Positions 1 through 64,000 of a stretch of DNA of 64,000 bases are shown here, piece after piece; positions within the stretch are counted from its first letter, which is position 1; the number at the start of each line of letters is the position of its first letter. This DNA is from Ekhidna sp. (GTDB taxonomy: Bacteria; Bacteroidota; Bacteroidia; Cytophagales; Cyclobacteriaceae). Both the position numbers and the translations under genes were made by a program. Under the pieces are notes generated by a model that saw nothing but the letters and a program-made list of their open reading frames with translations, did no database searches and was not told where the DNA came from. The stretch covers positions 1,658,365-1,722,364 of the forward strand of contig NZ_OZ245746.1 in assembly GCF_965227465.1 (NCBI RefSeq), in the 5' to 3' direction.

Positions 1-120
1 ATGGCAGGATGGCATACACACCTGGACATTCTGGTTGATCGAGTAAATGAAAACGATCCTAAGGGATTCTGGAATGCACATATGAAGCTTGAGCAAGCCT
101 ATGATCAAAAGTTCTTCTAG
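1..120 (+). CDS. 3' end of an SRPBCC/AHSA1-like (START-fold) protein, partial at window edge
   Basis: Translates as MAGWHTHLDILVDRVNENDPKGFWNAHMKLEQAYDQKFF*. The GWHxHLD helix is typical of SRPBCC C-termini. Confidence 0.55.
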   Translation: MAGWHTHLDILVDRVNENDPKGFWNAHMKLEQAYDQKFF

Positions 121-1325
121 GAGCTTTTGGCAACTCGGCTAAGCCAGAAACTAAAAAGTATTATCAATCCCCCTGCAATAAGGTAAGAGGTAGTACCTCC
201 AATAAGAAAAACAATGATGGTACCTGAAGCCAATATTCGGATGTATTCAGATGGAATCCAGTTTTTGCGGTTTTCCATCAGGATACCCAATTGACCGATG
301 GACCACATGATGTATCCTGCAAGGGCGAGTTTGGCATAGAAATCATAATTGCTATGTGTAAATAGGAACAGAGCTGTAAATACAATTACCAACACAAACT
401 GAACAAACACATAACGTATCATCGGCATATGCGGATGAACATCGAACTTGCGATGGGTTTGTTTATCCACTTCAGGAGCCATTTGATAGCCGCCTAACTC
501 CAACGGTTGCCATCCGGGTTTATAAAAAAGCACCTTCAGCTTATTCCAAAAACCCTGAGTGCCTTTTACCTGATTCGTCATGTCTACGATAGGTAGGACA
601 TTGGCCCAAACCGGATTCCATGTATTAGTGGGCTTAGTGACGCCATACGTAGGTCGTTCTTCTTCTGCTTGAAATGTTCCAAACATACGATCCCAGATCA
701 TCAAGGTCCCTGCATGGTTTCGATCGATGTATTTGGGATTTCGTCCGTGATGCACGCGATGATGAGATGGAGTATTAAATAGATACTCAAACCACTTTGG
801 CATTTTCTCAATGGCTTCTGTATGTATCCAGAATTGGTAGATCAAGTTGATCCCTTTGACTGCCAGAAATGCGTAGGTGTTAAACCCAATCAGTGCCAAT
901 GGCAAATAGAAAACCATGGCGAAGACTCCCCCAAGGGAAGCTTGTCTCAGGGCGACTGATAAGTTATAATCTTCACTCTGATGGTGAACAACATGTGCTA
1001 CGTTCCACAGGAAGTTAATCTCATGACTGGCCCGATGAAACCAATAATACATAAGATCTACCAGGACGAACAAAAGGACATAGCTCCACCAGGTATTGGG
1101 AATGGTTGCAATGGACCAATACTCATTGATATATTGATACATGGCAATGGATAGCACCCCCCACAGGGCATTGGTTACCTGAGAAGAAATCCCACAACTG
1201 ATATTGGAAATCGCATCGTTGGTTCGGTAGATTTTAACCTTTTTAATCAGCTGGTAGATAAGCTCAAAACCGATCAAAGTAAAGTAAAGAGGGATAGAAA
1301 GAATAACCGGGTTGAAATCCATCAT
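117..1325 (-). CDS. Sterol desaturase/fatty acid hydroxylase family membrane di-iron enzyme, alkylglycerol monooxygenase (AGMO)-like
   Basis: Eight-His motifs YYWFHRASH, HVVHHQSE, IHTE and PSHHRVHH. AGMO-like SEDYNLSVALRQ segment and an extra C-terminal TM region. Confidence 0.8.
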   Translation of the reverse strand: MMDFNPVILSIPLYFTLIGFELIYQLIKKVKIYRTNDAISNISCGISSQVTNALWGVLSIAMYQYINEYWSIATIPNTWWSYVLLFVLVDLMYYWFHRASHEINFLWNVAHVVHHQSEDYNLSVALRQASLGGVFAMVFYLPLALIGFNTYAFLAVKGINLIYQFWIHTEAIEKMPKWFEYLFNTPSHHRVHHGRNPKYIDRNHAGTLMIWDRMFGTFQAEEERPTYGVTKPTNTWNPVWANVLPIVDMTNQVKGTQGFWNKLKVLFYKPGWQPLELGGYQMAPEVDKQTHRKFDVHPHMPMIRYVFVQFVLVIVFTALFLFTHSNYDFYAKLALAGYIMWSIGQLGILMENRKNWIPSEYIRILASGTIIVFLIGGTTSYLIAGGLIILFSFWLSRVAKSS

Positions 1326-1364
1326 TCAAAATTAATGATTGGCCCTTACAATTTCTTTTAATGG

Positions 1365-1799
1365 GTGGTTAGTTTTGCGGCCATGATCAAAGCGATAAAA
1401 GTTTTCAATTCTATTTCGGTTTTACTTTTCTCTGTCATTCTTCTTTTGGTGTATGCATACTTACCCATAATGGTGGACATGAATATCGCAGGAGTGAAGG
1501 ATCTTCATAAACAAACGTTCTTCTTCTATGCCTTTGGAAGTTTCGTAGTGATCAACATCCTAATTCGGATAGGAGCGAGTCTTGGATCACGAAATTTATC
1601 TGAAGATTTAGCTGCATGGGTTCGGGCAATACTCTTTATCGTTAATTTTTATTTGGCTTCCATGGTAGGATTCATTGGGGTTATTAATAATACCGGTCAC
1701 ATCAATCCCTCAAGCTTCGGTTACCTAAACTATTTAGGACCTGTTTTTTTAATTATTTGGGTCATTGGCTTGATTTTTTTTATAATCAAAAAGAAGTAG
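1365..1799 (+). CDS. Hypothetical membrane protein (about 4 TM)
   Basis: 144-aa ORF of alternating hydrophobic segments. The start may be the second Met (MIKAIK). Confidence 0.7.
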   Translation: MVSFAAMIKAIKVFNSISVLLFSVILLLVYAYLPIMVDMNIAGVKDLHKQTFFFYAFGSFVVINILIRIGASLGSRNLSEDLAAWVRAILFIVNFYLASMVGFIGVINNTGHINPSSFGYLNYLGPVFLIIWVIGLIFFIIKKK

Positions 1800-1940
1800 A
1801 ACTCGCTCTATTTCAGTTTATTAAATTGACTTATTTCAAGTAAAACTATTTCTAACGCTTAGGTTGTTACGTGTAAGTGTTGGATTTTTATCATTACTTT
1901 GGAATAGAGATTATTAAATCATTCATAACGATTTTATTAG

Positions 1941-3806
1941 ATGGCTGAAGCGATATATACCGAGGATAGTATCAAATCACTGGACTGGAAGGAGCACATC
2001 CGACTTAGGCCAGGGATGTACATCGGTAAGTTGGGAGACGGAAGTTCTCCGGACGATGGAATTTATGTATTGGTAAAAGAGATCATTGATAACAGTATCG
2101 ATGAACACATGATGGGGCATGGGCGAACCATCGAGGTGAAGGTGACGGACCACCGCGTGACCGTTCGGGATTATGGTCGTGGAATTCCATTGGGAAAAGT
2201 GGTGGATTGCGTGAGTAAAATCAACACAGGAGGTAAGTACGATTCAGGTGCATTTCAAAAATCAGTTGGACTGAACGGGGTAGGTACCAAAGCAGTAAAT
2301 GCCCTCTCTAATTATTTCAAAGTTCAAAGTTTCCGTGACGGAGAAACTAAGGTTGCCGAATTCGAAAGAGGTGAGGTGACCAACGATTCGAAAGTTCAAA
2401 AAGCGGAAGGCAGAAATGGAACCAGAATCGTCTTCGAACCAGATGATACGGTTTTCAAAAACTATCATTTTATCCCGGAGTATTTGGATAACCTGATGTG
2501 GAATTATGCCTATCTAAATGCCGGACTTACCATCGTGTTGAACGGCAAGAAGTATCATTCAGAAAATGGATTAAAAGATCTTCTCAGCAGGAAGGCAGAT
2601 GTTGAAAACATACGCTATCCAATCGTTCATCTGAAGGGCGAGGATATTGAAGTAGCGCTTACACATGCGAATCAATATGGAGAAGAATATTATTCTTTCG
2701 TAAATGGTCAGTACACCACGCAGGGAGGAACACATCTGGCTGCTTTTCGTGAGGCATTAGTAAAGACGGTCCGGGAGTTTTATGGGAAAAATTTTGATTC
2801 GGCGGATGTCCGTTCTGCCATCATTGGTGCTATTGCAGTCCGTGTACAAGAGCCGGTTTTCGAGAGTCAAACTAAAACAAAGTTGGGTTCTCAAAATGTG
2901 GGCCCGGATGGACCAACCATGCGAACGTTTATCAATGACTTTGTAAAAACGGAACTTGACAACTTTCTTCATAGAAACTCCGATACAGCAGATGCGCTCT
3001 TGAAACGTATCCAACAGTCTGAACGAGAACGAAAGGAAATAGCAGGCATTAAGAAATTGGCCAATGAGCGAGCTAAAAAAGCCAATCTGCACAATAAGAA
3101 ACTAAGGGATTGCCGTATTCACTTCAACGATAAGAAAGGAGATGAGGCGATCAAGGATGAGACGATGATATTCATCACTGAGGGTGACTCGGCCAGTGGA
3201 TCCATTACTAAATCAAGGAATGTACAAACTCAGGCCGTATTCTCACTAAGGGGCAAGCCTTTCAACTGTTTTGGGCATACAAAAAAGGTGGTGTACGAAA
3301 ATGAGGAATTTAACCTCTTGCAGCACGCATTAAATATTGAGGATGGTCTCGAAGGGTTGAGATACCGTAAAATCGTGATAGCTACAGATGCTGATGTGGA
3401 CGGCATGCATATTCGTCTGCTCTTGTTGACCTACTTCCTGCAGTTCTTTCCTGAACTGGTGAGAAACAACCATATTTTCATTCTTGATACACCTCTTTTT
3501 AGGGTGCGAAATAAAAAAGAAACAATATACTGTTACTCAGAGGAGGAGCGAAGGAATGCGATAGCTAAGCTTGGGACTAAACCTGAAATCACCCGATTTA
3601 AAGGGTTAGGAGAGATTAGTCCTGGTGAATTTGCCGCATTTATCGGTGATGGTATACGCTTAGATCCTGTGATTCTACAAAAAGATACCAGTATTCAGGA
3701 CCTGTTGACCTTTTATATGGGTAAAAACACGCCGGATCGACAGCAGTTCATCATTGATAAGCTGCGCGTGGAGAAGGATTTGATTGAGGAAGTTGGAGCT
3801 GTTTAA
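1941..3806 (+). CDS. parE: DNA topoisomerase IV subunit B
   Basis: [31 protein letters not shown] and TOPRIM motifs ([18 protein letters not shown]), ending RFKGLGE. Short Bacteroidetes ParE type, with parC downstream. Confidence 0.95.
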
Positions 3807-4312
3807 TGGAAAGGTCTAAATCACTTTCTGTAAAATCTATCAAGGCATACAAGTTACTGCTCATAGGAGCTGTATCTTTTCTATTCATCTTTTACGTACT
3901 CATTAATTCAAGCAGAAGAGGTCTCTTTGGCATCTTATCAGCCATCGCCTATGTTTTCATAATGATCTTCTATTGGTATCCGAATCTGACCAAATTTTTC
4001 AGACAGATCAAAGAGGTGGCTTATGATCAAGAGAACCTGTACGTAAAGGAGGGATCCTATGAAATACAGGTTCCTTTTCATCAAGTCAAGGATATAGAGA
4101 TTGTAAGTCTTGATGGACTTTATAAGTTCAAGCTGTACCACAGTGATCAATTTGGTGACGAAGTAATATGCAAACCATCCTTGTGGTATCCGCTGAATTA
4201 TAAGAAAATTGACGCTGAACTTAATAGAATTCGTGGTTTGGTTCGTAAAGCTCATCACGAGTACAGAGAGAAAATTGGCGTTGACAAGGGTTTAGCTAGC
4301 CATTCATTGTAA
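3806..4312 (+). CDS. Hypothetical protein, two N-terminal TM helices and a soluble beta-rich domain
   Basis: ATG overlaps the parE stop (TAATG); hydrophobic residues about 17-58. Confidence 0.7.
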   Translation: MERSKSLSVKSIKAYKLLLIGAVSFLFIFYVLINSSRRGLFGILSAIAYVFIMIFYWYPNLTKFFRQIKEVAYDQENLYVKEGSYEIQVPFHQVKDIEIVSLDGLYKFKLYHSDQFGDEVICKPSLWYPLNYKKIDAELNRIRGLVRKAHHEYREKIGVDKGLASHSL

Positions 4313-4377
4313 TAATAATGCAAAAAATAGTTTTTTGTAAAAAAAATACAATAAATTGTGTTTTGTAAAAATAGATC

Positions 4378-4995
4378 ATGAATAGGTTCATACTAATGGC
4401 AGATGTTGTGAGCAGTCACGAAAAGGATAGTAACGCGTTGATGTCTGACTTTCAGGTGCTGGTACAATGGACCAACAAGATCTACGGTGACGATATAGAA
4501 TCGCCTTTAACAATAACACTTGGAGATGAATTTCAAGGGATTGTAAAATCCGCTGCTAAAGGTGTAGATATCATTCTGGCTATGGAAGAATACATTCTGG
4601 AAGAAGAATTTGATTTCAAACTGCGATATGTATTGCATGAAGGAGAGGTGGAAACACCTATTAATAAGGACAAGGCATATGAGATGCTAGGTCCTGGTTT
4701 AACAGATGCGCGTAAGATGTTGAATGATATGAAAAAAGAGAACGGACGCTTTTTGATATCAATACCAGCTAGTAATCAAATCAATAAAATGATGAAAGTA
4801 ACTCAACATTTTATTGATAGTTGGCATCCAAAAGACAGAAGTACTGTTTCGGGATTTCTGCAGGGACACGATTATAAGGAAATGGCCAGAATCGAATCAA
4901 AGGATGATTCAACGTTGTGGAGAAGAAGAAAAAGTTTAGCAATTGATGAGTATGTATTGTGTAAAGAACTCTTACATCACCTGATAGATGGATAA
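4378..4995 (+). CDS. SatD family protein (nucleotidyl-cyclase-like fold plus C-terminal HTH-like region)
   Basis: ILMADVVSS and TITLGDEFQG motifs, GxV.T.IN...AYEMLGPG segment, and a C-terminal helix pair ending in STLWRRRK. Confidence 0.8.
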   Translation: MNRFILMADVVSSHEKDSNALMSDFQVLVQWTNKIYGDDIESPLTITLGDEFQGIVKSAAKGVDIILAMEEYILEEEFDFKLRYVLHEGEVETPINKDKAYEMLGPGLTDARKMLNDMKKENGRFLISIPASNQINKMMKVTQHFIDSWHPKDRSTVSGFLQGHDYKEMARIESKDDSTLWRRRKSLAIDEYVLCKELLHHLIDG

Positions 4996-5305
4996 TTACC
5001 TATACGATAGCGCCATTTTTGTGATTGGTGAGCTTGCAGCACTTGTCATATTCTTTCTTGTTACAAAGATGTTTGGACGATCGCTGACATTAAGCAGCAT
5101 TTTAAGAGGAGTATTAGAAAGAGGATTTTTATTCATCATTTTATTGGTGAACCTGCCACAGGGCATGGCCTTCTTTGGGGCACTTAAAATTGCCACTCGT
5201 CTCAAGGACGATGATAAAATTTCAAATGACTATTTCCTGGTCGGAAATCTAGTCTCAGTTTTAATAGTAATAGGGTATTACCTAATGAGTCAATATTGTT
5301 TTTAA
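4988..5305 (+). CDS. Small membrane protein, DUF3307/SatE-like C-terminal region
   Basis: GVLERGFL...ALKIATR...NDYFLVGNLVS resembles the G.LER...K...R...EY.LIGTL.S signature of SatD partner proteins. Overlaps the SatD stop and abuts the parC start. Confidence 0.6.
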   Translation: MDNYLYDSAIFVIGELAALVIFFLVTKMFGRSLTLSSILRGVLERGFLFIILLVNLPQGMAFFGALKIATRLKDDDKISNDYFLVGNLVSVLIVIGYYLMSQYCF

Positions 5306-7933
5306 ATGGGAGAAGAACACGAAAACGAGCAAGAAATACATGATGTCATCCCTATATCGGGAATGTATGAAAACTGGTTTCTGGATTATGCATCCTATGT
5401 AATTCTGGAGCGTGCGGTACCGGCCATTAACGATGGATTAAAACCAGTGCAACGAAGGATATTGCATGCAATGAAGGAGATGGATGATGGGCGATACAAT
5501 AAGGTAGCCAACATCATTGGTAGCGCCATGCAATACCATCCGCATGGAGATGCCTCCATTGGAGATGCCATCGTAAATCTGGGACAGAAGGACCTGCTTA
5601 TTGACACGCAGGGTAATTGGGGAGATGTACGTACGGGTGATTCTGCAGCAGCAGCACGATACATCGAGGCGAGGCTTTCTAAGTTCGCGCTTGAGGTCAT
5701 TTTCAATCCACAAACTACCAAATGGCAACTTTCATACGATGGACGAAAGAAAGAACCTGTCACGTTCCCGGTCAAATTTCCGTTACTTCTTGCTCAGGGG
5801 GTAGAAGGAATAGCCGTAGGCCTCTCTACCAAAATGATGCCCCACAACTTCTGTGAAATTCTGGAGGGCTGCATTGCGACACTGAAAGGTAAAAAAGTCA
5901 AACTCTACCCGGACTTTCTCACCGGAGGTAAGATTGATGTCACGGATTACAATGATGGAAAACGCGGAGGTAAAATCAGGGTACGTGCGACCATCGAGGA
6001 GCTTGATAAATCCACCCTGGTGATTAAAGATATCCCATATGGTACAACAACTACCTCACTGATTGAATCCATTGTTAAGGCGAATGATAAAGGAAAGATC
6101 AAGATTAAGCAGGTAGTTGATAATACCGCAAAGGACATTGAAATCCTGATCAGCCTGGCATCCGGTATATCACCTGACATCACCATGGATGCGCTATATG
6201 CTTTTACCGATTGTGAGGTTTCTATTTCTCCCAATGCCTGCGTCATTATCAACGACAAACCGGTATTTCTCGGGGTGTCCGAAATTCTGAAACAGTCGGT
6301 AGATCAAACCATTGACTTACTCAGACAAGAACTGGAGATCGAAAAAGCCGAGCTTAAGGAGAAAATCTTCTTTAGCAACCTGCTCAAGATCTTCATCAAC
6401 GAAGGCATGTATAAGCATCCGGATTATGAAAACTCCGGTGATCTGCAGAAATGCTATGAAGTGCTCAATACCCTGTTTACTCCATTTTTCGATACGTTCT
6501 ATCGGGAAATTACAAACGAAGACTACAAGCGACTTATTGACAAGCCACTGAGTAGCATTACCCGCTTTGATACGAGTAAAGTAGATGCGCAAATTCAGGA
6601 CTTATCAGATCAAATCGATCAGGTGAATAATCACCTGGATAATCTCACGGATTATGCCATCGCATACTATCAAAACCTCTTAGAAAAGTACGGAAAGGGA
6701 AGGGAACGTAAAACAGAGATAACCAATTTCGATACGATCAATGTGACGGTCGTCGCAGCTAACAACGCTAAGCTTTATGTCAACAGGCAAGATGGTTTTG
6801 TGGGCTATGGGTTAAAGAAAGATGAATTTGTCAGCGACTGTTCGGATATCGATGATGTTATTGCATTTACCAAGGATGGTAAGTGTGTCGTTACCAAAAT
6901 TCAGGATAAGACATTTGTAGGGAAGGACATCTTGCATGTAGGGGTGTTCAAGAAGAACGACGAGCGCATGGTCTACAACATGGCCTATGTAGATGCTAAG
7001 TCCGGCAATTCATACGTAAAGCGCTTCCAGGTTTTGTCTGTCACAAGAGATCGTGAGTATGATTTAACAAAAGGAGGAAAAGGGAAGGTGCACTACTTCA
7101 CAGCCAATCCTAATGGGGAAGCAGAGATTGTAACTGTATCGCTCACACAAGCTAGCAAAGCACGCAAGAAAGTGTTTGATTTTGACTTCTCAGAGATTGA
7201 AATCAAAGGTCGGGGAGCTGGTGGAAATATCCTTACCAAATATCCGGTAAGGAAGGTCGTCTTCAAAGAAGAAGGAAGGTCTACTCTTGGTGGAGTAGAT
7301 ATCTGGTACGATCCAACAGTCGGACGACTGAATAGAGAAGAAAGGGGTGATCATTTGGGCAACTTCATGTCTGAAGATCAGGTAGTAGCATTCTATAAGG
7401 ATGGGAGCTATGAAACAACCTCTTTTGAGCTAACTAACCATTACGACTTTAATAATGTAATGGGAATCTATAAACTTGATGCGGACGCCTCGTTCAATGC
7501 CATTCATTATGATGGAGACTCGAAAAATTATTTTGTCAAACGCTTTATCATCGAGACTAACACGCCGAATAAGAAATTCCCATTTGTGACCGAGGCAAGA
7601 AGCTCCAAGCTGATGTTTATTTCAAAGGGAATCGAAACTGATGTGGAGGTTACCTACAAGGAAGGTCGCAAACATGAGAAGAAGAAGCTGGATCTCATGA
7701 GTTTGATTGACATCAAAGGATGGAAAGCGATCGGCAATAAGCTCCCGGTACAACAGGTTGTAAGTGTTGAGTTGATCAAAGATGAAAAGCCTAAAGAACA
7801 AGCCCCTCTAAAAGAGAAACCCGAAGAAGAACCTAAAATTGACCTGGATGCGATAAAGAGCACCATAAAGTCTGAAGTCGAGGAAGAAGAGAATCAATTA
7901 GGACTTTTCGGAGGCGAGAAAAAGAAAGAATGA
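5306..7933 (+). CDS. parC: DNA topoisomerase IV subunit A
   Basis: DGLKPVQRR, YHPHGDAS and AAAARYIEARL (catalytic Tyr), with a long Bacteroidetes-type CTD. Confidence 0.95.
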   Translation: MGEEHENEQEIHDVIPISGMYENWFLDYASYVILERAVPAINDGLKPVQRRILHAMKEMDDGRYNKVANIIGSAMQYHPHGDASIGDAIVNLGQKDLLIDTQGNWGDVRTGDSAAAARYIEARLSKFALEVIFNPQTTKWQLSYDGRKKEPVTFPVKFPLLLAQGVEGIAVGLSTKMMPHNFCEILEGCIATLKGKKVKLYPDFLTGGKIDVTDYNDGKRGGKIRVRATIEELDKSTLVIKDIPYGTTTTSLIESIVKANDKGKIKIKQVVDNTAKDIEILISLASGISPDITMDALYAFTDCEVSISPNACVIINDKPVFLGVSEILKQSVDQTIDLLRQELEIEKAELKEKIFFSNLLKIFINEGMYKHPDYENSGDLQKCYEVLNTLFTPFFDTFYREITNEDYKRLIDKPLSSITRFDTSKVDAQIQDLSDQIDQVNNHLDNLTDYAIAYYQNLLEKYGKGRERKTEITNFDTINVTVVAANNAKLYVNRQDGFVGYGLKKDEFVSDCSDIDDVIAFTKDGKCVVTKIQDKTFVGKDILHVGVFKKNDERMVYNMAYVDAKSGNSYVKRFQVLSVTRDREYDLTKGGKGKVHYFTANPNGEAEIVTVSLTQASKARKKVFDFDFSEIEIKGRGAGGNILTKYPVRKVVFKEEGRSTLGGVDIWYDPTVGRLNREERGDHLGNFMSEDQVVAFYKDGSYETTSFELTNHYDFNNVMGIYKLDADASFNAIHYDGDSKNYFVKRFIIETNTPNKKFPFVTEARSSKLMFISKGIETDVEVTYKEGRKHEKKKLDLMSLIDIKGWKAIGNKLPVQQVVSVELIKDEKPKEQAPLKEKPEEEPKIDLDAIKSTIKSEVEEEENQLGLFGGEKKKE

Positions 7934-8592
7934 ATGAATCGAATGCCATAATTGAGGTGCTGGAAGCGTTTGTTTCAGACAACAAACAGGCCCATATCGA
8001 CCGGGTTTTAAAACTACGAACTCGTCATCTCACTTTGGTATTTGAAGACATTGACAAACCACATAATGTAAGTGCCGTTTTGCGCACTGCAGAGTGCATG
8101 GGGATTCAGGATTTACATTTCATCAAGAATAAGAATGATTACACCGTAAACACTGGGATTACACAAGGTGCTGCGAAATGGATCACCATGCATCATCACT
8201 GCCGAGCTGACGATAATGTTGGTGAGTGCTTTGATTCGCTCAGAAAAGAAGGTTATCAGATTTATGCGACATCCCTTCATGAAACATCACGGTCGATTTA
8301 TGACCTTGATCCTAAGCAGAAGACTGCAATCGTATTTGGAACTGAAGCGGATGGAATCACGGAAGAGGCAGGGGAAAAGGCAGATGGATTTGTTCATATT
8401 CCGATGAGTGGGTTTACCGAAAGCTTTAACCTCTCTGTAAGTGCAGCTATATGCCTGACAGTGATGAAATCAAAGCTAGGAGAGTGGCCGCAGCTGCAAG
8501 ACGAAGAGAAGCTGGATCTTCGGGCAGAATGGTACCGAAAGATTGTAAGAGAAGCTGATTTAATCTTAAAAACAAAAGGGATAGAAGTATGA
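7930..8592 (+). CDS. TrmH/SpoU family RNA methyltransferase
   Basis: HNVSAVLRTAE, FGTEADG and IPMSGFTESFNLSVSA SPOUT motifs. Confidence 0.9.
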   Translation: MNESNAIIEVLEAFVSDNKQAHIDRVLKLRTRHLTLVFEDIDKPHNVSAVLRTAECMGIQDLHFIKNKNDYTVNTGITQGAAKWITMHHHCRADDNVGECFDSLRKEGYQIYATSLHETSRSIYDLDPKQKTAIVFGTEADGITEEAGEKADGFVHIPMSGFTESFNLSVSAAICLTVMKSKLGEWPQLQDEEKLDLRAEWYRKIVREADLILKTKGIEV

Positions 8593-9239
8593 AGATATCG
8601 CTTGCTAAATTTCTTCGCCTGGGAGTTTGGTTGTCAATTACCTTAATACTGTTCGTGCTGGGCACGAATATTTGGGTGGTCCAATCCACAAAAAGCTCTA
8701 TCTACACAATAGATACGGTTCCATTGAATAATGTGGCTTTAGTATTAGGTACCAGTAAAAGAACTGTGGAGGGGAAGCCCAACCGTTTCTTTGTAGAACG
8801 GATGAACACGGCAGCTTCACTCCACTTGGATCAAAAAATCAAACACATTATTGTGAGTGGAGATAACCGAACGAAATACTACAATGAGCCAAGGGACATG
8901 CTTCAGGCGCTTGGCGACCTTGACATCCCTGAGGAAGATATTTCGTTGGATTTCGCGGGGTTGAGAACGCTCGATTCTGTAGTGAGGTGTACAGAAGTGT
9001 TTGGTCAAAACAAAGTCACTATTGTCACACAGGAATTTCATTGCTATCGATCGCTTTTCATTGCACAATATTTTGAGATGGAGGCCGTAGCTGTCTCTGC
9101 AGATAATGGTGGTCCAATTGGCAATGCGCTGGCGCTAAGGGAAGTATTAGCCCGGACAATGGCTGTTTTAGATCTTTACGTATTGCAACGTAAACCGAAA
9201 TATTTAGGCGAAGAGATTATCCTTCCAATCAAATCCTAA
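8589..9239 (+). CDS. SanA/YdcF (DUF218, ElyC-like) family protein
   Basis: N-terminal TM, LVLGT, VSGDN, LDFAGLRTLDS, VTQEFHCYRS and REVLAR. Confidence 0.9.
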   Translation: MKISLAKFLRLGVWLSITLILFVLGTNIWVVQSTKSSIYTIDTVPLNNVALVLGTSKRTVEGKPNRFFVERMNTAASLHLDQKIKHIIVSGDNRTKYYNEPRDMLQALGDLDIPEEDISLDFAGLRTLDSVVRCTEVFGQNKVTIVTQEFHCYRSLFIAQYFEMEAVAVSADNGGPIGNALALREVLARTMAVLDLYVLQRKPKYLGEEIILPIKS

Positions 9240-9243
9240 AGGT

Positions 9244-9567
9244 TTAAATTCCGGCCCAATCTTTTAATTGCCGAAGGGCATCCTCGCACTCTACTTCGAT
9301 TTCCTTTATCAATTGAGAAGTTGCTTTTTCGGGATGGTATTGCAAATCCTCGAGTGTTTCTGCACATGAGAGTTGAATCATCTTTGCTGAAGGTTTCAGC
9401 TGATGAGCTGATTTAGAGAGGTTATCCAGATCTCCTTTCTCCAATTCCATATTCATCTTTTCCACAAGAGTAATATAGGTGTTCTCAAATGTCTCGATGA
9501 ATTCCATTTTGAAACTTTCATCGTCCTCACTCAGAACTTCAAGGTATGTTAAATCAATTTTTTCCAT
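9244..9567 (-). CDS. Stand-alone Hpt (histidine phosphotransfer) protein
   Basis: IDLTYL start and SAHQLKPS phospho-His motif; 107 aa. Confidence 0.8.
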   Translation of the reverse strand: MEKIDLTYLEVLSEDDESFKMEFIETFENTYITLVEKMNMELEKGDLDNLSKSAHQLKPSAKMIQLSCAETLEDLQYHPEKATSQLIKEIEVECEDALRQLKDWAGI

Positions 9568-9689
9568 AGTTAGCTTAATCCAACTTTAAATGTAATATCT
9601 CTAAACGTTAACTAGGTAAAAATCATAACCAAAATTTAGGGTTGATGTCATGAGCAAGGCGGAAATTATTTAGTATTTTCGAGCCGAAT

Positions 9690-10166
9690 TTGAAATCAAA
9701 AGGAATGATCCCAGAATTTGAACCCCTAAGAGAAGACGAGATACAGGTTTTGCTAAAAGCGCCTGTTTACGTAGCTATTTTGATTGCCGGAGCTGATGGC
9801 AAGATTGATAAATCTGAAAGACGAGAAGCAATTGATGTAGCGAGGAATAAGCAAAGCCGATCAAGAGAGCAACTGGCAGAGTTTTATAAGATGGTCGGCG
9901 AGCAATTTGAAGAAAACTTCAATAAGCTGGTGGATGAACTACCATCAGGTACGGACTCACGTGTGTCCGCTATCACCACGGAGCTGCGAAAGCTTAATTT
10001 CATTTTGCCGAAAATTGATAAAAACTTTTCCATCAAGTTTGTTGCGAGCCTCAAAGACTTAGCAAAGAAAATTGCAGAAGCCTCTGGTGGAGTTTTAGGT
10101 TATCTATCTGTTAGTTACGAAGAGTCAAGGCTGATGGAACTGAAAATGATAAAAGAAATAGAGTAA
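9690..10166 (+). CDS. Hypothetical protein, TerB-like helical fold
   Basis: ILIAGADGKIDKSE and IAEASGGVLG...EE motifs; TTG start. Confidence 0.65.
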   Translation: MKSKGMIPEFEPLREDEIQVLLKAPVYVAILIAGADGKIDKSERREAIDVARNKQSRSREQLAEFYKMVGEQFEENFNKLVDELPSGTDSRVSAITTELRKLNFILPKIDKNFSIKFVASLKDLAKKIAEASGGVLGYLSVSYEESRLMELKMIKEIE

Positions 10167-10192
10167 CGCTTATTAGTAGTTGCGAACTACGG

Positions 10193-10229
10193 ACCCTGAT
10201 TTCTCCTCAGAAATCAGGGTTTTTATTTT
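10193..10229 (+). terminator. Rho-independent terminator
   Basis: ACCCTGATTTCT-cctc-AGAAATCAGGGT followed by a T-rich tract. Confidence 0.7.
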
Positions 10230-10241
10230 AATTTACTCCCT

Positions 10242-10778
10242 ATGCAGAAAACGGGAATAGTACCACCGCTTAGACTTTGCTTTTTCATGTGGTTGGTATT
10301 CACCATTGAATTCTACTTGGATGTTGATTTAGGATATTTGGGAATATACCCACGTGAGATTACCGGGTTGGTAGGTGTTGTTATGGCTCCACTGCTTCAT
10401 GGAAATTTTAATCACCTGGCCTCCAATACCATTCCTCTTTTGGTGCTTGGTGGAAGTCTATTCTTCTTCTTCCCAGCGATTGCAACCCGTGTATTTCTTC
10501 AGGCATATTTCTTCACTAATGTATTGGTTTGGATTTTTGGTCGACCTTTTTATCACATTGGAGCAAGTGGTCTCATTTATGCGTTAGCTTCATTCTTGGT
10601 CTTTTTCGGTCTATTCAAACAAAATTTTAAATCCGTTATTATAAGCGCTATTGTCATTTTCCTTTATGGTGGAATGGCTTATGGACTATTATCGTTTGAT
10701 GAGCGAATTAGCTGGGAGTCTCATCTGATGGGAGCAGTTGTAGGCCTCAGCACTGCTTATTTAATGAGAAGAAAATAA
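10242..10778 (+). CDS. Rhomboid family intramembrane serine protease
   Basis: HGNFNHLASN, GASGL (catalytic Ser) and SHLMG (catalytic His). Confidence 0.9.
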   Translation: MQKTGIVPPLRLCFFMWLVFTIEFYLDVDLGYLGIYPREITGLVGVVMAPLLHGNFNHLASNTIPLLVLGGSLFFFFPAIATRVFLQAYFFTNVLVWIFGRPFYHIGASGLIYALASFLVFFGLFKQNFKSVIISAIVIFLYGGMAYGLLSFDERISWESHLMGAVVGLSTAYLMRRK

Positions 10779-10793
10779 ACAATTGGGGGCTGT

Positions 10794-11090
10794 TTGATGT
10801 ATCTTATTAAACAAATCCAATTAACAATGAAAAAGACATTAATAATTCTTGCTGTAATCGTGCTATCAAGCTGTGTTAGCCAAAAAAAATATGATGCATT
10901 GGAAGCAGAACTCGTAAAATATAAAGTTGATGATACTTTCCAGTCGAAGGAAGTTGCAGATGTTGCTTATTCGAAAACTAATGATATTACCGAACTCAAA
11001 AAAGAACTGAATAATCTTAAAATTCAAAATAAGGAACTAACACTTAAAGTAAAGGATTTAGAGGAGCAGCTTGAAGATTGTAACCAATAA
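10794..11090 (+). CDS. Small coiled-coil lipoprotein (likely start 10827, MKKTL)
   Basis: Lipobox LSSC followed by VSQKKY and a heptad-rich helix. Confidence 0.7.
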   Translation: MMYLIKQIQLTMKKTLIILAVIVLSSCVSQKKYDALEAELVKYKVDDTFQSKEVADVAYSKTNDITELKKELNNLKIQNKELTLKVKDLEEQLEDCNQ

Positions 11091-11100
11091 TCGAATAACC

Positions 11101-12411
11101 TTACTTATCAATCTGATCCAGCCTTCTGTGTAGGTCAGCTAAATCACTTTTATTCATATCTGAGGATTCAGCAGTTTCGATCACCATTTGCACATGCTTA
11201 TTCAGGGCCTCTCTTTGTTCGTCATTTTGTGTAAATGAATGAATCAGGACGAAGGACTCCATGAGTCTAATGAGAATGGAAGGGACGTTCGATCCAAACT
11301 GGCGAATCTGATTAAATGATGCGTCCATGATACCTGCGTAAGAGGTGGGTTTTACGATAATTCTTAGCTGTTCATCCTTATCAAATCGATAGGCTGAAGG
11401 GAAACTAACAGCGGAAAGTTTGCAAATAACACTTGTGAGTTTATCGATACAAGTTATGGCTGTGTACGGATCATTTATTCCAGGTGAAAGTGCTCTGGAT
11501 GCTATTTCAACCATTTGATGAATCGCAAATTCTGAATCCTGAATAGGGGTCCTGCGTTCTCCAAAAAGAAAATAACTATGCAACTTTTCCATTAGACTGT
11601 ACTCACATTCATCTTTGGAAAATACCTTCAAAAGAGTCTGGTTCTTAATCACAAAATCGCCAGGATTCAAATCAAGTTGAACAAGCAGGTCATGACTTTT
11701 TGCAGTTTTCATTAAGCCATCCTCATCCAAGGCTTGCAAATAGCCTGTCTGATTGCATATAACAGAACTTGTTGATGGAAGCTCTTTCTTGCGATTTTCT
11801 ACTTTCTCATTTTGATCAAGCTCCTGTTCTTTTCCGAGTTCGTATGGAAAAAGGGTATCAATGCTTTTGTGCAATTGAATGCTGATGTCAGACACAATTT
11901 TGTCTGCCTGTATACTCATGGAGATGTGATGAATAAATATAATTAGAAGAAAGATGTTCCCTAGGGCCAGGAGCATGGCGAATAAAACAGAAATATTGGG
12001 AATGAAAATCACCTCCTCAGTTGACTTAACTGTTCGCAAAACCATCAAACAATAAATAAATGTAGCTATGTAGGTACCCAGGACGAATTGGTTTAACCTG
12101 TCATGCATAAAATTTCGAAGCAGACGCGACCCATACTGCGAAGAAGCCAATGTTAAAGCTACCAGTGTGATTGAGAATACCGTACTTGCCACGCCCAACA
12201 TTCCTCCACCAACAATCGTAAGCACACTCCGGGCTGAATCTACACTACCTGAAAAAAAATACCTTATAGTGTTGTTAGGTGTATATGAGATTACGCTATC
12301 GACATAGACAAATCCTATAGCCAGCCCAATGGCTGTAAACACAAGAAGTAAAGGAAAGAACCAGAAACTGGATAGTATTTGGTCCCAGAAGTATAGCAGC
12401 CTTGTTTTCAC
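11101..12411 (-). CDS. DUF2254 family membrane protein
   Basis: SFWFFP, SITLVALTLASSQYG.RLL, and D......EIA.RALSPGINDP.TA...ID motifs. Confidence 0.9.
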   Translation of the reverse strand: MKTRLLYFWDQILSSFWFFPLLLVFTAIGLAIGFVYVDSVISYTPNNTIRYFFSGSVDSARSVLTIVGGGMLGVASTVFSITLVALTLASSQYGSRLLRNFMHDRLNQFVLGTYIATFIYCLMVLRTVKSTEEVIFIPNISVLFAMLLALGNIFLLIIFIHHISMSIQADKIVSDISIQLHKSIDTLFPYELGKEQELDQNEKVENRKKELPSTSSVICNQTGYLQALDEDGLMKTAKSHDLLVQLDLNPGDFVIKNQTLLKVFSKDECEYSLMEKLHSYFLFGERRTPIQDSEFAIHQMVEIASRALSPGINDPYTAITCIDKLTSVICKLSAVSFPSAYRFDKDEQLRIIVKPTSYAGIMDASFNQIRQFGSNVPSILIRLMESFVLIHSFTQNDEQREALNKHVQMVIETAESSDMNKSDLADLHRRLDQIDK

Positions 12412-12488
12412 AACTAAACGTTTGATTTAATACTAAGCTAATGTTTCTTTCTTGATCTATTTTACTAAAAATATTAGTAATTTTAATT

Positions 12489-13538
12489 ATGGATTATATA
12501 AAGGGTAAAGGAGCACAGATTAATGTAGCCAATAAGTTTGCGAGTAGTCATTTATCAACTGACTCATTGGATGGAATAGATGAAGAGCTAATTCAGGAAA
12601 AACCTAAAACTGAAGTATTTAAGGAAACACCTAAAAAAATCATCTCTACCAACAACAGTCCGGATATAGGTTTATCAGCATCCATTAATCCATATCAGGG
12701 ATGCGAACATGGGTGTGTTTACTGTTATGCTCGTAACTCTCATGAATATTGGGGGTTTAGCGCGGGGTTGGATTTCGAAACCAAGATTATTGTGAAGCCC
12801 GAAGCACCAGCGCTATTGGAAAAGGAATTTCTTAGATCTTCATGGAAGCCAAAAACCATCATGCTTAGTGGCAATACAGATTGTTATCAACCACTTGAGC
12901 GTGAATACCAACTAACAAGAAAACTGCTTGGTGTTTTTAATAAGTATCAGAACCCTGTGGGAATTATCACAAAAAATGCACTGGTCACAAGAGATATAGA
13001 CATCCTCAAAGAGCTTGCTTCTAACAATTTAGTCCAGGTAATCTTCTCGATAACCTCTCTTGATGAGCAACTAAGACAGAAACTAGAACCGAGGACTGCC
13101 AGCGCATCAAAAAAACTGAAAGCCATGGAAACATTGGCAGCTGAGGGGATACCTGTTGGAGTCATGAATGCCCCAATTATCCCAGGGTTGAATCATCATG
13201 AAACTCCAGAAATATTAAAGGCTGCTTCCAATGCAGGTGCGAGTTTCGCCAGCTATACGGTTGTTCGACTCAATGGTCAGATCAATAAGATTTTTCACGA
13301 CTGGCTAAAAAAGAGTTACCCGGATCGGGTAGAAAAGGTTTGGCACCAGATTCAGGATTTACATGGCGGCAATGTGAATGACACGGAGTTTGGACGGAGA
13401 ATAAAAGGAGACGGGAAAATATCCGAAGCGATTAAAAACTTATTTGAGGTGAGTAAGCGAAAGTATTTCAAGAACAAATCATTTGAACCCCTGGAAACTT
13501 CACACTTTAGAAGGAAGGGGAACTACAGTCTTTTTTAA
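12489..13538 (+). CDS. PA0069-family radical SAM protein
   Basis: KGKGAQIN, SINPYQGCEHGCVYCYAR (CxxxCxxC), GNTDCYQP. Confidence 0.9.
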   Translation: MDYIKGKGAQINVANKFASSHLSTDSLDGIDEELIQEKPKTEVFKETPKKIISTNNSPDIGLSASINPYQGCEHGCVYCYARNSHEYWGFSAGLDFETKIIVKPEAPALLEKEFLRSSWKPKTIMLSGNTDCYQPLEREYQLTRKLLGVFNKYQNPVGIITKNALVTRDIDILKELASNNLVQVIFSITSLDEQLRQKLEPRTASASKKLKAMETLAAEGIPVGVMNAPIIPGLNHHETPEILKAASNAGASFASYTVVRLNGQINKIFHDWLKKSYPDRVEKVWHQIQDLHGGNVNDTEFGRRIKGDGKISEAIKNLFEVSKRKYFKNKSFEPLETSHFRRKGNYSLF

Positions 13539-13540
13539 AT

Positions 13541-13568
13541 AAAAAAACCTCCCATATTTCATGGGAGG
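13541..13568 (-). terminator. Rho-independent terminator between convergent radical SAM and DoxX genes
   Basis: CCTCCCAT-atttc-ATGGGAGG with an A7 tract on the + side (U7 on the - strand). Confidence 0.65.
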
Positions 13569-13616
13569 CCTCTCTTCATACTTATCTAGTATTGTCTAGA
13601 TTAAGGTTATTTATCT

Positions 13617-13973
13617 TTAATCACTTAAATGCGCACTCATAAACCAGGCTCCCCCAGCCAGCGCAATATCCTTTAAGAACATGGATGAACTTACCGGATC
13701 TTGGCTCATAAAGCCGGATAAATGAATCAATACGGCAAATAATGCAAGCATTAAACCAAGTAATTGTGCTGCCAATTTAGCTTTTTTTCCAATAATGATA
13801 GCAACGGCAGCAAGTAATAATGCGATACCCGTTAAGTAAACAAAAAAGACCGGGGCAGGAAGAAAATCAGGCACCATACCTTTCATATCATCTGCACCCA
13901 TGAGGTGAAAAATTCCGAACATTGCCATTGGTCCGGCATACATGAGCTTTCCAAGAAATCCTAAGCTTTTCAT
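13617..13973 (-). CDS. DoxX family membrane protein
   Basis: Four TM helices; FGIFH, VP.FLP, IH and FLKDIALAGGA motifs. Confidence 0.85.
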   Translation of the reverse strand: MKSLGFLGKLMYAGPMAMFGIFHLMGADDMKGMVPDFLPAPVFFVYLTGIALLLAAVAIIIGKKAKLAAQLLGLMLALFAVLIHLSGFMSQDPVSSSMFLKDIALAGGAWFMSAHLSD

Positions 13974-14066
13974 TTGGTTGAGTTAAAGGTTGAAAATGAA
14001 TGTTAATCACTTTCAAGATACATTTTTTGAGTGGTATTCACAAAAAGTGCAACCAGATCACAATCG

Positions 14067-14720
14067 CTATAATTTAGCCATTTGACCGATCAACGTTTGA
14101 GCGACATTATCTTTAATTGAATACCAAACCCCCTCAAGATTCACACAATTATTCACTGATTTTTTGCTTGGTTTTATTGATTCAAAATTGATTGAATAGA
14201 TTAGTTCCATCATATTTCTACCGGCTTCCCAATCGATTGACTGATTATCATTTACTAAAACCATTCTTTCCCAGAACTTCCATTTAATTTGAACTGCTTG
14301 CCCGTCAAGTTTTAGGTCCAATTGAAGCGGTAGTTCCAGTTGATCCCTCTCTACAATGGCTTGCATCAGTTCCTGAAATAACTTATCTGCTTTCTTGATT
14401 TCCTTTGGGAATCCCAACTCAGAGTCATTCACACTGATATGCAAATAAATTTCTGCATCCGGATCTTCCATTGACTTTAGCCTTGCAAATGATTCAATAT
14501 CTTTTTTCCAGTTAGGATTGAAATCACCTTTCCATGAATAATCATCATTCTCCGTAAAACCCTCGGACTTAACAGCATCAATAGAAATCAGATCACGATT
14601 GAGATATACAATTTCAAACTCCGTTTTAATTTGGTCACCTGAACTATCAAATTTCAAAACTGCAGCGTATGCGTAAGGGGGTGATAACAATTGAGGTTGG
14701 TAGGACAATGTTATTTTCAT
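14067..14720 (-). CDS. Hypothetical protein
   Basis: 217-aa ORF coupled to the menE stop (4-nt overlap); no recognised motif. Confidence 0.7.
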   Translation of the reverse strand: MKITLSYQPQLLSPPYAYAAVLKFDSSGDQIKTEFEIVYLNRDLISIDAVKSEGFTENDDYSWKGDFNPNWKKDIESFARLKSMEDPDAEIYLHISVNDSELGFPKEIKKADKLFQELMQAIVERDQLELPLQLDLKLDGQAVQIKWKFWERMVLVNDNQSIDWEAGRNMMELIYSINFESIKPSKKSVNNCVNLEGVWYSIKDNVAQTLIGQMAKL

Positions 14721-15730
14721 TGCGTTTTTTCAAATTGAGATTGCGTTTTTAACCGATCAATTTTGCCATTTTCTGTTTTAAAAATAACCTGATTAAAAAA
14801 TACATCTTTAGGTTTATGATACTTGGGGAGAGTAGAAAAATTCACGTTTTGAGTATTTCCATCTGAAAGTAGGACAGCCTTCTTTCCAAGATTTTTATCA
14901 GGTAAATACGCAATCATAATATCACCATCAAATTGCTCCTTGAGAAGCTTCTCTACATACTCGGGATTAATTTTTATTCCACCTGAATTAATGATAAAAT
15001 CTGCCCTTCCAATCCATTTAAATGATCTGGCATCAATCATGTCAACTATATCATTGGTTTTAAGCCATTTATGATCTGTTATAGATCCTTTTATTTTCAA
15101 AGTCTGATCATCCGTCAATCCAATTATCGTATCCCCAGTGGTTTCGAATATTTCAGAAGCAATTTCTCTTAACGCAATATGAGATACGGTTTCGGTCATC
15201 CCAAAAGTGGAAAACACTTTTGATTCATAGGGTGTATCCAGAACAGCCATAGGAGCACCACCAATCAGAACCACTTTAAAGGCGTCAATTTGCTTTTTCG
15301 GTAGTTTGTAAAACTGGAGTGGAGCAAGAGATACCAGATCAAATGGCTGATCATCTAGTTGAAACTGGAGTTCATTTGCAGGCTCAAGCAGCGTCAGGTC
15401 ATGATCAAATATTAGTGCACGATATACAACCATGGCACCTCCAATAAATAAGGGATTCAAGCAAAGAAAAGAATGCTTAATACTACCAAGAGGATCAATG
15501 GCAGCCATTGTGGCGCTAGCACTTATTTCAATTTTATCCCTACTAATTTCAATTTTCTTGGGTCTACCTGTTGAGCCTGAGGTATGATGACTGAAATTTT
15601 GTACTGAGGAGTGCCAACTTTGGATTAACCTTAACACATTTTTTTCATACTCGTTATATCTTTCCGTTGGAAGGTCATCTTTTAGAATTTCTTCTAACTT
15701 TAAAACGAAATTTTTAGATTTTATAATCAC
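14717..15730 (-). CDS. menE: O-succinylbenzoate-CoA ligase (short Bacteroidetes type)
   Basis: TSGSTGRPK, YGMTET-like FGMTET, GRADFIINSGGIKI, GKID adenylation motifs; men genes nearby; GTG start. Confidence 0.85.
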   Translation of the reverse strand: MIIKSKNFVLKLEEILKDDLPTERYNEYEKNVLRLIQSWHSSVQNFSHHTSGSTGRPKKIEISRDKIEISASATMAAIDPLGSIKHSFLCLNPLFIGGAMVVYRALIFDHDLTLLEPANELQFQLDDQPFDLVSLAPLQFYKLPKKQIDAFKVVLIGGAPMAVLDTPYESKVFSTFGMTETVSHIALREIASEIFETTGDTIIGLTDDQTLKIKGSITDHKWLKTNDIVDMIDARSFKWIGRADFIINSGGIKINPEYVEKLLKEQFDGDIMIAYLPDKNLGKKAVLLSDGNTQNVNFSTLPKYHKPKDVFFNQVIFKTENGKIDRLKTQSQFEKTQ

Positions 15731-15735
15731 TGCGC

Positions 15736-16293
15736 TTGGAAAACGAAGAGGTAATAGTTAATAGATTGATAAACAAAGATAAGCGGGCATTTGAACTCGT
15801 GTTTAATCAATATTATAATGTGATGGTATTATACGCCTCTAGGTTCATGGACACTCGTGCTGAAGCGGAAGAAATAGCCCAGGACGTCTTCGTAAAATTT
15901 TGGGAAAAGTGCGAATCATTATCCGAGGATTCATCGATCAAAAGCTATTTATATCGATCTGTTCATAATTCCTGCCTCAATTCAATCAAGCACGACAAGG
16001 TGAAAGATGGATACAGACAGCACGTGATCCATGTCATGGAATCTTCCTACCAAACAGAAATAGATGAAAACGATCCGGATGTTATACGCGAACGGATTCA
16101 TAAAGAAATTGATAAACTACCCCCACGATGTGCTGAAATATTTAAGCTTAGTCGGTTTGAAGGGTTAAAGTATCAGGAAATTGCAGATCACTTAAGTATT
16201 TCTGTAAAGACGGTTGAGGTACAAATGGGTAAAGCATTGAAAGTTTTGAGGGAAAGTCTACAGGACCTGAAAAACCTTCGGGATGCGAGCTAA
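15736..16293 (+). CDS. ECF RNA polymerase sigma-70 factor (Bacteroidetes FecI-like)
   Basis: AEEIAQDVFVKFWE, SYLYRSVHNSCLN, LPPRCAEIFKLSR and SVKTVEVQMGKAL; TTG start. Confidence 0.95.
   Translation: MENEEVIVNRLINKDKRAFELVFNQYYNVMVLYASRFMDTRAEAEEIAQDVFVKFWEKCESLSEDSSIKSYLYRSVHNSCLNSIKHDKVKDGYRQHVIHVMESSYQTEIDENDPDVIRERIHKEIDKLPPRCAEIFKLSRFEGLKYQEIADHLSISVKTVEVQMGKALKVLRESLQDLKNLRDAS
15774..15781 (-). promoter_or_regulatory. Candidate Bacteroidetes -7 promoter box for menE, inside the ECF sigma CDS
   Basis: The - strand reads TATCTTTG (TAnnTTTG consensus), 43 nt upstream of the menE GTG. No matching -33 box was seen. Confidence 0.45.
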
Positions 16294-17689
16294 TTTATTT
16301 ATTCTCTTTCTCATTTATGCTGTTTCCTCGTTCGGTCAGTTTAGAAAAAGTGATCGAATTTCTATTTCTGTCAAAGATGCTCCTTTAGAGGCAATTTTTG
16401 ATTCATTGAGTGCTCAGACTGATTATTTTTTCAGTTATAACACAGACCTATTACCCAAAGGCAGCCTTTATACAATTAGTGCAGAAAATGAACCCATTGA
16501 TCAGTTTCTCTCCAGGTTATTTATCGGTACGGGATTAAAATATTCCTTCTTTAAAGACCAAATAATTTTACATTATGAAGCGCCTCAGCTGGTGGTTAAA
16601 AAAAAGAATTTCTTTACAATTTCGGGAACTGTCTATGACGAAAATGGCCAACCACTAAATAGTGCCAATGTATTTCTTGATGGAACAACCATAGGTGTTT
16701 CAAGTGATATTGACGGGAATTACAAGCTTGAATCTATTCCCCCCGGCTTTTACAACATCGTGTTTTCACATGTCGGATATGAAAATGCGGTGTATCAATT
16801 ATCAGAAATTAATGGAGGGGCTCGGATCCAAAATCACCAAATGGAGCTGGACCTGGGCCAATTAGAAGAGGTGGAAGTCATTTCCAATAGGATAAGGCGG
16901 ACGGAAGATAGCTGGTTGGCCTATTACCTTGCTTTTAAAAAGGAACTTATTGGACTGACAGAAAATGCTGATAAATGCGTAATCGAAAACCCGGAAGCTC
17001 TTGACTTCACCTATAATAGGGGAGCAAATGCACTTAGAGCCTATGCCAGTGAGCCACTGCAGATTAGGAATGATGCATTAGGTTATCGGATTACTTACTT
17101 TCTTGAATCCTTTCGGAAGGAAAATGATGGAGATCTAAGATTCAGAGGAAAAATTAGGTTTAGAAATCTTGCGGCTATGAATGGTGCTGAGAAGAGGGAG
17201 TGGAAAAGAAATAGAAAAGAAAGCTACTATGGATCCTTCAATCACTTCAAGAAATCATTGCTTGATGGAAATCTTAGAAAAGACGGGTATCGAATTTATC
17301 GATTAAGAGATCTGGAAAAATTCGAAATGAAAAAAGAAAATGAACTGACAGAAGCAGATATCTTAGTTTTCAAGGGGAATCACTATGAGTTGGATTTTAA
17401 TAACCACCTAATTGTTGAATATCGAAGGGAGAGGGAGTCACGCAGTTTTCTCAGAAACAGCAGCGTAGTAGATGTGATATATTCAGAGTATATCACTCCA
17501 AATGGTATTTTAGCTAAGGATCCAGGAAATCAAATTTCAATAATTAGATTGCTTCGAGGATCACTTAGATTAGATTTGTCAGGAGAAATTATGGATAAAT
17601 TTGGGGTCACCACTTTTGGCTATTGGTCATGGGAAAGGACGGCAGATTTAGTCCCAATAAATTATGATCCAAAATATGATAATTTATAA
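16283..17689 (+). CDS. Secreted protein: STN-like domain + carboxypeptidase-regulatory-like domain + uncharacterised C-terminal domain
   Basis: Signal peptide; ISISVKDAPLEAIFDSLSAQTDYFFSYN (STN-like); ISGTVYDENGQPL..ANVFL.GTTIG..SD.DG.Y.L; no TonB-dependent barrel (468 aa). Confidence 0.75.
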   Translation: MRANLFILFLIYAVSSFGQFRKSDRISISVKDAPLEAIFDSLSAQTDYFFSYNTDLLPKGSLYTISAENEPIDQFLSRLFIGTGLKYSFFKDQIILHYEAPQLVVKKKNFFTISGTVYDENGQPLNSANVFLDGTTIGVSSDIDGNYKLESIPPGFYNIVFSHVGYENAVYQLSEINGGARIQNHQMELDLGQLEEVEVISNRIRRTEDSWLAYYLAFKKELIGLTENADKCVIENPEALDFTYNRGANALRAYASEPLQIRNDALGYRITYFLESFRKENDGDLRFRGKIRFRNLAAMNGAEKREWKRNRKESYYGSFNHFKKSLLDGNLRKDGYRIYRLRDLEKFEMKKENELTEADILVFKGNHYELDFNNHLIVEYRRERESRSFLRNSSVVDVIYSEYITPNGILAKDPGNQISIIRLLRGSLRLDLSGEIMDKFGVTTFGYWSWERTADLVPINYDPKYDNL

Positions 17690-17746
17690 AATAAAATTAG
17701 GGGGTGAGCGTCTCTAAGTTGTTAATAACCAGACGATAAGAAGAAA

Positions 17747-18670
17747 ATGGAAGAAGTATTAGCAAAATATTTTTCTGGTGAAGCTACCAATGACGAAATA
17801 ACATTGGTTGAAAGCTGGAGATCAGAATCTGAAAGCAACGCAAAAACGTTTTTTTACACCAAAAATGTTTGGTTGGCGTCACAGCCAGAAGTTGCTGCTC
17901 CGTCTGATGTTTTAGATGGAATTTTAAGTTCGCCTCAAGGAAAGCAGGTTCCTTTTATAATGAGAAGTTGGGTTAAATATGCAAGTGCTGCCGTACTCGT
18001 TCTCGCTATATCACTGCTTTTTGTTCTTAACAACGATTCAGGTGAAAGTGTATACACCAATCAGTCTTTGACAGATGGTAGTGAGATTTTACTACATGGA
18101 ACATCCAGCATGGAAGTAGTAAACTTTGATGAAAATATAAGAGAGGTTCGAATAGCAGGTAAAGGATACTTTGATATTGAAAGAGATGAAGCCCGACCTT
18201 TTATTATCCACACAGACAATGCGAAGATTCAGGTTTTAGGAACATCATTTCTGGTCAAAACTACTGCGTACGGTACGGAGGTATGTGTTGAGTCCGGCGT
18301 GGTTGAATTATCAAAGAAAGCAAGAGGTTCGGAAGTAATTTCTGTCAAGCTTGAGAAAGGAGAGATGGGGCTTATAAGCAATAACAACAAAGGCATAATC
18401 AAAAGAAACATTGGTGATGCCAACTATCTGGCATGGAAGACCAAGGTGCTTACATTTAATGGGAGTACCATGACCGAAGTGGAGCAGGTGTTGGAAGATG
18501 TCTACGGAATCGACGTGAAGTTTGAAAATCCGGATTTCAAAAACTGTAAGCTTACCGCCAAGTTCAACAAAAAGAAAGCAAAAGATGCCATCGAAATAAT
18601 CGCCCGTACGTTTGGCGTTGATTTTGAATTTTCGAATGGCGAAGCAGTATTAAAAGGAAAGGGGTGCTAA
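17747..18670 (+). CDS. FecR family anti-sigma factor
   Basis: LAKYFSGE start, central TM, LTDGS, GKGYFDI..D..RPF, VLGTSF, and a C-terminal AWK...L.F domain. Confidence 0.9.
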   Translation: MEEVLAKYFSGEATNDEITLVESWRSESESNAKTFFYTKNVWLASQPEVAAPSDVLDGILSSPQGKQVPFIMRSWVKYASAAVLVLAISLLFVLNNDSGESVYTNQSLTDGSEILLHGTSSMEVVNFDENIREVRIAGKGYFDIERDEARPFIIHTDNAKIQVLGTSFLVKTTAYGTEVCVESGVVELSKKARGSEVISVKLEKGEMGLISNNNKGIIKRNIGDANYLAWKTKVLTFNGSTMTEVEQVLEDVYGIDVKFENPDFKNCKLTAKFNKKKAKDAIEIIARTFGVDFEFSNGEAVLKGKGC

Positions 18671-18686
18671 AACACTCCTTTGAAAG

Positions 18687-18719
18687 AGTCGTCCCACCAC
18701 TTCAAGTGGTGGGACGACT
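18687..18719. terminator. Perfect 15-bp-stem hairpin, likely bidirectional terminator (possibly REP-derived)
   Basis: AGTCGTCCCACCACT-tca-AGTGGTGGGACGACT between the convergent fecR and menB genes. Confidence 0.75.
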
Positions 18720-18729
18720 TATTTACTTA

Positions 18730-19578
18730 TCACGGAATCCACTTAATATCACTAAAATCAGGCTTTCGTTTCTCTAAGAAGGCATTTCGACCTTCCTTCG
18801 CTTCATCAGTCATATAAGCCAACCTGGTGGCTTCACCGGCAAAAACCTGCTGGCCAACCATGCCGTCATCGGTCAGGTTGAACGCAAACTTCAGCATCTT
18901 AATAGAAGTAGGGGATTTTGCCAATATTTCCTGAGCCCATGAATAAGCTTCATCTTCTAGTTGATCATGGGGAATAACAGCATTCACCATTCCCATTTCA
19001 AAAGCTTCCTGTGCGGAATAATTTCTACCTAAGAAGAATATTTCCCTCGCACGCTTTTGCCCAACCATTTTTGCCAGATAGGCTGATCCATATCCGCCAT
19101 CAAAACTGGTTACATCTGCATCGGTTTGCTTAAATATCGCATGTTCCTTGCTCGCTAGCGTTAAGTCACAAACCGTATGCAGGCTATGACCGCCACCAAC
19201 AGCCCAACCTGGTACCACTGCTATTACCACCTTTGGCATAAATCGAATTAACCTTTGCACCTCAAGGATGTTAAGCCGAGGCATACCGTCATCGTCTACA
19301 TAGCCTTGATGCCCTCTGGCATTCTGATCTCCGCCACTGCAAAAAGCCCAGCCGCCATCTTTGGCTGATGGACCTTCTCCGCTCAGGAGAACCACACCGA
19401 TATTGACATCCTCTCTGGCATCATGAAAAGCCTTATAAAGTTCACCCACAGTCTTGGGACGAAAAGCATTTCGAACTTCTGGTCTGTTAAATGCTATTCT
19501 GGCAACCTTACCACATTTTTTATAAGTAATATCCTCAAAGCCTTCAGCTTTAATCCAATCAATCTTTGATTCGCTCAT
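18730..19578 (-). CDS. menB: 1,4-dihydroxy-2-naphthoyl-CoA synthase
   Basis: FNRPEVRNAF, FCSGGDQ, GGGHSL and DADVTSFDGGYGS. Confidence 0.97.
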   Translation of the reverse strand: MSESKIDWIKAEGFEDITYKKCGKVARIAFNRPEVRNAFRPKTVGELYKAFHDAREDVNIGVVLLSGEGPSAKDGGWAFCSGGDQNARGHQGYVDDDGMPRLNILEVQRLIRFMPKVVIAVVPGWAVGGGHSLHTVCDLTLASKEHAIFKQTDADVTSFDGGYGSAYLAKMVGQKRAREIFFLGRNYSAQEAFEMGMVNAVIPHDQLEDEAYSWAQEILAKSPTSIKMLKFAFNLTDDGMVGQQVFAGEATRLAYMTDEAKEGRNAFLEKRKPDFSDIKWIP

Positions 19579-21196
19579 GTATGTATTGCTTTAATTTTTT
19601 ATAGACGTTCTGGTTCGTTTCCGGATCAGTAAAAACCTCCAAAACCTTCGCTGTTTTGCTTGAATCATAAAAGGAATTTAAATGCGCTGCTAGTGATTTA
19701 TCATCACTGGCTGTCAGATAGGTAATTCCATTTTCAGCGCAAATATATTCTGCTGTTCGATTATGCCGTGTTTCAAAATAGTCTTCAAGCTCTGGTAAGT
19801 TGGCAGGACCATCAATTAACCGGAAGATTCCACCGCCTTGGTTGTTCAGAATAATAATCCGGAAGTTTGGCAAGGCATAATTATGAAATAATGCATTTCG
19901 ATCGTAGAGGAAGGCCAGATCTCCTGTAATCAGGATATTCATTTTATCTGATACCAGGCTGGAGCCGACTGCTGTTGAAGTGCACCCGTCAATGCCGCTT
20001 GTTCCCCGATTGCTTAAACAATGAACGCCTTCTTTGACTCCAAATAGATCGGCATAACGAACTGGCATAGAGTTACTTAAATGCAAGACAGAATCCTTTG
20101 GAAGGGATTGAAGAATGTCAAAAGCGGCTTTACTTTCACTATGGTTTACTCCGGTAAGAAACGACTTCACGCTTTCCTTAGCTTTGATTTCCAACGTACG
20201 CCATACGGTCAAATAGCCCCGATCTGCATGAGCGAATTGATGTTCATTTAGTGATTCCCATAAAAATTGACCTATTATAGCTGGGTTTGTTTGATAGGTA
20301 TCTACTTCTACACTAGCAGGATCAAAATGCAGGTGTTTGTCAGGTTTATGATGTCGAAGGAAATTCTTAAGTTTCTTTGACAATACGGATAAACCACTGG
20401 TTATTAAGAGGTCAGGCTTAAGGTCAGATTGGCTGTTTATAAAAGCATCAACATGCTCAACCCCCTCACTTAGGTTATTAAGTGGCGATCTGATAACCGG
20501 GACCAATTTTGAGATCTTTGAAACCCAGTCGGCTAATTGCTGATCGGGTTCATGCTGACCGATAAGTACTACAATCTTTTTGTAGCCTGAGATGTCAATG
20601 TTTTGTTGATCAGTCTTTATTTGATCCCGTTCCTTTATTTCAACCTGCCCATATTCCAATACCTGGTCGATAGCTGGATAGAAGGGCTCCTTAAACGGTA
20701 TATTAACATGTACCGGCCCATATGGTGGTGTGACAGACTTCTCAAGTGCCTCAATTAGCTTTTGTTGATATTCCTGAGATTGTTTCCCATTAGAAACTAC
20801 CGGAAGACCATACGTGTGTTTAACGTGATTCTGGAGCGAATCAAGCTGTCGTATGGTTTGACCATCACGCTGATCGATCAATTCAGGCGGACGATCGGCT
20901 GAAATAACGATCAGTGGAATTTCCCTGTAATAGGCCTCTGCTATTGCTGGAGCATAGTTGAGTAGTGCTGACCCACTTGTACAGCAAAGTACAACCGGGG
21001 ATTTTGTCAGCTGAGCTATTCCCAGAGCCACAAAACCAGCAGCGCGCTCATCAGGAATAATCCTCTTGCTAATACCCTCGTGCCTGGCAAAAGAAATCGT
21101 TAAAGGTGCATTTCTGGAGCCCGGAGACATCACCGCATGGGTGACACCAAGCTGGAAACAAATCTGTGCAGTGTTGTAAACAGTAGGATGGAGCAC
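19559..21196 (-). CDS. menD: SEPHCHC synthase
   Basis: SPGSRNAPL, DERAAGF, CTSGSA, NRGTSGIDG and GDLAFLYD..N.GGGIF. Confidence 0.95.
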   Translation of the reverse strand: MLHPTVYNTAQICFQLGVTHAVMSPGSRNAPLTISFARHEGISKRIIPDERAAGFVALGIAQLTKSPVVLCCTSGSALLNYAPAIAEAYYREIPLIVISADRPPELIDQRDGQTIRQLDSLQNHVKHTYGLPVVSNGKQSQEYQQKLIEALEKSVTPPYGPVHVNIPFKEPFYPAIDQVLEYGQVEIKERDQIKTDQQNIDISGYKKIVVLIGQHEPDQQLADWVSKISKLVPVIRSPLNNLSEGVEHVDAFINSQSDLKPDLLITSGLSVLSKKLKNFLRHHKPDKHLHFDPASVEVDTYQTNPAIIGQFLWESLNEHQFAHADRGYLTVWRTLEIKAKESVKSFLTGVNHSESKAAFDILQSLPKDSVLHLSNSMPVRYADLFGVKEGVHCLSNRGTSGIDGCTSTAVGSSLVSDKMNILITGDLAFLYDRNALFHNYALPNFRIIILNNQGGGIFRLIDGPANLPELEDYFETRHNRTAEYICAENGITYLTASDDKSLAAHLNSFYDSSKTAKVLEVFTDPETNQNVYKKLKQYIHERIKD

Positions 21197-21447
21197 TAAT
21201 CGTGATTAAACTTTGGATTAAATGATCGCTTACTTTCTTTCATCCGCTTTTTACCAATTTGAAAGAATAAGATTGAGCCCAAAATCGGAAAGAGAATGAC
21301 CAAAATAAGCCAGGGTGCGGGGCTCTCATGGCTGTTTCTACTTAGTCTTATAATATCAATGAGTGCCCAAACCCAAAGCACAACCGCCACCCAAAAAAGG
21401 CCACCTAAAAGCATCATCGTTCGATTGCTGAATTCAATCAGTTCCAT
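21196..21447 (-). CDS. PLDc N-terminal-domain small membrane protein
   Basis: LWVWALIDI...W.LVIL.FPILGSILFF motif. Confidence 0.75.
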   Translation of the reverse strand: MELIEFSNRTMMLLGGLFWVAVVLWVWALIDIIRLSRNSHESPAPWLILVILFPILGSILFFQIGKKRMKESKRSFNPKFNHD

Positions 21448-21452
21448 ATCAA

Positions 21453-22607
21453 TTATAGCTTAGATTTTAAAATATTCATTTTCAGTTCAGTCTCTTCAAA
21501 TTCCTTGTGAGGATCTGAGTCTTCAGTGATACCCGCACCTGCAAAAAACCTCACTTGACCCTGGTCTATTTTCATGCACCTGAGGTTCACAAATAGATCG
21601 GTCGAACGTTCAACATTAACCGGACCAAGAAAGCCTGAATAAAACGCTCTGTCATAATTTTCTTCTTGCTGAATCCATGGCTTGGTATGTTCGATTGGCA
21701 TGCCACAGACTGCAGAGGTAGGATGCAACAGGTGAAGCATTTGATCCGCAAGCTCATCAAAATCTACTTCTGCATAATCAACGATGAATTCAGTCTTTAG
21801 ATGGGCCAGATTACCCGCCTGGATGGTTTTGGGCCCATGCTCATGAAATTCCCTTAAACGGATTTTTTTAAAGCAATTGATGATGTACCTGCTTACTAAT
21901 GCCTGTTCTTCAATCTCCTTTTGCGTCCAGGCAATCTCACTTAATTTATTGCCATTCGTCAGCGCTTTAGTGCCGGCAAGAGCCACAGTCTTAAACCGAT
22001 CGGTATCATTGGAAATCAGCAACTCAGGAGTAGCTCCTATCCAAAGTCCCTTTTCAGGAATATGCGTGATGCTACAAAAGGCATTCTCATATTTATCAGC
22101 AATAGATTCAAAAAATGACCAGGTCGTGAAGTTTGAAGGGAGTGGCTCATCACGGTAACGAGACAAGACTACCTTTTCGAAAGTGCCTTTTTCTATTTCA
22201 TCTAGTGCTTTACGAACAGATTTCTGGTATTCGCTTGATCCTGTTTCTTGCGCTACAGTTTTCTTAGTTGTCGGTTTACTAATTTGTATTCGTTCTTTGA
22301 ACGCATCAATTTCAGAATCCTGAACACTTGGACTTAGGGTAACCTTATCCGATTTGATCATGATATCGGCCTGGATGTAAAAAGGCTTAACCGGATGATT
22401 ATCAGCGTATTGATTAATAAGAAACCCGCTGTTTAGATCTTGGAGTTGAAATTCCTCCAGTTGCTCAACTTCTTTTAGGGAAATAAGCATATTGATTTCC
22501 GACTGTTGAGGCATCCGCCAGATTGCAAATGCATAACCGACCGCTTGAAGCTGATCGACCAAACGCTCCGGTTTACTCAGTTTTAATATGCTTAATAATT
22601 CTGTCAC
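21453..22607 (-). CDS. menF: Isochorismate synthase (chorismate-binding protein)
   Basis: KVVLSR, GATPELL, TVALAGT, KEIEEQ, LHPTSAVCG, NLRC and AGAGI...SDP..E..ET. Confidence 0.9.
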   Translation of the reverse strand: MTELLSILKLSKPERLVDQLQAVGYAFAIWRMPQQSEINMLISLKEVEQLEEFQLQDLNSGFLINQYADNHPVKPFYIQADIMIKSDKVTLSPSVQDSEIDAFKERIQISKPTTKKTVAQETGSSEYQKSVRKALDEIEKGTFEKVVLSRYRDEPLPSNFTTWSFFESIADKYENAFCSITHIPEKGLWIGATPELLISNDTDRFKTVALAGTKALTNGNKLSEIAWTQKEIEEQALVSRYIINCFKKIRLREFHEHGPKTIQAGNLAHLKTEFIVDYAEVDFDELADQMLHLLHPTSAVCGMPIEHTKPWIQQEENYDRAFYSGFLGPVNVERSTDLFVNLRCMKIDQGQVRFFAGAGITEDSDPHKEFEETELKMNILKSKL

Positions 22608-23041
22608 TTCTTATGCGCTAAAATAGCCATTGTTATCCGACTGATGGCTACCAACTCATTGTCGTCATTATGCACCTTAATTTCCCAGACATGTGTCCCA
22701 CGTCCCAGGTGTATGGGTTTTGCTGTACCCGTAACGAGACCACTTCGTGCCGACTTTATGTGATTGGCATTGATTTCCAATCCAACCGCATATGCTTCAT
22801 TCAGATCAATACATACGGTAGCTCCTACACTTCCCATGGTTTCTGCCAACGCTACAGACGCTCCTCCATGCAACAAACCCATCGGTTGCTTTGTTCGGTG
22901 ATCGACTGGCATGGTGGCTTTTAAGTAATCCGGACCAATTTCGGTGAATTTGATGCCCAGATGCTCAACCATGCAACCCTCTGACATATTGTTTAATGCC
23001 TCGAGTTGGAGGTAATCAGGAAAAATTCGTTCTTTTGCCAT
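22604..23041 (-). CDS. menI: Hotdog-fold thioesterase, DHNA-CoA hydrolase
   Basis: QPMGLLHGGASVALAET and VGLEINANH; position in the men cluster. Confidence 0.8.
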   Translation of the reverse strand: MAKERIFPDYLQLEALNNMSEGCMVEHLGIKFTEIGPDYLKATMPVDHRTKQPMGLLHGGASVALAETMGSVGATVCIDLNEAYAVGLEINANHIKSARSGLVTGTAKPIHLGRGTHVWEIKVHNDDNELVAISRITMAILAHKK

Positions 23042-23069
23042 CTATTTAGCAAACCAAGGTAAACACAGT

Positions 23070-23681
23070 TTGAAAAGCAAGACGATTTTTATACTTAGAC
23101 ACGGAGAGACCGATTTCAATAAGAATGGAATGGTGCAGGGGCGGGGGGTGAATGCCTCCATCAATGAAGCCGGAAAAGAGCAGGCCAGAAAGGCCGGAGC
23201 AACACTAGCGGACATTTCATTCGACCATGTATTTACTTCCGCTTTGATTCGCACAAAAGAAACGGTGGGCCAATTCATTCACAATGGAACACCCGTAACA
23301 TCCCTGGACGGATTTGATGAAATCAGCTGGGGCAATCAGGAAGGAAAAGAAGCTTCATACGATGCGAAAAACCTGTATGCGGATACGGTAAACGGCTGGC
23401 GTAGGGGAGAGCTTCACCTGAATGTGGGAGGGGGAGAAAATCCTATCGAAGTGATGGAACGACAGCAAACAGCAATGCAGCAGGTGTTAGAGACGGATGG
23501 TGAAAATATCCTTATTTGCATGCACGGAAGAGCGATGCGCGTACTATTGAGCTGGACGCTGAACTATCCCCTGAATTTCATGGATGGCTTCCCACATGCC
23601 AATTGCTCCTATTATGTGCTGGGATACCGTGGGAGCTCGTTTTACCTGAAGGATTTTAATAGGGTTGGGCATTTGAGTTGA
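23070..23681 (+). CDS. Histidine phosphatase (phosphoglycerate mutase) family
   Basis: LRHGETDFN, DEISWG, and CMHGR. Confidence 0.9.
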   Translation: MKSKTIFILRHGETDFNKNGMVQGRGVNASINEAGKEQARKAGATLADISFDHVFTSALIRTKETVGQFIHNGTPVTSLDGFDEISWGNQEGKEASYDAKNLYADTVNGWRRGELHLNVGGGENPIEVMERQQTAMQQVLETDGENILICMHGRAMRVLLSWTLNYPLNFMDGFPHANCSYYVLGYRGSSFYLKDFNRVGHLS

Positions 23682-23716
23682 CAGATGACTAAGTAAGGCC
23701 ATACGCTATATTGATT

Positions 23717-23728
23717 GTTGAGAAGCGT
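23717..23728 (-). repeat. attC-like inverse core (R'') directly after the stop of the 23729-24400 gene
   Basis: The - strand reads TAA ACGCTTCTCAAC AATCAATATAG. It is complementary (GTTGA exact, further G-T pairs) to GTTGATGGGTAT just upstream of the same gene. Confidence 0.45.
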
Positions 23729-24400
23729 TTAGTAGGGTTTAAGGTCAGTTCTTCCATTATCAATTATGTATTTTAAGAAATCTCTTCCAAGCCATGTAAT
23801 ATTAACAGTTTGGTCATCATTTATGATAACTAGTTCTTGCTTAATCAAGAAATCAAAGTATTGTTGGTATGGAAAATTTTTAAAAAGTTCTGGATTATTC
23901 TTGGCTGCATTTTCGTAAAAGAATTTCAATGATTCCACAGTCTCACCAGATGCTGAATTAAGATGTATAAGAATTTTTATTTGACTGCCATAAATAAAAT
24001 GGTATACCTGTTCAAAATGATGAACTGCAAGGAGAGCTTTAGAATAATTTATAAGATTGTTCACTTTTTCTGAATCGGTCTTGCATTCTTTGAGACCGCT
24101 CTGATCGTCAACCGCATTGCTAAATCTCATTATTGTATCATCGCTAAACATATGGAGTGCTCGTTCGAGTTGTTCAGCTTTGGTTTTAATATTTTCTTCA
24201 GACGTTTTCGACTCTTTAGTTGAGGCAGTTGAAGGAGATTCTTGAGAAAGTCTACCGGTTGCGTCAATTGAGTTTTTTCCAACACCAATTTTATTGACTC
24301 TGTTAATTAGATCTACTACAGGTTTTCTAAAAATAAGTGCTGCAGCAATGACACTAAGTGGCCATTTCAAAATTTCAAGTATTTCCAATGCTTGTTCCAT
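23729..24400 (-). CDS. Hypothetical cassette-like protein (N-terminal WP/TM anchor, helical C-terminal domain)
   Basis: KWPLSVIAAALIFRKP N-terminus; YGSQI and a C-terminal ITWLGRDFLKYI segment; AT-rich. Confidence 0.8.
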   Translation of the reverse strand: MEQALEILEILKWPLSVIAAALIFRKPVVDLINRVNKIGVGKNSIDATGRLSQESPSTASTKESKTSEENIKTKAEQLERALHMFSDDTIMRFSNAVDDQSGLKECKTDSEKVNNLINYSKALLAVHHFEQVYHFIYGSQIKILIHLNSASGETVESLKFFYENAAKNNPELFKNFPYQQYFDFLIKQELVIINDDQTVNITWLGRDFLKYIIDNGRTDLKPY

Positions 24401-24409
24401 ATACCCATC

Positions 24410-24529
24410 AACTTTGATGTTAACGCCATATGGCGTTAACTACCTTTCAAATATAGTGGTTGTGTCCTTTATCCCGCTATATAGAAGTAAAAGCTCTATA
24501 GGTTATCATCCTTCCGTATGGCCAGCTTT
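24410..24529 (-). repeat. Dispersed ~120-bp structured element, copy A
   Basis: Aligns end to end with 28035-28153. Contains a 22-bp perfect palindrome GTTAACGCCATATGGCGTTAAC, the ATATAGTGG..CCGCTATAT inverted repeat, a - strand TATATTTG box (24448-24455) and a terminal GTT (24412-24410). Confidence 0.9.
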
Positions 24530-24536
24530 CAACGCC

Positions 24537-24560
24537 CATGTTGGTGTTTTCACCAACATG
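24537..24560. repeat. REP-like hairpin upstream of RAYT
   Basis: CATGTTGGTG-tttt-CACCAACATG, an inverted counterpart of 25112-25135. Confidence 0.8.
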
Positions 24561-24578
24561 AAATGGTTAAATTAGAAT

Positions 24579-25100
24579 GTGAATTTCCCTACTGAGCATC
24601 CTCAATTCATCACAATAACTGTTTTCGAGTGGAAGCACTTGCTGAAACCGGATAAGTACAAAGAACTCATTCTGGATAGTCTTGAATTCCTTGTTAAGGA
24701 AAAGAGAGTAGAAGTCTATGGATTTGTGATTATGAGCAATCACTTTCACCTCATTTGGCAGATACAAGAACCTCATAGAAGAGAAGCTGTCCAGCGTGAC
24801 TTTCTTAAATATGTGGCGCAGCAAATAAAGTTTGATCTGATTGATAATCATCCTGAAGTGCTAAAGCATTTTCAGGTAAACAAGCAAGACCGTAAGTGTC
24901 AGTTTTGGAAAAGAAATGCACTTTCGACTGACCTGTATTCTTCGGATGTCCTCACTCAAAAACTTGACTACATCCATGATAATCCTGTCAAGGCTGGTTT
25001 ATGTCAATTGCCTGAGGATTACTATTTTTCCTCAGCTCGATTCTATCTGCAAAACAAGAATGAGTTTGGTTTTTTGTCTCACTATGACGGTGATGAATGA
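24579..25100 (+). mobile_element. REP-associated tyrosine transposase (RAYT/TnpA-REP, Y1 HUH family)
   Basis: QFITIT, YGFVIMSNHFHLI (HUH), FWKR, KLDYIHDNPVKAGL and Y.FSSA; GTG start; flanked by inverted hairpins. Confidence 0.9.
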
Positions 25101-25111
25101 GGTTTATTTAG

Positions 25112-25135
25112 TTTGTTGGTGACAACACCAACAAA
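25112..25135. repeat. REP-like hairpin downstream of RAYT
   Basis: TTTGTTGGTG-acaa-CACCAACAAA, followed by GGCGG that mirrors CGCC before the upstream hairpin. Confidence 0.8.
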
Positions 25136-25169
25136 GGCGGAACCAACTATTATATCTTCTTTTTTACTA

Positions 25170-25610
25170 TCAAAATTCTCTTACAAAACGCACATTGGTA
25201 ATCAACCCGTTTTCAACTTTATAAATAGAAATATACTTGGTCTTTTTGCCATCATTTGTAACCAACTCGTGATTGATTACATAAGGGCCATTTTCCATTT
25301 GATTAACAATTTCAACAGCCACCAATTTATTATCGAAATCTGATTTAAAAATGGAGGCTAATCTATCCGACCCTTTTCCCATTAGCTTATCAGGGTATGT
25401 GTACACTTTCAAATCTGCATGATACAGTTTTATAAACTCATCGTAATTGTTCGCATTGAAAAGGGCCATTCTTTTGTTAACCACTTCCAGTGCAGTCAAA
25501 TTAGATTTCTCTGCTGATGGAGCTGAGGCACTATTTCCGTTTGTATCAGGTTTTTCATTGCACGCTATTATTAGTAGCATCATTAAACCCATAATTTTAA
25601 TTTTTCTCAT
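25170..25610 (-). CDS. SnoaL-like/NTF2-fold lipoprotein
   Basis: Lipobox LIIAC; FNANNYDEFIKLY, VINHE and IYKVENGLI motifs. Confidence 0.8.
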   Translation of the reverse strand: MRKIKIMGLMMLLIIACNEKPDTNGNSASAPSAEKSNLTALEVVNKRMALFNANNYDEFIKLYHADLKVYTYPDKLMGKGSDRLASIFKSDFDNKLVAVEIVNQMENGPYVINHELVTNDGKKTKYISIYKVENGLITNVRFVREF

Positions 25611-25620
25611 TGTCCTGTGT

Positions 25621-26232
25621 TTAGTTATTTGGGAAATCTTTATTATTTAGAATCTGCTTGATCTGTTGTAAATGACGTTCTGAATGTGAAGACATATAGA
25701 GCAAAAGTTGATAGGCATCTGCAGAACCAAAATTCACAAAATGGTTTCTTAAGTCGTCTGTGGTTGTTCTGATATACTCAATATGTTTTTCGCGTTTATC
25801 CTTAAATTCTATTACCGTTAAACTATGATTGCCATACTTTCCGGTTGGCTCAAATTCTTCGGTCGTTTTCGTACTACTGGTGCGATCAGATACATGTGCC
25901 ATCAATTCACTATCGGTAAAGCGTAGGTCCTTCCGTCTTTCCGGATCGGCTGGGAGCTTCAAGGACTCCTCGAGCACGTCAAACATCACATTTTCGAAAA
26001 GAGTAATATGCTCCATGCACTGGGCAATTGACCATGACGATTCGTTACTTTTAAAATTGAGTTGCTCCTCACTTAGGCCATTAATTGTATTGAGTAGGCT
26101 ATCTCTGGAACTTACTAACTCGTTAATAGCAAAATCCCGTTCTTCCTTTGTTAGTTCAGTCCCGGAAGTAGTAGAACATTGTGCGAATAAGATTAGAACA
26201 CCCATTAAAATTATTGTTGGAATTCTGGTCAT
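25621..26232 (-). CDS. DinB family protein with signal/lipoprotein leader
   Basis: GLSEEQLNFK...WSIAQCMEHI and SSHSERHLQQI. Confidence 0.85.
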   Translation of the reverse strand: MTRIPTIILMGVLILFAQCSTTSGTELTKEERDFAINELVSSRDSLLNTINGLSEEQLNFKSNESSWSIAQCMEHITLFENVMFDVLEESLKLPADPERRKDLRFTDSELMAHVSDRTSSTKTTEEFEPTGKYGNHSLTVIEFKDKREKHIEYIRTTTDDLRNHFVNFGSADAYQLLLYMSSHSERHLQQIKQILNNKDFPNN

Positions 26233-26249
26233 TGTTATTGGGTTATAAA

Positions 26250-26777
26250 CTATTTGATTTTTATCATTCTTTGAGTTACACCCTTCTCCATGAGATAGTT
26301 GACCATCTCAGCAGATTCGCCAATTTGCGCATGATGTAGTAAGGTGAGACCATGAGGTCCTTTTGCAAATAATAGCTCAGGGTACGCTTCCAGCGTTGGT
26401 TTCACCAAATCTGTTTTCCCTAGCATGGTTAGTGTAAAAAGGTTGGCTCTGGCGCCTAGAGAAAGTAGATAATTTACAATTTCCTTTTGGCCCAAATGTG
26501 CCGCGCCTTCAATGGCTTCTTCAAAGTCACCATCACCCCAATCATAAGATGCATAAATTAAGTTGGGATGCTCGCTGAGCATTTCTTTGACCAGTTCCAA
26601 TTTGGAATGCCCGGCAATCACAAAACTCTTAACCAATTTTTCATCTAATTGATCCGCTTCTTTTTCTTTCGATTTCATGAGTATGGCGGATGGAACAGCT
26701 ATGGCTGCCCCGAGTCCTACGATTGACCCATAGATAAATTTTTTTCTATTCATAATTATTGAACCTTCCACTATCAT
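26250..26777 (-). CDS. Ankyrin-repeat-like secreted protein (likely start 26753, MNRKKF)
   Basis: Tat-like leader; GAAHLGQKEIVNYLLSLGA and HGLTLLHHA repeats. Confidence 0.75.
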   Translation of the reverse strand: MIVEGSIIMNRKKFIYGSIVGLGAAIAVPSAILMKSKEKEADQLDEKLVKSFVIAGHSKLELVKEMLSEHPNLIYASYDWGDGDFEEAIEGAAHLGQKEIVNYLLSLGARANLFTLTMLGKTDLVKPTLEAYPELLFAKGPHGLTLLHHAQIGESAEMVNYLMEKGVTQRMIKIK

Positions 26778-26876
26778 GCACTAGCTGTGCATAACAAAAT
26801 TGTATGGGACAATAATCAGTGATAAAAGAATTGAAAACTATAAGCAACGTGTTTCCTTGAATGGAAAATAAACGGT

Positions 26877-27878
26877 TTATCCTTTTCTATAGACGGAAGG
26901 CGTTAATCCGGTTTTTTTCTTAAACGCAACATTAAACGAGGTGACGTTTGCAAAACCAGACTCGTAAGCAATGGTGGCTATTTTCTCATTGTCATACTTC
27001 GAATCCTTTAATAGAATTTCGGCTTTTTCGATGCGATACTGATTTACAAATTCGTAAAAATTTTGATCCGTATTTTCATTTATGACCTGCGAGATTTCGC
27101 GGGATTTCACACGTAATTTTTCAGAGACTACATTCAGTGTAAGACCTTCATCCAAATAGGTGTGCTCGGTTTCAAAGAGTTTTTTTACTTTTTGAAAAAG
27201 GATTCCAGAACTCTTTTTATTTAGGTTAGAGCTATCATACTTCTGAAGAGTAAACTTTTGGCGATTTAAAAAAAGATAACTCAAACCATAAATCAACATG
27301 GAGTAAAATATGGGTCCCGTAATGTAGTATACGGTAAAATCGAAAAAATTTCCAACATAGTGAAACCAAATAAGTGTCGCACCAATTAAGATATTTCGAT
27401 ACCACCGGGCGATACTTAGTGATACGTGTAATCGATTTTTATACAGATAAGACCAGGAGAGTATCAGGTAAAATAGTAAATGAAAAACGACAACTCCATA
27501 ATTCCAAAAGGATTCAAAATTTCCCTGCCTTGGCACGAATGGAATTAAAAACAGAAACAAAATGAAAGGTACAAAATGGATGTAATCTCTTAATGTGAAT
27601 GATTTATTTTTCTCAAAGAGCGATAATCCATAAAGCCACAAAGAAGGCGCAGCAAACAAAATTCCTGAAATGCCAATGTTGTTCTGCCAATTCGCCAAAG
27701 GAACATAATGGTTTAGTACAGATTTACCAACCCTAATGGTTAGGCCTAATAAAAACAGAGCTAAAAGAATATTGGATTTCTTGTTTCCTTTTTTGAGTGT
27801 GAATAGATAGAAGCTTAAAAAAAGACCTTGCGCCAAGCCGAGAGATGCCAGAATCAGAATGAGACCATTTGTTAACAT
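26877..27878 (-). CDS. AraC family regulator with N-terminal multi-TM sensor
   Basis: About 7 TM segments, then LTL..VSEKL, NFYEFVNQYRIEKA, IAYESGF and FNVAFKKKTGLTPS.YR. Confidence 0.9.
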   Translation of the reverse strand: MLTNGLILILASLGLAQGLFLSFYLFTLKKGNKKSNILLALFLLGLTIRVGKSVLNHYVPLANWQNNIGISGILFAAPSLWLYGLSLFEKNKSFTLRDYIHFVPFILFLFLIPFVPRQGNFESFWNYGVVVFHLLFYLILSWSYLYKNRLHVSLSIARWYRNILIGATLIWFHYVGNFFDFTVYYITGPIFYSMLIYGLSYLFLNRQKFTLQKYDSSNLNKKSSGILFQKVKKLFETEHTYLDEGLTLNVVSEKLRVKSREISQVINENTDQNFYEFVNQYRIEKAEILLKDSKYDNEKIATIAYESGFANVTSFNVAFKKKTGLTPSVYRKG

Positions 27879-28034
27879 TTATTAGAGGTCCTTAATTTGA
27901 TATAATGGATAGACAATGAAGTGGTGTATTAATAGAAACAAAATTTCAAAATTATATCGACAAGTGCTTTAAAGAACATGTTCCTTTGAATAAAGGTTAC
28001 TATTTATTTATTTATTGTTTTTTAAATGCACTAC

Positions 28035-28153
28035 AACTATAATGTAAACGCCAGGCGTTTATCTATCTTTCAAATATAATGGCTGTGTCGTTTACCCCAC
28101 TATATAGAAGTAAAAGCTCTATTAGGGTATCGCCCTTCCGAATGGCCAGCTTT
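28035..28153 (-). repeat. Dispersed ~120-bp structured element, copy B
   Basis: Same orientation as copy A. Contains TAAACGCC-a-GGCGTTTA, ATATAATGG..CCACTATAT, TATATTTG (28071-28078) and a terminal GTT (28037-28035). Starts 12 nt after the stop of the 28166-28966 gene. Confidence 0.9.
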
Positions 28154-28165
28154 TGGAAAAGCTAT

Positions 28166-28966
28166 TTAGAACGTAATGGTGAATCCGGAAATTATATTAT
28201 TGTACAATTTGTCGATAGGTACGGTAGGAGTAGGATCATAAATGTTTTGGTAGATCAATGATAAGCCTACAATCTTGCTAAACTGGTACGTAAATCGAGA
28301 GCTGGAAGCAAATCGAGGGGTAGAAACCAGCTCATCGAACCGGCTTTGGTAATACACGCTAATGTCCAGGAATATTTTATCGAAGGGTGCATATTTTAAG
28401 CTGGCGTATGATCCGAGTTTAATATTTTCTGTTTCAATGGGCGTGGTATCTGCAATTGCTTCTGTATTTGCTACACCGTCAAAATTCCATCGTTCAAATT
28501 CATAGAATGGGCCAATACCTACAAAGAATCCCAATGTAGGCCTGTTTACAATCCTCCATCTGCTGTTCACTCCAAAGGCATATTTGCGTTCCATTCCTCG
28601 TGCTTCCGCCCAATGGACCTGGCTGTAAAATTCAATGGATTGTTTTTTCTCCATCACATTTCTGTATTCAGCATAGATGTACCCGCCGCTAACCAACGTT
28701 TCATCACCAAACTTCGAAAGTTCGATCTTGTTTGCGACCGTAAGTGCGTTTTTTCCAACTTTTGCGGATAAATCTGCCGTATTCTCAAAAGAGAACAGGT
28801 CTTTTCTCAGGTTTTTATAATTGAAATCTGGAACAATTGAACCCTTCATTCTTCTGGTTGAATCCAGAATAACCGTAAAACTTTCTGTGTGAAGTATTTG
28901 AGCTTGAACCGGAGAAAAAATCTGTAAAAAGACAAGCAGCAATGAGATTCTTAGCAGTGTTTTCAT
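28166..28966 (-). CDS. Outer-membrane beta-barrel protein, DUF481-like
   Basis: Signal peptide, amphipathic strands and terminal Phe. Confidence 0.65.
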   Translation of the reverse strand: MKTLLRISLLLVFLQIFSPVQAQILHTESFTVILDSTRRMKGSIVPDFNYKNLRKDLFSFENTADLSAKVGKNALTVANKIELSKFGDETLVSGGYIYAEYRNVMEKKQSIEFYSQVHWAEARGMERKYAFGVNSRWRIVNRPTLGFFVGIGPFYEFERWNFDGVANTEAIADTTPIETENIKLGSYASLKYAPFDKIFLDISVYYQSRFDELVSTPRFASSSRFTYQFSKIVGLSLIYQNIYDPTPTVPIDKLYNNIISGFTITF

Positions 28967-29048
28967 TTTGTTAGAAATCTATAAATGGAAAAATGTTTTA
29001 ACAAGGTATAAAAACAGCAGATTATTTCTGGTTGGCATTTGCAATGAG

Positions 29049-29074
29049 GTCATCCCGCACTTGTTGCGGGATCT
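29049..29074 (+). repeat. 26-bp GTCA-stem-TCT REP-like hairpin
   Basis: GTCA TCCCGCA cttgt TGCGGGA TCT. Confidence 0.75.
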
Positions 29075-29090
29075 TCAAAAGTTGATAGAA

Positions 29091-29123
29091 AATCCTGACA
29101 GGTTTTCAAAACCTGTCAGGATT
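29091..29123. repeat. 33-bp perfect palindrome overlapping the helicase stop codon
   Basis: AATCCTGACAGGTTTT-c-AAAACCTGTCAGGATT. Confidence 0.85.
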
Positions 29124-31296
29124 CCTTCGATTCCTTTGACTGAGCATGCGCAATCCCCATCTTAATCTCACCCCAGGTGTAGCTATCGGGTAATGCTCCT
29201 TTGATCTCACCAGACTTGGTCAGGCCTTCATCATAGCATTTTAGGATCGCCTTGAGTTTGGTTGGTTTTACAAACTGAGCAGCATCCAGATCGCCACTTT
29301 CGACATACTTGGCCAAATGAGACTCGATGGTTCCTTCCACCAAACCACGCTCTTCTGCAATGACCTTAATGGATTTCCCTTCCTTATACATCTTATAGGT
29401 GATCTCGGCAGTGGGTGTTTTGTCCTTAGAAGCAGCCTCATTGACTTGCTTGGTAGATGCGTGCTTTTGCAAAGCTTCCTTTGTCAATGGCTTGCCTTCG
29501 TTGATGTGCTGGATCAGCAAATTGAGTTTTACGATTTGCCTCAGCTGATTACTGAACAGATCTTTTAACTCCACTAACTCAGCCCGATAGGTCTTGGCCT
29601 GTGATTGGGTTTTCAAAGTCCGATGCAGTTGAGTTATCCGATCTATTTTATCTGTAAGATGCTCGGTGAAGTAATCAGATGCTTTGGTCATCCGCTCAGC
29701 TAATTGATGCCATTCTCCCTTAGATAAGAGCGAATTGACCTGTCGTATAAAGGTTTGTCCAACCTCTTTCAAGGGAAAGGTATCATTAATCAGTTCATCC
29801 GTCCACGGTAGCTGTTTTTGCTTCAGGGATCGGTTTTCGTCCTTGTTAAACGTCTTTTTATGATTGACCAATTCTCTCAGCAGTGGATCAAAGAGAAAGG
29901 CACGTTCCGCAAACATCCGAATGAATCCAATTCGATCGTTTTCGAATTGCTTCTCCAGCTTTTGAGTATCCTCAAAGCTCTCTATGAAGTATTTGAGTTG
30001 CTCATCAATGGAAGGAGATCGCTTGGGTAGGGGACTTGAAAGTATCAGTCCATCTAATGAAGTAAGTCTGGAAAGAGCAACATAGAGCTGACCAGCCGCA
30101 AACGTATTTTCCAGATCGAGTATAGCTTTCTCGAAGGTCAGACCCTGACTTTTGTGTATGGTCACGGCCCACGCCAGCTTAACCGGGTATTGTTTGAATG
30201 TGCCGAGTACCTTCTGTTCAACCTCCTTGGTTTCTTTGTTCAGTACATATCGAACATTTTCCCATTCGTATTGCTCTACGGCTACTTCCGTTCCATCTTC
30301 AAATTTGACCTTGATGCCATCTTCCAAACTGGATACTTTTCCGATCTTTCCGTTGAAGAACTGTCCTTTACCACTGGGGTCATTTTTGATGAACATCACC
30401 TGAGCATCTTCCTTTAGTCGGAGGTTCACCTCATTGGGATAGGCATTTTCAGGAAATTCTCGATCGATATCAGCGGTAAAAAGCTGATCCCTACCGTCCA
30501 GATCAGCAAGCCTGGAGGTATTGATTTTATCTGCTTTTTGATTGTGCGTAGTAAGGTGAATGTATCCCTCCAGATTCTTGTCAGCTACTTCTGCATCATA
30601 GTGATCATTCAGCAGTTCCACATCGTCTTCCAATAGCTCATTGTGTCTCAGACGGTTGAGTAGCTTAATAAATGTCTCATCCGTTTGCCGGTAGACCTTA
30701 TTCAGTTCAACCCGAATGGGAGGGTTGTCCTTCAGAACCCGTGCATCAAAAAAGTAAGGAGACGCATAAAATTGTTGCAGGAGGCTCTGCTCTTCTCGCT
30801 TGACCACCGGAGGAAGCTGCATCAAATCACCTATAAATAAGACTTGCAGTCCGCCAAAGGGATCAAACCGCCTTTTCCTCAAGTGACGCAAAGTCGCATC
30901 AATGCAGTCTAGTAGATCTGCACGAAGCATACTCACCTCATCAATAATCAGGAGCTCCAGTTCATTGATGAGCTTCCTTTTTTGTGCTCCAAATTTTGCC
31001 TCTCTGAAAAGGGAAGCGGGGGTATTGACCTGAATGTTTCGTTCTGAAAACGGAATCTCTTCCGGCACGAAAGCGCCAAAAGGCAACTGTAGCAACGAGT
31101 GTAGGGTAACTCCTTCCGCATTGATGGCTGCAATACCTGTAGGAGCTGCTACCACCGCATTTTTGTAGGTGTTTTTGACAATACTTCGAAGGAAGGTCGT
31201 CTTGCCGGTACCGGCTTTTCCTGTGAGGAAAATGTGACGATTGGTGCTGTTTACGTAATTGGCAGCTAGCTCTGCAGCATCACTGAATTGATTCAT
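29116..31296 (-). CDS. PIF1/RecD-like SF1B helicase with C-terminal helix-turn-helix
   Basis: TGKAGTGKTT, APTG.AA, IIDEVSM, GDLMQLPP, LAWAVTIHKSQGLT, YVALSR and a C-terminal IAEERGL..GTIESHL. Start moved to MNQFSD because the upstream in-frame part is REP-derived. Confidence 0.9.
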   Translation of the reverse strand: MNQFSDAAELAANYVNSTNRHIFLTGKAGTGKTTFLRSIVKNTYKNAVVAAPTGIAAINAEGVTLHSLLQLPFGAFVPEEIPFSERNIQVNTPASLFREAKFGAQKRKLINELELLIIDEVSMLRADLLDCIDATLRHLRKRRFDPFGGLQVLFIGDLMQLPPVVKREEQSLLQQFYASPYFFDARVLKDNPPIRVELNKVYRQTDETFIKLLNRLRHNELLEDDVELLNDHYDAEVADKNLEGYIHLTTHNQKADKINTSRLADLDGRDQLFTADIDREFPENAYPNEVNLRLKEDAQVMFIKNDPSGKGQFFNGKIGKVSSLEDGIKVKFEDGTEVAVEQYEWENVRYVLNKETKEVEQKVLGTFKQYPVKLAWAVTIHKSQGLTFEKAILDLENTFAAGQLYVALSRLTSLDGLILSSPLPKRSPSIDEQLKYFIESFEDTQKLEKQFENDRIGFIRMFAERAFLFDPLLRELVNHKKTFNKDENRSLKQKQLPWTDELINDTFPLKEVGQTFIRQVNSLLSKGEWHQLAERMTKASDYFTEHLTDKIDRITQLHRTLKTQSQAKTYRAELVELKDLFSNQLRQIVKLNLLIQHINEGKPLTKEALQKHASTKQVNEAASKDKTPTAEITYKMYKEGKSIKVIAEERGLVEGTIESHLAKYVESGDLDAAQFVKPTKLKAILKCYDEGLTKSGEIKGALPDSYTWGEIKMGIAHAQSKESKES

Positions 31297-31563
31297 GGAG
31301 CGAAGATTGAATAAGATTGTGCAATATACCATGTCATGCCGTGCTCGACACGGCATCTTCAATTTTACTCATTCAGAAAATGGGAAACAAGTCGCTAACA
31401 GCACTTCGAATTACTTCAGTAGTAAAAAGTTGATCTTAGATTCCGAAACAAGCCTGCCTGCAGCATCACTGAATTGGTTCATGGAGCGAAGATTGAATTA
31501 TATTGTGCAATATACCGTGTCATGCCGTGCTCGACACGGCATCTTCAATTTTGCTCATTCAGA
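31272..31563. repeat. 106-bp direct duplication (31272-31377 and 31458-31563; period 186)
   Basis: Five mismatches. Each copy includes the helicase ATG region and a GTCA hairpin (31333-31358, 31519-31544). Confidence 0.9.
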
Positions 31564-31600
31564 GGTTGAGAAACAAGTTAGTGGTCTGCCTCATTCAATA

Positions 31601-31626
31601 GTCACCCTGAATTTATTTCAGGGTCT
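31601..31626 (+). repeat. 26-bp GTCA-stem-TCT REP-like hairpin
   Basis: GTCA CCCTGAA tttat TTCAGGG TCT. Confidence 0.75.
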
Positions 31627-31684
31627 ATTTTTTAGTTTTTAATTAACCGAGTGACGTAATTAAAGAATATGCTAATATTACTTA

Positions 31685-34000
31685 ATGGCCAAGCAAAAGA
31701 TACATGCGGAGGTAGGTAAGCGGGTGATAGAGCTCTCAAACCTGGATAAGGTGCTTTATCCGGAGGACGAGATTGTAAAGGCCGAAATCATTGAATATTA
31801 TTTAAAACTGGCTCCAACGATTCTGAATCACATCCGAGGCAGAGCTCTTTCGCTAGTTCGATATCCTGACGGGATTTATGGAGAGCAGTTTTTTCAGAAA
31901 CATCGTCCGGACTGGACACCTGACTGGATCGATTACAAAAGGCTGGGGCAGGAGCGAAAGAAAGAATATGTGGTTGCTAAAGAAGAAGCCACTTTGGTTT
32001 GGCTAGCCAACCTTGCCTGCCTGGAAATTCACCAGATTCATAGTTTTTCTGAGCATAGCGACAAGCCGGATTATATTGTATATGACCTTGACCCACCTGA
32101 AGATGGCTCATTTCCATTAGAAGATTTGAAGGGCATTGCTTTTTCACTGAAGGAACATTTAGAAAGGTATAATTACCATGTCTTTGTAAAAACCACCGGT
32201 GGCAAAGGCCTTCATTTAGTAACTCCCATTGAGGCCAGGTACTCTTTTGAAGAGTGTTTTCAAGCAGCAAAGAAGATAGCTTCAGACTTCATTCAAAAGA
32301 ATGAGTTAACAACACTTCATATTAAAAAGGAATCGCGAAAAGGAAGGGTGCTTGTTGACATTTATAGAAACCGGCCATCTCAGACCATTGTTTGCCCATA
32401 TAGTCTCAGAGGTAGGCAAGGAGCTACTGCCTCAACACCTATTGAATGGGATGAACTGGAAAGCCTGAAGGATTTGACACAATGGAATATTAAAACCACG
32501 CTTCAAAGAGTAACAGAACACGGAGATGCCTGGGAGCAAATTCGAGGGTGGGCTGTGCCCTTGCATACGGATAAACGAGCGGTTGTTGCAAAGGAACTAC
32601 CACCCAACAAACGACATAAAACACCGGAGCAACTCACCGATTATGAGAAAAAGCGAGACTTTAATCGAACTCCTGAGCCCCTTTTGTCTGATAGCGAAGT
32701 ACCAGGAAGTCGATTCTGCATCCAACGTCATCACGCATCCCATTTACATTACGATTTACGATTGGAACAAGATGGAGTATTGAAATCATGGGCGATTCCG
32801 CGTGGTATGCCACCAGTTCCCGGAGTTAAACGGCTGGCAGTCCAGACTGAAGATCACCCCCTTAAGTACCTGACCTTTGAGGGAGAGATTCCAAAGGGAG
32901 AATATGGAGGTGGTATGATGTGGGTCTATGCAACCGGACGCTATGAAATTACGAAGGAAAAAAAGCAAGGATTCTACTTTCGTCTTTCCGGGAAGCAGCT
33001 AAGCGCAGAATATCGGATGCACTTAATGAAGGATAAGGAATGGTTACTAGAGCGTGTGGATGTACCACAACAAAACTTACTTGAGCAAATCCTGAAACCT
33101 ATGCTCGCCGACGCATCGAAACGTGTTCCGATAGGAGATTATTACTATGAATTAAAATGGGACGGAATTAGAGCTTTAATTTATCTCAATGAAGGTCAGT
33201 TAAAGATTTATAGCCGGAATGGAAATGATATCACGGAGCAGTTTCCAGAACTAAATGTTCCAGAGCAGGCCTTCAGAATTAACAATGCCATTTTTGATGG
33301 AGAAATTGTTTGTCTGGATCAGGAAGGAAAAGCCAATTTTAAGAAGGTAATTAAGCGCTTAATGAGCAAGAAGAACTTTGATCATGAGTCCAAGCGATCG
33401 CCTGCCTATTGTTACTTGTTTGATTGCCTTTACCTGGATGGACGATCATTGATGAACGATCCGCAGGATCGTCGAAGGTGGTGGATGATTGACTCGCTGA
33501 GAGTGGGAGAGACCAACTATCGCGTGAGCCAATCTGAAGCCGATGGCAGAGCGCTCTTCACTGCAGCTAAAGCTCATGGGATAGAAGGAATTGTGGCGAA
33601 GAGAATAGCGGCAAAATATATAGTTGGAAAACGTAGTGATGCTTGGATCAAGGTAAAGGTGAAGGAAACCAAAGATTGCCTGATTATTGGATTTACTCAA
33701 GGGGAAGGAGAACGAGAACGAACATTTGGATCACTTCAACTAGCAGAGCAGGATGGAGATGAATTGATTTATCGCGGTAGAGTCGGAACTGGATTTGATG
33801 ATGCACTTCTCAAGTCCCTCACCAAACAATTCGTTGATTTAGTTTCGAATGAAAAACCAGTATTAGGAGATGTCCACGAGGAGAAAAAGACAATATGGCT
33901 TGAACCTAAATTAGCATGCGAGGTAGAATTTTCAATGATTACCGATAATGGCACTTTTCGAGATCCTGTTTTTAAAAAACTAATTGACTTTATATTATAA
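31685..34000 (+). CDS. ligD: NHEJ DNA ligase D, polymerase-phosphoesterase-ligase fusion
   Basis: POL: LSNLDKVLYP, RYPDG, DLDP, KTTGGKGLH. PE: QRHHASHLHYDLRLE..GVLKSWAIPRG. LIG: ELKWDGIRA, EGIVAK, W.K.K, GRVGTGF. Confidence 0.92.
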   Translation: MAKQKIHAEVGKRVIELSNLDKVLYPEDEIVKAEIIEYYLKLAPTILNHIRGRALSLVRYPDGIYGEQFFQKHRPDWTPDWIDYKRLGQERKKEYVVAKEEATLVWLANLACLEIHQIHSFSEHSDKPDYIVYDLDPPEDGSFPLEDLKGIAFSLKEHLERYNYHVFVKTTGGKGLHLVTPIEARYSFEECFQAAKKIASDFIQKNELTTLHIKKESRKGRVLVDIYRNRPSQTIVCPYSLRGRQGATASTPIEWDELESLKDLTQWNIKTTLQRVTEHGDAWEQIRGWAVPLHTDKRAVVAKELPPNKRHKTPEQLTDYEKKRDFNRTPEPLLSDSEVPGSRFCIQRHHASHLHYDLRLEQDGVLKSWAIPRGMPPVPGVKRLAVQTEDHPLKYLTFEGEIPKGEYGGGMMWVYATGRYEITKEKKQGFYFRLSGKQLSAEYRMHLMKDKEWLLERVDVPQQNLLEQILKPMLADASKRVPIGDYYYELKWDGIRALIYLNEGQLKIYSRNGNDITEQFPELNVPEQAFRINNAIFDGEIVCLDQEGKANFKKVIKRLMSKKNFDHESKRSPAYCYLFDCLYLDGRSLMNDPQDRRRWWMIDSLRVGETNYRVSQSEADGRALFTAAKAHGIEGIVAKRIAAKYIVGKRSDAWIKVKVKETKDCLIIGFTQGEGERERTFGSLQLAEQDGDELIYRGRVGTGFDDALLKSLTKQFVDLVSNEKPVLGDVHEEKKTIWLEPKLACEVEFSMITDNGTFRDPVFKKLIDFIL

Positions 34001-34077
34001 ATAATGGAATTGAATTTTTTAGTTTTGATTTTTGAAGTGGAGATAGCTATATATTTTAATTATAAAATTCACTAATA

Positions 34078-34497
34078 TTGAAATCCAATTTCACACATCA
34101 AATGGAAGGACGGATGAAAAGAATTGTGCTGATAGACGATGATGATACTACAAATTATCTGAACAAATTAATTATCGAACGTTCTCAGCTTGTGGATGAA
34201 GTTTTGTCTTTTGATACAGCTGAAAAAGCCTTGGATTTTTTCAGTCACCAAGGGTCGCAAACCGATAAGGCATTGGTGCTTTTGGATATAAATATGCCGA
34301 TTATGAATGGGTGGCAATTTTTGGATCAATACCAAGCCATAAAGAATGGAAATGACAGCAATAAGATTGTTATACTAACATCCTCTATAAATCCTACTGA
34401 CAAACAAATGGCAGAAGATAAACCTGTTATAACAGATTATAAAGCAAAACCGCTATCGATCGATATGGTTGGAGAGCTTGTTGCTAATCATTTGTAG
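34078..34497 (+). CDS. Single-domain response regulator (likely start 34114)
   Basis: LIDDD, LLDINMP..NGW.FL, LTSS and KPL. Confidence 0.9.
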   Translation: MKSNFTHQMEGRMKRIVLIDDDDTTNYLNKLIIERSQLVDEVLSFDTAEKALDFFSHQGSQTDKALVLLDINMPIMNGWQFLDQYQAIKNGNDSNKIVILTSSINPTDKQMAEDKPVITDYKAKPLSIDMVGELVANHL

Positions 34498-36901
34498 TAA
34501 GCGTCTGCTCTTCATTGGGGAATTCAAAAATTACTTCGCTCCCTATCCCTTCTTCACTTTGTATTCTTACCCAACCATTTAGGGCATTAACTCTTGACTT
34601 AACTATAAAAAGTCCCATACCTCTACCCTCTACATCCATATGAAATCGCTGGTACATTTTGAAGAGCTTATCACTAACCTTATTTAGGTTCATGCCTCTT
34701 CCATTGTCAGCAACAGTTATATATTGATGCAACTCATCCTCGTAGCTACTTATCTTAATATGTAACCTTCGAGATGGATCAGAAAATTTTAAGCAGTTGC
34801 TCAATACATGATACAACGCATCAGATAAAAATGGTTTATATGAGCGGATTTTACCGACTTTCAAGTCTTGCTCTATGGTAATGTTTTGGGTCGCTATTTC
34901 AGATTTTAATAGGTCTAAAACCTCTTTAGTTAATTTTTCAACCGATAAATTTCGAAAATCAGCTGGCAAGGGATCACTAACATTTAAAACCGTACTAAGC
35001 TCCTTAATCACCTTATCTACTTTATTAGATGCGATCCCAATACGGTCTATAATATCATCGGAAATTTCGAGTTCTTTCTCGGTTCTTAGTAATTCCGAAA
35101 ATCCGATTATTTGGGTCAATGGTTCTCTTAGGTTGTGACTGATTACGCTATTAAATTCTTTCAGGCTTTTATTTCTGCTTTTCAGCTTCTTAATTAACTC
35201 TTCCTTTTCAACTTCTAAGATATTGCTCTTGTGTTTAGCTATCGCGGCAATGAATAAGTCAGTTAATGAGCCCACATACCTTTCCTCATCTATCTTCCAT
35301 TCTCGAGATTTTCCATGAATCATCGAATAAGAAAGTAATCCCACTAATTGTCCATCGATCATTACAGGTGCATTCAGAATTGATTCAATCCCTGAAGGCT
35401 TGAAGTATTTTTCATAGATATCAGTAAGCCTTGAGTCTTTACTTAGCTGCTCAACAGCAACAGTTCGGTTCTTAAGAAATTCTTCAAAAAAATCAGGAAA
35501 CTCCTCAATTGAAAATTTTTCTTGTGGGATTATTGGCGCACCGCTTTTTGTATCCAATGAATGAAGCCTTATCTCATTGCTATCTTTTATAAAAGACCAA
35601 AATGTTGCTCGATCACATTTTAAAGAACTTCTCGACTTAATTAGCAGGTCCTTAATAAACACATCCAATTGTAAGTCCGGACTGTTTAGTTCCTTGGTCA
35701 ATTGTAATAGAGTGAGGGTGAATCTGCTTTCTGCTTTAGCCTCTGCAATTGTTTTTTGTCTTCGCTGATACCTGTATGTGGAGAATCCCAATCCTCCAAC
35801 AATGATTACCGCCAAAAAGATAACAATAAGTGTTGCCTCCTCCTCTGAAGCGTGCTGTTCCTGTTTTTGTATTAATAGCCTGTTTTCTGCTGCTATCAAA
35901 TCAGATTGAAGAGCCACCTGCATGCGTTCCACATTGGAAATAAATTCTGCATTTCTAATACTATCATCCAGATGTTTATGTCTATTCAAGTATAAAACAG
36001 CCTGATCTATTTCTTTTCTGCTCAGATATAATGCGTAGAGGTTATTATAAACCTGATTAAGTAGATCATTCGCTTCTTGAGATTTGGCAATTTCTTCACT
36101 TTTCTTCCAGTAATAAAAAATACTATCTGGATCATTAACACTATCATTTTTGAAATACTCACCGATCTTCATGTAGGATTGAATAAGTCCTCTTTTATGA
36201 TCAGACTTCTCCCTGACAGCTATTGATTTCCTCATCAGCTTAATGCCTTCAAGAATATTTCCAGAATGGTACTCACACTCTGCTAATCCATAATAACCGT
36301 AACCTAATCCTCTTAAATGATCTGTTTCGAGAGCGTTTTTAAGGCATAATTGGAAGTAACCTCTGGCATTATCAATTGCCCCTTTCATCAGGCTTACCTC
36401 TCCTAGATTAGATAAGATAATAACAGGCTTGAATTCAGGTACATTAGTTTTTGCCAGTTGAAGCGCTTTATTGAAATACGCAAGGCTGGAATCAAATACT
36501 CCTTTCCTTCGATAAAGCTCTCCTATGTTATTATGTAAACGAACCTCTTCGAGTGGGTATTTGGCAGGGTTATATGTTAGGGCTTCCAAATAATACGAAA
36601 GGGCTTGATCTGGCAATCCTACTATAAGAAAGCTATTTCCTTTGATCATAGTGGCCCTTAGTAGTCCTCTTTCGTATTCTATTTCTTTTGATATAGAAAT
36701 AGCCTGATTGATGTAGTGAATAGAGCGCTGTTGATTGGTCTGACTCAATCGAAATGCGAGTTCATTAATAGCATCCACGTAGGCACTGTCATTTTCCTCA
36801 AATGAGTTTGCTACTATTTCAAGACTGTCAATTTGGACACTTTGTGACAGGCCACTAATACCGAAACTTAAAAACAAAAAAAGAAATCCAATTTTCTTCA
36901 T
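34484..36901 (-). CDS. Sensor histidine kinase: periplasmic TPRs, TM, GAF, HisKA/HATPase
   Basis: Signal peptide, NNIGELY/SNLGEV TPRs, GAF (SILNAP), SHNLREPL, NCLKF, DNGRG and GRGMGL. Confidence 0.88.
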   Translation of the reverse strand: MKKIGFLFLFLSFGISGLSQSVQIDSLEIVANSFEENDSAYVDAINELAFRLSQTNQQRSIHYINQAISISKEIEYERGLLRATMIKGNSFLIVGLPDQALSYYLEALTYNPAKYPLEEVRLHNNIGELYRRKGVFDSSLAYFNKALQLAKTNVPEFKPVIILSNLGEVSLMKGAIDNARGYFQLCLKNALETDHLRGLGYGYYGLAECEYHSGNILEGIKLMRKSIAVREKSDHKRGLIQSYMKIGEYFKNDSVNDPDSIFYYWKKSEEIAKSQEANDLLNQVYNNLYALYLSRKEIDQAVLYLNRHKHLDDSIRNAEFISNVERMQVALQSDLIAAENRLLIQKQEQHASEEEATLIVIFLAVIIVGGLGFSTYRYQRRQKTIAEAKAESRFTLTLLQLTKELNSPDLQLDVFIKDLLIKSRSSLKCDRATFWSFIKDSNEIRLHSLDTKSGAPIIPQEKFSIEEFPDFFEEFLKNRTVAVEQLSKDSRLTDIYEKYFKPSGIESILNAPVMIDGQLVGLLSYSMIHGKSREWKIDEERYVGSLTDLFIAAIAKHKSNILEVEKEELIKKLKSRNKSLKEFNSVISHNLREPLTQIIGFSELLRTEKELEISDDIIDRIGIASNKVDKVIKELSTVLNVSDPLPADFRNLSVEKLTKEVLDLLKSEIATQNITIEQDLKVGKIRSYKPFLSDALYHVLSNCLKFSDPSRRLHIKISSYEDELHQYITVADNGRGMNLNKVSDKLFKMYQRFHMDVEGRGMGLFIVKSRVNALNGWVRIQSEEGIGSEVIFEFPNEEQTLTTND

Positions 36902-36923
36902 TTCAATTATCTAAGGTACCCTT

Positions 36924-36931
36924 TACCTTTG
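36924..36931 (+). promoter_or_regulatory. Bacteroidetes -7 promoter box for holA
   Basis: TACCTTTG, 7 nt upstream of the ATG. Confidence 0.55.
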
Positions 36932-36938
36932 AAAACAT

Positions 36939-37961
36939 ATGGCAGCTGAATATTCCCAAATTATAAAGGACATTAGCAATAACTCATATGCTCCTGTATA
37001 CTTTTTGCAAGGCGAAGAAGCATTTTTTATTGATAATATAATTGATAAAATTGAAAATAACGCTTTAGATGAAAGCCAAAAAAGCTTCAATCAGGTGGTA
37101 CTCTATGGCAAAGATACCTCTCTTGCGGATGTAATTGGAATAGCCAGGAAATACCCAATGATGGGTGAACGTCAGGTTGTGATTGTAAAAGAGGCACAGG
37201 AGATTCGTGAGTGGACCAAAGAGGATAAACAAAGTCTTGTTATCAACTACCTACAAAATCCTTTATCAAGTACGATTCTCGTTTTTGGTTACAAATACAA
37301 AACGGTTGACAAAAGGACAAAGTTTGGTAAGGCTATAGAGAAGAACTCTGTTTTCCTCAATGCGAAAAAACTATACGATAACCAGGTTCCAGATTGGATA
37401 AGAAACTATGTAGCGTCAAAGGGTGTCAACATGCATGATGGAGCGATTATGATGTTGTCAGAGAATATCGGTAATAATCTCCAGCGACTAGCAAATGAAA
37501 TTGAAAAGCTGCTGCTGAATGTGAAAGAGGGGCAGCAGATCGATGCGGCAATGGTTCAAAAGTATGTTGGCATCAGTAAGGATTACAACATTTTTGAAAT
37601 GCAAAAAGCCTTAGGCTCAATGAATAAATTGAAGGCACATAAAATAGCTGATTACTTCGCTTCAAATCCAAGCAATAACCCAATGGTTCTGACCATTTAC
37701 AGTCTTTTTTCTTATTTCAGTAAGCTCCTGCTGATACATCATTCAGACAATAAAAATGAAAAAGCCATTGCTTCAGTTATCGGGGTAAATCCTTTTTTCG
37801 TTAAAGAATATTTGCAAGCTGCCAGGAATTATCCTCTAGGTAAAGTCGTTCAAAACATCAAATTTCTTCATGAAGCCGACATGCAATCAAAAGGGATTGG
37901 TTTTGCTACTAAAAAAGAAGGACCTGTTTTAACAGAGTTGGTTTATAAATTGATGAATTGA
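36939..37961 (+). CDS. holA: DNA polymerase III delta subunit
   Basis: PVYFLQGEE.FFID, FNQVVLYGKD, YPMMGERQVVIVKEAQ, G.NLQRLANEIEKL and GISKDYNIFE. Confidence 0.93.
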   Translation: MAAEYSQIIKDISNNSYAPVYFLQGEEAFFIDNIIDKIENNALDESQKSFNQVVLYGKDTSLADVIGIARKYPMMGERQVVIVKEAQEIREWTKEDKQSLVINYLQNPLSSTILVFGYKYKTVDKRTKFGKAIEKNSVFLNAKKLYDNQVPDWIRNYVASKGVNMHDGAIMMLSENIGNNLQRLANEIEKLLLNVKEGQQIDAAMVQKYVGISKDYNIFEMQKALGSMNKLKAHKIADYFASNPSNNPMVLTIYSLFSYFSKLLLIHHSDNKNEKAIASVIGVNPFFVKEYLQAARNYPLGKVVQNIKFLHEADMQSKGIGFATKKEGPVLTELVYKLMN

Positions 37962-40942
37962 TACAATTTCCACAAGAAAGTTCGTTCAACCTGATGGTTA
38001 AAAACAAGACAGTATTGAGACTACCGATTTTTTTTGCTTGTGTATTTGCTATTCTTTTCACTTCCGCCCAAAATGCATTGTCTATATCAGATTACCATGC
38101 ATTAAGTGCATTTGAAAAATTCCAGCAACAACAATATCAATTGGTAATCAGTGATCTTCAAAGCGAGCCAACACGCTCAAGTGACGAAGAAATACTTTTT
38201 TTATTGAGCCAATTAAAGATCGGTACAAATAACTCAGTAGACATAGAACGCTGGATTAGTTCTAACCCTAAACATCCAATTAAACAATTAGCAACATTTC
38301 ACATAGGCGAATACTTCTTTTATGAGAAGGATTCATTGAAGGCCAAAAAATACCTCAAGACCACCTCAGCATCTGACTTGACACTGAGGGATCAAGCAAA
38401 CTACAACTTCATTTATGGCCTAATTCAACTTGAAGAAAAAAACTACACTAAAGCCAAAAGTTTATTTGCATCCTCCGGAAGGCTTGGGTTTAACAATCAG
38501 ATAAAGCTTAACTATTATGAAGCTTATGCCGACTATCATTTAGGCCATACTCAAGATGCACTTGAAGGATTCAAAAAAGTAGAAGGAGACAATAAGACAT
38601 CTGCTAATTTCTTTATCGCAAAGATTTTACTAGATGAGGGTGAGATAGATCAGGTGATCGAATTAAGTCGTAATGAAATTTCAGATGAAGCATCCATCAC
38701 TAACTCAGGATTTTATCAACTAATAGGAGAGGCTTATGCATCAAAAAGTGACGTGCCGAAAGCAGATGCATACTTCCAAAAAGCCCTTGAACTTCATCCA
38801 TCTCGTCCTTCAGCGGCATTGTACTATCAAGCTGGAGTAGCAAAATTTAGGGTTGGGAATGAGGCCAAAGCAATTGACCTTTTGACCAAGTCAGGTATTC
38901 AGGGCGGAGCATATGCTCAGCTGAGCGCATTTCAACTTGGAAGATTGTATGTGAAGAAAAAGGATTTTGAAAAGGCGCTTTCTGCCTATATAGAAGCATC
39001 CATTTCGAGAGAACGAGAAATAAAAGAAGAATCCATCTATCAGGCGGCTAAAATCAATGCTGAGTTGGGTAATTATTCTGAATCAATCAATTATGCAAAT
39101 GATTATACCCGGATTTATCCTTATGGTCAATGGGCTGAAGAAATGCAAAACCTAATTGCGCAATCTTATTTACGGACATCAAACTATGATTTAGCCATCG
39201 ATCATTTGAATAAGATAGGTGTTAAAAATGCAACTCAACAATCTGTGTATCAAAAAGTAACTTTTCAAAAAGCGATGCTGGTTTTTAATGATGGTGAATT
39301 CATGGAGTCGAAGAGGTGGTTTCAGGAAAGTTTGAAATATGCGCTTGACGCTGACCTGGTTGATCACTCAAATTATCACCTGGCAGAAATAGCCATAAGA
39401 AATAATGAATTTGAAAACGCAATCGGGCTTTATAAAAAGCAATCACAAATCAATGCACTTTCTCACTACGGTCTGGGGTACGCCTATTTCAATAAGCAGG
39501 AGTATAAGTCTGCGGTTATTCATTTTAGAAGTGCCACGTCAGCCAATGACAACAAAGTCCGGCTAGATGCAAAGGTTAGGCTGGCAGATTGTCTTTTTGC
39601 AACAAAATCATATGAAGAGGCTTTGGATAATTACAATCAAGTCTCCAGACAACTTAGCTCTCCATATATCAATTATCAGAAAGCACTCACGTTAAAGAAT
39701 CTAAACAAGGCGGGCGAGGCGCTTCGAATCTTCAGTCAAATTTTCGAATCTGACCGATATGGGGCACAAGCACTCTATCAATCCGGAATGATTCACTTTG
39801 AAGCGGCAAATTTTACTGAAGCTGAGCCATTATTTACGCGAGTAATTAGTAAGTTTTCAAATCATCCAAGTGCAATCGAATCACGATTGAATCGGGGAAT
39901 ATCAAGAAAGAACTTGCAAAAGTTTGAAAAATCAAGGGAGGATTATGAATTCATCCTTCAAAACCACATCCAGTCAGATGCGGCACTAAATGCCATTCTA
40001 GGCCTGCAAGAACTTCAGCAGGCAGGCATTCAGGTAAGTAATCTGGATAAATACATTGCGGATTATAAACGAACGCATCCGGAAAATGGGAGTTTGGAAC
40101 TAATAGAGTTCGAAGCTGCGAAGCGACTATACTTTAGTTTCTCGTATAGGCAAGCCTCAGAGGCTTTTGACAAATTCCTGAATGATTATCCAAATAGTAG
40201 CAGTCGTATTGAGGCAAAGTATTATTTAGGCGATTCCTACTATCGATTAGGCGAACTGGAAAAGGCTAACACTGCTTTTGAAGAACTCAAATTTGTAAAA
40301 AACATCTATTCTGGTCGTGTGCTTAATCGATTAGGCGAAATAAACAGCGCATTAGGTAACACCAAAAAATCTGAAGAGGCGTATTTGCTTTTAGCAGATT
40401 TAAATCTAACTCCCAAGGATAATTACAATGCAAGTCAAGGACTTATGCAGCTTTATTTTCAAAATCAATTAAATAATAAAGCCATAGTGGCTGCTGATCA
40501 AATCCTTTCCGCAGACTGGAAGCCAATAAATGGCGATCAGGAGGCTAACCTAATTAAGGCAAGAAGTCAGCAAAATCTAGGTAATGACGAGATTGCCATT
40601 AAGATCTTTGAAAACCTCTCTGCTAACAAAGATGTATATGGAGCTGAAGCCAATTATCAGATAGGTAAGTATGCATACATAAATGGCAATTATGATAAGT
40701 CACTAGATATACTATTTGACTTAAATGAGAAATATGGGAGCTATGCAGAGTGGGTGGATAAATCTTATCTGCTTATTGCTAAGAATTACCTGGCAAAAGA
40801 AGAAACATTTCAAGCTAAGGCCACTTTAAGATCTATTATACAACATTCTAATAATCAAGAAGTTGTGATTGAATCTCAAAACATTTTGAAACAAATAGAA
40901 ACTAGCATTACTATTCAAGACTCGACCAAAAATGATGACTAA
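37958..40942 (+). CDS. Large secreted TPR-repeat protein (likely start 37994)
   Basis: Signal peptide after MVKNK; many TPR units (YY.AYA.Y, YQKALTL, YYLGDSYY). Confidence 0.88.
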   Translation: MIQFPQESSFNLMVKNKTVLRLPIFFACVFAILFTSAQNALSISDYHALSAFEKFQQQQYQLVISDLQSEPTRSSDEEILFLLSQLKIGTNNSVDIERWISSNPKHPIKQLATFHIGEYFFYEKDSLKAKKYLKTTSASDLTLRDQANYNFIYGLIQLEEKNYTKAKSLFASSGRLGFNNQIKLNYYEAYADYHLGHTQDALEGFKKVEGDNKTSANFFIAKILLDEGEIDQVIELSRNEISDEASITNSGFYQLIGEAYASKSDVPKADAYFQKALELHPSRPSAALYYQAGVAKFRVGNEAKAIDLLTKSGIQGGAYAQLSAFQLGRLYVKKKDFEKALSAYIEASISREREIKEESIYQAAKINAELGNYSESINYANDYTRIYPYGQWAEEMQNLIAQSYLRTSNYDLAIDHLNKIGVKNATQQSVYQKVTFQKAMLVFNDGEFMESKRWFQESLKYALDADLVDHSNYHLAEIAIRNNEFENAIGLYKKQSQINALSHYGLGYAYFNKQEYKSAVIHFRSATSANDNKVRLDAKVRLADCLFATKSYEEALDNYNQVSRQLSSPYINYQKALTLKNLNKAGEALRIFSQIFESDRYGAQALYQSGMIHFEAANFTEAEPLFTRVISKFSNHPSAIESRLNRGISRKNLQKFEKSREDYEFILQNHIQSDAALNAILGLQELQQAGIQVSNLDKYIADYKRTHPENGSLELIEFEAAKRLYFSFSYRQASEAFDKFLNDYPNSSSRIEAKYYLGDSYYRLGELEKANTAFEELKFVKNIYSGRVLNRLGEINSALGNTKKSEEAYLLLADLNLTPKDNYNASQGLMQLYFQNQLNNKAIVAADQILSADWKPINGDQEANLIKARSQQNLGNDEIAIKIFENLSANKDVYGAEANYQIGKYAYINGNYDKSLDILFDLNEKYGSYAEWVDKSYLLIAKNYLAKEETFQAKATLRSIIQHSNNQEVVIESQNILKQIETSITIQDSTKNDD

Positions 40943-42599
40943 TACAAAGTTCATATGGTTTTTTGTCTTCTGCCTTATGACCATGCAGTTGTGGGGTCAA
41001 AGTGATACTACTAAGACACAAGGAGAGGTGCTATCTGGGGAAATTGTCATCGAGAAGGATAAAAAGATTACACTGCCTCAAGCAGATAAAATCTATTTAA
41101 GAAGCAATCCGACCTCTTTATCAAATGATCCTTTAAATCAAATATTCAAGGTCTTTGAGCCATCGATGGTTTGGCCGGAATACAAATCTGATGTTCCTTT
41201 TCAGAAGTTTAATGAACAATATCCCTTAGGTGAGTATCAGAATTATGTCAGATTCGGGTATGGAAACTATAAATCCTGGCTTTTAGAGAGTGGTATATTC
41301 CATTCATTCGGCGCTTGGAAAACGGGTGCTACAATAAACTATGAAACGTTTAAGACTGGTCCTGTTAATAACGAAAATAGTGGTAATTCAACAGGAAGTA
41401 TTCAAATATCCTCTAAATATCATGCAAAGTCATTGACGATTAATCCACACATTGAATATAACAGAAGCAGATTCAATTATTATGGAAACACTGATCGGAT
41501 AAATACAGGATTCAATCCAAATGCGGTCGATGAAGGAGTAATGAATGAATTTAAAGTAGGTATAGGTACTTCATTTGATAAAAATGACCTTAAATGGACG
41601 TTTAAACCATCACTTTCTCAAGTTACCCATGCAATTGATCCCGGTAATGAGCAAAATAAAGAAACGTCAATTGCTGTGATTTCGGGGTTAAACTATTTGC
41701 TAAAGGATGAATTAAGTGCTGGTTTAGGAATTGATTTTTACAGCGGAAAATACGATGGAGGAATAACTTACTCACGATCCTTATTAAACCTTAAACCCTG
41801 GATAAGCTATGAGCTTAATAACCTAAATGTGAAAGCTGGTTTCACCATCTCTACTAATTCAGTGGATTCAAACACCCAAACAGGGTTCTATCCGAATGTA
41901 AACGCAGACCTTAGCCTCTCAGAAAATTGGACATTATTTGGCGTTTTATCAGGTGGTCAAAAGTGGAATTCGCTTGGAAATATACTTGAGGGGAATGAAT
42001 TCCTGGATGACTCTCTGGCAATCTTAAATATCGAAACAAATTTCAGTTTTGGTGGCGGAATAAAAGGAAAGCCATTGAGTACAGTGCTATTGGAATCTTC
42101 CATTACCTGTTCAAGTCTGAATGGATTACCCTTTTTCACACCCTCACCAGGCGATTCCACTAAATACACTTTGAGTTATGATACTGACAATATCAACCTG
42201 ACTAAGCTGAAAGCCAGCGCCTCGTACATGCCCGGGACCACAAGCCTATATCGCGCAAGTATTGAGCTTAATGCATATTCAGTTGAATCACTGGATAGGG
42301 CATGGCATCAACCCACATTCGTATTCAAAGCGTTTACGAGCCACAATATTCAGGAAAAACTGATTTTATCATCCCATTTAACAAGCATGGGAGGCATTCG
42401 CGCTCCTGCTAATGTTGATTTCGGTTATGTAAACCTTAAAGCTTTTGTTGACTTGGGAGTGGGTATTAAATATTTAATATCTCAACGTGCTTCGGCATTC
42501 ATTGACGTAAATAATTTGCTTAATAATGAATACGAACGATATTTGGGGTACCCGACCCGAGGACTCGCTTTTAAAATTGGTGCTCAGTACCGTTTCTGA
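40932..42599 (+). CDS. Outer-membrane beta-barrel, TonB-dependent-receptor-like partner of the TPR protein
   Basis: Signal peptide, NY.R.GYGNY, NLLN..YERY.GYP..G and terminal YRF. Confidence 0.75.
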   Translation: MMTNTKFIWFFVFCLMTMQLWGQSDTTKTQGEVLSGEIVIEKDKKITLPQADKIYLRSNPTSLSNDPLNQIFKVFEPSMVWPEYKSDVPFQKFNEQYPLGEYQNYVRFGYGNYKSWLLESGIFHSFGAWKTGATINYETFKTGPVNNENSGNSTGSIQISSKYHAKSLTINPHIEYNRSRFNYYGNTDRINTGFNPNAVDEGVMNEFKVGIGTSFDKNDLKWTFKPSLSQVTHAIDPGNEQNKETSIAVISGLNYLLKDELSAGLGIDFYSGKYDGGITYSRSLLNLKPWISYELNNLNVKAGFTISTNSVDSNTQTGFYPNVNADLSLSENWTLFGVLSGGQKWNSLGNILEGNEFLDDSLAILNIETNFSFGGGIKGKPLSTVLLESSITCSSLNGLPFFTPSPGDSTKYTLSYDTDNINLTKLKASASYMPGTTSLYRASIELNAYSVESLDRAWHQPTFVFKAFTSHNIQEKLILSSHLTSMGGIRAPANVDFGYVNLKAFVDLGVGIKYLISQRASAFIDVNNLLNNEYERYLGYPTRGLAFKIGAQYRF

Positions 42600-42659
42600 C
42601 ACTAATATTTCCTAATATTGAATTTTATTTTATCTTGGTTCGGTCAATAAAATATACCT

Positions 42660-43877
42660 ATGGCTACAGACGATAAGAACAACGACAAAGAACAGGACGA
42701 TTTTTTTGGTGATGACGAGGATTTCGGCCTTCCAGAGTTAGACTATGAAGCTTTGGATGACGATGATGATTCCGATCAGGTCGATGAACCAAAAAAAGAA
42801 GCCGAAGCTGAGAAAGTAGAGGAAGAATCTCCTAAAGCTGAAGCAACTGATGACGAGAGTGAAATGGATGCTGTCTTTGAAGGTGAGTCTATGGACATGG
42901 ATGAGGAAGAAATTCCTGACCAGATTAGCGATGAGGAGTTAGAGGCATCATTAGAGGGAGAAGATTTAGGTGACCTTGGTGATATGGCGGATTTAGGTGA
43001 TATGGAAGATCTTGATGATGAAGACCTTGGGGATATGGATATGGATGATATGCCTGAACCTGATGACTCTGATATAGAGGAAAAGAAAGAGGAAGAAACC
43101 GTGGAGGATTTTTATGAAGAAGAATCTTTTGATGATTTTGAAGCTTCCGATGATAGCGATGATGGAGAAGAAATCCCTGATTCAGTTTTTGATAGTGATG
43201 TTTTGGATGAGGATGAATTTGCTCAGTTTGAAAAAGAGCTAATGGATTCCGAAGAAGAACAGACAGCTGATGTTCCGAAATTTGAGTCAAGCCAAGCATC
43301 TTCATCGAGCACTGAAAGCAAATCTAAATTTGTTAAAGTGGTAGTGTTCGGAATACTGATTTTTGCGTCTTTAGGTACAGTATTCTTATTATGGTATCAA
43401 TCTAATGGAGGGGAAGAGGAGCAACCGGTAGCAGAAAAAGTGGAAAGGCCTGTTGAGAACAAACCTGTTGAGAAGCCTGCTGAAGAAGCCACAACTGAAA
43501 ATAATACAGCTTCGGAAAACCAACCGGAAACAAAACCTGCTGAAACTCAACCTAAATCTACACCGGCTGATACACGTCCGGCAGCAACGCAACCTAAGCC
43601 AGCACCTCAGTCAAATCCTGGTACAGTAAATGCTTTGAGCGCAAGAACCGGAAACTTCTATATTGTGATAGGAAGCTTCCTGGACGGTGATATGGCTGTG
43701 GATTATGCAAATGAATTAGCAGGCCAAGGAAAAAGTCCGTCCATAATTCCTCCATTTGGAAATGCTATTACGCATCGGGTAGCTATCTCTGGATATGCAT
43801 CTCTGGCAGAAGCACAACGATCTGTGAATGGATTAAAGGCTGATTATGGTCAGGATATTTGGATTCTGAAATACTAA
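42660..43877 (+). CDS. SPOR-domain protein with long acidic N-terminus and one TM
   Basis: D/E-rich first ~220 aa, TM VVVFGILIFASLGTVFLLW, Pro-rich linker and a FYIVIGSF...WIL SPOR domain. Confidence 0.85.
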   Translation: MATDDKNNDKEQDDFFGDDEDFGLPELDYEALDDDDDSDQVDEPKKEAEAEKVEEESPKAEATDDESEMDAVFEGESMDMDEEEIPDQISDEELEASLEGEDLGDLGDMADLGDMEDLDDEDLGDMDMDDMPEPDDSDIEEKKEEETVEDFYEEESFDDFEASDDSDDGEEIPDSVFDSDVLDEDEFAQFEKELMDSEEEQTADVPKFESSQASSSSTESKSKFVKVVVFGILIFASLGTVFLLWYQSNGGEEEQPVAEKVERPVENKPVEKPAEEATTENNTASENQPETKPAETQPKSTPADTRPAATQPKPAPQSNPGTVNALSARTGNFYIVIGSFLDGDMAVDYANELAGQGKSPSIIPPFGNAITHRVAISGYASLAEAQRSVNGLKADYGQDIWILKY

Positions 43878-43955
43878 AAGCACTAATCCTTTAATTAGTA
43901 CGTTCAGTCTTTCTGAATGGATTTACCATTCGTTTAAACTCATTAAGAAGAACTT

Positions 43956-44630
43956 ATGCTTGCTAGTGTTATGCAAGACCCTGTAATTGAGGGTCTGGAA
44001 TCGGAGGAGACAATCTCCTTATTAGAATTAGTCACAAACGGAGGGTATATGATGTTACCCATCCTGCTTCTGTGGATGGTAGCCATTTATATATTCGTAG
44101 AGCGCACCCGAACATTAAGTGCAGCTTCCAAAACACCAGAGTCTTTCAAAGATCAAATACGTTCTTTGGTGATATCAGGTGATATCAGTGGCGCCTTGAT
44201 GCTGTGCGGGAAAACAGACACCCCGGTTGCAAGAATGATTGAAAAGGGGGTAAACAGAATTGGCAATCCCCTTAAGAATATCGAGGTAAGCATCGAGAAT
44301 GTAGGTAAGCTTGAAATCTACCGCCTCGAGAAAAACCTGAATTTACTCGCCACCATTTCCGGTGCAGCCCCTATGATTGGGTTTTTAGGGACTGTTACAG
44401 GTATGATCCAGGCTTTTATAGCCATTGCGCAGGAAGAGGGGGCTGTAAGTCCTAAATTGCTTTCCTCGGGGATCTATGAAGCCATGATCACGACAGCTGC
44501 AGGCCTTTTTGTGGGTATTCTTGCATATCTGGGATACAATTACCTTGTTTCAAAGGTTGGGAAGGTTATCCATACCATGGAGTCTAACGTTATAGACTTT
44601 ATTGATCTTTTACAAGAACCTAAGAAGTAA
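43956..44630 (+). CDS. exbB: MotA/TolQ/ExbB proton channel
   Basis: LATISGAAPMIGFLGTVTGM and GIYEAMITTAAGL. Confidence 0.9.
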   Translation: MLASVMQDPVIEGLESEETISLLELVTNGGYMMLPILLLWMVAIYIFVERTRTLSAASKTPESFKDQIRSLVISGDISGALMLCGKTDTPVARMIEKGVNRIGNPLKNIEVSIENVGKLEIYRLEKNLNLLATISGAAPMIGFLGTVTGMIQAFIAIAQEEGAVSPKLLSSGIYEAMITTAAGLFVGILAYLGYNYLVSKVGKVIHTMESNVIDFIDLLQEPKK

Positions 44631-45019
44631 TGGATTTAAAGTCAAAACATAAGGTGAATGCAAGTTTTAGCATGTCATCCATGACGGATATCATCTTTCT
44701 GCTCTTGATATTCTTTATGCTAACTGCTTCATTCATTACACCTTCAGGACTTCCGGTTAATTTGCCTTCCTCTAAATCTTCAGAGATTGTAATGCAAAAG
44801 ATCAGCGTTACCATTACCAAAGAGTTGAGCTATTTCGTTAATAACAAGAGGGTAACCAGGAACTCACTTGAAAGTGAACTAAGAACTAGTCTGGCTGGCA
44901 AAGAAGGCATTGTAGTGCTTCACTGTGATGCTACGGTTCCGGTTGAAAGGTTAGTTGAGGTGGCTGGTATAGCTACTTCGATGAAAGCCAAGGTTTCGAT
45001 CGCTACAAAACCAGAGTGA
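44630..45019 (+). CDS. exbD: ExbD/TolR
   Basis: SMTDIIFLLLIFFML motif. Confidence 0.9.
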   Translation: MDLKSKHKVNASFSMSSMTDIIFLLLIFFMLTASFITPSGLPVNLPSSKSSEIVMQKISVTITKELSYFVNNKRVTRNSLESELRTSLAGKEGIVVLHCDATVPVERLVEVAGIATSMKAKVSIATKPE

Positions 45020-45828
45020 TGGACGAACGAGAAAAAAAAGAAGAGAAGAATAAACGAATAGGATGGTTGACATCTCTGGGTGTTCAATTGGTGCTATTAA
45101 TTCTGTTCTACTTCATTGTAGCTTGGAGAGAACCATTTCCACCTATTCCGGAATATGGTATTGAGTTAGGCTTCACAACGTCCGCCGGAGCACCGGCAAC
45201 TGCTGCTCCAGCTGAGGAAGCTCCTGAAGTGGAAGAAATCACGGAAGAAGAGATAGATGATTCTGAGAATGAAGCCACTGAAGAACAAACAGAAGCGGAG
45301 GCTCAGGAAGTGACCGAACAACCGATTCCTAAGTCGAAAGTCGAAAGCCCGGTACAAGTAGAAGAAACTAAAACTGAAGAAATTACTCCCACGGAAGAGG
45401 TAGTGGAAGAAGTCGTCGATAGCCGGGCTGTTATGACTCCCTCTGAAACTGACGCTGAAGAAACCAGTGAAAATCCTTCTGAGGGTAAGGAAGAAGAAAA
45501 AGAGCTTGATCAGCGTGCAATCTATGGCAGTCAGGGAACCAATACCGGAGATGCGGAGGGGGCCAACCTTGCGCTATCAGGCTGGGTTTGGGATTTTAAG
45601 CCTAAACCAAATGACACTTCAGATGAGTCGGGCAAAATCGTTTATAAGATTGTCGTAGATCAGGATGGCTACCTCATTAAAATTGAAACGGTCACGTCTA
45701 CTGTTTCACCATCCGTGGAAAGAAAATACAGACAGGCAGTGGAGAAGCTTACCTTCAGTAAAACAGCGGATTATAAAACTGCTCCTGTTTCAACAGGAAC
45801 CATCACGTTTATCATTAAATCTATATGA
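45016..45828 (+). CDS. TonB-like energy transducer
   Basis: N-terminal TM, E/P-rich spacer, C-terminal GKIVYKIVVDQDG domain; follows exbBD. Confidence 0.75.
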   Translation: MMDEREKKEEKNKRIGWLTSLGVQLVLLILFYFIVAWREPFPPIPEYGIELGFTTSAGAPATAAPAEEAPEVEEITEEEIDDSENEATEEQTEAEAQEVTEQPIPKSKVESPVQVEETKTEEITPTEEVVEEVVDSRAVMTPSETDAEETSENPSEGKEEEKELDQRAIYGSQGTNTGDAEGANLALSGWVWDFKPKPNDTSDESGKIVYKIVVDQDGYLIKIETVTSTVSPSVERKYRQAVEKLTFSKTADYKTAPVSTGTITFIIKSI

Positions 45829-47042
45829 CGTACAAAGAGACACTCGAGTACCTCTATACTCGATTGCCTATGTATCAACGAGTGGGAAAAAAGGCCTATA
45901 AAGCAGACCTTACAAATACCATCAAACTGATGGAACACCTGGATAACCCACATAAAAAATTTAAAAGTGTACATATCGCGGGTACCAACGGAAAAGGAAC
46001 AAGTGCTCATGGGATAGCTGCTATTTTACAAACTGCTGGATACAAAGTGGGGCTTTATACTTCACCTCACTTAAAGAAGTTCACAGAGAGAATCAAAATA
46101 AGCGGAATTGAGGTTTCTGAGGAATTTGTGATTGATTTTGTTGGCCGAATCAAATCTACAATTGAGGATATTCAACCATCATTTTTTGAGATAACAGTTG
46201 CTATGGCCTTTGATTATTTTCAAAGAGAGCAAGTGGATATAGCAGTAATTGAAACCGGGTTAGGGGGTCGACTTGACAGTACCAATGTAATCACTCCAGA
46301 GGTCTGTCTGATAACCAATATTGGTTATGATCACATGGATATATTGGGAGATACGCTTGAAAAAATAGCTGCTGAGAAAGCTGGAATTATAAAAAAACAT
46401 GTGCCGGTAGTTATTGGAGAGACACTACCTGAAACGGAACCCATATTTAAACAAATCTCAGAAAACAACGAGGCTGTTCTGATAAAAGCAGGTAAGTCAA
46501 ACATCAAACCTCAGGGAATGGTGCCTGATTACTTTTTGAAAAATCTAGGCGGGATCGAATCAGTCATTAACGAACTTATAAGATTGGGCTGGGATGTATC
46601 TTCAAACCATATATCAGCAGGAATTGAGAATATAAATGAACTAACGGGGTTGAAAGGCAGACTTCAGATTATAGAGAAAGACCCACTACTGATAGCTGAC
46701 GTCAGTCACAATGCAGATGGTTTAAATATTCTACTTAAACAAGTTGCTGACATTTGTCAAAATAACCTTCATTTGATCTTTGGAACCGTCAAAGACAAAG
46801 ATCTAAAATCAATCTTCTCGATCATTCCTAAAGATGCCAAAATCTACTGGACACAATCTAATGTGCCAAGAACGCTTCCAGTTGAAGAATTAGCGATTCA
46901 GGGAGTTATGAATGGCATTGAAGCTAAATGCTTTAAGAATGTGAATGAAGCCATTCAAGAGGCAAAAGTGCAAGCCCATCCGGATGATTTAATACTTGTA
47001 ACCGGTAGTACGTTTGTTGTGGCAGAGGTTGATGGGTTATAG
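45825..47042 (+). CDS. folC: Folylpolyglutamate synthase/dihydrofolate synthase
   Basis: HIAGTNGKGT, GLYTSPHL, ETGLGGRLDSTN, IAAEKAGIIK, D.SHN and TGSTFVV. Confidence 0.95.
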   Translation: MTYKETLEYLYTRLPMYQRVGKKAYKADLTNTIKLMEHLDNPHKKFKSVHIAGTNGKGTSAHGIAAILQTAGYKVGLYTSPHLKKFTERIKISGIEVSEEFVIDFVGRIKSTIEDIQPSFFEITVAMAFDYFQREQVDIAVIETGLGGRLDSTNVITPEVCLITNIGYDHMDILGDTLEKIAAEKAGIIKKHVPVVIGETLPETEPIFKQISENNEAVLIKAGKSNIKPQGMVPDYFLKNLGGIESVINELIRLGWDVSSNHISAGIENINELTGLKGRLQIIEKDPLLIADVSHNADGLNILLKQVADICQNNLHLIFGTVKDKDLKSIFSIIPKDAKIYWTQSNVPRTLPVEELAIQGVMNGIEAKCFKNVNEAIQEAKVQAHPDDLILVTGSTFVVAEVDGL

Positions 47043-47050
47043 GGCTGCTA

Positions 47051-47242
47051 TTAATTTACTACTCCTATATCATCTTCTATTTTTCTAAGTGAAAATTTAG
47101 AAACTCCATCTTTTAATTCCTTGGAAGTCGAATTAAGCCAATTAAACTTTTTCATATAGTTTTCCATTCCTGCGGATAGCTCATTAGCAGATGAGGAAAT
47201 TTCTTCAGATCCAGTAGCAGCTTGTTCAGCAGTTGTTTCGAC
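47051..47242 (-). pseudogene. Orphan 3' tail of a methyl-accepting chemotaxis protein gene
   Basis: Startless frame VETTAEQAATGSEEISSSANELSAGMENYMKKFNWLNSTSKELKDGVSKFSLRKIEDDIGVVN*, matching the MCP C-terminal methylation helix. Not in the ORF track. Confidence 0.7.
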
Positions 47243-50200
47243 TTACAAACCAATGATCACCGTGAACTAGCTCTTGCCTAAACGCCGATGCGGTGAGGTC
47301 CTTCCATGGCTCCATTTCTTCGGGGAGTGTTACCTCGTCCTCAATAGCAGAAAATACCGTGATTGGAAATTCGAATTTATGATCATCCTCATAATCGTAA
47401 TCCATTAATAAAGCCATATCCAGTCGCAGGATCGGAAGGATCTTTTTAACGTACTCCAGATCATCGATGTAAGTCATAAGACCAATGAGTTTCTGCTCCG
47501 AATTAGAAGAGATCGCAGATTGTTTCAGAACGTCTCTATTTTTCCAGGTCACAGTCATTTGAGGTGCCATGGTAGCAGAGCTCCAGAAATGAACAGGTCG
47601 CTTTCCATGATTCTTTCTAAGCCGTCTCGCCAATTCAAAAGCAATAATACCACCAAAACTGTGTCCGTATATGGCAAAATCACCATCCAATAAAGGAAGT
47701 ATGGCTGCCTCAAGATCATCAAGTAGTTTTTGAAAATCAGTATATAGCTTTTCATCTTTTCTGTTTTCACGACCAGGAAGTTGTACCGCGTAGACATCCG
47801 TTCCTTTGGGTGCTTCGTACATAAAGTCGTTAAACATGGATGCTCCAGCTCCCATGCTGTGAAACATGAATAGCTTCAGTTTACCTGATACATCATTTTC
47901 AGCTTTTCTATGCACGAACCAGTTATTGATCACCTCAATGTCTTCTTCGGTAGAAATACCTGATTCATCCTGATTGCTCTTTTCATCACTTGCAGAAGAA
48001 AGGAAGCTTTCCATGATGTGCTCAGCAATCTCTCTGATGCTCGGACCTTTAGAAAGTCTCATCAAAGGATAGTTGAACTCAAGCTTTTGTAGAATCCAGT
48101 TCCGCAACTGGTTCATCATGAGAGAATCTAAACCTATAGCAGAAATGGATTTGTTTTCGTCTAACTTATCCGGAGTTGTTCCTAAAATCCGGGCCAGGGC
48201 TTCCTTCAGATTTAGCGCCAGCATCCCCTTACCTTCTCCATTGGCTGCAAGCAGTTTGTCCTTTAGAGATTCTGCGCCGGCTCTCGATATATTTGCTGAC
48301 AGGCTTTTATCCGTAAGCAAGTGCCTAAAACGAGCATCGTTTTTAAGGTGGCTAAAGAACTCCCCAAAACGTCCCCAATCAATGTTAGCTGCCATTCGAA
48401 CCCGATCGCCTTCCAAGAGAATTCGCTCAATTTTGCTGGTTACCTGATTGATGGTCATTGGAATCCAGCCTTGATTTTCCAATACGTTTAAGACATTACC
48501 TCCTTCTTTAGACATGCCTGCAAACTGTCCCAATACGCCTAGATTGATGCTCTGAGCGTGCAATCCTTTGCTCTTACGATAAGCTACCAGCTTGTCCAGA
48601 AAGTTATTGGCAGCTGAATAATTTGCTTGCCCTGGCAAACCGAAAACCGCGGAAATAGATGAAAGCGATAAAAAGAAATCTAAATCTATTTGATCTGTTG
48701 CCTTATGCAAGTTCCAGGCACCAATCGCTTTGGGTTTAAACACCTTTGAGAAAAGCTCACGACTCATTCTCTGAATGGTCGCATCTTCGAGCACCGCTGC
48801 ACCATGGATGATGCCGGCTAGAGGAGCAATTTTATTCACTCTATTGACCATATCATTAACTTCTTTTTCTGAAGAAAGATCTAGCTTTTCTATCATGATA
48901 TTGGCGCCATGCTTATGCATTTGCTCAATCCACCCTTTATCATAAGCTGACTTAGGACCGCTTCTGCTAACCAGCGCAAGATGCTTGGCACCATTATCTA
49001 CCATCCATTTGGCCAGCTCAATTCCTAATCCGCTGGCGCCCCCTGTGATGATATAGCTACCTTCTGAGGAGAATCGAAGCTTTTCTGGCGAAAGCGCTTT
49101 GACTTCCTGATCCTCCATCGAAAGCACTACTTTGCCAATGTGTTTGCCTTTGGCAAAATGATCGATAGCATCACCAATATCATTGATTTTGAACGACGTA
49201 TAAGGATGTGGTTGTACTTTCTTTTCATAAAACAACTCCATCACATTTTGGAGTAACCTGGTGGCCTTATCCGGGCGCTGAGCCATCAACCTGTCAATGT
49301 CCACAGCGAAGTAGGAGAGGTTATCCCCAAATCGTTTCAGATGAAGACTCATGTCCTCATAAATGTCTGCTTTCCCAATTTCCAGGAAGCGACCAAATGG
49401 CTTTAAGCATTTGATACTTTGGATGATTGCTTTACCACTTAGAGAGTTTAGTACGAGATCTACACCCTTTCCATTGGTATCTTTCATGACCTCATCATAA
49501 AAGCTCAAAGAGCGACTATCATATGTGTGTTTTACCCCCAGTTCCCTTAGAAAATCCCGCTTTTCCTTGGTACCCGCTGTAGCATAAATTTTCGCACCAT
49601 AATGTTTGGCTATAGCAATTGCTGCAAGACCTACACCACCTGTAGCTGAATGAATGAGGACTGATTCGCCTCGCTCCATTTGCCCTAAATTCAGCAGGCA
49701 GTGATAAACTGTAAGGTAAACCAGAGTGATCGTGGCTGCTTCTTCAAAAGAGATATGATCCGGAAGTTTGGCTACACAATGGCTTGGAGTCACAACTTTC
49801 CCGGCAAAGGAGTTTGGTGAAAAGGCTAAAACCCGATCCCCTTTTTGTACATGTTTCACAGATTTACCAACTCTTGAAACAACCCCACTGCTCTCCAAAC
49901 CTAATTGAGATCCTACAAGTCCACCAATTACACTCTCTTCTGACAGTAGCCCATTCAGGTTAAGAACATCTTTGAAGTTAAGTCCTGCAGCTTTTACATC
50001 AATTTCTACCTCTTTATCACCAATCTCAAAAGGGACTATTTGTCTAAACCCTATCGAGTCTAGGATGCCTTCCTCTTTTAGAATTGTCTGATAGTAACTA
50101 CCGCTGGCGGGTAGAGAGATGGCTGCTTCCTCCTGCGCAGATTCCCTTGATACCGAATCAAGTCTTTTCACATAGATTTTTTCACCTCTCAATGCAATAT

Positions 50201-53200
50201 CACTTTCATCCCCTCCATTAGAGATAGAGGAAATAAGTTGGGCTAATGAATGGATTTCGGACTCACTCGTTCTATCTCCCAAATCAACGAGTTTTATCTT
50301 GGCTATTGGAAACTCATTGACGGTGACTCTGCTCAGGCCGTAGGTGACAGAAGCCATCATATTTACCACTGAATCTTGTGGGGTTATCAGGTCTGCTTGT
50401 TCATTGATGACCCAAATAGTTGACTGTATTTCCAGTTCTATGATTGCGTTAAATACATTCAAGAGTTTCCAGGATAGCTCCTGAGTTTCATCAGCTATGC
50501 CTGATTCATCAGTGTATTGAAGCGGAAGGTTAATGACGACATTTTGAAGTGTTTCATGCTTATTCACGACTTTTTGAAGTGTTTGCCTGACTTCTTCACG
50601 ATCTGAATAATCAGGTATGTCGGCACGAACCACTGAGCTCCCAAGCTCCTGCAACTTTTCATCAAGCGCACTAAAGTTGGCGCCTTTTTCTTCAAGCACA
50701 AGGATCTTTGAATTAGCTGGTTTATGTACCATTTCTTCAGATTCAACCCACTGGTATTCATAAGTTCCTGCGTATGTCATGTCCTCGTCCGATGCTCTTG
50801 ATCCTTTAATGTACTTGCAGTTCAATCCTTGAATTTCAGCTACTGTGTTACCATCTTTATCAATGATCCAAAAGTCTCCTTTCAAATAGTCTGAGCTCGC
50901 TTCGGCTACTTTTACATAGCTGTATACCGTTTCAGATTTTGGTTTATTATGGAATTTGTATCTATCAATATGGATTGGGAGGTAAATACCTCGTTCTTCA
51001 TCTTCAGTATTCATTTTAGCAGCGAAAATGGTATGCAGACAGGCGTCTAAAATGCAAGGATGCAGGTTGTAATCATTGATTTCATACTTCAATGATTCGT
51101 GCACCTCTATTTTACTCAGAATCTCATCCTTTACAACCCATAAGTTTTTAATTGCTCTGAAAGTGGCACCATATTGTAACCCGCCTTTTTTCAATTCCAG
51201 GTACATAGGCTGTACAGGTAGTCGGTCGTTGACTCGTTCTTTGATTTCATTTAAATCGACAGACCGAGATGTAAATGTGTCTCCGAGTGTGTTCATTTTC
51301 CCGTTTGAGTGTTTGACCCATTCGGCATCAGGATTATTTGTGTCACGACTTAAGATCCAATAGCTTTCTTCATCTGAATAAACTTCTAATTTAACCTCAT
51401 ACCGTTCTCCATCCTCGGGTAGAAACAGCGCCGATTCAAAGTTTACATCTTCAAGAAAACCAAAATCTTTTCCGAAAGCATGTTTTGCCGCCGCTGTTGC
51501 AATTTCCAGATGTCCCGTGGCAGGGAATATGATCCCGTCGTTGACTTTATGATCTTCTATATACGGGTCAGTACGTCTGTCCAGTAGGACGTTAAAATTA
51601 TAGGACGTATCATGCAATCCTGATCGATCGTACCCTGTAACCAATGGATGGGGTTTCTTTTCCAATCGTCTTTCTCTATGGACTTTTGGCTCGAACCAGA
51701 ATGACTTACGATCCCAGGTATACCTGGGTAAATCAAATAGGTGATTGCTCTCCGGATAAATGGACTCCCAGCTAAGGTCCAATCCTAGTGTATACATGGC
51801 TCCCAATGTTTGTAGGAACCGAAGTTTCTCAGGCTCTTTTCTTTTGATGGAAGGGAAGATGTTTGCACTGGCATTTCGTTTCTCGAATAGTTCTTCAGCT
51901 CCAGCAGAAAGGGCAGGATGGGGCCCAATCTCTATAAACAAGTCATATCCATCATTTAACATTTCCTCCAATGCATTAGCGAAGTAAACCGTTTCACGTA
52001 CATTATCGTACCAGTATTCGCTCACTAAATGAGAACCATCTTCTTTTCTTCCTGTTACCGTTGAATAGAGATCAATTTTAGCTTTATCAGGTATGAGTCC
52101 TTCAAGCGATCCAATTAGCTCATCTTTAAGGGGCTCCATATGATGTGAGTGAAAGGGGACAGTAACTCTCAAAAATTTATTGAAGATATCCTTTGCTTCG
52201 AGCTCAGCTGAAATATCTGCTAATGGCTCTTCATCTCCTGAGAGCACCACCATATTGGAACCGTTGACTGCTCCAATTGAAACTACATCGTCCACATCCT
52301 TGATGAGCTCTCTAGCTTCATCAAGAGAGACGCTTACGGCTAGCATTTTCCCTTTTCCGGTCGCCGCATGTTGTCCCCGGCTCCTATGAAAAATAACATG
52401 GACAGCCTGTTCGAGTGTGAGAGCTCCTGCGGTGTAAGCGGCAGCCACTTCACCGATGGAATGACCAATTACACCTTGCGGTTCGACACCATGTTTTTTC
52501 CATAATTCTACTAGGGCTATTTGTATCGCCATGATCGCAGGTTGAGCAATCCGGGTGTCATTGACACTGGTATTTTTCTCGTCTTTATTCATCTCCTCCA
52601 ACAAAGACCATCCTGCTATCTGTTTAAAATGACCTTCTATTTCCTGAATGATTGATCGGAATAAAGGTTCTTTAGCAATAAGTTCCTGACCCATGGCATA
52701 CCATTGAGGTCCCTGGCCAGTGAATATAAAAGCCAACTTATTTGGGGGGCTGTCTACCTCATTGACTTCCACGCCTGCCAGGACATTACCTTCCAGGTAA
52801 GCATCAATCTTATGGGTAATGTCTTTTTTATCATTCCCTGCAATTGCTATCCTGTATCTTAAATCGGATCGGTGTTTTCCAGCGTTGTAACAAATATCTC
52901 GAAGGACGTGCTCTGATTCATTGATGTAAGATTTATACTCAAGAAGCAGGGTTTTCAACGCTTCCTGAGTCATGGCACTTGTATGAAAGAGGTAGAGGTT
53001 TTCTTTCACTGGCCTATTGAGCTCTCTTTCATTAGGTATGTATTCTTCCAAAACCAGATGAGCATTCGTTCCGCCTGCGCCAAATGAATTGACTCCACCA
53101 ATTCTGGGACTGGTATCTGATTGCTCTGGCCAGTCAGTATTTTCATTAATGACTTTGAGCTTCCATCCCTCAAGATCAATCTTTGGATTTACCTTATTAA

Positions 53201-54338
53201 AATGAAGATTGCCTGGAATTTTCTTGTGTTTCATAGAAAGGGCCAGCTTGATCAATCCGGCCACACCTGCTGCACCTTCCAAATGGCCAATATTACTTTT
53301 TACTGACCCAATCATGACAGGATTTTTTCGCTTATCAGTTGCAAAAACATTTGAAAATGATTTGGTTTCGATTGGGTCACCGATAGGAGTACCAGTACCA
53401 TGAGCTTCGATATACTGAAGTCGATCCGGATGTATTCCAGCCTGTAAATAGGCATCTTTTAGCATTTTCGTTTGTGAGCTTTCGCTAGGAACAGTGAAAC
53501 CTTCGGAGGTGTGCCCATCAGAGTTGCAGACTGTGGCTTTGATAATTCCATAGATCTTATTGTTGTCCTTCAATGCCTGATCGAGTTTCTTGAGATAAAC
53601 GACACCAATACCTTCACTTCTGACATAGCCATTCGCTTTCTCGTCAAAAGCTTTACAATATCCATCCGGACTTAGGAAATTGCCTTTGGACATCATAATT
53701 GTGGATTCAGGATTGATGATGAGGTTAGCACCACCTGCAAATGCAGCTTCAGCGTTACCACTCCATATGCTTTGACATGCGAGATGAACAGCCACCAACG
53801 ATCCAGAACAGGCGGTATCAATAGATACGCTAGGCCCTTTGAGATTGTAGAAGTAAGAGATCCGATTGGCTATAGCTGTGAGCGAAGAGCCCATTGGCGT
53901 GTGGGGAGAAATATCGTATCTGCTTTCCTGACTTACCTGAATGTCCCAATAATCATTAGTGAAGGTGCTCATGAATACGGCAGTATCTGTATTTCTCAAT
54001 TGATTGAGCTTGTCGCCGGCATCTTCCATAGATTCAAAGGTGGTTTGTAGTAGCAATCTTTGCTGTGGATCAATCCGCTCTGCTTCTTTGGGAAAGATTC
54101 TGAAGAATTCATTATCGAACTCATCAATATTTTCAATAAATCCACCTTTGTTGTTTTTAATTTTTCCTGCTTTGTTAGGGTTCGGGTCGTAATATTCTTC
54201 TACGTTCCATCGATCCCCTGGAACCTCCATCACCCCGTTCACTTCATTTAGAAGTTGTGACCAAAAAGAATCTGAACTATTAATGTTACCTGGTGCGTGA
54301 CATCCAATTCCGACGATTGCGATCTTAGATTTTTCCAT
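47226..54338 (-). CDS. Single-module fully reducing type I PKS/FAS (KS-AT-DH-pseudoKR-ER-KR-ACP-TE)
   Basis: KS: DTACSGS, EAHGTGT, NIGHLE. AT: GHSIGE, VPFHS. DH: DHKVNDGIIFP, LDACLH. ER: LIHSATGGVGLAA. KR: TGGASGLG, LED, GQANYSAAN. ACP: GLDSL. TE: GHSFGG, GDHWF. Confidence 0.95.
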   Translation of the reverse strand: MEKSKIAIVGIGCHAPGNINSSDSFWSQLLNEVNGVMEVPGDRWNVEEYYDPNPNKAGKIKNNKGGFIENIDEFDNEFFRIFPKEAERIDPQQRLLLQTTFESMEDAGDKLNQLRNTDTAVFMSTFTNDYWDIQVSQESRYDISPHTPMGSSLTAIANRISYFYNLKGPSVSIDTACSGSLVAVHLACQSIWSGNAEAAFAGGANLIINPESTIMMSKGNFLSPDGYCKAFDEKANGYVRSEGIGVVYLKKLDQALKDNNKIYGIIKATVCNSDGHTSEGFTVPSESSQTKMLKDAYLQAGIHPDRLQYIEAHGTGTPIGDPIETKSFSNVFATDKRKNPVMIGSVKSNIGHLEGAAGVAGLIKLALSMKHKKIPGNLHFNKVNPKIDLEGWKLKVINENTDWPEQSDTSPRIGGVNSFGAGGTNAHLVLEEYIPNERELNRPVKENLYLFHTSAMTQEALKTLLLEYKSYINESEHVLRDICYNAGKHRSDLRYRIAIAGNDKKDITHKIDAYLEGNVLAGVEVNEVDSPPNKLAFIFTGQGPQWYAMGQELIAKEPLFRSIIQEIEGHFKQIAGWSLLEEMNKDEKNTSVNDTRIAQPAIMAIQIALVELWKKHGVEPQGVIGHSIGEVAAAYTAGALTLEQAVHVIFHRSRGQHAATGKGKMLAVSVSLDEARELIKDVDDVVSIGAVNGSNMVVLSGDEEPLADISAELEAKDIFNKFLRVTVPFHSHHMEPLKDELIGSLEGLIPDKAKIDLYSTVTGRKEDGSHLVSEYWYDNVRETVYFANALEEMLNDGYDLFIEIGPHPALSAGAEELFEKRNASANIFPSIKRKEPEKLRFLQTLGAMYTLGLDLSWESIYPESNHLFDLPRYTWDRKSFWFEPKVHRERRLEKKPHPLVTGYDRSGLHDTSYNFNVLLDRRTDPYIEDHKVNDGIIFPATGHLEIATAAAKHAFGKDFGFLEDVNFESALFLPEDGERYEVKLEVYSDEESYWILSRDTNNPDAEWVKHSNGKMNTLGDTFTSRSVDLNEIKERVNDRLPVQPMYLELKKGGLQYGATFRAIKNLWVVKDEILSKIEVHESLKYEINDYNLHPCILDACLHTIFAAKMNTEDEERGIYLPIHIDRYKFHNKPKSETVYSYVKVAEASSDYLKGDFWIIDKDGNTVAEIQGLNCKYIKGSRASDEDMTYAGTYEYQWVESEEMVHKPANSKILVLEEKGANFSALDEKLQELGSSVVRADIPDYSDREEVRQTLQKVVNKHETLQNVVINLPLQYTDESGIADETQELSWKLLNVFNAIIELEIQSTIWVINEQADLITPQDSVVNMMASVTYGLSRVTVNEFPIAKIKLVDLGDRTSESEIHSLAQLISSISNGGDESDIALRGEKIYVKRLDSVSRESAQEEAAISLPASGSYYQTILKEEGILDSIGFRQIVPFEIGDKEVEIDVKAAGLNFKDVLNLNGLLSEESVIGGLVGSQLGLESSGVVSRVGKSVKHVQKGDRVLAFSPNSFAGKVVTPSHCVAKLPDHISFEEAATITLVYLTVYHCLLNLGQMERGESVLIHSATGGVGLAAIAIAKHYGAKIYATAGTKEKRDFLRELGVKHTYDSRSLSFYDEVMKDTNGKGVDLVLNSLSGKAIIQSIKCLKPFGRFLEIGKADIYEDMSLHLKRFGDNLSYFAVDIDRLMAQRPDKATRLLQNVMELFYEKKVQPHPYTSFKINDIGDAIDHFAKGKHIGKVVLSMEDQEVKALSPEKLRFSSEGSYIITGGASGLGIELAKWMVDNGAKHLALVSRSGPKSAYDKGWIEQMHKHGANIMIEKLDLSSEKEVNDMVNRVNKIAPLAGIIHGAAVLEDATIQRMSRELFSKVFKPKAIGAWNLHKATDQIDLDFFLSLSSISAVFGLPGQANYSAANNFLDKLVAYRKSKGLHAQSINLGVLGQFAGMSKEGGNVLNVLENQGWIPMTINQVTSKIERILLEGDRVRMAANIDWGRFGEFFSHLKNDARFRHLLTDKSLSANISRAGAESLKDKLLAANGEGKGMLALNLKEALARILGTTPDKLDENKSISAIGLDSLMMNQLRNWILQKLEFNYPLMRLSKGPSIREIAEHIMESFLSSASDEKSNQDESGISTEEDIEVINNWFVHRKAENDVSGKLKLFMFHSMGAGASMFNDFMYEAPKGTDVYAVQLPGRENRKDEKLYTDFQKLLDDLEAAILPLLDGDFAIYGHSFGGIIAFELARRLRKNHGKRPVHFWSSATMAPQMTVTWKNRDVLKQSAISSNSEQKLIGLMTYIDDLEYVKKILPILRLDMALLMDYDYEDDHKFEFPITVFSAIEDEVTLPEEMEPWKDLTASAFRQELVHGDHWFVSRNNC

Positions 54339-54945
54339 ATTTTTAACTGGTTTTTAATGATATTGACAAATAATTGTTTTATTAGATGAATGCTAATAAG
54401 TACAATTATTAATTTAAATAAGAAAGTGAGTAGATATCTAAAGTGAATTAATAAGTATTTTGTTTAAATTATTGAAAATCCTATATATAAAAAGGACGCA
54501 ACATTTTACAAAATAAATACCTGGTAAGACTTAGTAAGTGTGAGTAGTTCATAGCTATATCAATTATATGTTCATTATTATATCAAATAACGCCGTTATT
54601 TAATATATGTTTTAACATTATGCATTTTAAATCATTTAAATGCACTTAATGGGAGTATATATACATAATTGATAACGTATAATATGCAGAATTTAAACAA
54701 TATTTTATTGGCGTTATGTAAATACTCTATCAGATGCTTAAGTGTTCCTTACATCGTATCTAAATACTTAATAACCTTTTATCAAGAATGTTGAGGCATT
54801 TTATTTTAATTACTTGAATACGTTATTAATAATAAAGTATATTACGTGAAAATATATAACTAAAAATCAAAAAAATATTGTAGTGAATTATTAATCTTAT
54901 AAGAGAATAATAATATATAACTAAAAACGCTAAATACAAAATATT
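54339..54945. promoter_or_regulatory. 607-bp very AT-rich divergent regulatory region
   Basis: No ORF; visibly far more AT-rich than the flanking genes; longest intergenic stretch in the window. Confidence 0.65.
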
Positions 54946-55587
54946 ATGAAAAAACATTCTTTGTTATTTACTATTGTCCTACTGATAGGTATTAGCTTAG
55001 AAGCTCAGGAGTCAATTGATCAGAAATGGTACCTTCAACCAAGCGCATTCTTTTTCGATTTAAGTAAGGCATCCACTGAAACTAACATTGGGGGGAGCGA
55101 CCTACCAGGAGAAAATATCTCATTTTCTAATTCGACAGTTCCAGGTGTTGGTATTGGATATTTTGTAAATACTAATATTTCTATTCATACAGTCATTGCA
55201 TACCCTCCATCTACTACTGCCGAAGGCAAAAACAATTTGGAAGGTCAAACAGCAGGGGAGGTTACCTATGCTCCGTTTGCAATCTCAGGTCTTTATCATT
55301 ATCGATTGGGCGACTTTCAACCATTTCTGGGCGGAGGATTTGCGTATGCTGTCATCCTTGATGCAGAAGACGGAGATGTTTCTGACATTGAAGCAGATAA
55401 TGCGTTTGGGTTTATCATTCGAGGGGGATTTGATTATATGGTTAATAACTCCTGGGGAGCTTCGCTTTCTGTAAATAGACTATTTATTGATACGGAGATT
55501 ACAGGAGATGCGGGAGGGGCACCCGCCAAAGTAGATGCTTCATTAAATCCATGGGTATATTCCATAGGAGTTATTTATCGCAGATAG
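54946..55587 (+). CDS. OmpW/AlkL-family outer-membrane channel
   Basis: Signal peptide; GYF..TNIS, YPP, QPFLGGG..Y, GFDY and LNPWVYSIGVIYR, all OmpW-like. Confidence 0.85.
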   Translation: MKKHSLLFTIVLLIGISLEAQESIDQKWYLQPSAFFFDLSKASTETNIGGSDLPGENISFSNSTVPGVGIGYFVNTNISIHTVIAYPPSTTAEGKNNLEGQTAGEVTYAPFAISGLYHYRLGDFQPFLGGGFAYAVILDAEDGDVSDIEADNAFGFIIRGGFDYMVNNSWGASLSVNRLFIDTEITGDAGGAPAKVDASLNPWVYSIGVIYRR

Positions 55588-55652
55588 CCATTTTGCATTA
55601 ACTAATTGGTAGCAAATGATGTATAATTAATGTTGGGTGTCTTCAAACAATC

Positions 55653-55901
55653 ATGACTGACAACATTGTTAACTTCACTAAAGCAGGAGCATATGAAATG
55701 ATGGATCAGGCCAATGACTGTGACTCCATCGATGATTTTTTCGAAGCAAGTTGGTGGGGAGTTGGCGAGCACTATATGGGTTTGGTTTACGATGATGGTG
55801 CTACCGTAGTAGATATAAATGAACTAACGGAAAATAGCTTTATAGCTACCGAATATCGTGAACAGGAAACGATCAATTACCGCTATGAAAGGTTAGATTA
55901 A
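55653..55901 (+). pseudogene. Probable 5'-truncated lipocalin-like gene
   Basis: C...DNIVNFTKAGAY...DC resembles Bacteroidetes lipocalin-like lipoproteins. There is no signal peptide, and an in-frame stop lies at 55617-55619. Confidence 0.4.
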
Positions 55902-55908
55902 AGTAATA

Positions 55909-55946
55909 AATGATGCTGCACTCACAGCGGTAGCATCATTTTTTTT
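55909..55946 (+). terminator. Rho-independent terminator
   Basis: AATGATGCT...AGCATCATT followed by a T-run. Confidence 0.65.
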
Positions 55947-55951
55947 ACAAA

Positions 55952-56509
55952 CTAATCCTCCCCTAAATGCAGGTGATGCACATGCTCATCAATCAAGTCG
56001 ATCTGCTTGGTAATCTCCTTAACATACTTCTTTAACTCACTTTCCAGCACTTTTACTTCTTCCTTGTATTCAGAACCTTTTTCAGCTCCCAGGTTTTTCT
56101 CAATGTCGTTGTAAGTATTGCATTCCTGATGAATAAATCTCCTGAATGACTTAGTTGTATACTCACTCTCCAATCTCTCAATATCATCAAGTGTAGCTTT
56201 GGCTTCCTTGTCTCCATTTTTTGAGAATTTTCTGGTCACAATTCCGTAAAGAAGTGTATCGTAGTGATGAATTTCATCCAGCATACCAATGATTTGTTTT
56301 CTATAGACCGATTGGCCACAAAAACTCCCCAAGCCTTCATAAGTTTGCAGCTTCTCGGCTTCATTGTCCCATCGGAGGGTTAAATCATCAATGGCTTTAA
56401 CGACTTCAGCTTCATCTTCCTGTGCGAAAGAAGCGAAAGAAAAAAGGCAAAATAGCAGGAGGATAGTAGATTTCATTGTTGTGAGTATTTGGTTGAACTG
56501 ATAGTACAT
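55952..56509 (-). CDS. Secreted helical hypothetical protein (likely start 56476, MKSTIL)
   Basis: Signal peptide MKSTILLLFCLFSFASFAQ; two Cys; helical. Confidence 0.75.
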   Translation of the reverse strand: MYYQFNQILTTMKSTILLLFCLFSFASFAQEDEAEVVKAIDDLTLRWDNEAEKLQTYEGLGSFCGQSVYRKQIIGMLDEIHHYDTLLYGIVTRKFSKNGDKEAKATLDDIERLESEYTTKSFRRFIHQECNTYNDIEKNLGAEKGSEYKEEVKVLESELKKYVKEITKQIDLIDEHVHHLHLGED

Positions 56510-57165
56510 TGGCTAAAAAAAATAAGTTAACGAAGTTTTCCGAAAATATGGCAAGTAAAAATGTCATAGAGCCAGGAAAAGATCTGTATGAATCCATTCA
56601 CGGAAAGTGGAGTGAATTCTTTGGTAATGATAATGAAATCGTAGTGGAATTGGCGTGCGGATGGGGGGAATATACCATCTCACTGGCAGAGATTTGTCCC
56701 AACCAAAATTTCATAGGCATAGACATCAAAGGAGATCGTGTCTGGAAAGGAAGTCAGTATGCTCAGAAGAATAGCCTAGATAATGTAGCTTTTTTACGGA
56801 CCCACATTATTGAAATCCATAACCTGTTTGATGAAAAAGAGGTGGATGAAATCTGGCTCACATTCCCTGACCCCAGACCTAAGGATCGGGATGAAAAACA
56901 TCGATTATCAAATAAATCTTTTCTGGAAAAATACAGATCGATCCTTAAACCCGATGGTTGGTTCAAATTCAAAACCGACAACACAGCTCTTTTCGAATAT
57001 ACGCTTCAGGTTTTGGCAGATTTTGACATCAAAGATCACGAATTCACTTTCGATCTTTACAACTCTCCGCTGTTGGCTGATCACTATGACATCAAAACCA
57101 AATATGAGCGAATCTGGACGGAAAAAGGGGAGAAGATCAAGTACATGAAGTTTCGATTCAAATAA
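56509..57165 (+). CDS. trmB: tRNA (guanine-N7)-methyltransferase
   Basis: ELACGWGEY, GIDIKGDR, LTFPDP, FKTD and KTKYE; TTG start. Confidence 0.93.
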   Translation: MAKKNKLTKFSENMASKNVIEPGKDLYESIHGKWSEFFGNDNEIVVELACGWGEYTISLAEICPNQNFIGIDIKGDRVWKGSQYAQKNSLDNVAFLRTHIIEIHNLFDEKEVDEIWLTFPDPRPKDRDEKHRLSNKSFLEKYRSILKPDGWFKFKTDNTALFEYTLQVLADFDIKDHEFTFDLYNSPLLADHYDIKTKYERIWTEKGEKIKYMKFRFK

Positions 57166-57188
57166 AATAGGGGCTTATGCCCCTATTT
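57165..57188. terminator. Bidirectional terminator between trmB and SulP
   Basis: AAATAGGGG-cttatg-CCCCTATTT. Confidence 0.75.
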
Positions 57189-58901
57189 CTACTCAACAAA
57201 CGTATCATCGTATGCTTCCGGATGTGAAATGGAAACATCATCTCCAGGTTCAATGCTTGAATGGTGACTTACAATCTGACCGTCTTTGATAACGAATGAA
57301 AACCTCAGATCATTGGTTTCTTCAAACCCTTCGGATTTCCATTTGATCTTATACTGTCCACTGTCTACCTTAAAACCGTCAATCTTTTGAGATATAACCT
57401 GATAAGGTGCGACCATGAGATCATGTTTTTCAAAAAGGTCTCGATATAAGTCTTTGATTTGATCTTTGTTTCTTCTTATCCTGGTAGAAAAGGCAGGGAT
57501 CATCATCGCATCGTCGCTATAAACCTTCATTAGTGCATTTATATCATGACTGTTAATTGCCTTCACCCATTTATCGAGGGTAGGAACGCTTGCTTCTGCA
57601 ATCATATCTTCTCTTTCAATTCTGGCTTTATCAGCGTCTGGCTTGAAGGTATCTTTGAGAAGCTCGATGACTTCCTGAGTGGATTTTCCTGTTCTTCTCA
57701 TGAAAATATATTGAATAAAAGCATGGGCAAAAAGAAGTAGCAAAAGGCCTTCGAAGATTCCCAATTCAAAAACCAGAAAGCCACAAATACCCGCCATAAT
57801 TAATGCATATCTGCCTTCCGATCGGACATTTGCGATATTGGCAATCATTTTCCACCCTGAATATACCATAATGATACCTAATGCATATTCTGGTGTATGC
57901 TCAAGAATGATTGGAAATAGTACAACCAATAGAATTACCAGTGATGTAAAAACATTGGATAGTTTGGTTACAGCACCAGCTACTGTGTTGGTGGTACTCT
58001 TTGCTAAGCCGTCCAGATTGGTCATGCCACCAAAGAAAGTAGCTCCCATATTGGCAATCCAGATTGCGAGCAAGCTATTATTAGAGTTAGCCTTTCTATT
58101 GAAGGGATCTATTTTCTCAATTGCCACATTGCTCATCACTTGCTCAATTACATCGATGGTTCCAAGCATCATTGCGAAACCGATCATTTTCAAGATCAGG
58201 AAAAAGATCTCCTGCTCATTAAACCCTGTAAAATGCGGCACAGGTAATGCAAGATGGAAGGGAACAGAATCAATCGAGATCATTGGTAGTGGCATGAAAA
58301 AGCTTAATACAAAGCTTGTTGCCATGATAACAAAATAAGGTAGCGCCGGCATCTTCTTTTTGTAGTACTTGTATAGAAGTACGAAAGACACAAATGATAC
58401 CAGGCTAAGCAGGATAATCACTTCTCTCTCGAAATTGAGCCAGGTCGCTGTTTCATGTTCAATGTCGTAGAGAAATGGAACAAACTTGAGAGCTATTTTT
58501 AAACCTACCCCAGCCAATAAACCTTCGACCAGATAGTGAGGTACTATTCTTAAAATGTATCGTTCCAGTCGATATTTCCAGACTACTGCTTGAAACAAAG
58601 CTGTAAGTAGGATCACAAATGGCATATTTTCCATTCCAAATGTGTGTACACCCAGCGCCAATGCGGGTGCTAATCCGGCTGCCACTCCTGGCATACCTGT
58701 ATAGTTACCAGGCTTAAATAAATAGGTTATAAAGCTTATTATCCCTGCAAAAATGACGGTATATAAACCTGTCATAATTGGGTATTCGGACATTAAACAA
58801 ATGCCAACTGTTAGTGGGACTGCCATGACACCTGCTACAGTTCCTGCAAGTGCGTCTCTTTTTATATGCTTTAAAGATTCGATTAGACGTTGCTTGATCA
58901 T
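57189..58901 (-). CDS. SulP/SLC26 anion transporter lacking STAS, fused to a C-terminal NTF2-fold iota-carbonic-anhydrase-like domain
   Basis: SulP: D.LAG.VAG..AVPL..G, G.AAGL, FFGG...KS..N..AGA.TKLS. C-terminal domain: W.KA...D...Y.DDA..IP.FS..IR...DSG.Y...RFSFV..DG.IVSHHSS.EP. Confidence 0.8.
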   Translation of the reverse strand: MIKQRLIESLKHIKRDALAGTVAGVMAVPLTVGICLMSEYPIMTGLYTVIFAGIISFITYLFKPGNYTGMPGVAAGLAPALALGVHTFGMENMPFVILLTALFQAVVWKYRLERYILRIVPHYLVEGLLAGVGLKIALKFVPFLYDIEHETATWLNFEREVIILLSLVSFVSFVLLYKYYKKKMPALPYFVIMATSFVLSFFMPLPMISIDSVPFHLALPVPHFTGFNEQEIFFLILKMIGFAMMLGTIDVIEQVMSNVAIEKIDPFNRKANSNNSLLAIWIANMGATFFGGMTNLDGLAKSTTNTVAGAVTKLSNVFTSLVILLVVLFPIILEHTPEYALGIIMVYSGWKMIANIANVRSEGRYALIMAGICGFLVFELGIFEGLLLLLFAHAFIQYIFMRRTGKSTQEVIELLKDTFKPDADKARIEREDMIAEASVPTLDKWVKAINSHDINALMKVYSDDAMMIPAFSTRIRRNKDQIKDLYRDLFEKHDLMVAPYQVISQKIDGFKVDSGQYKIKWKSEGFEETNDLRFSFVIKDGQIVSHHSSIEPGDDVSISHPEAYDDTFVE

Positions 58902-59018
58902 CTTATTTTAGTTTGAAGTTGAGTTAAATACATTGCTCAACCTGAATTAATAAATTGGGATTTTGCCTGAAAAATCAGGTCTAATTGAGCCTTGATAGAC
59001 TCAGACTTAAGAATAAGA

Positions 59019-59366
59019 TTATCCTAGGTGGATTTTAAGACAACAGTGTTTGAGGAATAATGGAACGTTACTTCTTCTTATTAAGGAATAGTGTCCGGTA
59101 ATTCCTTGATATTTAAAGCTTGTAAAATGACGTAACTGATAGCAAATCTCATTGGGGATGAAGTCATTGCCACCTGCTGAAAATTGAATCCAATCGCTTT
59201 TTTCGGCACTTTCTTTGAGTTCTTCACGATCAACTTCCCGACTCTCAACGAGCTCTTCCTTTTCAAAATAAAAGTCCCTGGTATCAATAAGCGTCATTGC
59301 TCCAAGGAGAAGCAGTGACGTTATGAGTATAATGGATTTGCTACGAATCACGGAGCAAAAGAACAA
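59019..59366 (-). CDS. Small hypothetical protein upstream of SulP; start uncertain
   Basis: Hydrophobic N-terminus, acidic stretch and a C-terminal PLFLKHCCLKI, resembling small Bacteroidetes proteins that precede transporter genes. Confidence 0.45.
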   Translation of the reverse strand: MFFCSVIRSKSIILITSLLLLGAMTLIDTRDFYFEKEELVESREVDREELKESAEKSDWIQFSAGGNDFIPNEICYQLRHFTSFKYQGITGHYSLIRRSNVPLFLKHCCLKIHLG

Positions 59367-59406
59367 GAGATTAGATTTAAAAAATAGGACATGAGAATTG
59401 TCAAAA

Positions 59407-59422
59407 TGTGATAAATGTTACA
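59407..59422. promoter_or_regulatory. CRP/FNR-like operator
   Basis: TGTGA-TAAATG-TTACA, one mismatch from TGTGA-N6-TCACA, between the divergent crp-like gene and the SulP unit. Confidence 0.55.
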
Positions 59423-59451
59423 TTTTACAAAAACTTAAATCACCCGATTGA

Positions 59452-60138
59452 ATGAAAGTAGACATTAAGAAGTTTGATTTTGAGAGTAATAGAATTCTCT
59501 CATCACTGTCAAAAAGCGAGCAGGAGCTTTTCATTGCTCATGGTGATACTTTGATATTTAAGCGGAATAAGCTAGTTTTTTATGAGGGAGGAATTCCAAC
59601 AGGAGTTTTTTTAATCGAAAACGGTAGAGCTAAAATCTATAAAACAGGTTTGGATGGAAAAGATCAGATTTTTTATATCTACAAGACTGGCGATCTGTTA
59701 GGTTATCATGCGCTTCTTTGTAATGAACATTACGAAGACTCTTGTGAAGCTCTGGAGGATTGCAAAATCCTTTTTATCAGTAAACTAAATTTTAACAGTC
59801 TCATTAAAAAGATACCTCACTTGAGCCAGTTACTCATTCAAAATATGAGTCATGAATTTGGGGTATTGGTCAATACAATCACCATACTTGCACAAAAACC
59901 GTTAAGAGAACGATTAGCACTTTACCTGCTTATTTTGAATAAAAAATATGTCGAGCAGGGCGGGGACATAATGCTTCCACGTGAAGACATGGCTAATATT
60001 ATTGGAACTGCACGTGAAAGTCTTGGAAGACTGCTCAAAGAATTTAAAGAAGAAAAACTAATTGAAGTTGACAATAAGATTATTCGAATTAATAATCACG
60101 GCAAGCTATTGAAGATCGCGAGTTCAGTTTATAATTAG
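59452..60138 (+). CDS. Crp/Fnr family transcriptional regulator
   Basis: cNMP-binding-like barrel (GVFLIENGRAKIYK...GDLLG), RERLALYL and HTH REDMANIIGTARESLGRLL. Confidence 0.92.
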   Translation: MKVDIKKFDFESNRILSSLSKSEQELFIAHGDTLIFKRNKLVFYEGGIPTGVFLIENGRAKIYKTGLDGKDQIFYIYKTGDLLGYHALLCNEHYEDSCEALEDCKILFISKLNFNSLIKKIPHLSQLLIQNMSHEFGVLVNTITILAQKPLRERLALYLLILNKKYVEQGGDIMLPREDMANIIGTARESLGRLLKEFKEEKLIEVDNKIIRINNHGKLLKIASSVYN

Positions 60139-60849
60139 CTATCTATACTCCGGATTTTCAAAATTCCACCTTGTCCCATCATCCCAGTCTTTTCTAGAGT
60201 TGCCATACTTCGGATATCCACTATTCTCTTTCAGCATCTTGGCTAGATGCAGTAAGTTATAAGTCATGAATGTGGTATTTCTGTTAGTAAAAGCATTGTC
60301 AAACGCATTTGCTTCCTTATCCATGTAACTGGGACCAGGGCCTGCTTCTCCAATCCAACCACAGTCAGCTTGCGGGGGTATTGAATATCCTAAATGCTGA
60401 AGTGCATAAAGCATACTCATTGCGCAGTGTTTAATTCCGTCTTCGTTACCGGTAATCACACATCCGCCTACTTTACCATAATAGATATACTGGCCTTTAT
60501 CGTTTTGATTTCCGCTCATGCCATACAGGCGCTCAATCAGTTTTGTCGCAACGGAAGACTTCTCACCCAACCAGATGGGAGTACCGATAATTAAGATGTC
60601 GGCCGCCCTGACTTTCTCATAAATATCCGGCCATTCATCCGAATCATATCCATGTTCAGTCATATCAGGATACACACCGTAAGGCACATCATGATCAACA
60701 AATCGCATGTATTCAACGGACACATTTTCCTTCTCCATGATATCAATTGATACTTGCATCAAGCCTTGTGTATGGCTTTGTCGTGGAGATTTCTTCAGCG
60801 TACAATTGATGAAGAGGGCAGATAAATTTGAAAAGTCAGGTTTACTCAT
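60139..60849 (-). CDS. Flavodoxin-like NAD(P)H-dependent FMN reductase family
   Basis: NCTLKKSP..SHT, GTPIWLGE.SS and GNEDG..H. Confidence 0.85.
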   Translation of the reverse strand: MSKPDFSNLSALFINCTLKKSPRQSHTQGLMQVSIDIMEKENVSVEYMRFVDHDVPYGVYPDMTEHGYDSDEWPDIYEKVRAADILIIGTPIWLGEKSSVATKLIERLYGMSGNQNDKGQYIYYGKVGGCVITGNEDGIKHCAMSMLYALQHLGYSIPPQADCGWIGEAGPGPSYMDKEANAFDNAFTNRNTTFMTYNLLHLAKMLKENSGYPKYGNSRKDWDDGTRWNFENPEYR

Positions 60850-60940
60850 AATTAATATGTTGAAGGTTACTGCATCTTTGCACCTTTAGATAATTAAAAC
60901 CGATTGGATCAATTAGTGTTTAAAGACTATAATATAGATT

Positions 60941-61876
60941 GTGTCGATACTAAAATTACATAATATTCAAAAGACCTACGCTGATAATCGGATTGCATTT
61001 AGATGCGACGATTTTGAATTAGACGAAGGCTCCAGAATCGGCATAGCAGGAGAAACGGGAAGTGGTAAGTCTACGCTTTTAAAAATAATAGCTGGACTTG
61101 AAAAACCGGATAGCGGGGATGCTTTATTGAATGGTGAAGAAATCTATCCGAAACTAGATCGACTGATAGCTGGTCACCCTGAAATTGCCTATCTGTCACA
61201 GTCATTTGAGCTGCCTAAATTCATTAGTGTTAACGAATACCTTTCCGTGCATCCATACACGGTTGAGGATGTGAATCAAATTGCTAAGCTCTGCCAAATA
61301 GCTAACCTGCTTGAAAAGAATACAAAAGCATTATCAGGAGGGGAAAGACAAAGAGTCGCATTGGCAAAAGTCCTGCTCCGAAAACCAACCATTCTGCTAC
61401 TGGATGAGCCCTTTTCCAACCTTGACCCGCATCATAAGCGAATCATAAAACAGGTAATCAATCAAATTGAAAAGGAGATTGAAACTACCATCATGATGGT
61501 TTCTCATGAACCCACAGATTTGTTGCCCTGGGCAGATAAAATCATGGTCCTTAAAGACGGTAAGATTCTTCAAGAGGGAACACCTAGGCAAATCTATTTT
61601 CAACCCAGAAATGAGCACATCGCTGGGCTTTTTGGATCATTTCAAAAATTAGATAATAGCCAATGGGGAGACATGAATAAGACTATTGTCCGACCTGAAC
61701 AGTTTCAGTTAAACGATCATGGGGTCAAAGGAGAGGTTGTTAGCATTCATTTCGTAGGGAATAATGAAGAGTTGGTTATCAAAACTATAAAAGAAGAAAT
61801 AGTAGTTAAATCTGAGGTTGGTAGGTATGAAGTGGGCGATGAGGTGAAGGTTTCTTTAAAATCTATTGATTTTTAA
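60941..61876 (+). CDS. ABC transporter ATP-binding protein (PotA/FbpC-like), no permease adjacent
   Basis: GETGSGKST, LSGGERQRVA and LLLDEPFSNLD. Confidence 0.9.
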   Translation: MSILKLHNIQKTYADNRIAFRCDDFELDEGSRIGIAGETGSGKSTLLKIIAGLEKPDSGDALLNGEEIYPKLDRLIAGHPEIAYLSQSFELPKFISVNEYLSVHPYTVEDVNQIAKLCQIANLLEKNTKALSGGERQRVALAKVLLRKPTILLLDEPFSNLDPHHKRIIKQVINQIEKEIETTIMMVSHEPTDLLPWADKIMVLKDGKILQEGTPRQIYFQPRNEHIAGLFGSFQKLDNSQWGDMNKTIVRPEQFQLNDHGVKGEVVSIHFVGNNEELVIKTIKEEIVVKSEVGRYEVGDEVKVSLKSIDF

Positions 61877-62540
61877 AAATAGCCTGCTTCGCATCTTCGC
61901 TATACGTTCTGCTTATTGGAAGTTTTACAGGACCAATTACCACCTGATTTCCTTCTATGGCATCTACACTTTGATTGTTGATGATGTATTGCTTATGGAT
62001 CTGTGTGAATTTACTTTCCGGCAACTGGTTAAGCATCGTTTTTAAAGTCGTATGGACAATGTGCTTTCCAGACCTGCTATTCAGTATTACATAGTTTTGC
62101 ATCGATTCTATGTACATCAGATCATCAAAACGGACCTTTTCAGTTCGCTTATCAGTTTTTACAAAAAAGGAGTCTTGAGAATTCTGAAAATGTCCTTTGG
62201 CCTTTTCTGCTGCCTTCAAAAATCGATCAAACGGAATGGGTTTCATTAGATAATCAAGCACGTCCAATTCAAACCCCTCCAACGCATATTGATCGTAAGC
62301 TGTAGTGATAATCACCTTTGGAGGGCTCTTAAGACTCTTAAGGAATTCCAATCCTGTTAGGTTAGGCATTTGGATGTCAAGAAAGAGTAAATCAGGATTA
62401 AGTTCGTCCAGTTGGCTTAACATATCAATCGCCGAACTGAACATACCAATACACTTCAGATAGGGAATTTTCTCTACATAACCTTCTATCCCGGATCGGG
62501 CCAATGGTTCATCATCTATGATACAGCATTCGATTTTCAT
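61863..62540 (-). CDS. LytTR family response regulator
   Basis: IIDDEPLA, LFLDIQMP, TTAY, LDYLMKP, and a LytTR domain (IHKQYIIN). Confidence 0.93.
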   Translation of the reverse strand: MKIECCIIDDEPLARSGIEGYVEKIPYLKCIGMFSSAIDMLSQLDELNPDLLFLDIQMPNLTGLEFLKSLKSPPKVIITTAYDQYALEGFELDVLDYLMKPIPFDRFLKAAEKAKGHFQNSQDSFFVKTDKRTEKVRFDDLMYIESMQNYVILNSRSGKHIVHTTLKTMLNQLPESKFTQIHKQYIINNQSVDAIEGNQVVIGPVKLPISRTYSEDAKQAIFKNQ

Positions 62541-63565
62541 CTAACGGGTAAATTAAGCGAAGCAATAAAAACTTTGTCATCGGATTTTAATTTCAGTTTG
62601 TGCTCATTAGGGTACAGCAGTTCTAAACGTCTGTTCAAGTTATTTATGCCTATACCGGCATTACTGGGATTCGATTCAACAGGCCGGTACGTATTCTCGA
62701 CAACAAAACGCAATTGATCATTTACTTCATTAGCTGCAATCTTAATCTTCGGATTTTCACCCTCTATATATTTAAAAGCATTCTCCACCAACGTGATCAG
62801 TAAATGAGGATAAATTTTACCTTTTATTGACTCAATATTTAAATCAAGAATTAGCTTTTTATCTCGCCGATTACGATGAACCTCCGCATAGAGCCGAATG
62901 AACTCCACTTCCTTCTCGATTTCCACTAACTGATTTTGTTCCTGATAAAGGCTATACCTCAGCAATTCCGATAGCTTTTCAACGCTTTTCTTTGCCTCAG
63001 GTATGCTTTGATCCATTTGGAAGTAAATATTGTTTAGTCCATTGAAAAGAAAGTGGGGGCTAAACTGCTCACGTAGAAAGTTTAATTCCGTATTCAGCCG
63101 ATCATTTTCAATCTGTTGCAATTTGATCTTGCTTTGAACAAAAGCCTGTATATAGAAATTACCTCTACGGATCGCGAAGTAGAGTACAATGTATAGCGTT
63201 GGGATGATTGTAATTTGTACCAGGTCACTTAGGGATAACCCATCGTCTGTGACTGCAGCCATGGGAATGATGGTACAATAAACCACAAGTAGAGCAATAC
63301 CAATCACATTCAACAGCTCTTTTCCTGCACGCTTTAGTGTTAGTTCGCTTGCGTCATCACTGAAGTACTTTCTCTCCTGAACCCGAATGATGTAGGTGAA
63401 AATGTAGCCAACTAAGATAACCGTTGCAAACTCAATGATATTGATATAGAGTGGACGTTCCCAAAACTTAAAACCCTTGCCCATGGTATCATTTACCACA
63501 CGCAAGGTGCCATAAATGATGAAGCCATAAAAGGCAGGAAATATCTTAGTCCACAGGTTTTTCAT
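62537..63565 (-). CDS. LytS-type sensor histidine kinase
   Basis: TM sensor, EL.FL.EQFSPHFLFN.LN, LVENAFKY and GIGI.NL..RL.LLYP. Confidence 0.92.
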   Translation of the reverse strand: MKNLWTKIFPAFYGFIIYGTLRVVNDTMGKGFKFWERPLYINIIEFATVILVGYIFTYIIRVQERKYFSDDASELTLKRAGKELLNVIGIALLVVYCTIIPMAAVTDDGLSLSDLVQITIIPTLYIVLYFAIRRGNFYIQAFVQSKIKLQQIENDRLNTELNFLREQFSPHFLFNGLNNIYFQMDQSIPEAKKSVEKLSELLRYSLYQEQNQLVEIEKEVEFIRLYAEVHRNRRDKKLILDLNIESIKGKIYPHLLITLVENAFKYIEGENPKIKIAANEVNDQLRFVVENTYRPVESNPSNAGIGINNLNRRLELLYPNEHKLKLKSDDKVFIASLNLPVR

Positions 63566-63741
63566 TTGTGTGATAATGAAATTAATTTCTTGTATTCAAT
63601 AAACTAAAACCTGTCTTTTCGACGATAGGAGAAATCTTTGTATTTATAAAAAAATCCTTTGTGAGTAGGTCGTCCTACATTGAACATAGATATCTCATTT
63701 CATTCGATATGACAGGTTTTAGTTTTTTTGAATTAAATAAT

Positions 63742-64000
63742 CTAGGCAGCTTTAAACTCTGCTCGTTCTTCCAATTTACGAAAGTCTTTTTGCTTTACGT
63801 TTCTCGGTAATTCTTTTACACCAAAAAGGAATCTCATTATCCGGAATGGACGAATCAGATATTCGTAACCAGCAACTGATAAAATAAAACTAGCTGTGCT
63901 TACGAAAAGGTATTTCGCAAGAATGCCTTCATCTACCAATGTAACGATGTAATAGCCTATGATGATAATAATGGTCTGATGAAGAATATAAAATGGATAG
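63742..64000 (-). CDS. 3' end of an acyltransferase-3 (OpgC/MdoC-like) membrane protein, partial
   Basis: YPFYILHQT and YE.LIRPF..MRFLFG.K motifs; the frame runs off the window edge. Confidence 0.75.
   Translation of the reverse strand, partial: YPFYILHQTIIIIIGYYIVTLVDEGILAKYLFVSTASFILSVAGYEYLIRPFRIMRFLFGVKELPRNVKQKDFRKLEERAEFKAA

What the first reader, a model, noticed from the sequence alone, without database searches (positions are those of the whole stretch)
24410..28153. Twice-repeated ~120-bp element: promoter, palindromes and GTT core (portable attI-like site?)
Seen: two same-orientation copies (24410-24529, 28035-28153) 3.6 kb apart. The terminal palindrome shows compensatory changes (TTAACGCC/GGCGTTAA versus TAAACGCC/GGCGTTTA). 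Both keep an ATATA(G/A)TGG-N14-CC(G/A)CTATAT inverted repeat, an invariant CTATATAGAAGTAAAAGCTCTAT core, an AAAGCT..AGCTTT outer stem and a TATATTTG -7 box pointing into the downstream gene. Similarity stops at a GTT placed 4 nt past the palindrome in both copies, and each copy sits 5' of an accessory gene. No integrase is in the window. Inference: this is a mobile promoter plus recombination site that captures and expresses cassettes in trans, or a MITE. Recombination between the copies would excise the RAYT plus the four-gene AraC module. This is the best candidate here for an undescribed system.
Basis: partly seen in the sequence, partly recalled or inferred. Interest (0 to 1): 0.8.

Follow-up and report, generated by a model that had tools for sequence, protein, structure and literature searches.

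The report
Orphan integron-like docking sites with promoter
The two 120-base repeats are copies of the promoter-carrying docking site of a Bacteroidota gene-cassette system that works like an integron, here sitting far from its recombinase and bracketing a captured four-gene block.

Summary
There are two direct copies (24410-24529 and 28035-28153), about 83-85% identical, and they are the only full copies in this 4.26-Mb Ekhidna genome. They work on the minus strand.

Their last ~50 nt form a module: a Bacteroidetes sigma-A -7 box, a hairpin whose arms covary, a 7-nt spacer, then GTT. In 51 of 80 related loci from Cytophagales and Flavobacteriaceae, this module lies on the stop codon of a Xer-like tyrosine recombinase. 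That recombinase heads arrays of small genes separated by ~240-bp attC-like repeats.

From the module's GTT onward, the sequence is complementary to the far end of the first cassette's own attC-like site (11 of 12 bases, against 6.3 for non-cognate pairs). The GTT is therefore the crossover point, which makes the module an attI equivalent with a Pc-like promoter.

Ekhidna genomes carry 1-12 modules. Most are orphans placed after housekeeping genes.

The window locus is a small, partly decayed orphan array. A recently mobile RAYT unit has inserted into it; the RAYT is not the cause of the repeats.

The published relative is rAID-1, and this scan has met the system before on other DNA. Recombination activity and the promoter are inferred, not shown.

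The parts
28035..28153 (-). Copy B: the resident module-type docking site at the head of the local array. Contains the GTT crossover (28035-28037), the hairpin (28045-28061), the -7 box TATATTTG (28071-28078) and a ~75-nt upstream extension (28079-28153).
   Evidence: R1 covariance-model hit at 66.5 bits. Orthologous copies occupy the same position after the 266-aa gene in G006, G013 and G023.
24410..24529 (-). Copy A: a second, internal module-type site. Contains the GTT (24410-24412), the hairpin (24420-24439), the -7 box (24448-24455) and an upstream extension (24456-24529).
   Evidence: R1 hit at 61.8 bits. Hairpin alone -9.6 kcal/mol, z -4.9.
25143..28034 (-). Captured multi-gene cassette: AraC-family regulator (26877-27878), ankyrin protein (26250-26777), DinB-like (25621-26232) and SnoaL-like (25170-25610). 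It starts TTGTAGTGCAT at copy B's GTT.
   Evidence: Pfam hits. A 65%-identical homologue in the groEL array of G036 starts GTTGTAGCTCAT directly after an attC-like site. The start follows the canonical pattern GTT-N6-[CT]AT.
24530..25141 (+). 612-bp RAYT unit: REP-associated tyrosine transposase gene (24579-25100) flanked by its own inverted hairpin pair (about 24537-24560 and 25112-25135). It is inserted against the left edge of copy A.
   Evidence: NCBIfam NF047646, 82.6 bits against a cutoff of 80. Hairpins. A 99%-identical copy with the same ends exists in G023, and this genome has a single copy.
23729..24400 (-). Second cassette gene: 223 aa, with no family hit. It starts 9 nt after copy A's GTT.
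   Evidence: No homologue in 150 other genomes of the family.
23678..23723 (-). Truncated attC-like site (5' part only, model positions 7-51), directly after the 223-aa gene. It marks the distal end of the array.
   Evidence: nhmmer E 0.002 within the window. The same truncated site occurs at the same place in G006.
28166..28966 (-). Conserved 266-aa secreted protein with no family hit. It is the fixed gene after which the docking site sits in four species.
   Evidence: About 94% nucleotide identity between species.
29116..31362 (-). PIF1-like helicase with an HTH_40 domain: the conserved left flank of the locus.
   Evidence: Pfam hits. Syntenic in G006, G013 and G023 at 87-88% identity.
22604..23681 (.). 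Conserved right flank: a convergent histidine phosphatase gene (+, ending at 23681) and a thioesterase (-, 22604-23041).
   Evidence: 73-75% identity between species.

Best explanation
**What the copies are.** Each copy is a module-type recombination site of the Bacteroidota integron-like cassette system. It is the equivalent of attI fused to a Pc promoter.

**Layout, read on the minus strand.** A ~75-nt lineage-specific extension holds extra copies of the hairpin arm. Then comes a sigma-A -7 box, with the predicted start near 24443 (copy A) and 28066 (copy B). Next is an 8-11-bp hairpin conserved in structure rather than sequence, then a 7-nt spacer, then G|TT.

**How it most likely works (inferred).** A Xer-like tyrosine recombinase encoded elsewhere exchanges strands at G|TT. 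In this genome the candidate is the gene at genome position 992702-993862, about 690 kb from the window. Circular cassettes are thereby inserted directly downstream of the site, and the site's promoter transcribes them.

**Reading of the window.** Copy B is the resident site after the 266-aa gene. The AraC-ankyrin-DinB-SnoaL block, together with copy A at its 3' end, entered as one unit by site-by-site recombination at the GTT. That left copy A to drive the former first cassette (the 223-aa gene). A RAYT unit then inserted next to copy A. The array is old and partly decayed.

**Shown:** family membership of the site, its position on the recombinase gene's 3' end in relatives, hairpin covariation, and the crossover position.

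**Inferred:** recombinase action in trans, promoter activity, and the order of events that produced two copies.
For: 1. **Arrays.** In G026, G028 and G036 a 294-296-aa recombinase is followed by the module (overlapping its stop codon) and then more than 18 kb of co-oriented small ORFs, each followed by a ~240-bp attC-like repeat. The repeats have covarying terminal inverted repeats and AAC...GTT ends.
2. **Position on the recombinase.** The covariance model finds the module at the recombinase 3' end in 51 of 80 loci, from Ekhidna to Cellulophaga, Tamlana, Tenacibaculum and Flavivirga.
3. **Hairpin covariation.** 95.9% of cells are paired, 6 of 8 pairs change on both sides, 126 cells show double changes, and 0 of 500 shuffles reach this.
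4. **Crossover position.** In 7 of 10 module-to-attC cassettes, including orphan ones, the 12 nt from the module's GTT match the reverse complement of that cassette's own attC 5' end at 10-11 of 12. attC-to-attC cassettes average 10.15; non-cognate pairs average 6.33 (n=3306). In 40 of 40 cassettes positions 1-9 match perfectly and position 11 is a fixed mismatch. Both window junctions show the same GTT-N6-[CT]AT start.
5. **AraC cassette.** Its homologue in G036 begins GTTGTAG after an attC-like site.
6. **Synteny.** The locus is syntenic in four species, with different cargo between the site's GTT and the histidine phosphatase gene.
7. **Promoter.** The conserved box varies only at the two free positions of TAnnTTTG, the sigma-A -7 consensus at -12 to -5 (PMC9723704).
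8. **Co-occurrence.** Of 42 Ekhidna genomes, 21 have both module and recombinase, 11 have neither, and 10 are discordant.
9. **Repeated module-type sites.** Direct repeats of module-type sites bracketing genes recur in G010, G020 and G023.
Against: - No experiment or read data support recombination or transcription.
- This genome's own array recombinase is only 49% identical to those that carry this module. Its proximal hairpin has different arms, so the acting enzyme is uncertain.
- Six Ekhidna genomes keep modules but have no recombinase at E<=1e-60.
- The 223-aa cassette start matches the adjacent truncated attC 5' end at only 7 of 12, and the AraC block has no attC-like site of its own.
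- Cassettes bounded by two module-type sites show no start/end complementarity, so how such units circularise is unknown.
- G.T wobbles in the hairpin favour the sense strand (18 against 6). This fits an RNA-level role as well as, or instead of, a DNA-level one.
Confidence: 0.72

Rival explanations
1. The element is only a duplicated promoter plus 5'-leader hairpin (for example an mRNA-stabilising 5' stem-loop) shared by a set of accessory genes, with no part in recombination.
For: The conserved TAnnTTTG box would place the transcript start 4-5 nt before the hairpin. Wobble pairs favour the sense strand, 18 G.T against 6 A.C. A gene start follows within 20-90 nt in most copies.
Against: The module marks the exact point where cassette-specific complementarity begins. 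It sits on the recombinase stop codon in 51 of 80 loci. The cargo downstream differs between species at syntenic sites while the module itself stays. An invariant AT at +11/+12 lies on the cassette side, just as it does at attC junctions. A leader role may coexist with recombination but cannot explain these points.
Confidence: 0.1
2. The second copy arose by ordinary segmental duplication or by homologous (RecA) integration of foreign DNA carrying a homologous 120-bp stretch, not by site-specific recombination. The sites are fossils that no longer function.
For: The copies are only 82.5% identical, and all five known 120-nt elements are 80-90% alike with no clear parent. The array is decayed: a truncated attC-like site, a RAYT insertion, and no cognate attC-like site for the AraC block. 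The same arrangement is the only one found in public assemblies.
Against: Similarity between the copies ends precisely at the GTT, and both junctions carry the canonical cassette start. The AraC cassette homologue in G036 starts at the same GTTGTAG after an attC-like site. Pairs and series of module-type sites bracketing genes recur in other genomes.
Confidence: 0.15
3. The repeats are REP-like substrates of the neighbouring RAYT, or the ends of a MITE or IS element.
For: On the minus strand the hairpin is preceded by GTAG in copy A, as in E. coli REPs (my own knowledge of REPs). A RAYT gene abuts copy A. A truncated RAYT also abuts an internal module in G020.
Against: The RAYT has its own inverted hairpin pair of unrelated sequence. 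The 612-bp unit is 99% identical in G023, where it is not next to a module. The genome has only 2 full and 4 core copies. No inverted partner or target duplication was seen. Modules occur in genomes and loci without RAYTs.
Confidence: 0.03
4. The shared 120 bp is an operator/promoter region bound by the AraC-family regulator encoded after copy B, which would control itself and the 223-aa gene.
For: An AraC-family gene lies downstream of copy B. The upstream extension contains direct and inverted arm-like boxes.
Against: The same 120-nt element is conserved at the orthologous site in G006, G013 and G023, which have no AraC gene there. The boxes copy the hairpin arm and covary with it in other lineages.
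Confidence: 0.03

Closest known systems
Integron attI site with Pc promoter (class 1 attI1/Pc; sedentary chromosomal integrons such as the Vibrio superintegron)
   Same: A recombinase-proximal docking site where cassettes enter by crossover at G|TT. A promoter reads into the array. Cassettes end in imperfect palindromes whose 5' end (..AAC) is complementary to the cassette start (GTT..). Accessory arm repeats lie upstream of the core site. Cargo consists of small orphan genes and toxin-antitoxin genes.
   Different: The recombinase lacks the IntI-specific domain. The site lies at the 3' end of a co-oriented recombinase gene, not upstream of a divergent one. The site contains a covarying hairpin. 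The attC-like sites are ~240 bp and carry their own promoter-like boxes. The site occurs 1-12 times per genome, mostly without a recombinase beside it, and can also serve as the repeat between cassettes.
rAID-1, recombinase-associated acquired interbacterial defence clusters of Bacteroidales (Ross et al. 2019, bioRxiv 10.1101/471110)
   Same: A XerD-family tyrosine recombinase heads a long co-directional gene array. [quoted passage not shown]
   Different: It was described in gut Bacteroidales with immunity-gene cargo. No crossover point, hairpin covariation or orphan sites were reported in the text I read. I did not test whether the Bacteroidales motif is homologous to this module. Several Bacteroidales loci lack a recognisable module.
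CALINs (clusters of attC sites lacking an integron integrase; IntegronFinder, PMC9024848)
   Same: Cassette clusters located away from any integrase, as at this locus and after groEL and accC in relatives.
   Different: CALINs are defined by attC sites only. Here the orphan arrays begin with an attI-like, promoter-bearing site. IntegronFinder 2.0 reports only one complete integron in Bacteroidetes proper (Salinibacter ruber M1) besides those in Chlorobi and Ignavibacteriae, so this system escapes it.
REP elements and RAYTs
   Same: Short structure-conserved hairpins next to a Y1 HUH transposase gene.
   Different: The RAYT here has its own unrelated hairpin pair and is a separate 612-bp insertion. 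The module is low-copy and tied to a tyrosine recombinase of the Xer/IntI type.

Membership tests
Classical integron (IntI / attI / attC) | Integrase carrying the IntI-specific additional domain | tested here: not met
   TIGR02249 scores 193-217 bits, below its cutoff of 265, and matches in two stretches. NF040815 passes (225-228 against 220). In the PDB, XerA (4a8e, 5hxy) scores best and IntI4 (2a3v) matches in two stretches. No recombinase lies in the window.
Classical integron (IntI / attI / attC) | Crossover at G|TT, with the cassette start complementary to the 5' core of its own attC | tested here: met
   10-11 of 12 match for 7 of 10 module-headed cassettes. The mean is 10.15 for 48 attC-headed cassettes against 6.33 for non-cognate pairs. 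Positions 1-9 are perfect in 40 of 40. For the window's 223-aa cassette the match is only 7 of 12.
Classical integron (IntI / attI / attC) | attI next to, and upstream of, a divergently oriented intI, with Pc reading into the cassettes | tested here: not met
   The site lies at the 3' end of a co-oriented recombinase gene. In the window it stands alone. The promoter-like -7 box reading into the cassettes is present.
Classical integron (IntI / attI / attC) | attC sites: imperfect palindromes of about 57-141 bp, conserved in structure rather than sequence | tested here: inconclusive
   The terminal inverted repeats covary between subfamilies, but the sites are ~240 bp with conserved interiors. 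The window holds only a 46-nt fragment.
rAID-1 (Ross et al. 2019) | XerD-family recombinase heading a co-directional array with repetitive intergenic sequences and a distinct motif just 3' of the recombinase stop | tested here: met
   Met for the Ekhidna arrays when compared with the paper's description. Not met inside the window, which has no recombinase.
rAID-1 (Ross et al. 2019) | Cargo of orphan immunity genes against interbacterial toxins | not tested
   The window cargo is an AraC regulator, ankyrin, DinB-like and SnoaL-like proteins and a protein with no homologue found. No immunity-gene comparison was run.
REP / RAYT system | Many dispersed copies of the palindrome, with an inverted pair flanking the RAYT gene | tested here: not met
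   The genome has 2 full and 4 core copies. The RAYT is flanked by a different hairpin pair.
MITE / IS terminus | Terminal inverted repeats, target-site duplication, multiple near-identical copies | tested here: not met
   All copies are single and direct, with no inverted partner within 3-kb loci. The copies are 80-90% alike.
Known RNA family (Rfam 15) | Match to a curated covariance model | tested here: not met
   No hit at gathering score in the window. Only chance-level hits elsewhere in 23600-28400.

The most novel reading that the evidence does not exclude
In Cytophagales and Flavobacteriaceae, the integron-like system is a distributed network rather than a single locus. One Xer-like recombinase would serve up to a dozen promoter-bearing docking sites planted after housekeeping genes such as groEL and accC. 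The docking site itself would be portable and could replace attC as the boundary between cassettes. Its structure-conserved hairpin could act twice: as a recombination signal in DNA, and as a 5'-terminal stem-loop on every captured gene's mRNA.
Probability: 0.4. Interest if true: 0.75.

Novelty: new variant of a known kind. Interest (0 to 1): 0.58.

Why it matters
Classical integrons are reported as nearly absent from Bacteroidota (PMC9024848). Yet this phylum has a parallel cassette system run by a simpler Xer-type recombinase. So far it is described only as rAID-1 in gut Bacteroidales.

This finding defines the docking site of that system at base resolution: a -7 box, a covarying hairpin, a 7-nt spacer and G|TT, with a fixed AT at +11/+12. 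It shows that the site is conserved across two orders. It also shows that most copies are orphans heading secondary arrays.

That gives an explicit substrate for a recombination assay and a search model for annotating these arrays. It also explains the variable gene islands found after housekeeping genes in marine Bacteroidota.

Tried and rejected
- **Rfam.** Nothing at either the gathering or the E-value threshold.
- **MITE or high-copy repeat.** Rejected on copy number.
- **GGGCGTTG before copy A as the remnant of an attC 3' end.** Rejected. The same end closes the 99%-identical RAYT unit in G023 at a different site.
- **Module hairpin as the RAYT's REP.** Rejected.
- **A cognate attC 5' core for the AraC cassette.** None found in the window or the genome.
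- **266-aa gene plus copy B as a cassette in its own right.** No site was found upstream of that gene in this genome, G006 or G013, so this is left open.
- **Parentage of copy A.** All five elements are equally distant from one another.
- **Homologues of the 223-aa protein, to compare junctions.** None in 150 genomes of the family.
- **Alternative arrangements in public assemblies.** Only the same arrangement was found.
- **Start/end complementarity in arrays bounded by module-type sites (G010).** Absent.


Full report
**1. The observation**

The two copies are real. They lie at 24410-24529 and 28035-28153, in the same orientation. BLAST gives 85% identity over 121 nt; a global alignment of the core gives 82.5%. 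The invariant 23-mer occurs twice in the window, where none is expected. The complete 4.26-Mb genome holds no further full copy. Rfam has no match.

Gene layout shows that the element works on the minus strand. Copy A ends 9 nt before the ATG of a 223-aa gene (23729-24400). Copy B lies between a 266-aa gene (28166-28966) and an AraC-family gene (26877-27878).

**2. A shorter module is the conserved unit**

BLAST in relatives found full-length copies in only three other species. It also found many hits to the last ~50 nt.

Read on the minus strand, this module is:
- TATATTTG, then AAAGGTAG;
- a hairpin whose arms resemble ATAAACGCC / GGCGTTTA;
- about 7 nt, then GTT.

The hairpin arms covary. 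In 29 Ekhidna copies, 93% of cells pair, 34 cells change on both sides, and 0 of 500 shuffles reach the observed value. This genome has four such modules. Genes downstream of modules are unrelated to one another: lipoproteins, antitoxins, a Doc toxin, an OLD-like ATPase, a methylase and AraC-type regulators.

**3. What lies upstream of the modules**

Upstream neighbours are conserved housekeeping genes: groEL, accC, an FtsX-like permease, a GNAT acetyltransferase and a photolyase. In three genomes the upstream gene is a 294-296-aa tyrosine recombinase whose stop codon lies inside the module. This genome has the same housekeeping genes without the module. The module and what follows it are therefore insertions.

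**4. Cassette arrays**

Downstream of modules lie ~240-bp repeats. They have AAC at the 5' end and GCGTT at the 3' end. Their terminal inverted repeats covary between subfamilies, and each has an internal promoter-like box.

In G026, G028 and G036 the recombinase is followed by the module and then more than 18 kb of co-oriented small ORFs, each followed by such a repeat. This genome has a ten-site array at 984296-991896, next to a 386-aa recombinase at 992702-993862. It has twenty such sites in all.

The recombinase passes NCBIfam NF040815 ("site-specific tyrosine recombinase/integron integrase"). It falls below the integron-integrase model and matches it in two stretches. In the PDB it is closest to XerA, and it matches IntI4 in two stretches. 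It is therefore Xer-like and lacks the IntI-specific domain.

**5. The module is the recombinase-proximal site across two orders**

Record titles identify the genus as Ekhidna. They show the recombinase family in Cytophagales, Flavobacteriaceae and Bacteroidales, with 491 confirmed loci.

The sequence after the stop codon shows the same architecture in genus after genus, with different hairpin arms. A covariance model finds the module at the recombinase 3' end in 51 of 80 loci. In that set 95.9% of cells pair, 6 of 8 pairs change on both sides, and 126 cells show double changes.

The box varies only at the free positions of TAnnTTTG, the sigma-A -7 consensus at -12 to -5 in flavobacteria (PMC9723704). 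This predicts transcript starts near 24443 and 28066.

**6. The GTT is the crossover point**

| Cassette class | Matches between the 12 nt from the GTT and the reverse complement of the cassette's own attC-like 5' end |
|---|---|
| Module-headed (10 tested, orphans after groEL, accC and others included) | 10-11 of 12 in 7 of 10 |
| attC-headed (n=48) | mean 10.15 |
| Non-cognate pairs (n=3306) | mean 6.33 |

In 40 of 40 cassettes positions 1-9 are perfectly complementary, and position 11 is a fixed mismatch with A on the cassette side. All 29 Ekhidna modules carry an invariant A and a nearly invariant T at +11/+12.

Both window junctions (GTTGTAGTGCAT and GTTGATGGGTAT) fit this pattern. A 65%-identical homologue of the AraC cassette in the groEL array of G036 begins GTTGTAGCTCAT directly after an attC-like site.

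**7. The window locus**

The locus is syntenic in G006, G013 and G023. The order is helicase, 266-aa gene, element, variable cargo, histidine phosphatase, thioesterase, menF. Cargo differs in every species.

In this genome and in G006 the array ends in the same truncated attC-like site, which in the window is at 23678-23723.

The helicase / 266-aa / element block is 87-94% identical between species. The core genes on the right flank are 73-75% identical.

**8. The RAYT is a bystander**

The gene at 24579-25100 is a REP-associated tyrosine transposase. It has its own inverted hairpin pair. The 612-bp unit at 24530-25141 is 99% identical in G023, with the same ends but different neighbours. It is single-copy in this genome. 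It therefore inserted against the left edge of copy A after the two copies already existed.

**9. Why there are two copies**

Pairs and series of module-type sites that bracket one to four genes recur in G010 (six copies of a ~190-nt element), G020 and G023. Module-type sites can therefore also act as boundaries between cassettes.

The simplest account is this. A circle carrying the AraC block, with a module-type site at its 3' end, recombined at G|TT with the resident site. This explains three things:
- the direct orientation of the copies;
- similarity that ends at the GTT;
- the divergence between the copies.

This account is an inference. The five known 120-nt elements are all 80-90% alike, with no clear parent. 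Cassettes bounded by module-type sites show no start/end complementarity.

**10. Distribution**

Twenty-seven of 42 Ekhidna genomes have 1-12 modules. Twenty-five have the recombinase, usually in one copy. Twenty-one have both, eleven have neither, six have modules only and four have the recombinase only. Related genomes are not independent, so this is not a statistical test.

This genome's recombinase has a proximal hairpin with different arms, followed by GTTAGTAGC. That sequence matches the first attC-like 5' end at 9 of 12. Which enzyme serves the four ATAAACGCC-type modules of this genome is open.

**11. Which strand folds**

G.T wobbles in the hairpin favour the sense strand (18 against 6 A.C). 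This would suit a 5'-terminal mRNA stem-loop. The fixed mismatch at attC-like junctions is mostly A.C on the top strand, which is G.T on the bottom strand. A dual role for the hairpin is possible but unproven.

**12. Comparison with what is known**

The system works like an integron, but it fails the defining integrase test and differs in site position and size.

[quoted passage not shown] IntegronFinder 2.0 reports only one complete integron in Bacteroidetes proper (Salinibacter ruber M1) besides those in Chlorobi and Ignavibacteriae.

This scan has found the Bacteroidota integron-like system at least eight times on other DNA.

The following were new to me:
- the base-level anatomy of the docking site;
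- its conservation across Cytophagales and Flavobacteriaceae;
- the predominance of orphan copies;
- its use as a repeat between cassettes.

**13. Limits**

No alternative arrangement was found in public assemblies. No experiment has been done. Recombinase action in trans, promoter activity and excision of the 3.6-kb block are inferred.

Noticed in passing
window 24530-25141; L054:7003-8045 (G023): A 612-bp unit (a RAYT gene plus its inverted hairpin pair) is 99% identical in another Ekhidna species. It lies in the same variable locus there, with 1.7 tandem copies, while the flanking core genes are about 75% identical. This suggests recent transfer or transposition of a RAYT, a gene class usually regarded as domesticated. 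A truncated RAYT also abuts an internal module in G020 (L057, about 14300-14490).
   Followed up: partly
own genome 984296-993862 (L047), outside the window: A complete integron-like array: a 386-aa Xer-like recombinase, a proximal hairpin followed by GTT, and ten ~240-bp attC-like sites that separate small ORFs with no family hits. Ten further attC-like sites lie elsewhere in the genome, including a partial site downstream of groEL at 1486959-1487067.
   Followed up: partly
attC-like repeats, e.g. own genome 986209-986455 and 1300639-1300884: Each ~240-bp attC-like site has a conserved interior with a TTG-N19-TAnTTT promoter-like box near its 3' end. Every cassette may therefore get its own promoter, unlike in classical integrons.
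   Followed up: no
window 28023-31306 against L052, L053 and L054: The PIF1-like helicase, the 266-aa secreted protein and copy B are 87-94% identical among four species. The neighbouring core genes (histidine phosphatase, thioesterase, menF) are 73-75% identical. Either the constraint is unusually strong or the block has been exchanged between species.
   Followed up: partly
They are unrelated in sequence to the hairpins that flank the RAYT.
   Followed up: partly
left edges of module-type elements: window 24530/25142; L057 about 11150 and 14490; L017; L030: Several extended module-type elements are immediately preceded by GTT. This hints that the element itself may have been inserted by the same recombination. 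Copy B and its orthologues are not preceded by GTT.
   Followed up: no
L024 and L034 (accC loci of G030 and G012): About 100 nt of recombinase 3' coding sequence survives between accC and the module. These genomes have no recombinase at E<=1e-60, so the arrays appear to have lost their recombinase by deletion.
   Followed up: partly

What the first reader, a model, noticed from the sequence alone, without database searches (positions are those of the whole stretch)
47226..54338. Stand-alone animal-FAS-like megasynthase in a Bacteroidetes genome
Seen: one 2370-aa module with all reductive domains and intact catalytic motifs, plus a terminal GrsT-like TE. No tailoring enzymes, acyl-CoA ligase or PPTase are nearby. 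Known: a single KS-AT-DH-ER-KR-ACP-TE chain is the layout of animal FAS and of iterative highly reducing PKSs; Bacteroidetes normally use type II FAS. The AT has VPFH rather than HAFH or YASH, so extender choice cannot be read directly. Inference: a horizontally acquired iterative synthase for an unknown long-chain or branched lipid.
Basis: partly seen in the sequence, partly recalled or inferred. Interest (0 to 1): 0.75.

Follow-up and report, generated by a model that had tools for sequence, protein, structure and literature searches.

The report
Orphan lipid synthase, freshly damaged copy
This is a real one-module, fully reducing polyketide synthase from an unstudied Bacteroidota family that travels with its own activating enzyme. 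In this Ekhidna genome it sits on an acquired island, and a recent 2.5-kb deletion has removed the activating enzyme, a sensor gene and the synthase's last helix, so this copy is probably crippled.

Summary
The ORF at 47226-54338 (-) is real. It encodes 2370 aa in the order KS-AT-DH-(psiKR)-ER-KR-ACP-TE, and every catalytic motif is present.

It is not animal-FAS-like beyond domain order:
- It aligns colinearly with mycocerosic acid synthase (977 bits, against 656 for pig FAS).
- It has no pseudo-methyltransferase.
- Its TE is a fused type-II thioesterase of the RifR/TesA/TE2 kind.

It belongs to an orphan family of same-length proteins, patchy in Cytophagales and other Bacteroidota, with relatives in Yersinia and Planctomycetota. 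In six Bacteroidota genera an Sfp-type PPTase gene follows directly.

The lack of a nearby PPTase here comes from a deletion. A metagenome contig is 100% identical on both flanks but holds 2467 extra bases: the last 20 PKS codons, a PPTase gene and most of a chemoreceptor gene. Three other public runs carry only the intact form. The likely source run carries both, with the deleted form about four-fold more abundant.

Two congeners have folC abutting the right-flank gene, and none of 24 congeners has an orthologue, so 47043-55951 is an acquired island.

The product is unknown. AT motifs favour malonyl units and a straight saturated chain. Earlier follow-ups in this scan reported the same family on other genomes. 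Ordinary kind, orphan family, useful natural knock-out.

The parts
47226..54338 (-). Type I PKS ORF of 2370 aa (deletion allele; the intact allele is 2388 aa)
53199..54329 (-). KS domain (Cys177, His313, His352)
   Evidence: Pfam PF00109/PF02801; motifs
51798..52730 (-). AT domain (GHSIGE, DTRIAQP, VPFH: malonyl-like motifs)
50805..51614 (-). DH domain (His930, Asp1098)
50070..50804 (-). DH-to-ER spacer, read as a structural pseudo-KR. It is too short for the pseudo-methyltransferase of animal FAS.
   Evidence: colinear alignment to MAS 9d2z, query 5-1954 against chain 7-1961
49116..50069 (-). ER domain (GGVGLAA NADPH site)
48531..49061 (-). KR domain (GGASGLG, LED, Tyr1907)
48015..48209 (-). 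ACP (GLDSL, Ser2072)
47229..47876 (-). Fused type-II-like thioesterase (Ser2227, Asp2334, His2362). It is cut 8 residues after the His, so the terminal helix is missing.
47231..47233 (.). Deletion junction. 2467 bp of the intact allele are replaced by one filler base at 47232.
47051..47231 (-). Remnant (last 59 codons plus stop) of a 583-aa methyl-accepting chemotaxis protein gene, out of frame with the PKS
47043..55951 (.). Lineage-specific island (8.9 kb now, 11.4 kb before the deletion) inserted between the convergent stop codons of folC and a conserved 185-aa gene
54339..54945 (.). 607-bp AT-rich (GC 0.21) divergent intergenic region between the PKS and OmpW; presumed promoter region
54946..55587 (+). 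OmpW-family barrel gene. It is on the island, but was not found next to the PKS in the other genera examined.
55653..55901 (+). 82-aa hypothetical gene, the last gene of the island, followed by a hairpin and T-run
45825..47042 (+). folC (Mur-ligase family), left flank, conserved in congeners
55952..56509 (-). Conserved 185-aa gene, right flank. It abuts folC in congeners G008 and G016.

Best explanation
The gene is a member of an orphan Bacteroidota family of stand-alone, MAS-like, fully reducing single-module type I PKSs with a fused type-II-like thioesterase. The family normally travels as a two-gene PKS plus Sfp-type PPTase cassette. In the Ekhidna/Marinoscillum/Reichenbachiella clade a chemoreceptor (MCP) gene travels with it.

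Shown:
- In this Ekhidna lineage the cassette arrived on an 11.4-kb island inserted between folC and a conserved gene.
- In the genome of the window, a 2467-bp deletion removed the last 20 PKS codons (the terminal TE helix), the whole PPTase gene and about 90% of the MCP gene.
- The intact allele exists elsewhere, and as a minority in the likely source sample.

Inferred mechanism of the intact enzyme:
- The dedicated PPTase makes holo-ACP.
- The KS is primed by a short or FAS-II-derived acyl group.
- The AT loads malonyl units.
- KR, DH and ER fully reduce each round, and the module works iteratively.
- The TE hydrolyses a straight saturated fatty acyl chain of unknown length.

Inferred for this allele: activity is lost or badly impaired, because the TE lacks its closing helix and the cognate PPTase is gone.
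For: - Architecture and motifs.
- MAS is the best solved relative and is colinear (977 bits, against 656 for pig FAS).
- TE family: RifR, RedJ-like, TesA and human TE2 match at E 1e-31 to 1e-40, against E above 1e-6 for DEBS/Pik-type TEs.
- Family: more than 80 same-length, full-coverage homologues at 42-76% identity. Tree.
- The PPTase gene sits directly downstream in Ekhidna (intact allele), Marinoscillum, Reichenbachiella, Flammeovirga, Aureibacter and Saccharicrinis.
- Deletion: L015 is 100% identical over 9044 and 7594 bp on either side of 2467 extra bp.
- Public runs: X2, X5 and X10 carry only the intact form. X1 carries junction words at depth about 3600 and an insert contig at depth 826.
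- Tail: the motif GDHWF[VL]SRNK[DE]FI recurs across the family's C-termini (the GDHWF part is invariant). The AF2 model (pLDDT 92) puts residues 2366-2387 in one confident helix.
- Island: folC and the 185-aa gene are 3 bp apart in G008 and G016. OmpW was not found in 5 congeners. No orthologue in 24 congeners.
- Malonyl-like AT motifs: read against the published HAFH/YASH, GHS[VIL]GE/GHSQGE and upstream-motif rules (my own knowledge).
Against: - No product, expression or activity data exist for any family member in the literature I could search.
- Iteration cannot be read from sequence. The 49%-identical Yersinia homologue is the second module behind an AprA-like loading PKS.
- By overall score the AT is closest to methylmalonyl-specific DEBS ATs.
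- The genome keeps an unlinked, genus-conserved Sfp-like PPTase that might still activate the ACP.
- A TE that keeps Ser, Asp and His might retain some activity.
- Composition gives no sign of foreign origin (GC 0.404 against 0.396).
- In Marinoscillum the PKS lies about 22 kb from folC-trmB, which leaves some room for old synteny plus losses.
Confidence: 0.62

Rival explanations
1. One reading: a functional, self-sufficient FAS-like synthase that makes a specialised lipid in this strain. It would be served in trans by a host PPTase, and the short C-terminus would be tolerated.
For: All catalytic motifs are intact, and the PKS body has no other change against the intact allele. A core Sfp-like PPTase is present. 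The deleted form is the majority in run X1, so it carries no heavy cost.
Against: In all six Bacteroidota genera examined the cassette carries its own PPTase. That PPTase shows no detectable similarity to the core one. The lost tail is conserved across the family and forms the closing helix of the hydrolase fold. Being the majority fits loss of a dispensable gene equally well.
Confidence: 0.2
2. A MAS-like branched-lipid synthase: the AT takes methylmalonyl-CoA and the product is a multi-methyl-branched acid.
For: MAS is the best full-length match. The top AT matches are methylmalonyl-specific DEBS ATs.
Against: The three positions that usually separate the classes read malonyl-like: GHSIGE rather than GHSQGE, VPFH with Phe rather than YASH, and DTRIAQP rather than RVDVVQ. 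Relatives that do branch carry a separate C-methyltransferase insert (2795-2825 aa forms).
Confidence: 0.13
3. A non-iterative elongating or terminal module: one C2 extension of an acyl chain handed over from FAS II or from a partner that is absent here.
For: The Yersinia kristensenii homologue (49% identity) follows an AprA-like loading PKS in the same operon. The window's protein has no loading domain.
Against: In Bacteroidota the only conserved partner is the PPTase, in varied genomic contexts. The best-matching solved relative, MAS, is iterative by my own knowledge, not tested here.
Confidence: 0.15
4. The deletion is an assembly artefact of the window's genome, and the organism carries the intact locus.
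For: The same run also holds the intact insert as a contig. No listed X1 contig has 31 or more letters on both sides of the junction.
Against: An X1 contig starts 30 bases before the junction, includes the filler base and runs on into the PKS, at word depth about 3600 against 826 for the insert contig. Junction-spanning 31-mers were therefore read many times.
Confidence: 0.03

Closest known systems
Mycocerosic acid synthase and MAS-like PKSs of mycobacteria (PDB 9d2z, 9d2y, 5bp1, 5bp4; NCBIfam Pks2 model NF041183)
   Same: One polypeptide, KS-AT-DH-psiKR-ER-KR-ACP. It is colinear over residues 5-1954 (977 bits) and scores 1186 bits to the Pks2 model over 5-2110. MAS is a fully reducing, iterative, lipid-making enzyme (my own knowledge).
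   Different: The score is below the Pks2 family cut-off (2400). MAS has no TE and hands its product to an acyltransferase. MAS uses methylmalonyl-CoA, whereas the AT motifs here read malonyl-like. The phylum differs, and here a dedicated PPTase is the sole partner.
Animal type I fatty acid synthase (pig FAS 2vz8, human FAS 8vf7)
   Same: Same domain order including a C-terminal TE; a stand-alone iterative synthase.
   Different: Lower score (642-656 bits, in two pieces). There is no pseudo-methyltransferase between DH and ER. The TE belongs to the type-II family (RifR, TesA, human TE2); whether it resembles the FAS TE domain itself was not compared. The AT motifs differ.
Orphan 'Type I PKS' regions of Reichenbachiella, Marinoscillum and other Cytophagales (antiSMASH regions with no similar known cluster, PMC10752948)
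   Same: 66-76% identical, same length, same VPFHSHHM and GDHWF..SRNKDFI motifs, and the same PKS-PPTase(-MCP) neighbourhood.
   Different: Those copies are intact. The window's copy has lost its tail, its PPTase and its MCP gene. None has a known product.
Sponge-symbiont monomodular PKSs SupA and SwfA (PMC4245539)
   Same: Small single-module type I PKSs, proposed to make fatty-acid-like lipids (mid-chain-branched acids are proposed for Sup).
   Different: They are restricted to sponge microbiomes and are separate KS/AT clades according to that paper.
Stand-alone type II thioesterases (RifR 3fla, RedJ-like 3qmv, M. tuberculosis TesA 6fvj, human TE2 4xjv)
   Same: The TE domain aligns over its whole length, including the helix after the catalytic His (E 1e-31 to 1e-40).
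   Different: Here the TE is fused to the synthase as its only release domain, and in this allele it is truncated.

Membership tests
Type I PKS, fully reducing single module (MAS-like) | All of KS, AT, DH, ER, KR and ACP in one chain with their catalytic residues | tested here: met
Type I PKS, fully reducing single module (MAS-like) | Colinear with MAS, with no extra domain between DH and ER | tested here: met
   9d2z: query 5-1954 against chain 7-1961 in one stretch
Type I PKS, fully reducing single module (MAS-like) | Reaches the curated cut-off of a named mycobacterial equivalog (Pks2, 2400 bits) | tested here: not met
   1186 bits. It is a relative, not an equivalog.
Type I PKS, fully reducing single module (MAS-like) | Methylmalonyl-specific AT (GHSQGE, YASH) | tested here: not met
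   GHSIGE and VPFH
Type I PKS, fully reducing single module (MAS-like) | Iterative use of the single module | not testable with these tools
   Needs biochemistry
Animal FAS | Pseudo-methyltransferase between DH and ER | tested here: not met
   The spacer is about 245 residues and colinear with MAS. Pfam finds no methyltransferase.
Animal FAS | Closest relatives are animal FAS or AFPK | tested here: not met
   MAS 977 bits, modular PKSs about 690-800, pig FAS 656, EcPKS1 557
Orphan Bacteroidota PKS-PPTase cassette | Full-length homology of 45% or more, with the VPFHSHHM AT motif | tested here: met
Orphan Bacteroidota PKS-PPTase cassette | Conserved C-terminal helix GDHWF[VL]SRNK[DE]FI... | tested here: not met
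   The window ends ...SRNNC. It is met in the intact allele P0002.
Orphan Bacteroidota PKS-PPTase cassette | Sfp-type PPTase gene directly downstream | tested here: not met
   Deleted in the window. Present in L015 and in five other genera.
Type II thioesterase family (PF00975; RifR/TesA/TE2) | Ser-Asp-His triad in an alpha/beta hydrolase with lid, and a full-length profile match | tested here: met
   (the terminal helix is missing in this allele)

The most novel reading that the evidence does not exclude
PKS, PPTase and MCP form one 'make and sense' unit. The synthase would make a membrane or secreted lipid. The co-inherited chemoreceptor would sense it and feed into the genome's Che-like pathway. 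Its N-terminus is three hydrophobic segments with no periplasmic domain. On this reading the deletion allele is a non-producing, signal-blind variant that rose to about 80% in the source sample.
Probability: 0.1. Interest if true: 0.7.

Novelty: new member of a known kind. Interest (0 to 1): 0.4.

Why it matters
No product is known for this family, although it recurs across marine Cytophagales and related phyla. antiSMASH surveys flag it as a type I PKS region with no similar known cluster.

This locus supplies something the other copies do not: a natural, otherwise isogenic pair. The intact and the 2.5-kb-deleted alleles are 100% identical on both flanks and appear to coexist in one sample. 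Comparing the lipids of the two genotypes is a direct route to the product.

It also corrects the picture of a PPTase-less, animal-like FAS in a bacteroidete. The enzyme is a bacterial MAS-like PKS whose dedicated PPTase has just been lost.

Tried and rejected
- Literature: searches by domain string, Reichenbachiella, Ekhidna, MAS-like, FAS-like/monomodular and iterative/Bacteroidota found no characterised member.
- Fatty acids: published profiles of PKS-positive and PKS-negative Reichenbachiella strains show no consistent difference. R. ulvae has raised C16:0 and C18:0, but PKS-positive R. agarivorans does not.
- Composition: base composition and GC3 do not mark the island.
- Integration signature: no direct repeat of 8 bp or more at the island ends, and no integrase or tRNA.
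- OmpW as a partner: the idea that the divergent OmpW gene works with the PKS is rejected. OmpW was not found next to the PKS in any other genus examined.
- Frameshift: I first suspected a one-base frameshift at the C-terminus, because another frame reads on. That frame is just the MCP remnant. The real cause is the deletion.
- Solved PKS and FAS chains could not be fetched as sequences for a joint tree. I did not run antiSMASH or NaPDoS.
Full report
**Observation.** The minus-strand ORF at 47226-54338 encodes 2370 residues.
- Pfam places the domains in order: KS 4-380, AT 537-847, DH 909-1178, an ER of the zinc-dehydrogenase type at about 1424-1741, KR 1760-1936, ACP 2044-2108 and a PF00975 thioesterase at 2155-2365.
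- All expected catalytic motifs are present:
  - KS: DTACS, EAHGTGT, NIGH.
  - AT: GHSIGE, an Arg in FHRSR, VPFH.
  - DH: His930 and LDACLH.
  - ER: GGVGLAA.
  - KR: GGASGLG, LED, YSAAN.
  - ACP: GLDSL.
  - TE: GHSFGG and GDHWF.
- The neighbours are a TPR protein, ExbB/ExbD, folC, an OmpW-family barrel, trmB and a SulP transporter.

**What kind of enzyme.** Among solved structures the best match is mycocerosic acid synthase.
- MAS scores 977 bits in a single stretch, query 5-1954 against chain 7-1961. The two are colinear, with no room for an extra domain.
- Other scores: Dictyostelium Pks16 811 bits, modular PKSs about 690-800, pig FAS 656 in two pieces.
- NCBIfam gives 1186 bits to the mycobacterial Pks2 model, well under its 2400 cut-off.
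- A profile of the TE domain matches free-standing type II thioesterases (RifR, a RedJ-like TE, M. tuberculosis TesA, human TE2) at E 1e-31 to 1e-40. It matches DEBS/Pik-type TEs only at E above 1e-6.
- The resemblance to animal FAS is therefore one of domain order only. The protein is a bacterial MAS-like module with a type-II-like TE fused on.

**The family.** A search of 5.8 billion proteins returned more than 80 proteins of 2340-2490 residues that cover the whole query with the same Pfam set.
- About 76%: unnamed metagenome and genome proteins and a Flammeovirgaceae MAG. Marinoscillum pacificum is 75%.
- 66-72%: Reichenbachiella.
- 50-53%: Aureibacter, Flammeovirga, Fulvitalea (plasmid-borne), Persicobacter, Saccharicrinis.
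- 44-49%: Rhodocytophaga, Catalinimonas, Xanthocytophaga.
- 48-49%: Yersinia kristensenii and Y. pekkanenii (full coverage); Y. rohdei is 49% over 83% of the query.
- 42-43%: Planctomycetota.
- A KS-AT tree puts the Ekhidna protein inside the clade of these 76% relatives. That clade is sister to Reichenbachiella. A Yersinia-containing clade comes next, the remaining Bacteroidota beyond it, and Planctomycetota apart.
- The AT motif VPFHSHHM and the C-terminal motif GDHWF[VL]SRNK[DE]FI recur across the family.

**Conserved partner.**
- In Reichenbachiella ulvae, Flammeovirga pacifica, Aureibacter tunicatorum and Saccharicrinis aurantiacus, the gene directly downstream is a PPTase of about 230 aa. 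The wider context differs in each.
- Marinoscillum has the same arrangement.
- A Pirellulaceae copy has no adjacent PPTase.
- The Yersinia copy is the second PKS behind an AprA-like loading PKS.
- antiSMASH surveys of Reichenbachiella list the region as 'Type I PKS' with no similar known cluster.
- I found no paper that characterises a member.

**The deletion.** The 90% cluster that holds the window's protein is represented by a 2388-aa protein. It is identical to the window's up to residue 2368 and then continues with 20 more residues.
- Its contig (L015, an ENA metagenome, 61 kb) carries, after the PKS, a 227-aa Sfp-type PPTase (4PPT_N plus ACPS), a 583-aa MCP (HAMP plus MCPsignal) and then folC.
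- BLASTN shows L015 to be 100% identical to the window over 9044 bp on one side and 7594 bp on the other. The 2467 bp in between (L015 9045-11511) are absent from the window.
- At the junction the window has one filler base, at 47232.
- The deletion does three things:
  - It replaces the last 20 PKS residues with Asn-Cys-stop.
  - It removes the PPTase gene.
  - It leaves only the last 59 codons of the MCP gene (47051-47231, minus strand), out of frame.
- This confirms with data another note on this window (e1-5282565).

**Is the deletion real, and how old is it?** I laid Logan contigs of four public runs on 45800-48800.
- X2 (identical sequence), X5 (about 99%) and X10 (about 95%) carry only the intact form. 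X5 shows a contig with 2465 letters between the two sides. X2 and X10 show loose ends that read into the PKS tail and the MCP.
- X1 holds the window's words best and at very high depth, so it is probably the source sample.
- In X1 one contig starts 30 bases before the junction and runs through it into the PKS, at word depth about 3600.
- X1 also has a separate contig holding the 2465 missing letters, at depth 826.
- The junction therefore exists in reads. The intact allele is a minority of roughly one fifth in that sample, either as a variant of the same strain or as a very close co-resident strain.
- With 100% flank identity, the deletion is recent.

**Consequences for function.**
- The lost tail is conserved across the family.
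- It aligns to the helix that follows the catalytic His in RifR and 6vap.
- In an AF2 model of the intact TE (pLDDT 92, pTM 0.90), residues 217-238 of the domain form one confident helix. These correspond to protein residues 2366-2387. The window keeps only its first three residues.
- The genome still has an AcpS-like gene and an unlinked 213-aa Sfp-like PPTase.
- That PPTase is conserved at 77-85% in five congeners that lack the PKS. It has no detectable similarity to the lost one.
- It is unknown whether it can serve this ACP. Because the cassette carries its own PPTase in every Bacteroidota genus examined, host enzymes probably do not suffice. That is an inference.
- I put about two-thirds probability on this allele being inactive or badly impaired.

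**Horizontal acquisition.**
- None of 24 other species of the genus has an orthologue. The best same-genus hits are 31-35% identical PKSs whose matches lack the ER region.
- In a sample of 200 genomes of the GTDB family, about 12 carry a full-length colinear homologue at 45-53%.
- In congeners G008 and G016, folC and the conserved 185-aa gene are convergent and 3 bp apart. In the window, 8.9 kb lies exactly between their stop codons (47043-55951). That segment holds the MCP remnant, the PKS, OmpW and an 82-aa gene.
- The OmpW gene was not found in five congeners.
- PKS, PPTase and MCP are 75, 42 and 70% identical to those of Marinoscillum, and 67, 37 and 58% to those of Reichenbachiella.
- The flanking FolC and TrmB are only about 55 and 59% (Marinoscillum) and about 48 and 51% (Reichenbachiella) identical.
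- Against this: composition is unremarkable and there are no flanking repeats. In Marinoscillum the PKS lies about 22 kb from folC-trmB on the same contig.
- Gain in this lineage is the simpler reading, but old synteny with losses is not excluded.

**Likely chemistry (inferred).**
- No loading domain is present and the KS has its Cys. Priming must therefore come through the AT or directly from an acyl thioester.
- By overall score the AT is nearest to methylmalonyl-specific DEBS ATs (220 bits, against 178 for CurL).
- The three classic discriminating positions nevertheless read as in malonyl-specific ATs (the rules are from my own knowledge):
  - Ile in GHSxGE, where DEBS has Gln.
  - Phe in VPFH, where DEBS has Ser (YASH).
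  - DTRIAQP, where DEBS has RVDVVQP.
- The KR has the LED form of the LDD motif expected ahead of a DH.
- With KR, DH and ER all active and a hydrolytic TE, the expected product is a straight saturated fatty acid. Its chain length cannot be predicted.
- Iteration is assumed by analogy with MAS.
- Published whole-cell fatty-acid profiles of PKS-positive and PKS-negative Reichenbachiella strains show no consistent PKS-linked component. The product may be minor, conditional or exported.

**The chemoreceptor.**
- The MCP travels with the PKS in the three closest genera.
- It is nearly as conserved as the PKS.
- Its first 90 or so residues are three hydrophobic segments with no recognisable periplasmic domain.
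- The genome has three other MCP genes and three CheW genes about 120 kb away.
- A functional link between the lipid and the sensor is possible. It rests only on synteny among close relatives.

**Standing.**
- The kind of enzyme is known. The family is orphan.
- This scan has already reported the family on other genomes (e1-5226057, e1-2946430, and e1-2214616 for the methyltransferase-bearing variant).
- New here are the island boundaries and the recent deletion, which turn this locus into a natural knock-out with an intact sibling allele.

Noticed in passing
window 57166-60138: The SulP-SnoaL-like fusion, a 115-aa gene and a Crp-family regulator lie between trmB and the FMN-reductase gene. 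In congener G008 those two genes are adjacent (about 9 bp apart), so this is a second lineage-specific insert, 1.2 kb from the PKS island.
   Followed up: partly
L015 9941-11692 (intact allele); remnant at window 47051-47231: The island MCP has about 90 N-terminal residues made of three hydrophobic segments, with no periplasmic ligand-binding domain. It is 70% identical to its Marinoscillum counterpart, which is far more conserved than the PPTase between them (42%).
   Followed up: partly
L016 1187-15179 (Yersinia kristensenii): A 49%-identical homologue is the second PKS in an operon, behind a 2255-aa AprA-like loading PKS (AprA_N, methyltransferase, KS...) and a FabD-like gene. It sits next to chaperone-usher fimbrial genes. 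In the tree it groups with a clade of unnamed proteins that is sister to the Ekhidna/Reichenbachiella clade, which suggests transfer between phyla.
   Followed up: no
L004 (G027), and G102, G116: Same-order genomes carry forms of 2817-2825 aa that match the query in two blocks (about 4-1200 and 1280-2380) with an insert between DH and ER. Related 2789-2795-aa proteins have methyltransferase Pfam hits. This is probably a C-methylating variant of the family.
   Followed up: no
window 54339-54945: The 607-bp divergent intergenic region between the PKS and OmpW has GC 0.21, half the local average.
   Followed up: no
Marinoscillum pacificum contig NZ_JAMZMJ010000011.1: The PKS-PPTase-MCP trio lies about 22 kb from folC-trmB on the same contig. 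In Ekhidna the island sits directly beside folC. This is either coincidence or a trace of older synteny.
   Followed up: no
G000:C1:1841202-1852502: A chemosensory cluster (three CheW-domain genes and two MCP genes, with a third MCP at 2045 kb) in a gliding bacteroidete, about 120 kb from the window.
   Followed up: no
G017:C1:832878-837657 (L008): A congener has a different type I PKS (about 2006 aa, 31% identical, its match not covering the ER region), also followed by a PPTase-like gene.
   Followed up: no

What the first reader, a model, noticed from the sequence alone, without database searches (positions are those of the whole stretch)
57189..58901. SulP transporter fused to an iota-carbonic-anhydrase-like domain in place of STAS
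Seen: after the SulP TM core, about 115 residues (about 57246-57580) match the COG4875/CaMKII-association-domain pattern and end in SHHSS.EP; no STAS domain is present. Known: iota-CAs (diatom LCIP63, Burkholderia BteCA-iota, cyanobacterial COG4337/COG4875-type proteins) have this NTF2-like fold and HHSS motif, and SulP-beta-CA fusions such as Rv3273 act in bicarbonate handling. I do not know of a described SulP-iota-CA fusion. Caveat: by eye the usual LPT(V/L)S Thr reads IPAFS and the DYF Tyr reads DLY, so the domain may bind or sense bicarbonate instead of catalysing. Inference: a single-chain CO2/HCO3- transport metabolon or gated transporter.
Basis: partly seen in the sequence, partly recalled or inferred. 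Interest (0 to 1): 0.8.

Follow-up and report, generated by a model that had tools for sequence, protein, structure and literature searches.

The report
SulP transporter with dead iota-CA tail
A marine Bacteroidota anion transporter has swapped its usual regulatory tail for a domain that descends from iota-class carbonic anhydrases but has lost two residues that enzyme needs, so it is probably a regulatory or dimerising module and not a working enzyme.

Summary
Window 57189-58901 (-) encodes a 570-aa protein with a 14-helix SulP/SLC26 core (aa 14-405), a 35-aa linker, and an NTF2-like domain (aa 441-552) ending in SHHSSIEP. There is no STAS domain.

The domain is a true homologue of COG4875/PF08332 iota-carbonic-anhydrase-type proteins (hhalign E 4e-36; best solved relative 3H51). 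The fused domains form one clade. None of 118 family members keeps the full catalytic Thr/Tyr/His/Ser set:
- Thr is Ala (A470).
- Tyr is Leu or Phe (L485).
- The Ala before the conserved Arg is Leu (L532).
- His547 and Ser549 stay invariant.

Free-standing relatives keep the full set in 105 of 123 cases. Published Thr-to-Ala and Tyr-to-Ala mutants are inactive. I therefore read the domain as a pseudo-enzyme that replaces STAS. The transported substrate is unresolved.

It comprises a divergent Crp/Fnr regulator with a conserved CRP-like box, a ~110-aa single-pass acidic membrane protein, and the transporter.

The fusion was found in 10 of 40 other species of the genus (probably Ekhidna). It was found in none of 400 other Bacteroidota genomes sampled.

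I found no paper describing this fusion. I class it as a new variant of a known kind, of moderate interest.

The parts
57189..58901 (-). Whole gene: SulP core plus iota-CA-derived NTF2-like domain, 570 aa plus stop
   Evidence: ORF list and translation. There are more than 118 full-length homologues of 566-579 aa at 67-96% identity.
57687..58862 (-). SulP/SLC26 membrane core, aa 14-405, 14 helices (7+7 fold)
   Evidence: PF00916 at 86.4 bits. The model has 14 helices. Foldseek gives 5IOF at 3.5e-12 and 6KI1 at 1.1e-11. phmmer's best solved match is BicA 6KI1 at 1.1e-9.
57582..57686 (-). Linker, aa 406-440, basic just after helix 14, ending in a motif specific to the fusion clade (D432..E436-P437-x-V439-P440)
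   Evidence: pLDDT is below 50 for aa 423-437. D432, E436, P437, V439 and P440 are conserved only in the fusion clade.
57246..57581 (-). NTF2-like domain of iota-CA (COG4875/PF08332) descent, aa 441-552
   Evidence: Domain model pLDDT 89. 3H51 is the best match by sequence and by fold. hhalign against free-standing relatives gives E 4e-36. The clade is monophyletic with support 0.99.
57492..57494 (-). Ala470 in the catalytic Thr slot (IPAFS where relatives have LPTxS)
   Evidence: Fusion clade: A 111, S 13, T 2 of 131. Free-standing relatives: T 142 of 160. T106A is inactive (PMC8132391).
57447..57449 (-). Leu485 in the catalytic Tyr slot (DLY where relatives have DYF), 15 residues after the Thr slot as in the diatom enzyme (T62/Y77)
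   Evidence: Fusion clade: L 76, F 41, Y 8 of 131. Free-standing relatives: Y 158 of 160. The spacing comes from PMC8395977.
57255..57266 (-). HHSS motif, aa 546-549. His547 and Ser549 are the retained half of the catalytic set.
   Evidence: H547 is H in 129 of 131 and S549 is S in 128 of 131 fusion-clade members. Both are also near-invariant in free-standing relatives.
57192..57245 (-). C-terminal tail, aa 553-570, low model confidence, partly conserved (S-I-S-H-P-E-A-Y)
   Evidence: Column counts. pLDDT 52-58.
59019..59366 (-). Conserved upstream small gene, about 103-115 aa: N-terminal membrane helix, acidic stretch, C-terminal ...CCLK(I/V) end. No family match.
   Evidence: No Pfam or NCBIfam hit. 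A homologue lies directly upstream of the fusion gene in all 13 other loci scanned and was detected in 9 of the 10 genus genomes that carry the fusion.
59407..59422 (-). CRP-like box TGTAACATTTATCACA between the divergent regulator gene and the small gene
   Evidence: It is the only match in the window. It is kept with at most 3 mismatches in 9 of 11 other loci that have the adjacent regulator, and in none of the 6 loci that lack it.
59452..60138 (+). Divergent Crp/Fnr-family regulator (cNMP-binding domain plus HTH_Crp_2)
   Evidence: Pfam and NCBIfam. An orthologue at 66-88% identity is adjacent in L026, L027, L030-L033 and L036, and a Crp-family gene is adjacent in L053-L056.

Best explanation
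The gene encodes a secondary anion transporter of the SulP/SLC26 family. Its cytoplasmic STAS domain has been replaced by a domain that descends from a cytoplasmic iota-class (COG4875-type) carbonic anhydrase.

After the fusion the domain lost the Thr and Tyr hydroxyls that carry out catalysis and contact bicarbonate, and the cavity gained a bulky hydrophobic residue (Leu532). It kept the fold, the His/Ser pair of HHSS, the conserved Arg, and the beta-sheet face that iota-CA domains use to dimerise.

I infer that it no longer hydrates CO2. I infer that it serves as the cytoplasmic dimerising and regulatory module of the transporter, the role STAS plays elsewhere, possibly still binding a small ligand in the altered cavity.

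The transporter is made together with a small single-pass acidic membrane protein. Both are probably controlled by the adjacent Crp/Fnr-type regulator through a conserved CRP-like box.

The substrate is not established. A small inorganic anion is likely, and bicarbonate is the leading guess only because of the domain's ancestry.

Shown: the architecture, the homology, the residue losses, the monophyly of the fused domains, and the cassette. Inferred: the lack of activity, the dimerising or regulatory role, the regulation, and the substrate.
For: Architecture.

Homology to iota-CA-type domains:
- 3H51 is the top match by sequence and by fold.
- The A1 profile hits 3H51 at 4e-29 and iota-CA 7C5X at 7e-9.
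- hhalign against free-standing relatives gives E 4e-36.

Loss of catalytic residues across the family:
- No fused domain has the Thr/Tyr/His/Ser set: 0 of 31 fused domains sampled for the tree and 0 of 118 full-length family members.
- Free-standing single domains have it in 105 of 123 cases, and repeat domains in 33 of 43.
- Column contrasts show T to A470, Y to L/F485 and A to L532.
- Mutating those residues to Ala abolishes activity in all2909 and in Bn86287 (PMC8132391).

Retained residues under selection: Y461, S472, G515, Y517, R533, I543, H547, S549 and P552.

Dimer face: iota-CA domains dimerise through the sheet that carries HHHSS and the conserved Arg (PMC8395977).

Single origin: the fused domains form one clade with support 0.99.

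Cytoplasmic location: there are 14 helices and a basic stretch after helix 14.

Cassette and operator.
Against: - No activity or binding was measured.
- Tyr486 sits one residue after the lost Tyr in 75% of members, and Ser or Thr occupies the Thr slot in about 11%. A rewired active site therefore cannot be excluded.
- Near-invariance of His547 and Ser549 suggests that a functional pocket persists, which a pure scaffold would not need.
- I could not inspect the cavity geometry of the model or model a dimer.
- One metagenomic fragment (P0132) carries a STAS domain followed by a fusion-clade domain. In some relatives the domain may therefore add to STAS and not replace it.
Confidence: 0.55

Rival explanations
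1. One reading: the tail is an active iota-type carbonic anhydrase. The protein is then a one-chain bicarbonate-transport and CO2-interconversion unit, like the SulP-beta-CA fusions of the Rv3273 type.
For: - The domain is truly homologous to iota-CAs, and His547 and Ser549 are invariant.
- SulP clades that lack STAS and are fused or adjacent to a CA are known (PMC6458275).
- One related locus has a beta-CA beside the regulator gene (L027).
- Tyr486 lies next to the lost Tyr.
Against: - The Thr slot is Ala and the Tyr slot is Leu or Phe across the family, and no member keeps the full set.
- Thr-to-Ala and Tyr-to-Ala mutants were inactive in both enzymes tested.
- An extra bulky Leu532 replaces a conserved Ala near the pocket.
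- A CA gene is adjacent in only 1 of 18 loci examined.
Confidence: 0.12
2. The tail is a non-catalytic ligand sensor. The altered, more hydrophobic cavity binds CO2, bicarbonate or another small molecule and gates transport allosterically.
For: - Pocket-facing residues on the last strand remain conserved on alternate positions: I543, S/T545, H547, S549.
- The fusion clade has its own invariant residues: N450, H452, K511, D513.
- STAS domains, which this domain replaces, are regulatory in other SulP proteins (bioRxiv 10.1101/2022.06.08.495363).
Against: - The two hydroxyls that contact bicarbonate in the crystal structures are the ones lost.
- No ligand is indicated by context.
- This reading overlaps the best explanation and differs only in requiring a ligand.
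Confidence: 0.2
3. The domain is an enzyme with different chemistry, as many NTF2-like proteins are (isomerases, dehydratases, cyclases, epoxide hydrolases). It would act on an organic substrate carried by the transporter.
For: - Pfam matches SnoaL_2, SnoaL_3 and DUF4440 more readily than CaMKII_AD.
- Foldseek ranks ketosteroid isomerases just below 3H51.
- The cavity has become more hydrophobic.
- Some SulP members carry organic anions; NCBIfam names the DauA model a C4-dicarboxylic acid transporter.
Against: - The closest sequence relatives are all of the iota-CA type.
- No catalytic pattern of a known NTF2-fold enzyme was recognised.
- No metabolic genes are conserved next to the cassette.
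Confidence: 0.08

Closest known systems
COG4875-type iota-carbonic anhydrases and their uncharacterised bacterial homologues (Thalassiosira LCIP63/tp-iota-CA, Burkholderia territorii BteCA-iota, Xanthomonas campestris protein PDB 3H51; Pfam PF08332)
   Same: The NTF2-like fold is shared. So are the HHSS motif with the His and Ser, the conserved Arg (xRF), and Y461, G515, Y517 and P552. The alignment is almost ungapped over 118 columns.
   Different: - The catalytic Thr is Ala, the catalytic Tyr is Leu or Phe, and the Ala before the Arg is Leu.
- The domain is fused to the cytoplasmic end of a membrane transporter. Known prokaryotic iota-CAs are single-domain proteins predicted to be periplasmic (PMC8132391).
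- The single sequence does not reach the PF08332 threshold.
COG4337-type metal-free iota-CAs (Anabaena all2909, PDB 7C5V; Bigelowiella Bn86287, PDB 7C5X)
   Same: They share the fold class and the C-terminal HHSS motif. The family profile hits 7C5X at E 7e-9.
   Different: They are more distant. The Thr106, Tyr124, His197 and Ser199 residues shown by mutagenesis to be needed are only half present here.
SulP-carbonic anhydrase fusions and gene pairs of the Rv3273 type (Felce and Saier 2004; clade C in PMC6458275)
   Same: A SulP core without STAS is joined to a CA-related cytoplasmic domain at its C-terminus.
   Different: There the partner is a beta-class CA with intact features. Here it is an iota-class derivative lacking two catalytic residues. 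I could not test whether the membrane cores are closely related.
BicA (Synechocystis, PDB 6KI1), the Na+-dependent SulP bicarbonate transporter
   Same: It is the best solved match to the membrane core by sequence (E 1.1e-9) and among the best by fold. BicA Asp258 aligns with Glu253 and Thr262 with Ser257.
   Different: - The match is only 41 bits, and the NCBIfam BicA model scores 44.5 bits against a cut-off of 880.
- The third Na+ ligand, Thr302, aligns with Leu299.
- An invariant Lys301 sits at the start of helix 10.
- BicA has a STAS domain.
STAS domains of canonical SulP/SLC26 transporters
   Same: It occupies the same position, immediately after helix 14 on the cytoplasmic side. It presumably plays the same role in dimer assembly and regulation (inference).
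   Different: The fold is unrelated. There is no STAS match.

Membership tests
SulP/SLC26 transporter family | Match to Pfam PF00916 above the gathering score | tested here: met
   86.4 bits against a cut-off of 23.2. This is the weakest of the five SulP genes in the genome; the others score 176-384 bits.
SulP/SLC26 transporter family | 14-helix 7+7 inverted-repeat membrane fold | tested here: met
   The model has 14 helices. Foldseek TM-score is 0.75 to SLC26Dg and 0.70 to BicA, normalised by target length.
SulP/SLC26 transporter family | C-terminal cytoplasmic STAS domain | tested here: not met
   No STAS hit at E<=1, and there is no room in the 35-aa linker. STAS is detected in two paralogues of the same genome.
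BicA-type bicarbonate transporter (NCBIfam NF050096) | Score above the equivalog cut-off | tested here: not met
   44.5 bits against a cut-off of 880.
Iota-class carbonic anhydrase (COG4875 type) | NTF2-like / CaMKII-association-domain fold | tested here: met
   Model pLDDT 89. The top Foldseek hit is 3H51 with TM-score 0.70 and rmsd 2.0.
Iota-class carbonic anhydrase (COG4875 type) | Sequence homology to family members | tested here: met
   phmmer to 3H51 gives 3.9e-8. hhalign to free-standing relatives gives E 4e-36. Those relatives hit PF08332 above its cut-off. The single sequence itself gives no PF08332 hit; 3 of 8 clade members hit it at E<=0.01.
Iota-class carbonic anhydrase (COG4875 type) | C-terminal His-His-Ser-Ser motif with the catalytic His and Ser | tested here: met
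   HHSS lies at 546-549. H547 and S549 are near-invariant.
Iota-class carbonic anhydrase (COG4875 type) | Catalytic Thr (LPTxS; all2909 Thr106, tp-iota-CA Thr62) | tested here: not met
   Ala470 occupies the slot. In the fusion clade it is A 111, S 13, T 2 of 131.
Iota-class carbonic anhydrase (COG4875 type) | Catalytic Tyr (DYF; all2909 Tyr124, tp-iota-CA Tyr77) | tested here: not met
   Leu485 occupies the slot. In the fusion clade it is L 76, F 41, Y 8 of 131.
Iota-class carbonic anhydrase (COG4875 type) | CO2 hydration activity | not testable with these tools
   This needs an enzyme assay.
SulP-CA fusion (Rv3273 type) | STAS-less SulP core fused to a catalytically intact carbonic anhydrase domain | tested here: not met
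   The core lacks STAS, so that part is met. The fused domain is not a beta-CA (the only PF00484 match in the genome lies elsewhere). It also lacks two catalytic residues of its own class.

The most novel reading that the evidence does not exclude
The dead iota-CA domain is a dedicated cytoplasmic CO2/bicarbonate (or other small-molecule) receptor that gates a SulP transporter. Together with the small acidic membrane protein and its own Crp-type regulator it forms a previously unrecognised, self-contained three-gene module for sensing and moving inorganic carbon in heterotrophic marine Bacteroidota. It would be an example of an enzyme turned into a transporter's allosteric sensor.
Probability: 0.2. 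Interest if true: 0.75.

Novelty: new variant of a known kind. Interest (0 to 1): 0.5.

Why it matters
SulP/SLC26 transporters are usually described as a membrane core plus a STAS domain. Fusions to beta-carbonic anhydrase were the original argument that some family members move bicarbonate.

This family extends that theme to the recently discovered iota class, with a twist: the enzyme domain has been kept for some purpose other than its catalytic chemistry.

- It offers a natural experiment on what the cytoplasmic domain of an SLC26 transporter must do, namely dimerise, dock or sense.
- It gives a clean evolutionary contrast for finding which iota-CA residues are catalytic. Free-standing relatives keep the Thr/Tyr/His/Ser set, while fused ones have Ala, Leu/Phe, His, Ser.
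- It marks a small accessory cassette (regulator, small membrane protein, transporter) that is patchily distributed in marine Cytophagales and could be studied as a unit.

It also warns against annotating proteins as iota-CAs from the HHSS motif alone.

Tried and rejected
- **Pfam on the single sequence** gave only SnoaL_2, SnoaL_3 and DUF4440 near their thresholds and no CaMKII_AD hit. I did not take this as evidence against iota-CA descent. These models belong to one clan, and true iota-CA repeat proteins hit all of them. Profile-profile comparison settled the homology.
- **Foldseek alone** does not discriminate. Ketosteroid isomerases follow 3H51 closely, and 7C5V/7C5X are not in the top 50.
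- **Inferring the substrate from the BicA Na+ site** was inconclusive. Asp258 aligns with Glu253 and Thr262 with Ser257, but Thr302 aligns with Leu299.
- **A context link to carbonic anhydrase** was rejected as a conserved feature. A beta-CA lies beside the regulator in only one locus (L027). The genome's own beta-CA is about 120 kb away, and no PF08332 gene exceeds the cut-off in the genome.
The search for related loci failed on alignment A4. With P0130 as query it returned only spurious 25-29% matches in genome and metagenome contigs.
- **A word-based search restricted to the domain region** added no distant fusion proteins.
- **Rfam** found no RNA family in 56900-59600, including the 117-nt spacer between the small gene and the transporter gene.
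- **A shared regulon with the genome's three perfect TGTAACAAATGTTACA palindromes** was considered. One half-site differs, and two-mismatch matches are no more frequent than the control (8 against 7), so I make no claim.
- **A homologue search for the small protein** found only four close relatives, none with a name.
Full report
**1. What is in the sequence**

Window 57189..58901 on the minus strand is a single open frame of 570 codons.

- Pfam places a Sulfate_transp (SulP) match on residues 14-359 at 86.4 bits against a cut-off of 23.2.
- NCBIfam's sulP, DauA and BicA models match only far below their cut-offs.
- The genome has four other SulP genes, which score 176-384 bits, so this core is a divergent family member.
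- A full-length AlphaFold model built on 45 homologues (mean pLDDT 72.6) shows 14 membrane helices.
- Its best structural matches are the membrane domains of SLC26Dg (5IOF) and BicA (6KI1), followed by eukaryotic SLC26 proteins.
- By sequence the best solved relative of the core is BicA, at only 41 bits (E 1.1e-9).

**2. No STAS domain**

No STAS model matches at E<=1. Only residues 406-440 separate helix 14 from the C-terminal domain, and 423-437 are predicted disordered. Two paralogues in the same genome show clear STAS matches, so the method does detect STAS in this organism. With 14 helices and a basic stretch (MRRTGKS) after helix 14, the C-terminal domain should lie in the cytoplasm. This is an inference from the established topology of SLC26 proteins.

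**3. The C-terminal domain descends from iota-CA-type proteins**

- By sequence the only significant solved relative is 3H51, the Xanthomonas campestris 'CaMKII association domain' protein (E 3.9e-8). It is also the best structural match (E 2e-10, TM-score 0.70, rmsd 2.0), ahead of many ketosteroid isomerases.
- The iota-CA literature treats 3H51 as an apparent COG4875-type iota-CA, about 40% identical to the diatom and Burkholderia enzymes (PMC8132391; PMC8395977).
- An exhaustive HMMER search of 1.84 billion representative proteins found 268 relatives.
- Beyond fragments of the same fusion, these are 120-130-aa single-domain proteins and proteins with 2-6 repeats. All those I tested hit Pfam CaMKII_AD (PF08332) above its cut-off.
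- A profile of the domain plus such relatives hits 3H51 at 4e-29 and the Bigelowiella iota-CA 7C5X at 7e-9.
- A profile of the fusion clade alone aligns to a profile of free-standing relatives over 118 almost ungapped columns, with probability 99.9% and E 4e-36.

Pfam's generic SnoaL and DUF4440 models match the single sequence more readily than PF08332. They also match genuine iota-CA repeat proteins, so this does not argue against the descent.

**4. The catalytic set is half gone, across the family**

Hirakawa et al. showed that Thr106, Tyr124, His197 and Ser199 line the bicarbonate cavity of all2909. Each Ala mutant was inactive in all2909. In Bn86287 the Thr and Tyr mutants were inactive and the His and Ser mutants were 4- to 8-fold weaker (PMC8132391). 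In the COG4875-type diatom enzyme the equivalents are Thr62, Tyr77, His139 and Ser141. That places Tyr 15 residues after Thr and puts His and Ser two apart within HHHSS (PMC8395977).

In this protein those slots are Ala470, Leu485 (470+15), His547 and Ser549.

Among 118 full-length homologues:

| Slot | Residues seen |
|---|---|
| 470 (Thr slot) | Ala 102, Ser 11, Thr 2 |
| 485 (Tyr slot) | Leu 72, Phe 37, Tyr 5 |
| 547 (His slot) | His 117 |
| 549 (Ser slot) | Ser 116 |

No member combines Thr and Tyr.

In one alignment of all domains, the full Thr/Tyr/His/Ser set is present in 105 of 123 free-standing single domains and in 33 of 43 repeat domains. It is present in none of 31 sampled fused domains. 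The fused domains form one clade with support 0.99.

A column-by-column contrast of 131 fusion-clade domains against 160 others shows three things:
- Three positions are conserved outside the clade and lost inside it: Thr to Ala470, Tyr to Leu/Phe485, and the Ala before the conserved Arg to Leu/Ile/Val532. All three changes are towards hydrophobic residues.
- Y461, P469, S472, G515, Y517, R533, I543, H547, S549 and P552 are conserved in both groups.
- The fusion clade has its own invariant residues: D432, E436, P437, V439 and P440 in the linker, and H452, M458 and K511 in the domain.

I conclude that the domain is under purifying selection but not for the known iota-CA chemistry. It is best described as an iota-CA-derived pseudo-enzyme. 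This is an inference from mutagenesis of homologues; no activity was measured here.

**5. What the domain probably does**

SLC26 proteins are homodimers whose cytoplasmic STAS domains contribute to assembly and regulation (summarised in bioRxiv 10.1101/2022.06.08.495363). Iota-CA domains dimerise through the beta-sheet face that carries HHHSS and the conserved Arg (PMC8395977), and that face is conserved here.

The simplest reading is that the domain has taken over the dimerising and regulatory role of STAS. The persistent invariance of His547 and Ser549, and the alternating conservation of I543, S/T545, H547 and S549 on the last strand, suggest that a pocket is still used. A ligand-gated version therefore remains a serious alternative. 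Because the lost hydroxyls are the ones that contact bicarbonate, the ligand need not be bicarbonate.

I could not inspect model coordinates or predict a dimer.

**6. Substrate**

- BicA's Na+ ligands Asp258 and Thr262 align with the invariant Glu253 and Ser257. Thr302 aligns with Leu299. An invariant Lys301 sits at the start of helix 10.
- This does not identify the substrate or the coupling ion.
- Bicarbonate is suggested only by the ancestry of the fused domain and by analogy with STAS-less SulP-CA pairs (PMC6458275).
- Earlier unchecked notes from this scan report STAS-less SulP-like genes beside DAB and SbtA loci in other genomes. They share only a few short words with this core, and I did not test them.

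**7. A conserved cassette**

Immediately upstream on the same strand lies a 115-codon frame (59019-59366) with no family match.

- Homologues of this frame lie directly upstream of the fusion gene in all 13 other loci scanned.
- Within the genus it was detected in 9 of the 10 genomes that carry the fusion. Apart from one incomplete genome and one weak hit, it was not detected in genomes lacking the fusion.
- The family shares an N-terminal membrane helix, a Glu-rich stretch and a C-terminal hydrophobic end...CCLK(I/V)x(L/F).

Divergent from it is a Crp/Fnr-family regulator gene (59452-60138). An orthologue or a Crp-family gene sits in the same position in 11 of 17 other loci examined.

The 85-bp space between them holds TGTAACATTTATCACA (59407-59422), a one-mismatch version of the classical CRP box, which is my knowledge of that consensus. 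It is unique in the window. It is kept with at most 3 mismatches in 9 of the 11 loci that have the adjacent regulator, and is absent from all 6 loci that lack it.

Genes further out differ from locus to locus, and a beta-CA is nearby only in L027. The unit therefore looks like a self-contained accessory cassette with its own regulator. Regulation by that protein is inferred.

**8. Distribution**

Names attached to the closest homologues point to Ekhidna (Reichenbachiellaceae, Cytophagales).

- The fusion was found in 10 of 40 other species of the genus.
- It was found in 0 of 12 genomes of other genera of the family, and in none of 400 Bacteroidota genomes sampled. Neither the domain at fusion-like scores nor the core at E<=1e-40 appeared.
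- Metagenome-derived homologues are labelled Reichenbachiella, Cyclobacteriaceae, Saprospiraceae and Chitinophagales.
- One 320-aa metagenomic fragment (P0132) carries a genuine STAS domain followed by a fusion-clade domain. This hints that an ancestor or a sister form had both.

**9. Novelty**

Full-text searches found no paper containing both SulP and NTF2. None linked SulP or SLC26 with SnoaL, DUF4440 or the CaMKII association domain. None described an iota-CA fused to a transporter. Databases name these proteins only 'SulP family inorganic anion transporter' or 'DUF4440 domain-containing protein'.

SulP fusions to beta-CA are long known, and an earlier report of this scan describes a gamma-CA fusion. 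I therefore class this as a new variant of a known kind. What is new is the iota-class origin of the partner and its loss of catalytic residues.

**10. Verdict**

- The catalytic 'metabolon' reading is unlikely (about 0.12).
- A non-catalytic replacement for STAS is the best explanation (about 0.55), and a ligand-gated version is the main alternative (about 0.2).
- Interest is moderate.

Noticed in passing
L048:1501-1516, L049:1501-1516, L051:1501-1516 (own genome C1:1749954, 2729110, 3068832): A perfect 16-bp palindrome, TGTAACAAATGTTACA, occurs three times in the genome, each time between genes. The sites lie upstream of a canonical SulP-STAS gene followed by a metallo-beta-lactamase/rhodanese gene, beside a sulfide:quinone-oxidoreductase-like flavoprotein gene, and (with a second degenerate copy) upstream of an outer-membrane efflux gene. 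This may be a sulfide-response regulon of another Crp/Fnr-type regulator.
   Followed up: partly
L003:1453-3684 (own genome C1, around 4104046): A 743-aa SulP paralogue has a roughly 350-aa C-terminal extension with no Pfam match and no STAS hit. Another paralogue (L002, 528 aa) also shows no STAS hit.
   Followed up: no
P0132 (320-aa metagenomic fragment): It carries a genuine STAS domain (PF01740, E 4.6e-15) followed by an NTF2-like domain of the fusion clade (44% identical to the window's domain). This may be a SulP-STAS-NTF2 intermediate. The 3' end looks truncated or frameshifted.
   Followed up: partly
L026:7826-8152 and L027:7728-8051: In two related loci a second small gene (107-108 aa, N-terminal hydrophobic segment; the L027 product ends ...INCCL) follows the transporter gene. 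It is absent from the window, where trmB converges on the transporter gene 24 bp away.
   Followed up: no
window 58902-59018: A spacer of about 80-117 nt separates the small gene from the transporter gene in every locus examined. There is no Rfam match, and I did not analyse its conservation.
   Followed up: partly
window 60139-60849 (-): An NADPH-dependent FMN reductase-like gene lies beyond the regulator gene. It is also present at the same place in the closest relative (L030) but not in more distant loci.
   Followed up: partly
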